Program-made: the position numbers and the translations under genes
Assembly (NCBI GenBank): GCA_903924805.1
Contig: CAIYCZ010000015.1
Location: 1 to 24,735 of the forward strand
DNA from: an uncultured delta proteobacterium
GTDB lineage: Bacteria; Desulfobacterota; WTBG01; CAIYCZ01
Length of the DNA stretch: 24,735 bases
Direction: 5' to 3'
Notes under the pieces: generated by a model
The model's database searches: none
The model's input: only the letters and a program-made list of their open reading frames with translations
Told to the model about the DNA's origin: nothing
Shown: positions 1 through 24,735 of the stretch, one piece after another
How the letters are laid out: every line of letters starts with the position of its first letter
Position numbering within the stretch: position 1 is the stretch's first letter

Positions 1-2
1 CG

Positions 3-914
3 GTTCTCATCACCGGTGAGCACGGTACCGGGAAAGAGTTTCTGGCAAAAAGTATTCATTATCTGAACTCTTCACTGCAACACCCCTTTTTCCTGATAAA
101 CTGCATTAATCTTCCCTTTGAACATTTTGAAAAAAAACTGGAGCAGTATCTTTCAGTAGTTTCAACGCCTGCGGACGGAACATCACCTGAAGCTAAATAC
201 CAGAAAAAGGGTGGCACCATCTTTATCCGCGATGTTGGCAAACTGGAAACGCAAACACAGAGCAAAGTCTTTAACCTGCTCAAGGAAACCTGCTTTAAAT
301 CAGCACGCTCATCAGGTTCTGCACCTTTTCCCACACATCTTGTTTTTTCCTACAGCCAGAATGGGGGAAAAGCAGATGAGAGCATGGCTTTCAAAGAATC
401 ACTCCACAGAATATTCCATCAGGATACCCTCAGTCTCATTCCGTTACGGGAGCGTCCGGAAGACATTCAACCGCTTGCTTCCTTCTTTGTTGACCGGTAC
501 AGCAAAGAATACGGAAAGGAAATCGGCGGTATTCACAGCGAGGCGATCGGCATCCTGAAATCCTATTCATGGCCGTTTAATGTGAGCGAGCTGAAAAATG
601 TCATAGAAAACGCTGTGCTTCTTGCCCAGGGCCCGCTTATTACCAGAGATGATATCCGCTTTAATATCTCTAAAAAATCAATTACGCTGGAAAGCTTTTT
701 TTGCCGGGAAGATTATTTTACGCTGGAGGAGATAGAACGGATCTATCTCCATACCGTATTACGAAGGGTAAAAAATAATAAAAGCAAGGCAGCAATAATT
801 CTGGGGATTACCCGGAATACACTGCAGAAACGGATCGAATCCTTTGCCAAACCGGCAGCAAAAAAGACGGCAAAGAAAAATTCACGGCAGCAAAAACTGC
901 CGTTTGCACCCTAA
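3..914 (+). CDS. NtrC/Fis-family AAA+ transcriptional regulator with degenerate sigma54-interaction domain and C-terminal Fis-type HTH (5' partial)
   Basis: Frame 3 is open from nt 3 to TAA 912-914 and is continuous with track ORF 384..914. It shows Walker A GEHGTGKE (15-38), LRERPEDI, YSWPFNVSELKNVIE, and the HTH region NNKSKAAIILGITRNTLQKRI. The start lies left of the window. Confidence 0.88.
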   Translation, partial: VLITGEHGTGKEFLAKSIHYLNSSLQHPFFLINCINLPFEHFEKKLEQYLSVVSTPADGTSPEAKYQKKGGTIFIRDVGKLETQTQSKVFNLLKETCFKSARSSGSAPFPTHLVFSYSQNGGKADESMAFKESLHRIFHQDTLSLIPLRERPEDIQPLASFFVDRYSKEYGKEIGGIHSEAIGILKSYSWPFNVSELKNVIENAVLLAQGPLITRDDIRFNISKKSITLESFFCREDYFTLEEIERIYLHTVLRRVKNNKSKAAIILGITRNTLQKRIESFAKPAAKKTAKKNSRQQKLPFAP

Positions 915-2635
915 GCACTCTGCAGAGCTCTTTGATACTCATTCCAGAGTGCCTTCTTATCTAACCCGTGGTCGATAAAATCCCAGGGAAGTATCTCTTC
1001 AAAGCTTCGTGTTCTATATATATAAAAATCAGGGTTGAGCGCCACGTCTTTGAACGCCCTCATCCAGTCACCCTCCGCTTCCATTGCCTTTAGAAGAAAT
1101 ATGCTTGAACGCCGGTCACCCCTGCTCAGGAGTGTCTGAACATAGCTCCACTTGGGAAGGTCATGGGTTACCACAATTTTCCTCTCCTTCTTAAGCCCCT
1201 TGTCGACAATACGCAGCCTCTTTTTCAGCTCTTTCATCTCCGCAAACGGATGCCACTGAAACGGGGTGCAGGGCTTTGGCACAAACGCGCTGATGCTGAG
1301 CGTTATCTGGTTCAACCACTTCTCTCCTCTGGCCTCCTTGAAATACGCGTGCCTGATACGCCGCGCAAGGTCCACAATTGCTTCCATGTCAGCTTCATCC
1401 TCAGTGGGGAGCCCCACGAGAAAATAGAGTTTGAACTGTGGAATCCTGTGCCGCGCAAGGAGCGCAACCGTTGCAAAAATCTCATCATCAGTCAGGTCTT
1501 TTGCAATGGCCGCGCGCAATCGTTCTGAGCCCGTCTCCGGTGCTATGGAAAACGTCATGTGACCGCTTTTTTTAAGCAACCTGACGATTTCTTCTGTCAG
1601 AGCGTCTGCCCGAAGCGACGAAATGGAAACATCTCCACCGCTGTCAGCAACATGTTTAATCAGTCCTTCGAGGTCCGGATGGTCGCCTGCTGCTGCCCCC
1701 AATAGACCGATCTTTTGCTGGCGCTGCAGCGCGGGGAGCATTTCCTGAAGCAGCTTTTCACGGGTTCTGATGCGATAGGGATGGTAGACATGCCCGGCAG
1801 CACAGAACCGGCATCGCCTCGGACAGCCCCTGCTTAATTCCACAAGCGACATCTCGCCAAATTCGGTAGACGGCGTCGTCAGGCTGGAACATCCTGAAAA
1901 ACAGTTGAGGTCCTTAATCCACTGCCTCTTTACGGTGCGGGGAAAACCCGCCCGGGGACGGAATGCTTTGATGGTTCCATCAACATGATAGGTCACGCTG
2001 TAGGCAGCGGGGACATATATCCCATCGATTCTTGAAAACTCCTCCAGCGCAGGTTTTGGCCACCGCGTGCCAATGCGCTGCGTGCGGAAAACATCGAGCA
2101 CGTCTTTGATTATCTCTTCCCCTTCTCCTATAACAAACAGATCGAATATATCCGCCAGCGGCTCCGGGTTTAAAGAAACAGCAACACCGCCACCGATAAT
2201 GATGGGATCGTGACCGGTGCGTTCCTTGTGCAGCGGTGCAATACGTGCCAGCCTGAGCATGGTGAGGATATTGAGATAATCATTTTCAAAGGAGAGCGAA
2301 AAGGCAATGATGTGAAAGGTGGCAAGGGGTTGGCTGGATTCAAGGGAGCAGAGTGGTCTGCCTGATTGCTGCAGGTGTCTCGCGGTTTTTCCATCAGGGA
2401 GGAACACCCGCTCACAGACAACATCATCTGCGCTGTTGAACAGGCGGTAGATTATCTGGAAGCCAAGGTTTGACATTCCCACATAGTAGGTATTGGGAAA
2501 TGCCAGTGCAACCGTAAGCCTTCCTTCACGAGATTTGCTGACAGCGCCGGTTTCTTGTGCTAATCGAGTATGCGACTTTTTCAATGAGTTAGTATAAAGG
2601 CTCCCTGCTGTATGGCATACAGCGCCGATGAGCAC
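911..2635 (-). CDS. Radical SAM protein, uncharacterised family with B12-binding-like N-terminal domain (TIGR03960-like)
   Basis: CxxxCxxC motif SRGCPRRCRFC; N-terminal FPNTYYVGMSNLG; SISSLRAD; IAPETGSERLR; C-terminal LPWDFIDHG. Start is uncertain: GTG 2635 or TTG 2584. Confidence 0.85.
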   Translation of the reverse strand: MLIGAVCHTAGSLYTNSLKKSHTRLAQETGAVSKSREGRLTVALAFPNTYYVGMSNLGFQIIYRLFNSADDVVCERVFLPDGKTARHLQQSGRPLCSLESSQPLATFHIIAFSLSFENDYLNILTMLRLARIAPLHKERTGHDPIIIGGGVAVSLNPEPLADIFDLFVIGEGEEIIKDVLDVFRTQRIGTRWPKPALEEFSRIDGIYVPAAYSVTYHVDGTIKAFRPRAGFPRTVKRQWIKDLNCFSGCSSLTTPSTEFGEMSLVELSRGCPRRCRFCAAGHVYHPYRIRTREKLLQEMLPALQRQQKIGLLGAAAGDHPDLEGLIKHVADSGGDVSISSLRADALTEEIVRLLKKSGHMTFSIAPETGSERLRAAIAKDLTDDEIFATVALLARHRIPQFKLYFLVGLPTEDEADMEAIVDLARRIRHAYFKEARGEKWLNQITLSISAFVPKPCTPFQWHPFAEMKELKKRLRIVDKGLKKERKIVVTHDLPKWSYVQTLLSRGDRRSSIFLLKAMEAEGDWMRAFKDVALNPDFYIYRTRSFEEILPWDFIDHGLDKKALWNEYQRALQSA

Positions 2636-2641
2636 TGACCG

Positions 2642-3814
2642 TTATTTATACTCTGCCTGATTGCGGATAAACGTTGGAATATCATACATGCCGTCATCTG
2701 CAAATTCACTTATAATGGTTCCCAGTTTGATTACCTTTGCTTCTCTGGGTGCCCCTCCATTACCATCTCCTCCCGCGTTTATTGCCAGATCGTCTCTGCG
2801 CAGCCTGCTGGAAACATAATCTGCGCTGAACTGTTCCTTCAGAATTTCGGAGGTACGGTCAAAGCCGGTTGCAATAACCGTTATCTGCACCCTGTCGCCC
2901 AGGGAGTCATCAATAACAGCACCGAATATAATGTTTGAATCTTCATCATCATGGACTTCCTGCTGGATAAGGGAGATAGCTTCATCAACCTCATGGAGAG
3001 ACAGGGTGTTGCTGCCGGCAATATTGATGAGCAATCCCCGTGCTCCGTTGATTGAGACATCTTCCAGCAGCGGGCTTGAGATGGCTCTTTTTGCCGCTTC
3101 TTTGGCCCGGTCTTCCCCGTTGCCGACACCGATCCCCATAAAGGCCATGCCCCGCTCGGACATGATTGCCTTCACATCGGCAAAATCAAGGTTAATCAGC
3201 CCCGGAACAGTGATAAGATCGGAAATGGACTTGAGGGCATGCAGGAGCACTTCATCCGCCATTTTAAAGCTCTCCACAAAACTGGTCTGGCGTTCCACGA
3301 TACTGACAAGGCGCTGATTTGGGATGGCAATGAGCGAGTCAACCTTCTCGGCAAGCTCTTTCAACCCTTCTTCAGCTATTCGTTTCCGTCTCTTTCCTTC
3401 AAAATTAAACGGCTTCGTCACAATAGCAACGGTGAGCGCTCCCAGGGCTCGCGCTGCCTCAGCTATCACCGGCGCACCGCCGGTGCCGGTGCCGCCTCCC
3501 AGGCCTGCAGCAATAAATACCATGTCTGCCCCTTCCAGGCTCTCCCGGATTTTTTCAATATCCTCCAGTGCCGCGTTTTTTCCGATGATCGGGTCTGCAC
3601 CGGCACCAAGTCCTTTGGTGAGGTTTTCTCCCAACTGCATCTTTATCGTTGCCTTGCTGTATTTCAATGCCTGCAGATCGGTGTTTGCCGTTATGAATTC
3701 AACACCTTCAAGATTTGCATTGATCATGGTGTTGACCGCATTGCAGCCCCCCCCGCCAACACCTATGACCTTAAGGCGGGCAACTTGATTTGGTTTTTCT
3801 GCAAATTCAAACAT
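2642..3814 (-). CDS. ftsZ: Cell division GTPase FtsZ
   Basis: VGGGGCNAV, tubulin signature GGGTGTG, INLDFADV, C-terminal core DIPTFIR; GGGGG RBS upstream. Confidence 0.99.
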   Translation of the reverse strand: MFEFAEKPNQVARLKVIGVGGGGCNAVNTMINANLEGVEFITANTDLQALKYSKATIKMQLGENLTKGLGAGADPIIGKNAALEDIEKIRESLEGADMVFIAAGLGGGTGTGGAPVIAEAARALGALTVAIVTKPFNFEGKRRKRIAEEGLKELAEKVDSLIAIPNQRLVSIVERQTSFVESFKMADEVLLHALKSISDLITVPGLINLDFADVKAIMSERGMAFMGIGVGNGEDRAKEAAKRAISSPLLEDVSINGARGLLINIAGSNTLSLHEVDEAISLIQQEVHDDEDSNIIFGAVIDDSLGDRVQITVIATGFDRTSEILKEQFSADYVSSRLRRDDLAINAGGDGNGGAPREAKVIKLGTIISEFADDGMYDIPTFIRNQAEYK

Positions 3815-3858
3815 ATGTGACCCCCTTTTCTTGTTTTTTATTGTTTATTAATTAACCG

Positions 3859-5085
3859 TTATATGACCTCTTCAAACCATTTTTTAATCTTCTCGCCGAA
3901 TTTGCTGAAAATTTTTCCACCGCCATTTCCATTAAAACCATTCGGTTTTTCCCGGCTGCCAAAAAGAACCAGTCCCACCCCGGTTGAATAGACGGGATTT
4001 TGGATAACCTCGGTTAACCCGTCAACGCCCTGAGGATACCCGATACGCACCGGTATGTGCAGTATCTGCTCACCCAGTTCTGGAATTCCCTTGAGGAGGG
4101 CTGTCCCTCCGGTAAGAACCGCCCCTGCAGCAAGAAACTCCCGGTAGCCGGATTTTAAAAGCTCCTTCTGGATAAGATTCAGCATCTCCTCAACCCGGGG
4201 CTGAATAATCTGGCAGAGCATTTTTCTGGAAATGGGACGCGGCCTGTTTTCACCGATGCTTGGCACCTCTATGTGTTCCTTGGAGTCGACCAGAGAGGCA
4301 AACGCACATCCATGGCTCTTTTTTATTTCCTCTGCGCAAGACAGCGGTGTGCGGATACCGATAGCGATATCTGAGGTTATTTGATCTCCTCCCAGCGCCA
4401 GAACTGCCGTGTAGCGTATGCTGCCTTTGCTGAATACAGCAATATCAGTAGTGCCTCCACCAATATCAATGAGCACTACGCCCAGTTCCTTTTCATCGTC
4501 AGTGAGCACGGATTCTCCGGAAGCAAGCTGCTGGAGCACTATATCCTTGACATTCAGACCGGTCCGGTTGGTGCAGCGGATAATGTTCTGGGCTGATGTG
4601 ACAGAACCGGTAACAATATGAACCCGGGCCTCCAGTCTTCCGCCCGAGAGTCCCAGCGGATCTTTGATCCCGTCCTGATCGTCCACAACAAACTCCTGGG
4701 GCAGGATGTGGATCACCTCTCTATCCATGGGGATCACCACAGACTTGGCTGCATCCATTGCGCGGCGGACATCCCCTTTCTTGACTTCCTTGTCTTTAAT
4801 AGCAATGACCCCGTTGCTGTTGAACCCTTTTATATGGCTCCCGGCAATTCCGGTTACCACCGTACGGATATTAAAACCAACCCTGCCCTCAGCTTCTTCT
4901 ACCGCCTTCTTTATCGACTCCACGGTGCTGTCAATATTGATAATGCTGCCCTTTTTAATTCCCCGTGATGGCTGTAATCCGCAGCCAATGATTTTAATCC
5001 CGTCATGACTGACTTCACCGACCACGGTGCAGATCTTGGTGGTTCCTATATCCAGCCCTACTATGATATTAGGGTTTTTGCTCAT
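3859..5085 (-). CDS. ftsA: Cell division protein FtsA
   Basis: Actin-like ATPase motifs VGLDIGTTKI, DIGGGTT, GAVLTGG; C-terminal amphipathic helix KIKKWFEEVI; strong GGAGG RBS. Confidence 0.98.
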   Translation of the reverse strand: MSKNPNIIVGLDIGTTKICTVVGEVSHDGIKIIGCGLQPSRGIKKGSIINIDSTVESIKKAVEEAEGRVGFNIRTVVTGIAGSHIKGFNSNGVIAIKDKEVKKGDVRRAMDAAKSVVIPMDREVIHILPQEFVVDDQDGIKDPLGLSGGRLEARVHIVTGSVTSAQNIIRCTNRTGLNVKDIVLQQLASGESVLTDDEKELGVVLIDIGGGTTDIAVFSKGSIRYTAVLALGGDQITSDIAIGIRTPLSCAEEIKKSHGCAFASLVDSKEHIEVPSIGENRPRPISRKMLCQIIQPRVEEMLNLIQKELLKSGYREFLAAGAVLTGGTALLKGIPELGEQILHIPVRIGYPQGVDGLTEVIQNPVYSTGVGLVLFGSREKPNGFNGNGGGKIFSKFGEKIKKWFEEVI

Positions 5086-5155
5086 TGAGATCCCCTCCTG
5101 TATTTAATAAACGTACCCATTATGAGAGGTTATCCGGAACATACATTTTTGCCGC

Positions 5156-5164
5156 TTTATACCA
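5156..5164 (-). promoter_or_regulatory. Candidate extended -10 element (TG-G-TATAAA) of an internal ftsA-ftsZ promoter
   Basis: Minus strand reads TGGTATAAA about 70 nt upstream of the ftsA start, in an AT-rich 160-bp gap; no good -35. Confidence 0.35.
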
Positions 5165-5204
5165 CACATAGTATATTAATTACTACTAAATACTATATGT
5201 GGTA
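5160..5204. repeat. 15-bp inverted repeat (hairpin or operator) between ftsQ and ftsA
   Basis: TACCACACATAGTAT (5160-5174), 15-nt spacer, ATACTATATGTGGTA (5190-5204). The single mismatch becomes a U-G pair on the minus-strand transcript. Confidence 0.75.
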
Positions 5205-5245
5205 ATTTATTTTTTTAAAAAAAGCCCGCAAACTCCTGCCCGTTT

Positions 5246-6046
5246 CTATCCTTTCACGGTAATGTAGGCTTTCTGGGCAGATTTTAAATGTATGGTAGCA
5301 GGTGCCAGTCCCCGTTCTTTGAGGTCGTCAACTATCTTCCACAGGGATTTTATTTTTTCTTCAAAATCACCTTCCCCTACGTATACCTCCATTCTCTCCG
5401 GAGAGGTTATAATGGTAAGACCTGAGTTCTTATCCATTGCTATTTCAAGCACTGCTCCCCTGAACCGTTCTTCATGTTCGATCCGGTCAAGCAACCCCAG
5501 AGCAGTCCGGATAATCTGGAAGCAGCGGTCGCTGTCCCGGTAGAGATCTTCTTTCGTGAGACCGGTCAGCAGGGGGTAGCTGCACTCGCTGGTATCGGCC
5601 TTCTTGAAAATATCACCGTGCTCATCTACCAGATATAAATCTTCAAACTTAATGACCGCCCGCGGCTTGCGCTCCTCAAGATATATTTCAAGTGTCCCGG
5701 GGAGCCTTCTTTTAAGCACCGCCCGATAGATATAGGGATACTTTTCAAGCTGCGAGCTACTGTTGGCAAGGTTAAGGGACAGCAGATTCATTCCCTTGTT
5801 AATGCGTGCATAGGAGATAATCCCGTCAGGACTGGTGATATGACATCCAAAGATTTTTAATTCTTTCAGCTCAAAAAAACTGCTCTGTTTGAGATATTCG
5901 GCACCAGGTCCGAGCACTAGGACAAACAGGACGAGAGCGCACCCCCGCAGCACCCACGCTGAACTGTTCAGAGGATGTTCTGCCGCATGCCGCCGAGAGG
6001 GCCTGCCGCCGACCGCGCGCGTTTTTTTCAAGGCAAAAAATTTCAT
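5246..6046 (-). CDS. ftsQ: Cell division protein FtsQ/DivIB
   Basis: Basic N-tail, single TM (WVLRGCALVLFVLVLG), POTRA-like region (LKRRLPGTLEIYLEERKP, YLVDEHG), position between ddl and ftsA. Start refined to ATG 6046, which overlaps the ddl stop as ATGA. Confidence 0.9.
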   Translation of the reverse strand: MKFFALKKTRAVGGRPSRRHAAEHPLNSSAWVLRGCALVLFVLVLGPGAEYLKQSSFFELKELKIFGCHITSPDGIISYARINKGMNLLSLNLANSSSQLEKYPYIYRAVLKRRLPGTLEIYLEERKPRAVIKFEDLYLVDEHGDIFKKADTSECSYPLLTGLTKEDLYRDSDRCFQIIRTALGLLDRIEHEERFRGAVLEIAMDKNSGLTIITSPERMEVYVGEGDFEEKIKSLWKIVDDLKERGLAPATIHLKSAQKAYITVKG

Positions 6047-7065
6047 GGGCTCTTCTTTCCGGTACGTAAACCGGGGCACTTTTTATGCAAAGAGGCACCC
6101 CATAAGATTTTTTCTACCAGGTCTGGAAAATCGATTCCGGCCTCTTGCCCCGCCATAGGCAAGAGACTGGTCTCGGTCATTCCCGGAACGGTATTTATTT
6201 CAAGGATACACGGTCTCCCGTCCCGGCGTATCATAAAATCAACCCGAGCTGCGCCACTGCATCCCAGCACCTGAAAAGCTCTGACCGCAAGATCACGTGC
6301 TTCTCTTTCCTGCGCTTCAGATATCCGTGCAGGGATAATATATGCGGTCTGCCCCTTCGTGTATTTTGCGTGGTAGTCATAGAATCCGTTTTTTGGTGCA
6401 ATCTCAATCGGCGGCAGTGCCTGGCCATTTATAATGCCAACCGTTATTTCTGTCCCGGTAATAAATTCTTCCACAAGAATTTCCCGGTTATGGCGACGCG
6501 CGGTGTGCAGTGCGGGTAACAGATCATCCTGCTTCTCCACCACGCTCACTCCGATGGTAGAGCCTTCTTCAGACGGCTTGATGATGAGCGGAAAGGGAAT
6601 GGTAATCTGCGGAAGGATCCGCTCCGCTGACCCTTCCGCTATGACAAACGCCTGAAACGAAGGCGTGGGAAGTTTGTGATAGAAAAATATTTTTTTTGCT
6701 GCAACCTTATTCATGGCAAGAGCACTGGCAAGCACGCCCGAACCGGTATAGGGTATTCCCATGATCTCCAGAAGTCCCTGGATGGCTCCATCCTCCCCCA
6801 GCAGTCCGTGCAGGGCGATAAAACCCGCGTCAATGGCAGAGCGCCTGAGTGTCTCTGCAACCGAGCGGTCAACATCAATTGCCACGGCCTGATAGGTTCT
6901 GCCCTGGAGAGCCTGGAGAATGGCGTTTCCTGTTCTGAGCGATATCTCCCGCTCAGATGACATGCCACCCATGAGGACCCCGATCTTTTTCCCCCTGAAC
7001 TGCTCGCGCAGATATTCAGGGGGGTGTTCTGCGCGCTCATCACTATCCATAAAGCGTTTCACCAC
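6043..7065 (-). CDS. ddl: D-alanine--D-alanine ligase
   Basis: GGMSSEREISL, LHGLLGEDGAIQG, EGSTIG, FYDYHAKY (Tyr in omega loop, D-Ala-D-Ala type), LEINTVPGMT. Start could be 7065, 7062 or 7050. Confidence 0.97.
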   Translation of the reverse strand: MVKRFMDSDERAEHPPEYLREQFRGKKIGVLMGGMSSEREISLRTGNAILQALQGRTYQAVAIDVDRSVAETLRRSAIDAGFIALHGLLGEDGAIQGLLEIMGIPYTGSGVLASALAMNKVAAKKIFFYHKLPTPSFQAFVIAEGSAERILPQITIPFPLIIKPSEEGSTIGVSVVEKQDDLLPALHTARRHNREILVEEFITGTEITVGIINGQALPPIEIAPKNGFYDYHAKYTKGQTAYIIPARISEAQEREARDLAVRAFQVLGCSGAARVDFMIRRDGRPCILEINTVPGMTETSLLPMAGQEAGIDFPDLVEKILWGASLHKKCPGLRTGKKSP

Positions 7066-7067
7066 CG

Positions 7068-7988
7068 TTATGCTTCCCCGACGATACGGATTTCAGGTTC
7101 AAGGGTAATGCCCGTCAAATCCCGCACTTTCTGCACTGCCCTGTCCATAAGGTCTATGACATCCTGAGCAGTGGCCCCGCCCGCATTGATAAAAAAGTTT
7201 CCATGCTCAGGGGATATCTGTGCACCTCCCGTCCGCAGCCCCTTAAGACCTGCTTCTTCTATCAGGCGCCCTGCGCTGTGGCCCGGCGGGTTCTTGAAGA
7301 TAGAGCCTGCACTGGGATATTTTGGCAAATAATATTTTTTTCTCTGGCTCAGAATCTCATCCCTTCTCTGCTGGAGAACAGGACGGGTTTCGTGCCTGAG
7401 TTTGAGCAGAGCTTTAAGTATGATCGCTCCCGGCGGAAGATGCAGGTGCCGGTAGCAGAACGCAAGGTCATCCCGGAGCCTGCTGTGGACTGTTCCGTCA
7501 GGCAGCATATAGGTAAGCTCCTGCACAGCATCTTTTATCTCGCTGCCAAATGCCCCCGCATTCATCCTGAGTGCCCCGCCAAGAGACCCGGGAATGCCGC
7601 TCAGCGATTCAATGCCGGCGAGTTCCCGGGAGATAGAAAAGGTGATAAGCGACTCAAGATGCACTGCTGCACCTCCTGAAACAAGCACGGTTTCTTTTCC
7701 CCGCTCCAGCAGCTCGTTTTTTTTAAAGCCTTCCCCCAGACGTATCACCACACCGCGCACACCCTTGTCCGTCACCAGCAGGTTGGTTCCGTTGCCAATG
7801 ACCACCGGGCTGATATGATATTCCCCGAGCAGCTCAAGCACCTTCTTCAGGTCTTCCGGGTGTGCCGGCACGATCAGACAGTCTGCCGGTCCTCCGATAT
7901 TAAAGCTTGTCAGCGGCGCAAGGGGGACATTAAAACTGACCTTCCCCGCAACTTCCTGCCTGAGTCTCTGCCTGACCTGTTCATCCAT
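7068..7988 (-). CDS. murB: UDP-N-acetylenolpyruvoylglucosamine reductase
   Basis: GNGTNLL, GIPGSLGGALRMNAGA, SAGSIFKNP, HGNF, LEPEI. Confidence 0.98.
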   Translation of the reverse strand: MDEQVRQRLRQEVAGKVSFNVPLAPLTSFNIGGPADCLIVPAHPEDLKKVLELLGEYHISPVVIGNGTNLLVTDKGVRGVVIRLGEGFKKNELLERGKETVLVSGGAAVHLESLITFSISRELAGIESLSGIPGSLGGALRMNAGAFGSEIKDAVQELTYMLPDGTVHSRLRDDLAFCYRHLHLPPGAIILKALLKLRHETRPVLQQRRDEILSQRKKYYLPKYPSAGSIFKNPPGHSAGRLIEEAGLKGLRTGGAQISPEHGNFFINAGGATAQDVIDLMDRAVQKVRDLTGITLEPEIRIVGEA

Positions 7989-8000
7989 GGCAGTGCCCTT

Positions 8001-9371
8001 TCATGGCGGCAATTCCTGCATGAGACTGTACCCTGTTTTCCAGACATCCCCTGCTCCCAGGGTAAGCACAATGTCACCATGCTTGAGGACTCCCCTGAGA
8101 TGCTGTTTGACATCATCCAGATGGGGAATAAAGGTGACATCCTTGCACCCGTATTCTTTAAGCCCTTCACAAAAGCTCATCCCGCTGACATCGGGGATCG
8201 GACTCTCGCTTGCCGCATAGATGTCTGTCACAATGAGTACATCAGCATCATAAAAGGCAACCATGAATTCCTTGAACAGGTCACGGGTACGGCTGTAGCG
8301 ATGGGGCTGAAACACCACCACCAGCCGCTGCTGCCAGACCTCCTTTGCGGTCCGCAGGGTGGTTTTAATTTCGGTGGGATGATGCCCGTAGTCATCCACC
8401 CAGATAATCCCCTGCTTCTCTGCCCGTAGTTGGAATCTCCTCTGCACGCCTCTGAATTGGGCGAGCGCTTCCCGGATCACGCTGAACGGGAGATTGAGCT
8501 CAAGGCCCACCGCAATGGCAGCAAGTGAATTATATATATTGTGCATGCCGGGGATCTTGAGCTCAATTGAGCCCAAAGGGCGGTCATGATACAATACACT
8601 GAAACTGCTCTGGAAGCCATGCAGCGCGATTTCGCGCGCCTGCAGATCTGCCTGGGCTGCACATCCGTAGGTGAGAAACCGTTTTCCTATTTTAGGTATA
8701 ATGCTCTGCAGGTTCTCATTATCCAGACAGATGACTGCCAGCCCGTAAAACGGCACTTTATTGATGAATTCCAGGAATGTCTTTTTTATCTCCCGTATGC
8801 TTTTATAGTAGTCCATGTGCTCGCGGTCTATGTTGGTTACCACCGCAATGGTCGGCGACAGTTTCAAAAACGACCCGTCGCTCTCGTCCGCCTCTGCTAC
8901 CAGAAATTCACCTGACCCCAGCTGGGCATTGGTATTGGTGGTGTTGAGCCGCCCCCCGATGACCACTGTAGGGTCGATGCCGCCGTGACCCAGTATGGCA
9001 GCAATCAGGGACGTCGTGGTGGTCTTTCCGTGCGCACCGGCAACGGCAATCCCGTATTTCAGGCGCATGAGTTCTGCAAGCATTTCAGCGCGGGGAATAA
9101 CGGGGATATTTCGCTCCTGCGCCTCGCTGAGCTCGGGGTTGCCGGGTTTGATCGCAGAGGAGATCACCACCACACTAACATCCTTTATATTTTCCCTGGC
9201 ATGCCCGTAATAGAGTGCGGCACCCAGTGATGAAAGGCGCTGGGTGATATCGCTGCTTTTCACGTCAGAGCCGCTCACCCGGTACCCCAGGTTGAGCAGC
9301 ACTTCAGCAATGCCGCTCATGCCAATGCCACCGATACCGACGAAATGAATATGCTGATCTTTCTTGTACAT
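8001..9371 (-). CDS. murC: UDP-N-acetylmuramate--L-alanine ligase
   Basis: [48 protein letters not shown]. Confidence 0.99.
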
Positions 9372-9394
9372 GGCTTGTTTAAAATTTTTAAAAG

Positions 9395-9518
9395 TTGAAT
9401 TTCAAATCTCAAATATCAAATGCCAAGTAAAGCCTGAGCACCACTGAGCGAAATTCGAAACAGTGGCACAGGCACAGCGAGTTTTGCTGTTCGGGTTTTG
9501 CATTTTGCAGCTGTTTGC
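9395..9518 (-). repeat. Structured intergenic element: central hairpin flanked by 7-nt repeat arms
   Basis: Plus strand has TCAAATC/TCAAATA/TCAAATG (9402-9422) and GTTTTGC/GTTTTGC/ATTTTGC (9481-9508). These flank nested inverted repeats GCCTG...CAGGC (9432-9436/9469-9473) and CCACTG...CAGTGG (9441-9446/9461-9466). Confidence 0.7.
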
Positions 9519-9555
9519 TATGTCCATGCCTGATTATGATTTTTGGTCGTGGTGT

Positions 9556-10659
9556 TTAATTATCTGCGACCCTCCCGTTGCCAACCCGCTCAGCCACCTG
9601 CTGATAACAGAGATCAACGATATCCTGCGCTGCTTTTGGCCTGGCCAGAGATTGTACTCTCTGCTCCATGTATGCCAGCCGGCTGCGGTCACGTTCTGTC
9701 TCTATAATAGCGCGGGCCAGTTTCTCTCCGTTCAATTCGCGGGAAAGGATCATCAGTGCCGCTTCCGCGTCAACAAGAACCCGGGCATTTTTTTCCTGAT
9801 GATTATTGGCAGCATGGGGATAGGGTATAAGCAGTGCTGCCCTTCCACAGCAGGTTATCTCCGCAAGCGTTCCGGCACCCGCCCGGGAAATAACCAGGTG
9901 GGCATTTCCATATGCTCCGGTCATATCATCTATAAAGGCGATTACCTGTGCCCGGATCCCGTACCTGTGATACGTATCTGCGAGAAGTGCTGCATCTGCC
10001 GGGCCGCTCTGATGAATAATCTGTATCCGGTCTTTGACCGGGAGCAGATAGGGAAGCGCAGCCTTCATGGCCTGATTTATTTCCCGGGAGCCCTGGCTTC
10101 CACCAAGCACCAGGATGGTGAATGCCTCCTGCCGCTGCGGCATCCGCGCCTGCACAAACTCGCGTCTGAGCGGCAACCCGGTGAACACGGTCCTGTTCCC
10201 CGGGAAAAACTCCAGGCTCTCCCGGTAGGAAACACATACCCGGTCCAAATACCTGCCCAGTATGCGGTTACTCAGCCCGGGGAAGCTGTTCTGTTCGTGA
10301 ATGACCGTGGTGATGCCCATGACCACTCCTGCCAGCACTGCCGGGCCTGAGATGTATCCGCCAACCCCGCACACAATGTGTGCCTGAAAGCGCCGCAGAC
10401 AGAACCATGAGCGGATAAATGCCCAGGGAAGCATTGACAGTGCAATGAGCTGGGCTGCCATTCCCTGCCCTTTGAGCCCCCTGACCCGGATTGTCTGTAA
10501 CTGAAACCCGCGTTGCGGTAGTATGCGCGATTCAAGCCCCCGTTCTGTGCCGATAAAAAGCACCTGGTTGTGAGGCGCTCTTCTGAGAAACTCCTCTGCA
10601 ATGGCAATTCCAGGGAACAGATGGCCACCCGTACCTCCTCCTGCAATTGCCATGTTCAT
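9556..10659 (-). CDS. murG: Undecaprenyldiphospho-muramoylpentapeptide beta-N-acetylglucosaminyltransferase
   Basis: AGGGTGGH, GGYISGP, HEQN, LGGSQG, SRAGAGT. Start refined to ATG 10659, which overlaps the ftsW stop as ATGA. Confidence 0.98.
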   Translation of the reverse strand: MNMAIAGGGTGGHLFPGIAIAEEFLRRAPHNQVLFIGTERGLESRILPQRGFQLQTIRVRGLKGQGMAAQLIALSMLPWAFIRSWFCLRRFQAHIVCGVGGYISGPAVLAGVVMGITTVIHEQNSFPGLSNRILGRYLDRVCVSYRESLEFFPGNRTVFTGLPLRREFVQARMPQRQEAFTILVLGGSQGSREINQAMKAALPYLLPVKDRIQIIHQSGPADAALLADTYHRYGIRAQVIAFIDDMTGAYGNAHLVISRAGAGTLAEITCCGRAALLIPYPHAANNHQEKNARVLVDAEAALMILSRELNGEKLARAIIETERDRSRLAYMEQRVQSLARPKAAQDIVDLCYQQVAERVGNGRVADN

Positions 10660-11774
10660 TTCCGCACCCGACAATCGCTTTGATCAGATATGCCAACCAG
10701 TATCCCCACACACACAAGATTTATCACCAGAGACGTCCCGCCATAACTTATAAAGGGAAGGGTGGTGCCTTTGGTCGGCATCAGGCCCATGACCACACCC
10801 ATATTTATGATTGCCTGCACCCCGATAAGGAAAATAATGCCCAGCGCCAGATAGGTGCCGAACAGATCGCTGGCATTCAGTGCTACCTGCAGCCCGCAGT
10901 AGAGAATCGCTGCAAAAAGAATTATAATCACCATAACACCCACAAACCCGAATTCCTCGCCAATCACCGCCAGGATAAAATCCGTATGCGGTTCAGGAAG
11001 ATAAAACAGTTTTTGCGTCCCCTGCACCAGGCCTTTTCCCCAGAGCCCCCCTGATCCGAAGGCAAGGAAGGACTGAACAATGTGATAGCCCGTTCCCTGG
11101 TAATTGCCCCAGGGGTCAAGAAAGGCAAGCAGCCGCTGTACCCGGTAGGCTCCCTTATATAAAATCAAGGGGACTGCGCCCGCTGCTGCAATAATAACCA
11201 TGGATGCCAGGTAGAGCTTGGGCACTCCGGCTACAAACAGGAGCGCAAACAGAAGTATTATAAATATGGTTGCCATGCCAAAATCAGGCTGCAGAAACAC
11301 CAGTCCCACTATGGGCAGCACCAATACCAGATGGGGCAGCAGGCCGATAGAAAAGGCTTTTATCTTCTGTTCCTTTTTTGCCAGAGAATATGAAAGAAGG
11401 ATTATAACCGCCAGCTTGGCAAACTCCGATGGCTGAAATGAGACCGGGCCGAGCCTGAGCCACCGGGAAGCCCCGCCAACCCTTGTCCCTATGCCTGGTA
11501 TAAGCACTGCTGCCAGCAGCACCAGGCTGATCAGCCACAGCAGGTAGGCAATTTTTTTATTTCCCAGATAGCGATACGATTTATTCATGACAAAAAACAT
11601 GCTGACTATGCCGAACACGGCAAACAGAGCCTGCTTTTTCAGGAAGTAGGCACTGTCACCGAATTTCTGGGCTGCACAGATGCAGCTGGCGCTCCAGATC
11701 ATGATCATGCCTATGCCTACCAGCACAATGGGGACAAAGATGAGAACATTGTGTATGATGCGCTTATTGTTCAT
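10656..11774 (-). CDS. ftsW: SEDS peptidoglycan glycosyltransferase FtsW
   Basis: Polytopic hydrophobic protein with RWLRLGPVSFQPSEFAK, QPDFG, LPEPHTDFI, LPFISYGG. ATG 11774 is spaced better from the GGGG RBS than TTG 11780. Confidence 0.97.
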   Translation of the reverse strand: MNNKRIIHNVLIFVPIVLVGIGMIMIWSASCICAAQKFGDSAYFLKKQALFAVFGIVSMFFVMNKSYRYLGNKKIAYLLWLISLVLLAAVLIPGIGTRVGGASRWLRLGPVSFQPSEFAKLAVIILLSYSLAKKEQKIKAFSIGLLPHLVLVLPIVGLVFLQPDFGMATIFIILLFALLFVAGVPKLYLASMVIIAAAGAVPLILYKGAYRVQRLLAFLDPWGNYQGTGYHIVQSFLAFGSGGLWGKGLVQGTQKLFYLPEPHTDFILAVIGEEFGFVGVMVIIILFAAILYCGLQVALNASDLFGTYLALGIIFLIGVQAIINMGVVMGLMPTKGTTLPFISYGGTSLVINLVCVGILVGISDQSDCRVRK

Positions 11775-11805
11775 GCTCAAACCCCGTACACCTGACCGTA
11801 CTTAC

Positions 11806-13158
11806 TCAATTCTTCAACTTTTTTACCGCTGCGCAAAAGCACTCTCCGCGGTGTGCATAGCTGGTAAACATATCAAAGCTTGAACAGGCAGGGGAAAACA
11901 GCACCGTATCACCGGGCAGCGCCGTGCTGAAGGCAAGGGCTACCGCATCGTCAAGGGTGGCGACACGATGCGTTTCAACCTCCGCGCCCAGTTCTGCAAA
12001 TATCCGCTCCCGTGCTTCACCCAGCAGGATCAGAGCTTTTACCTTGGAGCGGAGAGGTTCTTTGAGCGGCGCATAGCTTCCCCCCTTATCCTTGCCTCCG
12101 GCAATGAGAATAAGGGGCGCCGTAAGGCTCTCCAGCGACTTCACCACTGCTCCGACATTGGTGCCCTTTGAATCGTTGTAAAATCGCACGCCGCGAATTT
12201 CGTCCACAAACTCCATGCGGTGCGCAAGCCCCCGGAAGTGCACCAGGGCGTGCTGGATGGTGCGGACGGGCAGCCCGCACAGATAGCCGACAGCTGCAGC
12301 TGCCATCATGTTTTCAAGATTATGCGCACCCTGCAGGAGGGCGCCTGACAGTGAAAAGCTCTCCTCTCCACCCGCATACCGGATGTGCAGAGCGCTGTTA
12401 CCGGTAACGCCGTTCTGCAGGGAGTGCGTTGCGCTGAAAAAAAACGGCTCTGCCTGAATCCCCTCTTTAAGCTCTCGCACCAGCGGATCATCAAAGTTGA
12501 GAACCGCCCGGTCCTCTTTTTTCTGGTTCATGAACAGACGGCGTTTTGCGGCAATATAGTCGGCAAATGAGCGATAGCGATCCAGGTGATCCTCGGTGAT
12601 ATTGAGCATCACGCTGATACGGGGCCTGAATGTGGCGATGCCCTCCAGCTGAAAACTGCTGATCTCTGCAATAACATAATCGCAGTCCTGAACGCCCGAG
12701 ACATATGCTATGAGCGGTGTACCGATATTGCCTCCCACAAATACCTTCTTCCCGGCCTGTCTGAACATCTCTCCCAGAAGCGATGTGGCGGTTGTCTTTC
12801 CATTGGTGCCGGTAACCGCAATAAGCGGCGTCTTCAGGAACCACCCGGCAAGTTCTATTTCGCTTACTATCTTAATTCCCCTGGCGTCTGCTGCGGCAAG
12901 CGGTGGAATCTCAAGCGGAACCCCGGGACTGACCACGATAAGATCAGCATGCACAAACGTCTCTTCCTGATGGCCGCCTGTTTCAAGCAGGACACCCTTT
13001 TTGGCAAGTTCCAGAGCTTCCTCGGGGAGGCTCTCCTGAGGCTTTGCCTCAGAGATGGTGACACGAGCCCCCCTGTCCAGCAAAAAGTAAGCGGTGGCTA
13101 TCCCTGTTTTTGCCAGACCCACAACAAGAACTTTTTTTCCCTGCAGTTCCATGTTCAC
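11806..13158 (-). CDS. murD: UDP-N-acetylmuramoyl-L-alanine--D-glutamate ligase
   Basis: [41 protein letters not shown]; ATGA overlap with the mraY stop. Confidence 0.98.
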
Positions 13159-14231
13159 CTCAGCTTGAGGGTACTGATGGCAAGCAGCGCGAGCACCGTA
13201 CCGACAATCCAGAACCTGACAATAATTTTCGGCTCAGCCCATCCTTTCAGTTCCAGGTGGTGGTGCAGTGGCGCCATCTGAAAAATACGCTTGCCCCGCA
13301 GCTTGAACGACCCCACCTGAAAAATAACCGAAAGCGCTTCCACAACAAAGATTCCTCCCACAATGGCAAGCAGCGCTTCGTGCTTGGTAATGACGGCAAC
13401 GGTGCCAAGGGATCCGCCAAGGGACAGCGATCCCACGTCGCCCATAAATATCTCCGCCGGATAGGCATTGTACCAGAGAAAACCCATGCTTGCCCCGAGC
13501 AGTGCCCCGCAGAAAACGGTCAACTCACCACAGCCGGCAATATAGGAGATCTGCAGATAATCAGCAATCTTGGAATGGCCGGTAATATATGAAAACAGAA
13601 GATACGTGGCAGACACAATAAGTACCAGGCCAATGGCCAGTCCATCCAGACCATCAGTAAGATTTACCGCATCTGATGAGCCGACAATCACCAGAATGGC
13701 AAACAGGATGTAGAAGGCCCCCAGATCGGGTACTGCGTTCTTAAAAAACGGGATGCTTAAATGGGTATTAAAATCAGGCTGCAGGTACAGGTAGACCGCA
13801 ACAATCAGTGCCACAATGATCTGCAGCGTGATTTTCCTCCGGGCAGATATGCCGCGCGAGTTCTTCCCTTTAATCTTTGTCCAGTCATCAAGCAACCCGA
13901 TCAGCCCCATGCCGGCAAGCGCAAACAGCACCACCCAGACATAGCGGTTGCTAATGTCCGCCCACAGGCAGGTTGAGGTAATAACAGAAAACAGTATGAG
14001 AATGCCTCCGGCTGTTGGCGTTCCTTCTTTCTTCAGATGGGTTGACGGCCCGTCCTCTCGTACATATTGCCCGAATTTAATTTTTTTGAGCTGTTCAATC
14101 AGCACCGGTCCCAGTATCAGGGTTAACAGCATCGCCGTAACCGTCGCATAAATGGTGCGAAAGGTAATGTAGCGAAAAACATTGAAGAAACCAAAATAGA
14201 TATGCAGGGGATATAACAGATAATACAGCAT
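13155..14231 (-). CDS. mraY: Phospho-N-acetylmuramoyl-pentapeptide transferase
   Basis: [38 protein letters not shown]; multiple TMs; GAGG RBS. Confidence 0.98.
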
Positions 14232-14337
14232 ATGACCTCTTCTCTGGTGCGCGTGTTACTCCATGGTTTCTTTTTCTCTATCCTGCAGAGGATACCTCTA
14301 TCCCCCAGCGTACGTAGCGTCCTTTACACCTTTCATA

Positions 14338-15741
14338 TTATCCTGCCTCAGCTTTTCGCTGCAGAAACTCGACAATCTGTTCCATCTTCATTGCCCGCGA
14401 GCCTTTGACCAGCACCCAGTCACCCTCATGCACCTCATCCCGGAGCTTTTCCCTGAGCACTTCCTGCCTGTCGAACGTGAAGACATGCTGAGCGGACATA
14501 CCGTCTGCGCGCGCCCCTTCTGCCACAGATGCGGAAAACTGTCCGTACACAAACAAAAAATCGATTCCGCACCGTGCAGTCGCTCTGCCCACCTCGCGGT
14601 GATAGCCGGGGGAATGCTCACCGAGTTCCAGCATGTCGCCAAGCACGGCAATGGTGCGGTGCTTTTGTTTTGCGGCTGAGAGCAGCTTGAGCGATGCTTC
14701 CATGGAAATGGGATTGGCATTATACGAGTCATTGATTATCGTGATGCCGTCCACCCTGATGATCTCCATCCGCCCGGGTATGGGGCGGAATGCTTCCAGC
14801 CCCTGTTTAATCTCTTCCATGCGCATATTCAGGGCGTGGGCAACCGCTGCTGCTGCAAGGGCATTGCTTAAAAATATCCCGCCGGGAGGTGCGAGGGTAA
14901 CCACGTCCTGTTTACCCATGATATCAAGGTTAAAGACCGTTTCTCCGCTGTCATATATCTGCACCAGCTCACCCCTGATATCCCCTTCACGGGTGCCGAA
15001 TGACAGGATCCGGGCACGGGTCTTCTGCGCCAGCACCATCACCCGCTCGTCATCCCGGTTGACCACCGCGATATCTGCAGCCCCCAGTGCTGCAAACAAC
15101 TCGCCTTTGGCAGCCATGATATTGTCAATAGTCTTTAACTGCTCAAGATGCGCAGGCCCTATATTGGTAATAACCGCGATATGGGGAGCAGAAATCTCTG
15201 CCAGCCGCTGAATTTCACCCCGTTCGCTCATGCCCATTTCCATAATGCCCACCTGGTGGCCCTCGTGTAACTGCAAAAGCGAGAGCGGAAGCCCGATAAG
15301 GTTATTCCAGTTCCCGGGATTCTTAAGCGCAGCAAGCCTGATGCTGGTAATCTGCCACAGCATCTCTTTTGTGGTAGTCTTCCCATTGCTTCCGGTAATG
15401 GCAACGACCGGGATTTGGAACTGTTTCCGCCACCAGCGGGCCACTTCCCCCAGCGCCTGGAGCGGGTCGGCAACGGCAATGAGCGCCTTATCCGTGCCGC
15501 ACGCCAGCAGCTGGCCAAGGAGCGGATGTCCCTGTCTGACAAAGGATGCCTGCGCTCCGTTATTAAAGGCATCGCGTATAAACAGGTGCCCGTCACAGTT
15601 GTTTCCTGTCAGCGGCACAAATAATTCCCCGGGACTGGTGCGCCGCGAGTCAATGGAGACGCCGCTCAGCACTGCTTGCGCAGGCCCCTGTAACAGGCTG
15701 CCCGGTGCTGCCCTGAGAACCTCACTGACTTTCAGTTTCAT
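14338..15741 (-). CDS. murF: UDP-N-acetylmuramoyl-tripeptide--D-alanyl-D-alanine ligase
   Basis: IDSR, GSNGKTTTKE, EMGMS, NDSYNANP, LGDMLELG, VLVKGSR. Confidence 0.98.
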   Translation of the reverse strand: MKLKVSEVLRAAPGSLLQGPAQAVLSGVSIDSRRTSPGELFVPLTGNNCDGHLFIRDAFNNGAQASFVRQGHPLLGQLLACGTDKALIAVADPLQALGEVARWWRKQFQIPVVAITGSNGKTTTKEMLWQITSIRLAALKNPGNWNNLIGLPLSLLQLHEGHQVGIMEMGMSERGEIQRLAEISAPHIAVITNIGPAHLEQLKTIDNIMAAKGELFAALGAADIAVVNRDDERVMVLAQKTRARILSFGTREGDIRGELVQIYDSGETVFNLDIMGKQDVVTLAPPGGIFLSNALAAAAVAHALNMRMEEIKQGLEAFRPIPGRMEIIRVDGITIINDSYNANPISMEASLKLLSAAKQKHRTIAVLGDMLELGEHSPGYHREVGRATARCGIDFLFVYGQFSASVAEGARADGMSAQHVFTFDRQEVLREKLRDEVHEGDWVLVKGSRAMKMEQIVEFLQRKAEAG

Positions 15742-15759
15742 CTGCCTGTAGGTGTCCGT

Positions 15760-17277
15760 TCAGCAGTGACCATTTTTCCCCAAGGCCAGCCGTGCCACTT
15801 CCCGGTCATCAAACGGTAACTTTTTATCTCCTGTCTGCTGGGTCGTCTCATGCCCTTTACCGGCAATGAGGACCACATCTCCCGGCTGTGCCAGGGAAAT
15901 CGCCTTGTGTATTGCACAGCTGCGATCTTCAAAAACAAAATAGGCTTTCGCCGCTATATCTCCGCGGCAGAGATGGTCTGCAGCCCGGGGAAGCCCCTGT
16001 TCAATAATACCGGCCTCAATCTCCCGGATAATATCCCCGGGTGCTTCACTGCGCGGGTTGTCCGAGGTAATGATAACGATATCGCTGTACTGCGCACCGA
16101 TACGCCCCATGACCGTACGCTTGTCCCGGTCACGGTCTCCGCCGCACCCGAACACGGTTATTATACTGCGGGCATTGATACCCTGCACGGTCTTCAGCAC
16201 ATTTTCCAGGGCATCTCCGGTATGGGCATAGTCCACAAGCACCAGAAATCCTCCCCGGTTTTCTACACGCTCCATACGGCCGGGTATTGAGCTCACGTGT
16301 TCTATGCCGCTTGAAATTGTCTCCGGGGGTATGGCAAGGGAAAGTGCAGTTCCCACTGCAGCCAGGATATTATAGAGGTTGAACATACCAAGGAGGGGCG
16401 AGCGGATAGCAACAGTGCCACCGGGCGTGATGATATCAGCACGAATGCCGTCAGGGGTTATAGCTATGTTTCGTGTGTTAATGGTTCCTCCCGTAATCCC
16501 AAAGCTGAAAGAGGGCACGGCAAGTTTTCCCAGCAACACCCTGCCCATGGGGTCATCCTGGTTAATAACAGCCCGGACATTTTTCTTTGATGAACCTGCT
16601 AACACATGGGTAAAAAAACGCTCCTTGCTGGTGTAGTACCGGTCAAGTGTCTCATGATAATCCAGGTGTTCCGGTGTCAGGTTGGTAAAAACACCGACAT
16701 CAAACGCGCACCCGTCAACCCGCCGCTGATCCAGTCCCTGTGAAGATACTTCCATCACCACATAGCGGATGCCGGCATCCATCATCTCCCGCAGTATCTT
16801 CTGCAGCTCCATGGGCTCAAGCGTTGTCTGCCATGATGCCTGCCTGCACGAGCCGAACCGGTACTCAACGGTACTCAGGACCCCGACTGGATAGCCCGCT
16901 TCCCTGAGAATGCCTTCCAGCAGATAGGTGATAGTGGTTTTTCCATTAGTACCGGTAATGCCAATGAGTGTAACCTGCTGTGACGGGTTGCCATAAAACT
17001 CGGCAGCAAGCCGGGACAGGGCATACCGCACATCAGGGACAACAATAGTTGATGCGTCGGGTTTATAAAACGGCCGTTGTGTTACAAAGGCCCTCACCCC
17101 CGTACGGTAGACCGCTTCCAGAAAGTCGTGCCCGTCTACCCGCGAACCGGGAATTGCCACAAAGAGCGTGTTCCCGGTGGCCCTGCCCGAGTGGCTCACC
17201 ACAGAAGATATTTCATACTGCTCATCCCCGCAAAACTCCTTTATATCCAGTGCCTGTAAAAGCCTTCCGAGTTTCAT
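15760..17277 (-). CDS. murE: UDP-N-acetylmuramoyl-L-alanyl-D-glutamate--2,6-diaminopimelate ligase
   Basis: GTNGKTT, MEVSSQ, DYAHT, DNPR (meso-DAP specificity motif), AGKGHE; ATGA overlap with the ftsI stop. Confidence 0.98.
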   Translation of the reverse strand: MKLGRLLQALDIKEFCGDEQYEISSVVSHSGRATGNTLFVAIPGSRVDGHDFLEAVYRTGVRAFVTQRPFYKPDASTIVVPDVRYALSRLAAEFYGNPSQQVTLIGITGTNGKTTITYLLEGILREAGYPVGVLSTVEYRFGSCRQASWQTTLEPMELQKILREMMDAGIRYVVMEVSSQGLDQRRVDGCAFDVGVFTNLTPEHLDYHETLDRYYTSKERFFTHVLAGSSKKNVRAVINQDDPMGRVLLGKLAVPSFSFGITGGTINTRNIAITPDGIRADIITPGGTVAIRSPLLGMFNLYNILAAVGTALSLAIPPETISSGIEHVSSIPGRMERVENRGGFLVLVDYAHTGDALENVLKTVQGINARSIITVFGCGGDRDRDKRTVMGRIGAQYSDIVIITSDNPRSEAPGDIIREIEAGIIEQGLPRAADHLCRGDIAAKAYFVFEDRSCAIHKAISLAQPGDVVLIAGKGHETTQQTGDKKLPFDDREVARLALGKNGHC

Positions 17278-19046
17278 CCCTGCCGTTCTTTACCGGCGGA
17301 CAGGTCATGGGTCTCCTGCCATACCCGGGGTTGCGGTAGTTTCTGAATCGTAGACTCGGGATAGACATGCTGATAGCTGAGAATCTGCTGTGCCATTCTG
17401 CTGAACGCCGGCGCCGCTACCACTCCGCCATAGGTAACCCCTCTGGGCTCATCGATTACCACGACGATGGCGAGCCTGGGGTCGTTAGCCGGAACAAATC
17501 CCACAAAGGAGGAAACGCTTCTGTCCGAGTAGCCCTTTCCGCCCGGGGCTATTTTCTGCGCAGTGCCGGTTTTGCCGGCAACCTCAAATCCCTCTACTGA
17601 TGCATTATGGCCGGTGCCTCCCGGCTGAATAACGGTCTTGAGCATGTCCGTCACTGCCTGCGCGCTCTGCGCAGAAATAACTCTGCGGATAGCCTTTGGC
17701 ACCGTCTCCTGGATGACGGTTCCGTTTTCATCCTTAATCTTTTTTACCAGATAGGGGCGCATCAGCACACCGCCGTTTGCTATTGACGCATATGCGGTGA
17801 CAAGCTGCAGGGCCGTAACCGATATGCCCTGTCCGAATGAGATGGTTCCCAGGTTAATATCGCGCCACTGCGCAGAGGGCGGCACATACCCCGGGACCTC
17901 GCCGGGAAATTCGATGCCCGTCTCCTGGGAGAAACCAAATTTGCAAATGTATTGATAAAAGCGCTCCTTCCCCAGATGCTGGGCGATTTTGCTTGCCCCG
18001 ATATTGCTGGAGTATTTTATAACATCCGTGACACAGAGCAGCCCGTGGGGGTGCACATCGTGAATGATCTTGCCGCCCATGTGGTAGGAACCATTCTCAC
18101 AGTCATACATGTCACCGGGTTTCACCACTCCCTCTTCCAGTGCAGACCCCACCAGAATCGTCTTGAACACAGAGCCCGGCTCAAACACATCGGTTACCGC
18201 CCGGTTCTTCCATATTTCGCCGGAACCGGAATTGCCCTGATTGGGATTAAACACGGGAGCAACCGCCAGTGCCAGGATCGCACCGGTCCGGGGGTCCATA
18301 ATCACTGCCAGCCCGCCTCTGGCTTTAGCCTTTAATACAGCCTCCTGCAGTTCCCTTTCAGCAAGGTACTGAATGTTTTTATCTATAGTCAGAGTGAGGT
18401 CGTATCCGCGGATGGAATCAACGGTCTTTATCCCCTCCGGGAAAAGCTCGCGCCCCAGCGCATCCCGGTTCACCTCAAGATAGCCCGACCTGCCTCTGAT
18501 CTCTTTATCATATTCACGCTCAAGCCCCTCAAGCCCCTGGGAGTCGACGCCCACAAACCCGAGGAGTTGTCCGGCAATCTCCCGGTTTGGATAAAACCGC
18601 TGAGCTTCTTTGATAAAGCCAATTCCCTCAATCTTGAACGCGCGTATCTTGTCTGACTGATCCGGTGAAAGCTGCCTCTTCATCCAGACAAAAGGCTGCT
18701 TGCTCTGAATGATGCTTAAAATTTTATCCCGTGATACTCCTAATATTGAGGACAGTTTCTGTGCCGTATCCTTTTTGTTCCTCACCAGCCGGGGCCGTAC
18801 GTAGAGCGAATCCACGTCAACACTCACCGCCAGTTCCGCACCCGTGCAGTCATAAATAGTACCTCTCCTGTTGCTCAGCGGGACTTTCTTTTTCGCCTGT
18901 CTGTCCAGTCTCCTGATAAGCTCCCCGGATTTGAGCACCTGGAGGGTATAGGCCCGAAACCCTACCACCACCAGCAGGATTAAAAATGCCAGACCTACAA
19001 GTCGTATATTTTTGATGATTTCAGAACGGATTTTAAGTTTTACCAT
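17274..19046 (-). CDS. ftsI: Septal peptidoglycan transpeptidase FtsI (PBP3), no PASTA domains
   Basis: N-terminal TM, RRGTIYD, RFYP, GLEGLE, catalytic SxxK (SVFK), SxN (SSN), KTG. Confidence 0.97.
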   Translation of the reverse strand: MVKLKIRSEIIKNIRLVGLAFLILLVVVGFRAYTLQVLKSGELIRRLDRQAKKKVPLSNRRGTIYDCTGAELAVSVDVDSLYVRPRLVRNKKDTAQKLSSILGVSRDKILSIIQSKQPFVWMKRQLSPDQSDKIRAFKIEGIGFIKEAQRFYPNREIAGQLLGFVGVDSQGLEGLEREYDKEIRGRSGYLEVNRDALGRELFPEGIKTVDSIRGYDLTLTIDKNIQYLAERELQEAVLKAKARGGLAVIMDPRTGAILALAVAPVFNPNQGNSGSGEIWKNRAVTDVFEPGSVFKTILVGSALEEGVVKPGDMYDCENGSYHMGGKIIHDVHPHGLLCVTDVIKYSSNIGASKIAQHLGKERFYQYICKFGFSQETGIEFPGEVPGYVPPSAQWRDINLGTISFGQGISVTALQLVTAYASIANGGVLMRPYLVKKIKDENGTVIQETVPKAIRRVISAQSAQAVTDMLKTVIQPGGTGHNASVEGFEVAGKTGTAQKIAPGGKGYSDRSVSSFVGFVPANDPRLAIVVVIDEPRGVTYGGVVAAPAFSRMAQQILSYQHVYPESTIQKLPQPRVWQETHDLSAGKERQG

Positions 19047-19387
19047 TCCAGGACAATGATTTGTTTATGTTTGGGAGTAACCATCTCCCGGTCGCCGCGG
19101 GCAATCTTTTCAATCCGTGATGACGCACTCAGCGCAGCCCGTTCCACCCGCAGCGCCCTGTTTCCCTGAATGAGGATCCCCTGTTGTTCATGTGCCCGTG
19201 AGATCTGATACCCGGTTTCCAGAATATAAATCCGTATCCACAGCAACATGAAAAAACAGACCAGGATAAAACTTCCCAGGCACAGGGAAAGCAGCGGGTA
19301 TGAACGTCCCTGGCTGCCGGCGCGTCTTACACTCTGGTGTGCCAGGATGTTCGTGTGAATGAATCGTTCGGTAATAACCTGGATCAT
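19040..19387 (-). CDS. ftsL: Cell division protein FtsL
   Basis: Small bitopic protein: TM LLSLCLGSFILVCFFMLLWI, coiled coil, SRIEKIA, located between rsmH and ftsI. Start refined to ATG 19387 behind a GGGGGGA RBS. Confidence 0.88.
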   Translation of the reverse strand: MIQVITERFIHTNILAHQSVRRAGSQGRSYPLLSLCLGSFILVCFFMLLWIRIYILETGYQISRAHEQQGILIQGNRALRVERAALSASSRIEKIARGDREMVTPKHKQIIVLEW

Positions 19388-19449
19388 GATGTCCCCCCGG
19401 GTGATAAAATCCAAAATTCTGATTTTAAAATTCCAAATACTATTTACTA

Positions 19450-20391
19450 TTACACCTTCTCTGCCACCCGCAGTTTTGCACTCCGCGACCGCGGATTAGC
19501 CTGTATTTCAGCGGGTGCTGGTACCACCGGTTTTCTGGTAATAATGGTAACCTTCGGTGTTCCGCCGCACACGCACTGGGGCATACGGGGCGGGCACGTA
19601 CACCCTTTTCCCCACTGCCGCAGCTTGTGCTTGACGATTCTGTCTTCAAGTGAATGAAAAGATATGGCGCACAGCCTTCCGCCCGGTCTGAGCAGGTCCA
19701 GCGCTTCGTCCAGTCCGGTGTGGAGGTTCTGCAGTTCATCATTGACTGCGATGCGTAATGCCTGAAACGTTTTAGTGGCAGGATGAATCTTTGCGGGAAA
19801 ATGTCTGCGCGGAAGCGCGTGTACAATGATGTCGGAAAGTTCTGCGGTGGTGGCAATGGGCCCCTCTGTTCTGCGCTTCAGGATATGCCGGGCTATCCGC
19901 TTCGCCCAGCGCTCTTCGCCAAAGCTGCGCAGCATTTCTGCAAGTTCTGGCTCGGACGAGCTGTTTATAATATCTTTTGCCTGCACGGAGGTGTTTTGAT
20001 CCATTCTCATATCCAGCGGCCCATCACCCATAAAACTGAATCCCCGCGAGGGATCGTTCAATTGCATTGAGGAAACACCAAGGTCAAAAAGGATTCCATC
20101 AATCTGATGGATAGGTATCGTATTGAGTATGGTTTTTAGTTCTGTAAAATTTCCCTGCACTACCGTTACCCGGTCATGAAATGGTTCAAGATTTTTTCGG
20201 GCAATGGCAACTGCCCGTGCATCCCTGTCTATCCCCACCAGCAGCGCAATCCCGGGACATGTCTTCAGAAGCTCTCCAGCATGGCCGCCACTGCCTGTTG
20301 TTGCATCAACGTAAATGCCACCATCCGTACAGCGAATATGCTCTATAACTTCCCGCAACAAAACCGGTATATGCCCGCTGTCCGCGTTCAT
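19450..20391 (-). CDS. rsmH: 16S rRNA m4C1402 methyltransferase RsmH (MraW)
   Basis: HIPVL, DATTGSGGHA, FDLGVSSMQL, PLDMRM, TFQALRIAVNDEL, FHSLEDR, NPRSRSAKLR. Confidence 0.99.
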   Translation of the reverse strand: MNADSGHIPVLLREVIEHIRCTDGGIYVDATTGSGGHAGELLKTCPGIALLVGIDRDARAVAIARKNLEPFHDRVTVVQGNFTELKTILNTIPIHQIDGILFDLGVSSMQLNDPSRGFSFMGDGPLDMRMDQNTSVQAKDIINSSSEPELAEMLRSFGEERWAKRIARHILKRRTEGPIATTAELSDIIVHALPRRHFPAKIHPATKTFQALRIAVNDELQNLHTGLDEALDLLRPGGRLCAISFHSLEDRIVKHKLRQWGKGCTCPPRMPQCVCGGTPKVTIITRKPVVPAPAEIQANPRSRSAKLRVAEKV

Positions 20392-20393
20392 GT

Positions 20394-20837
20394 CTACAGC
20401 CTGAGGCGGTTGAGAATTTCACCGATGTCTTCACTGGGCTCCTGGTTCTGGGCCTGGTTGATGGTCTGGTCAAACCGTTCTTTATTCCATATCTCAAAGT
20501 GTTTAATCCGTCCGGCAATAACCACGTCTTTTTCAAGGTGTGCATGAATTCTCAAACTCGGGGGGATGAGAATGCGCCCCTGCTTGTCAGTGGTGCATTC
20601 GGTGGCGTAGGAAATGATCAGACGCTGGAAGTTTCGCACCTCCCGCTTTCCGGTAGGTTGGTTATAAATTTCTTCTTCTACTTTCAGCCATTCTTCCTGA
20701 GGATATACGTAGAGGCACTCATCAAATGTGGTGATGATAAGGCTATCATCATATTTGCGCAGTATCTCGCGGAATTTTACCGGAAGACTGATGCGCCCCT
20801 TTTCATCTATTATATGGTCAAAACGTCCCCTGAACAT
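20394..20837 (-). CDS. mraZ: Division/cell wall cluster transcriptional repressor MraZ
   Basis: Two DxxGR motifs (DEKGRISLP, DKQGRILIP), YVYPQEEW, FEIWN; first gene of the cluster. Confidence 0.98.
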   Translation of the reverse strand: MFRGRFDHIIDEKGRISLPVKFREILRKYDDSLIITTFDECLYVYPQEEWLKVEEEIYNQPTGKREVRNFQRLIISYATECTTDKQGRILIPPSLRIHAHLEKDVVIAGRIKHFEIWNKERFDQTINQAQNQEPSEDIGEILNRLRL

Positions 20838-20859
20838 AGTTGCCTGATGGTATTAAAAA

Positions 20860-20885
20860 CCACTTTATTCCACTTCATCCCACTT
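20860..20885 (-). promoter_or_regulatory. Three MraZ-binding direct repeats (AAGTGG, 10-bp period)
   Basis: Plus strand CCACTT at 20860, 20870 and 20880; minus strand reads AAGTGGGATG AAGTGGAATA AAGTGG. This matches the known GTGGG-type MraZ box array and lies between the promoter and the mraZ start. Confidence 0.88.
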
Positions 20886-20893
20886 TTAGGCGA

Positions 20894-20922
20894 AATATAT
20901 TCCTGTCCGTAACCGATGTCAA
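20894..20922 (-). promoter_or_regulatory. sigma70 promoter of the dcw operon
   Basis: Minus strand TTGACA-N17-TATATT with an A/T-rich upstream tract; the predicted start site (about 20887) abuts the MraZ boxes. Confidence 0.85.
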
Positions 20923-21134
20923 GAAAAAAATGATGTTTTTCTAATGATTTTTAGGCTTTTTTCGAACCAAAAAATTAGCACAACATATGGACGTTCATTG
21001 TCGTATAAATACTAAATATAGTGTCTATTGCGAATAAATATCTTTTAAAGATGTTTGTGGCGGATAAAACATAAAAATATTTTTTAATATTTTTCTTCAT
21101 ATCAGCCTCAAAAATACCCTGCTGTAATAAAAAC

Positions 21135-21163
21135 TTGAAACCTCCACATGAAAGGTATATTTT
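21135..21163 (+). promoter_or_regulatory. Candidate sigma70 promoter for the SPOR gene
   Basis: TTGAAA (21135-21140)-N17-TATTTT (21158-21163). The AT-rich context makes a chance match possible. Confidence 0.35.
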
Positions 21164-21290
21164 GTTGAGTAGCGGTCTGTTCAGTTTTTGCATATAAGAA
21201 TTTTTCTATCGTACCTGTTGCAGATACGAGCAGCGCATCCGGGGCGTTTTTGAAACTGAAGCACTGAAACCATAGCCACCATGATTAGCT

Positions 21291-22412
21291 ATGAAAAAAT
21301 TTTGCTGCCTGTTTTTTCTATTTTTTGTTTGTGCTCTTTTCCCGCTGAGCTCACCATGCTTTAGTGAAAACAAAAAAGCTGCTTCTCCTCCCCCGCTTCC
21401 TGCACAAGAATTATTTTTCACCTTTCAGGTTCAGTCTGTAGCAAATAAAGAGCCGGCACATGCGCTTGAGAACAGACTGGTCCGCAAAGGCTATCCTGCC
21501 TATGTCACACAGTCTCTGGATAAAACCGGGAAGCAGTTCTATCAGATCCGCATCGGAAAGTTCAGCACCCGGAAAGAAGCAGAAGCATCGGCACGCCTTT
21601 TTTATACCAGGGAAAAAATGGCGTACTGGATTACTGCAGCATCCGGAACACAGAGGGCTTCATCCACGACGACAACAATGAATGCTGGTGCTCCTGCAGG
21701 GTCCCCGGACAATGCACCGGGAAAGGTGCCGGCTCCTGCCGCAGCAAAAGAACCGGCAGCGCAGACAGAATCGCTTTCAGGCATTGAGAAGGTGCCGGAT
21801 GAAGAAAAGTATCTGGACCTTGAAAACACTGCCCCTGAGACCCGCAAACAGGAATCAGCGCAGCCATCCGAGCAGCCACCACCGGCAGCCCGGGAACAGG
21901 AGGACACCTCCCGTCAGCAATCCGTCACCAGGATGTATACCTACCGTGGGCCTCAGGGCTCGCTGCATGTCACCAATACGCTTGATAATATCCCGAACGA
22001 GTTTCGGGACGCTATAGAAAGCATCTCCCTGTTCCCGGTTAAAGTTATTTCCTTTAACCAGAAGAAAAAAGTTCTGCTCCTGGATTGTGAAGGGAAGGAA
22101 CTCGAGGTTAAGCTTCTGGGGATTTCTATTCCGTCTGCTGCTGTTGCCGGCAGCGTTTCCACCTATGTTGATAAAAAATTAAAGGGGGCTCCCCTGCGTC
22201 TCAAATACATCCCTGGGCGCAGCGGCGATAAAGACAGAATCCTGTCGGGCAGCCTCTATTTCAGACAGGGCACCCCGGTTAATCTGGAAATGCTCATGCA
22301 GGGAATTGCCCCGTATGACACAGGGCACAGTCCCGTCTCACAGCAAAAAGTATTCACCGAGGCAGAAGCCTTTGCCAGAAAGGAAAAGGCCGGCATCTGG
22401 GCAGGTCAATAA
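21291..22412 (+). CDS. Exported protein: signal peptide + SPOR domain + Pro/Ala/Glu linker + DUF4124-like motif + degenerate thermonuclease (SNase-like) domain
   Basis: Signal-like MKKFCCLFFLFFVCALFPLSSPCFS; SPOR-like FTFQVQSV...LVRKGYPAYV...YQIRIGKFSTRKEAE; MYTYRGPQGSLHVTN..IP.EFR; SNase-like VKLLGISIP, VNLEMLMQGIA, AEAFARKEKAGIW. Confidence 0.85.
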   Translation: MKKFCCLFFLFFVCALFPLSSPCFSENKKAASPPPLPAQELFFTFQVQSVANKEPAHALENRLVRKGYPAYVTQSLDKTGKQFYQIRIGKFSTRKEAEASARLFYTREKMAYWITAASGTQRASSTTTTMNAGAPAGSPDNAPGKVPAPAAAKEPAAQTESLSGIEKVPDEEKYLDLENTAPETRKQESAQPSEQPPPAAREQEDTSRQQSVTRMYTYRGPQGSLHVTNTLDNIPNEFRDAIESISLFPVKVISFNQKKKVLLLDCEGKELEVKLLGISIPSAAVAGSVSTYVDKKLKGAPLRLKYIPGRSGDKDRILSGSLYFRQGTPVNLEMLMQGIAPYDTGHSPVSQQKVFTEAEAFARKEKAGIWAGQ

Positions 22413-22447
22413 GCAGCACTGATGATTATCTCCGTGTGATTTATGCA

Positions 22448-22478
22448 TTGAAAATAGAAATCAAAGAGTATATATAAT
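22448..22478 (+). promoter_or_regulatory. Candidate sigma70 promoter for the TPR gene
   Basis: TTGAAA (22448-22453) with TATATA at 17-nt spacing or TATAAT (22473-22478) at 19-nt spacing. Confidence 0.45.
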
Positions 22479-22503
22479 TCCACTCCATGTATGCTATGCA
22501 GGC

Positions 22504-24276
22504 TTGGGTACACTCATGAAAAAAATATGGCTTGGCTCCAGACCATCTGAAATTAAGGGAAAAGATAAAAATTTTGATCCTGAACCGCGCCTTGATGCTG
22601 GTGCAGGGCCGGAGTCATCTGCGCCTGAGCAGGTAATTATTTCTGCCCGGAAGCCTGCCAGAAAAGCTGCCGGCCTGAAGCGGATTATCTGGCTGCTGCT
22701 TTTCATCATCGGGGTGCTGCTTGGTGTTGTGTTATTTAAGGGGTCACCTGATTTCTCTTCGCAGGATATCAAACATATCTTTTCCCTCCAGGCTGCGCTT
22801 GACCGCGTTGAAGTCGTGTCAGGAGCACAGACGCTCACCATACAAGACGGCGAAACCGTTGAGATTAATTTCAGAGACGGCCTCAGCATAAAAAAAATTA
22901 TCTGCAGGGGATGGTACCGGCTGTTTCCTCCGGATGACATTCAGGCTGAAATCACCGGCGTGGGGAAGCTGCCGGACCCCTATCAGGAAAATATTATCCC
23001 GCTGTTAAAACCTGAAAAGGCAACCTCCGGTGACCTCATGCTGTCAAGGGGAAACACCCGGATTGGCAGGGTGCGTTTTACCCTCAGGCTGGATGCCCGG
23101 GACTGGATTTCACGGGCTGAAGTGGTAGAGGACCGGGAGCTTAAAAACCTCTGCTATAAAAATGCCATTGCCATCAGCCCCTCTTCTGAAGAAGCCCGCA
23201 GCGGTCTTGCCAAAACCTACGAACAGAATAAGCAGGCAGACCGGGCAATTGCAGAATATGAGGAAGTCTTAAAAATTAATCCGGACAATAAAGAAGCGCT
23301 CACCGCCCTTGTCAGCCTGTACAGCCAGAAAAACCGGCGCGCAAAGCTCATTGAAACCTATCAGACACTGGCAAAGCTTGATACCAAAAAAGCAGACAAC
23401 TACTATTACAAAGCCGCTACCGTTGCAGAAAAATCAAATCTGCCCGCTGAGGCACTTGCCCTGTATAAAAAATCCATCGCCGCAAACAGCGCCAATCTCG
23501 ATGCCCGGCAGAAGCTCATTAAAATATATGAGAAACAGAACCAGTGGAACCTGGTAGCAACGCAAACCCAGGAGTTGGTGAAGCTTGATCCCAATAATTC
23601 CAACCTGTATCTCTATCTCTCGGAAGCCTATCTCAAAACCAATCAGCTTGACCAGGCTGTTGCAGCAGTGGAAAAAGCGGCAAAGCTCAACCCGAAGGAT
23701 GCACCGATTCAGCTGCAGTGTGCGCTGCTGTATGAAAAAGCAAAGAAGGAAGACCGGGCTATTCAGGCATACAAAAAACTGGTTGCGATAACCCCCAAAA
23801 ATGCCACGGCGTTTAATAATCTCGGACTGCTCCAGGAAAAAACAGGCGACCGGAAATCAGCTGTTGCCAATTATGAGAAAGCGGTATCCCTTGACCCGGA
23901 CAATACCGTGTTTCTCCTGAATCTTGCGGATGCCTATGAAAAGGAGAAGCAGCGGGACAAAGCCATACAGGTGTATGAGAAAGTAGCACAAGTCGACAAG
24001 AAGAATGCGGGAGCATGGGAGGCTCTGGCAGTCCTCTATCAGAAGGGCGGCAGAAATGCCGATGTCATCAAAGCGTATAAGGAGCTCTCACAGATTGAGC
24101 CTAAAAAAATCCTCTGGCACCAGAAGCTTGCGTCCCTCTATGAAAACGCGGGGAACTATACTGAGGCAAAAAAAGAATATGAAAGGATTCTGAAATTAAA
24201 TCCAAAAGATAAAGAAGCTAAACAGAAGGTGCTTGACCTTTCCATCAAGCGAATCCAGAGAAAGCTGAAAAAATAA
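22504..24276 (+). CDS. Membrane-anchored tetratricopeptide repeat protein (about 10 TPRs)
   Basis: Charged N-tail, single TM IIWLLLFIIGVLLGVVLF, about 130-aa beta-rich segment, then 34-aa periodic repeats ending INPDN, LDPNN, LNPKD, ITPKN, LDPDN, IEPKK, LNPKD. Start is TTG 22504 or ATG 22516. Confidence 0.9.
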   Translation: MGTLMKKIWLGSRPSEIKGKDKNFDPEPRLDAGAGPESSAPEQVIISARKPARKAAGLKRIIWLLLFIIGVLLGVVLFKGSPDFSSQDIKHIFSLQAALDRVEVVSGAQTLTIQDGETVEINFRDGLSIKKIICRGWYRLFPPDDIQAEITGVGKLPDPYQENIIPLLKPEKATSGDLMLSRGNTRIGRVRFTLRLDARDWISRAEVVEDRELKNLCYKNAIAISPSSEEARSGLAKTYEQNKQADRAIAEYEEVLKINPDNKEALTALVSLYSQKNRRAKLIETYQTLAKLDTKKADNYYYKAATVAEKSNLPAEALALYKKSIAANSANLDARQKLIKIYEKQNQWNLVATQTQELVKLDPNNSNLYLYLSEAYLKTNQLDQAVAAVEKAAKLNPKDAPIQLQCALLYEKAKKEDRAIQAYKKLVAITPKNATAFNNLGLLQEKTGDRKSAVANYEKAVSLDPDNTVFLLNLADAYEKEKQRDKAIQVYEKVAQVDKKNAGAWEALAVLYQKGGRNADVIKAYKELSQIEPKKILWHQKLASLYENAGNYTEAKKEYERILKLNPKDKEAKQKVLDLSIKRIQRKLKK

Positions 24277-24313
24277 ATTCCTCCTTTTTATAAAGGAAGG
24301 TTGGGAGGGATTT
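24275..24313. repeat. REP-like purine/pyrimidine palindromic element right after the TPR stop (possible terminator)
   Basis: AAATTCCTCCTTTTTATAAAGGAAGGTTGGGAGGGATTT. It can form an inner stem TCCTTT/AAAGGA or an outer 10-bp stem AAATTCCTCC/GGAGGGATTT. Confidence 0.6.
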
Positions 24314-24386
24314 CTAAAGAGGGGGCAGGGAATTTTTTTGAATGCTGTGCGTCCGGATGGCACAAGCTGATTTCGCTCTTTGAATA

Positions 24387-24415
24387 TTGACCGGCAGTAC
24401 AAAAAAGAGTATAAA
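24387..24415 (+). promoter_or_regulatory. sigma70 promoter of tRNA-Arg
   Basis: TTGACC-N17-TATAAA ending 21 nt upstream of the tRNA. Confidence 0.7.
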
Positions 24416-24436
24416 TAGAACACTATATAAAACAGT

Positions 24437-24513
24437 GCGCCCGTAGCTCAGTTGGATAGAGTGCCGGACTACGAATCCGAAGGTCGGAGGTTCGAATCCT
24501 CTCGGGCGCGCCA
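24437..24513 (+). tRNA. tRNA-Arg (anticodon ACG), CCA encoded
   Basis: Acceptor stem GCGCCCG/CGGGCGC, D-loop AGTTGGATA (A20 Arg identity element), anticodon loop CTACGAA, T-loop TTCGAAT, 77 nt. Confidence 0.98.
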
Positions 24514-24522
24514 AAATATTAC

Positions 24523-24565
24523 AATGGGTTAGACGACATTACAGAGGTCATCTAACCCATTTTTT
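24523..24565 (+). terminator. Intrinsic terminator-like hairpin after tRNA-Arg
   Basis: Perfect 11-bp stem AATGGGTTAGA (24523-24533)/TCTAACCCATT (24551-24561), with an extra GAC/GTC stem and a T-run. Confidence 0.7.
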
Positions 24566-24607
24566 ATGCCTTTATCTAACAGATTTCTAACCAAATGTGG
24601 GGGATAA

Positions 24608-24733
24608 TTATTTTTTCTTAAATAATAATTTTTCTAACTGCAAGATATTAATATCTCTTAGAACTATATTCATAATCATCATATTAAAAAGAATTTTATT
24701 TTCACTTCCTACAATTTCCTCCACATTATTGGC
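24608..24733 (-). CDS. 3' end of a low-GC hypothetical ORF entering from the right edge (partial)
   Basis: Minus strand is open for 41 codons (ANNVEEIVGSENKILFNMMIMNIVLRDINILQLEKLLFKKK) to TAA at 24610-24608, in DNA of about 22% GC where stops should be frequent. Confidence 0.5.
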   Translation of the reverse strand, partial: ANNVEEIVGSENKILFNMMIMNIVLRDINILQLEKLLFKKK

Positions 24734-24735
24734 AA

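Follow-up and report, generated by a model that had tools for sequence, protein, structure and literature searches.

The window, the whole 24,735-nucleotide stretch of DNA analyzed here, contains a gene (21291..22412, + strand; 373 amino acids plus stop in the open reading frame list and its translation) that joins a SPOR domain to a DUF4124-like hairpin and a catalytically dead SNase fold. With moderate confidence, we interpret its product as a soluble, periplasmic, non-catalytic adaptor tethered to peptidoglycan, for which the membrane-anchored Ig-like/TPR protein encoded just downstream is the best candidate partner. We build this interpretation on the domains that the protein contains, the fold and the lost catalytic residues of its SNase part, the restriction of the module to one order that retains it, and synteny; from these observations we infer that the protein is exported, that it binds glycan, that it sits at the septum and which protein is its partner. 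A role as a cell-envelope adaptor rather than an enzyme seems probable because all of the catalytic residues are lost while the module is kept in nearly all sampled genomes of this order.

SPOR domains are the best-understood means of addressing bacterial proteins to the division septum and, to our knowledge, few kinds of SPOR “cargo” domain have been studied. The cargo found here, a dead nuclease fold extended by a DUF4124 hairpin, appears to be new: judged by titles and abstracts, the literature holds no description of a SPOR-DUF4124-dead SNase architecture, in agreement with an earlier note on this DNA (made from its letters), which did not recognize the arrangement from characterized proteins. 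The carrier would be a soluble protein in which SPOR stands, unusually, at the N-terminus. Nearly all genomes sampled from one order of Thermodesulfobacteriota, an uncultured, sulfate-reducer-type group of freshwater sediments, encode it. Both Pfam domains (SPOR and SNase) recur in 36 full-length homologues.

Export Signal, SPOR Domain, and Linker

The part list and coordinates given in the earlier note, including the limits of the open reading frame, hold up throughout. The N-terminus (about residues 1–25, 21291..21365, + strand) has a basic n-region and then a hydrophobic run, and looks like a putative cleavable Sec-type signal peptide, in keeping with the signal peptide noted earlier, with the protein correspondingly looking soluble and periplasmic. 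All 55 family members share this kind of start in sequence comparison, and no consistent lipobox is seen among them. A Cys close to where the signal peptide ends is kept in the close subfamily and missing from other members; its flanks form no lipobox, and a lipoprotein reading was rejected as the default.

The SPOR domain (PF05036) occupies residues 43–116 (21417..21638, + strand), with a Pfam match over residues 43–99 (E 4.1e-9, 37.1 bits against a cut-off of 21) that confirms the assignment made from the letters. Pfam finds SPOR in 48/55 family members, and mean pairwise identity of the domain is 65 % within the close subfamily. As far as they have been characterized, SPOR domains target the septum and bind denuded (peptide-free) glycan strands, which amidases make mainly at the division septum. 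An Amidase_3 enzyme encoded in the same genome is a potential source of this substrate. By homology, the domain probably binds denuded glycan here as well, and the protein is probably located at the septum.

SPOR and the C-terminal module are joined by a low-complexity, acidic stretch of about 95 residues (117–211, 21639..21923, + strand), recognized by its composition (69 % P/A/E/Q/S/T, pI 4.5), which matches the Pro/Ala/Glu/Gln-rich spacer described earlier. Its length differs among homologues and it has no conserved motif. Pairwise identities are 15–26 % in the linker, 42–65 % in SPOR, 43–57 % in the SNase part and 51–66 % in the hairpin; conservation of the last two is thus on a par with that of SPOR, a pattern we read as a sign of selection on the module.

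The protein resembles FtsN, DamX, DedD and RlpA of E. coli and CwlC of B. subtilis in that its SPOR domain scores above the gathering threshold, a long low-complexity linker lies beside it, division genes are close by, and denuded glycan is probably what it targets. It differs from them in being, as predicted, soluble with a cleavable signal peptide instead of bitopic or a lipoprotein, in carrying SPOR at the N-terminal rather than the C-terminal end, and in having at its other end the DUF4124/SNase module instead of a cytoplasmic tail, a DPBB domain or an amidase domain. The build of FtsN, DedD and DamX (cytoplasmic N-terminal segment, single TM helix, C-terminal SPOR) is thus absent, the order being signal peptide and then SPOR; neither a lipobox nor a DPBB Pfam match was found that would place the protein with RlpA, and we recognized no FtsN-type essential segment in it. 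The same genome encodes three further SPOR proteins, one of which, directly downstream of argS, is a TM-linker-SPOR protein of FtsN-like build.

The DUF4124-like Hairpin

Residues 212–246 (21924..22028, + strand) form a beta-hairpin and a short helix, within which the MYTYRGPQGSLHVTN segment begins at 21933. The claim that this part is DUF4124-like survives as one of remote homology, although a direct Pfam search for PF13511 (DUF4124) gives no match on this protein even at E 10. Only 1/55 relatives, a fringe member, has a PF13511 match (24.9 bits). The label “DUF4124-like” seems fair since the family's N-terminal-extension profile aligns over 34 columns to a PF13511 profile built from 20 genuine PF13511 domains of the same phylum (hhalign probability 94.9 %, E 4.6e-8). 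In the model, the strands of this region are at 6–12 and 18–21 and the helix at 29–34, and the hairpin joins the first strand of the SNase barrel directly, without a spacer. Across the whole family the hairpin is the best-conserved segment (51 % pairwise identity).

In the literature we found one DUF4124 precedent, the type IV pilus factor TfpC of Neisseria gonorrhoeae, for which no mechanism is given for the domain (bioRxiv 10.1101/2020.09.26.314724). What the present protein shares with such periplasmic DUF4124 (PF13511) proteins is a Y-x-W/Y-x-D..G..H/N-x-T-D/N hairpin followed by an IP..R helix in a protein predicted to be exported. Their hairpin is N-terminal, whereas here it is internal, behind SPOR and the linker, fused to the SNase barrel without a spacer and too diverged for the Pfam model. 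Single-ORF proteins combining DUF4124 and SNase occur in another family of the same phylum.

A Nuclease Fold Without Canonical Catalytic Residues

The C-terminal part (residues 247–373, 22029..22409, + strand) has the SNase (OB) fold that had been proposed for it, an OB barrel with three helices, on the agreement of Pfam, a PDB profile search (E 1.5e-6), Foldseek and VIA-align. The PF00565 match (E 8.3e-7, 29.9 bits against a cut-off of 21) covers only profile positions 47–106 of 107, that is, the C-terminal half. The AlphaFold2 model of residues 208–373 is confident (pLDDT 90.3, pTM 0.84) and Foldseek aligns it to staphylococcal nuclease with E 2e-7 and TM 0.74. With VIA-align, model residues 36–166 give Z scores of 14.4 (2wac_B), 13.1 (4qmg_A, an entry solved as a complex with MTDH) and 12.6 (1sta_A, rmsd 2.6 over 124 residues).

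The catalytic site was examined by alignment to three canonical thermonucleases from the same phylum. The Ca2+-binding DGDT is replaced by K258-K259-K260-V261 (22062..22073, + strand), and the canonical (I/V)RLIG(V/I)DTPE reads VKLLGISIPS (22107..22136, + strand; GISIPS at 22119-22136). The earlier note had listed D21, R35, D40 and E43 as lost, and these positions are indeed occupied by K260, K273, S278 and S281; in addition T41 corresponds to I279, and catalytic R87 to I317 (22239..22241, + strand). Compared with canonical thermonucleases, 8 residues are missing from the loop that follows the DTPE motif, and the canonical catalytic columns vary freely across family members. Invariant in the family are instead N229, I234, P249, V250, L262, L275, G277, P301, R303, L304, K305, P308, G338, A362, G368 and W370, five of which form the most invariant motif, PLRLKYxP (P301, R303, L304, K305, P308; 22191..22214, + strand). 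No Asp, Glu, His, Ser or Cys of the module is invariant in the family alignments.

By every canonical criterion the aligned sequences therefore describe a catalytically dead SNase fold, and because the metal-binding, general-base and phosphate-binding residues are lost, we regard the module as a putative binding surface and not as an enzyme. It shares with the thermonuclease family (PF00565) the same fold, with homology over the C-terminal half, and the structural tail (NxE..R.G.A and the closing AR...GIW helix). It departs from that family in the replacement of the Ca2+ ligands, the general-base Glu and both catalytic Arg, in the shorter loop and in the extra N-terminal hairpin-helix extension, and cleavage of nucleic acid is not expected of it.

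The SN domains of Tudor-SN/SND1 are no longer catalytic and act as scaffolds that bind protein or RNA, a role like the one in our working model. Such non-catalytic domains are the closest structures to our model by Z (2wac_B and 4qmg_A), in a tie with the enzyme 1sta_A. Those of Tudor-SN/SND1 are eukaryotic, cytoplasmic or nuclear, and arranged in tandem with a Tudor insertion, whereas the present protein has a single SN fold and no Tudor Pfam match, which sets it apart from the Tudor-SN type. With a sequence identity of 11–17 % there is no sign of direct descent, and the likeness is one of principle only.

Gene Neighborhood and Promoters

The head-to-head position with mraZ noted earlier is real: mraZ, the first dcw gene, lies at 20394..20837 (- strand; TIGR00242, 134.4 bits against a cut-off of 98) and diverges from the SPOR gene. 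The co-regulation that had been drawn from this position fares less well. A consensus scan gives a promoter match of 11/12 on the minus strand at 20922-20894, just downstream of which three direct CCACTT repeats with 10-nt spacing (20861..20890, - strand; AAGTGG on the mraZ strand) can be read from the sequence. We take these repeats to match the published MraZ box repeats, and they form a candidate MraZ operator. The same kind of scan, and nothing else, yields a weak candidate sigma-70-like promoter for the SPOR gene (9/12 matches, 21135..21163, + strand). By position the boxes thus belong to the mraZ promoter, with about 245 nt separating them from the candidate SPOR-gene promoter, and this arrangement does not support co-regulation of the SPOR gene by MraZ.

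Across the order, the linkage to mraZ is kept in 12/21 genomes (4/4 in the window's family and 8/17 in the sister family), and the order mraZ <-> SPOR-SN -> TPR is found in 12 genomes of 7 genera. In the genomes examined, the fixed divergent neighbor of mraZ is the downstream Ig-like/TPR gene rather than the SPOR gene, and the slot between the two holds the SPOR-SN gene, a CysK-like gene, or nothing. Synteny with mraZ, which the earlier note had proposed to trace, is therefore partial for the SPOR gene.

A Candidate Partner Protein

The bitopic Ig-like/TPR gene (22516..24276, + strand) begins 103 nt downstream of the SPOR gene, its ATG at 22516 having been inferred from an alignment of homologues (the homologue of genome G289, L036, has two in-frame stops and was left out). 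The gene product, which gives TPR Pfam matches, starts with a conserved peptide on the cytoplasmic side, crosses the membrane with one TM helix and continues into an Ig-like beta-sandwich and about 10 TPRs; the model of the Ig-like domain (pLDDT 89) is best matched by domain 3 of Csd4 (Z 9.5). Since they follow the only TM helix, which has a basic patch in front of it, the Ig-like and TPR parts are predicted to be periplasmic.

Co-folding of TPR residues 85–586 with the C-module lends weak support to the pairing, with a score of 0.35 (runs 0.26, 0.35 and 0.41; best control 0.00). The runs agree in at least 93 % of contacts and the partner pLDDT is at least 79. The mark for a pass is reached by 58/80 solved complexes and 2/110 mismatched pairs, with 7/80 solved complexes and both passing mismatches at 0.60 or under, so that a pass of this kind is wrong more often than right unless the guess was likely beforehand; these calibration counts are only rough here because our own alignments were used. 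The TPR gene also adjoins mraZ in 5 genomes without an adjacent SPOR-SN gene. In these, the sole copy of the module found is non-adjacent, being in several a multi-SPOR paralogue beside GGDEF/HDOD genes and in G074 a truncated copy of 206 residues. An obligate SPOR-SN/TPR pair is thus not demonstrated, as the TPR gene stays at mraZ without SPOR-SN next to it, and the structure model suggests that the two proteins possibly pair.

Proposed Mechanism and Alternative Explanations

In the mechanism we propose, the protein would be exported by Sec and its signal peptide cleaved, after which the N-terminal SPOR domain would attach it to denuded glycan, mainly at the septum. The flexible acidic linker of about 95 residues would let the C-terminal module reach away from the wall, where the DUF4124-type hairpin on the SNase/OB fold would serve as a binding surface for the periplasmic part of the membrane-anchored Ig-like/TPR protein. 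The pair of SPOR-SN and TPR proteins would in this way link the TPR scaffold to septal peptidoglycan. More tentatively, and with considerable doubt, the two may together form an order-specific bridge between the inner membrane and septal peptidoglycan, an accessory of division or constriction without a characterized divisome counterpart, in which a former nuclease fold would serve for docking to proteins in the bacterial periplasm.

A binding module could also recognize something other than a protein. The lysines that replace the Ca2+ site would be consistent with a wall-tethered binder of polyanions: LPS, the head groups of phospholipids, lipid-linked pyrophosphate, or DNA, whether extracellular or incoming. 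Basic residues outnumber acidic ones in the SNase part (19 K+R against 12 D+E, pI 9.6), and lysines line what was the active site in the window's clade (K258-260, K273, K314); of these, K259 is invariant in the close subfamily, K314 keeps the equivalent of K84 and K273 takes the R35 position; one ESM Atlas cluster joins SNase with ComEA-type HHH domains. These basic residues vary in the family, however, with G, T, S or E in the long forms, the equivalents of the nucleotide-contacting R35, R87 and Y85 are lost, and the Z of about 4 at which ssDNA-binding OB folds appear among the weaker structural neighbors is background, so we consider polyanion binding fairly unlikely. That the module is still a nuclease or phosphodiesterase using non-canonical residues is the least credible of the readings considered, and we judge it extremely unlikely: the fold is intact and confidently modeled and R303 and K305 are invariant, but no Asp, Glu, His, Ser or Cys is, the five canonical positions are all replaced and variable, and the loop is shortened.

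The remaining alternatives concern the process served. The protein could act in an envelope or matrix process governed by c-di-GMP instead of division, with its adjacency to mraZ in the window a local accident. In its favor, a multi-SPOR paralogue is divergent from a GGDEF gene in five genomes (G232, G339, G141, G404, G405) and lies upstream of HDOD or metallo-beta-lactamase-fold genes in three (G172, G141, G409), and some genomes have only a copy away from mraZ. This repeated context is not independent because the genomes are kin of one family; moreover, in the window's family the dcw-linked copy is the only one in all 4 genomes, and characterized SPOR domains target the septum, which leaves a c-di-GMP process quite unlikely. 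The suggestion in the earlier note that the protein might stand in for FtsN/DedD would make it a core activator of peptidoglycan synthesis at the septum; in favor are its SPOR domain, the position of its gene next to the dcw cluster and its retention throughout the order. We find it very unlikely, since the protein appears to be soluble, with a cleavable signal peptide, an N-terminal SPOR domain and neither a membrane anchor nor a cytoplasmic segment, and since the genome already has the argS-linked protein of FtsN build as well as two more SPOR proteins. The motif-free linker and the lack of dcw linkage in 9/21 genomes also speak against such a substitution.

Significance and Distribution

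If the adaptor reading is true, the protein would be a bacterial periplasmic example of the SNase fold reused as a binding scaffold, a reuse so far known to us mainly from eukaryotic Tudor-SN. It would also provide a first functional handle on DUF4124, for which we know of no established function, and would suggest that divisome accessories specific to a lineage exist in a phylum whose cell division has hardly been studied. The weight of the finding is moderate, as it has no bearing on a long-standing open question and there is no cultured host.

The lineage-specific character proposed earlier is borne out by the distribution of the hairpin and dead-SNase module, which is present in 20/21 genomes of the window's own order (MAGs of Thermodesulfobacteriota), including 14/14 high-quality genomes, and in 12/12 genera. 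No full-length module was found in about 390 other genomes of the phylum, where only ordinary SNase matches occur. Orthologues are only about 40 % identical, a divergence at which saturation of synonymous sites is expected. In a tree of the C-module the family is monophyletic relative to a DUF4124-SNase outgroup; given an unresolved backbone and several long branches, we do not say whether the dcw-linked or the GGDEF-linked form came first. No RNA data sets were listed as containing 20700-24300, and the DNA data sets that contain this region are freshwater sediment metagenomes.

Domain organization and export

The open reading frame at 21291–22412 (+) encodes a protein of 373 aa (SPOR-SN) and is divergent from mraZ, with a 453-nt AT-rich spacer between them. 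The coordinates quoted in the earlier note were all exact on re-check, and its reading of a SPOR and an SNase-like domain in one ORF is borne out by two Pfam matches above the cut-off of 21 bits: SPOR at residues 43–99 (37.1 bits) and SNase at residues 313–371 (29.9 bits, covering the C-terminal half of the profile only). Since the N-termini of 55 of 55 family proteins resemble Sec signal peptides with no consistent lipobox among them, and since SPOR begins within about 15 residues after the signal peptide of SPOR-SN, the protein is most likely soluble and periplasmic. In this it differs from the bitopic FtsN, DamX and DedD, whose SPOR domain is C-terminal rather than near the N-terminus, and from the lipoprotein RlpA. 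The same genome encodes an Amidase_3 enzyme, the maker of the SPOR ligand.

Fold and loss of catalytic residues

To describe the C-terminal module (residues 208–373, hereafter the C-module), 36 homologues were collected and aligned and this segment was excised; a 21-sequence alignment of it served as AlphaFold2 input. The claim of a C-terminal SNase-like fold holds on the evidence of the resulting model (pLDDT 90.3, pTM 0.84), of Foldseek, whose top match is staphylococcal nuclease (E 2e-7, TM 0.74 by target), and of an exhaustive VIA-align comparison, which returned 2wac_B, representing the SN-like portion of the extended Tudor domain in Tudor-SN (Z 14.4), 4qmg_A, the SND1 entry with MTDH (Z 13.1), 3bdl_A (Z 12.7) and 1sta_A (Z 12.6), with unrelated OB folds next at Z about 4. 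These top matches cover mostly model residues 36–166 (counted from residue 208), and the first 35 residues are an addition to the SNase fold.

The C-module was also aligned with three canonical thermonucleases from the phylum, in which the motifs DGDT, RLIG(V/I)DTPE and YGR(L/V)LAY are present. In the established S. aureus nuclease numbering, DGDT is replaced by K258-K259-K260-V261, R35 by K273, D40 by S278, T41 by I279, E43 by S281 and R87 by I317, and the loop after DTPE is 8 residues shorter; the loss of the D21, R35, D40 and E43 equivalents, previously read from the single sequence, is thus confirmed. Across the family alignments the former catalytic columns hold many different residues, and no acidic residue or nucleophile is found among the invariant residues of the C-module. 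By the canonical residues, catalysis in this domain is gone. Pairwise identity (ranges run from all members to the close subfamily) is 51–66 % in the DUF4124-like hairpin, 43–57 % in the SNase part, 42–65 % in SPOR and 15–26 % in the linker, and SPOR-SN appears to be under selection.

Origin of the hairpin and distribution of the architecture

The DUF4124-like segment named in the earlier note gives no match to DUF4124 in the Pfam scan of the protein, and that part of the claim survives as remote profile homology. PF13511 is widespread in the phylum, where 118 of 151 genomes have at least one match, and a profile of 20 aligned PF13511 domains from the phylum, compared by hhalign with the first 48 columns of the family, matched this N-terminal extension with 94.9 % probability (E 4.6e-8, 34 columns); the PF13511 pattern Y-x-W-x-D..G..H-x-T-D..(I/V)P..R aligns with Y-x-Y-x-x..G..L-x-x-T-N..IP.. 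in the family. Exported single-ORF proteins with both Pfam domains, DUF4124 and SNase, above cut-off occur in another family of the same phylum (L086:710-1291, L087:572-1315, L088:687-1355), so that the pairing predates the SPOR-SN family. Their genes adjoin a plsY-like gene. On comparison by eye with the canonical motifs, the catalytic motifs of these proteins are degenerate too; they would be a second, independent periplasmic 'dead SNase' family. What is new in SPOR-SN is the seamless fusion of the hairpin to SNase, with SPOR placed ahead.

In a search of 1.84 billion cluster representatives, roughly 55–60 clusters match the C-module over most of its length, followed by eukaryotic Tudor-SN proteins and ordinary thermonucleases; SPOR is present in 48 of 55 matching proteins. 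Within the phylum, for which 401 genomes were searched, full-length matches are confined to the window's order, which consists of uncultured Thermodesulfobacteriota MAGs, where the C-module occurs in 20/21 genomes, 14/14 high-quality genomes and 12/12 genera. The window's DNA is found in freshwater sediment metagenomes. No description of this SPOR, DUF4124-like and dead-SNase architecture was found in the literature searched; it is an undescribed and rare architecture of some age in its order. The only C-module copy of one genome, G074 (L044:6975-7592), is a 206-aa open frame that lacks SPOR and the closing helix and spans profile positions 3–148 only.

Genomic context

A complete dcw cluster lies on the minus strand of the window. 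NCBIfam matches, from a scan that left out the ORFs between MurE and FtsA, identify MraZ, RsmH, an FtsI-class PBP, MurE, FtsA and FtsZ; an FtsL-like protein falls below its family cut-off, and a 277-aa ORF at the FtsQ position, 5246–6079 (-), has no NCBIfam match at E 1e-5. The head-to-head order of mraZ and SPOR-SN, followed by the TPR gene (22516–24276, +), is kept in 4/4 genomes of the window's family and 8/17 of the sister family, so that the dcw linkage proposed earlier is real, yet not universal. In five other genomes examined the TPR gene still adjoins mraZ, with nothing between them in G339 and G261 and, in G232, G074 and G141 (three genera; L046, L047, L050), a gene that by appearance resembles one for a CysK-type PLP enzyme. 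The constant partner of mraZ in the genomes examined is the TPR gene.

Three CCACTT direct repeats with exact 10-nt spacing (20861–20890; AAGTGG on the mraZ strand) end 24 nt short of the mraZ start; a sigma-70 promoter match (11 of 12) at 20922–20894 (-) lies directly upstream of them. They resemble published MraZ boxes and look like a textbook candidate MraZ operator. For the SPOR gene, a candidate promoter (21135–21163, +; 9 of 12) lies some 245 nt from the repeats. Shared control is possible, not indicated, and co-regulation through MraZ is not supported.

A longer C-module paralogue with two or three SPOR domains, up to four in G409, is carried by several of these five genomes and by a number of genomes in which a dcw-linked SPOR-SN is present as well (loci L037, L038, L042, L103, L105 and L106 in G232, G339, G141, G409, G404 and G405). 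Its gene diverges from one for a GGDEF diguanylate cyclase and/or precedes HDOD and metallo-beta-lactamase-fold genes; this second conserved setting hints at c-di-GMP signalling. The C-module tree gives no resolution of the relation between the two forms.

Possible role and candidate partner

The earlier note proposed that SPOR-SN possibly substitutes for FtsN or DedD. FtsN homologues are typically argS-linked and carry an F-Y-x-x-L motif. The window's own genome encodes three further SPOR proteins: a GNA1162-like protein whose SPOR domain is C-terminal, one truncated by the end of its contig, and a TM-linker-SPOR protein of FtsN build directly after argS (L002:1060-1749 on contig C537, which ends with the gene). 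The last is the best FtsN candidate of the genome, and with these proteins present a stand-in role for SPOR-SN is unlikely. As the likeliest role of SPOR-SN we somewhat favor that of a wall-tethered, non-catalytic adaptor, a variation on the SPOR-protein theme.

The TPR protein is the best but unproven partner for such an adaptor. It starts at ATG 22516 (not TTG 22504) and comprises 586 aa: a strongly conserved N-terminal cytoplasmic peptide (MKKIGLGxRPSEIK in homologues), one TM helix, an Ig-like sandwich and about ten TPRs. The sandwich, which precedes the TPRs in the periplasmic part (model pLDDT 89), is best matched among solved structures by Csd4 domain 3, from a cell-shape protein of H. 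pylori (Z 9.5); its other matches are generic Ig-like ones. Co-folding the periplasmic part with the C-module scored 0.35 (runs 0.26, 0.35 and 0.41; best control 0.00), classed as 'weak support', with at least 93 % of contacts shared between runs and partner pLDDT at least 79. In calibration, 58 of 80 solved complexes passed the mark, as did 2 of 110 mismatched pairs; passes at 0.60 or under came from only 7 of the 80 complexes and from both of these mismatches. The counts apply only roughly because custom alignments were used. With the conserved gene order as prior, the co-fold raises the odds of pairing a little, and is no proof.

The TPR homologue of genome G289 (L036:7687-9411) contains two in-frame stop codons; it may be a pseudogene, or the stops may stem from a sequencing error or a problem with the frame. 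Just past the TPR gene of the window lies a tRNA-Arg (ACG) at 24437–24513.
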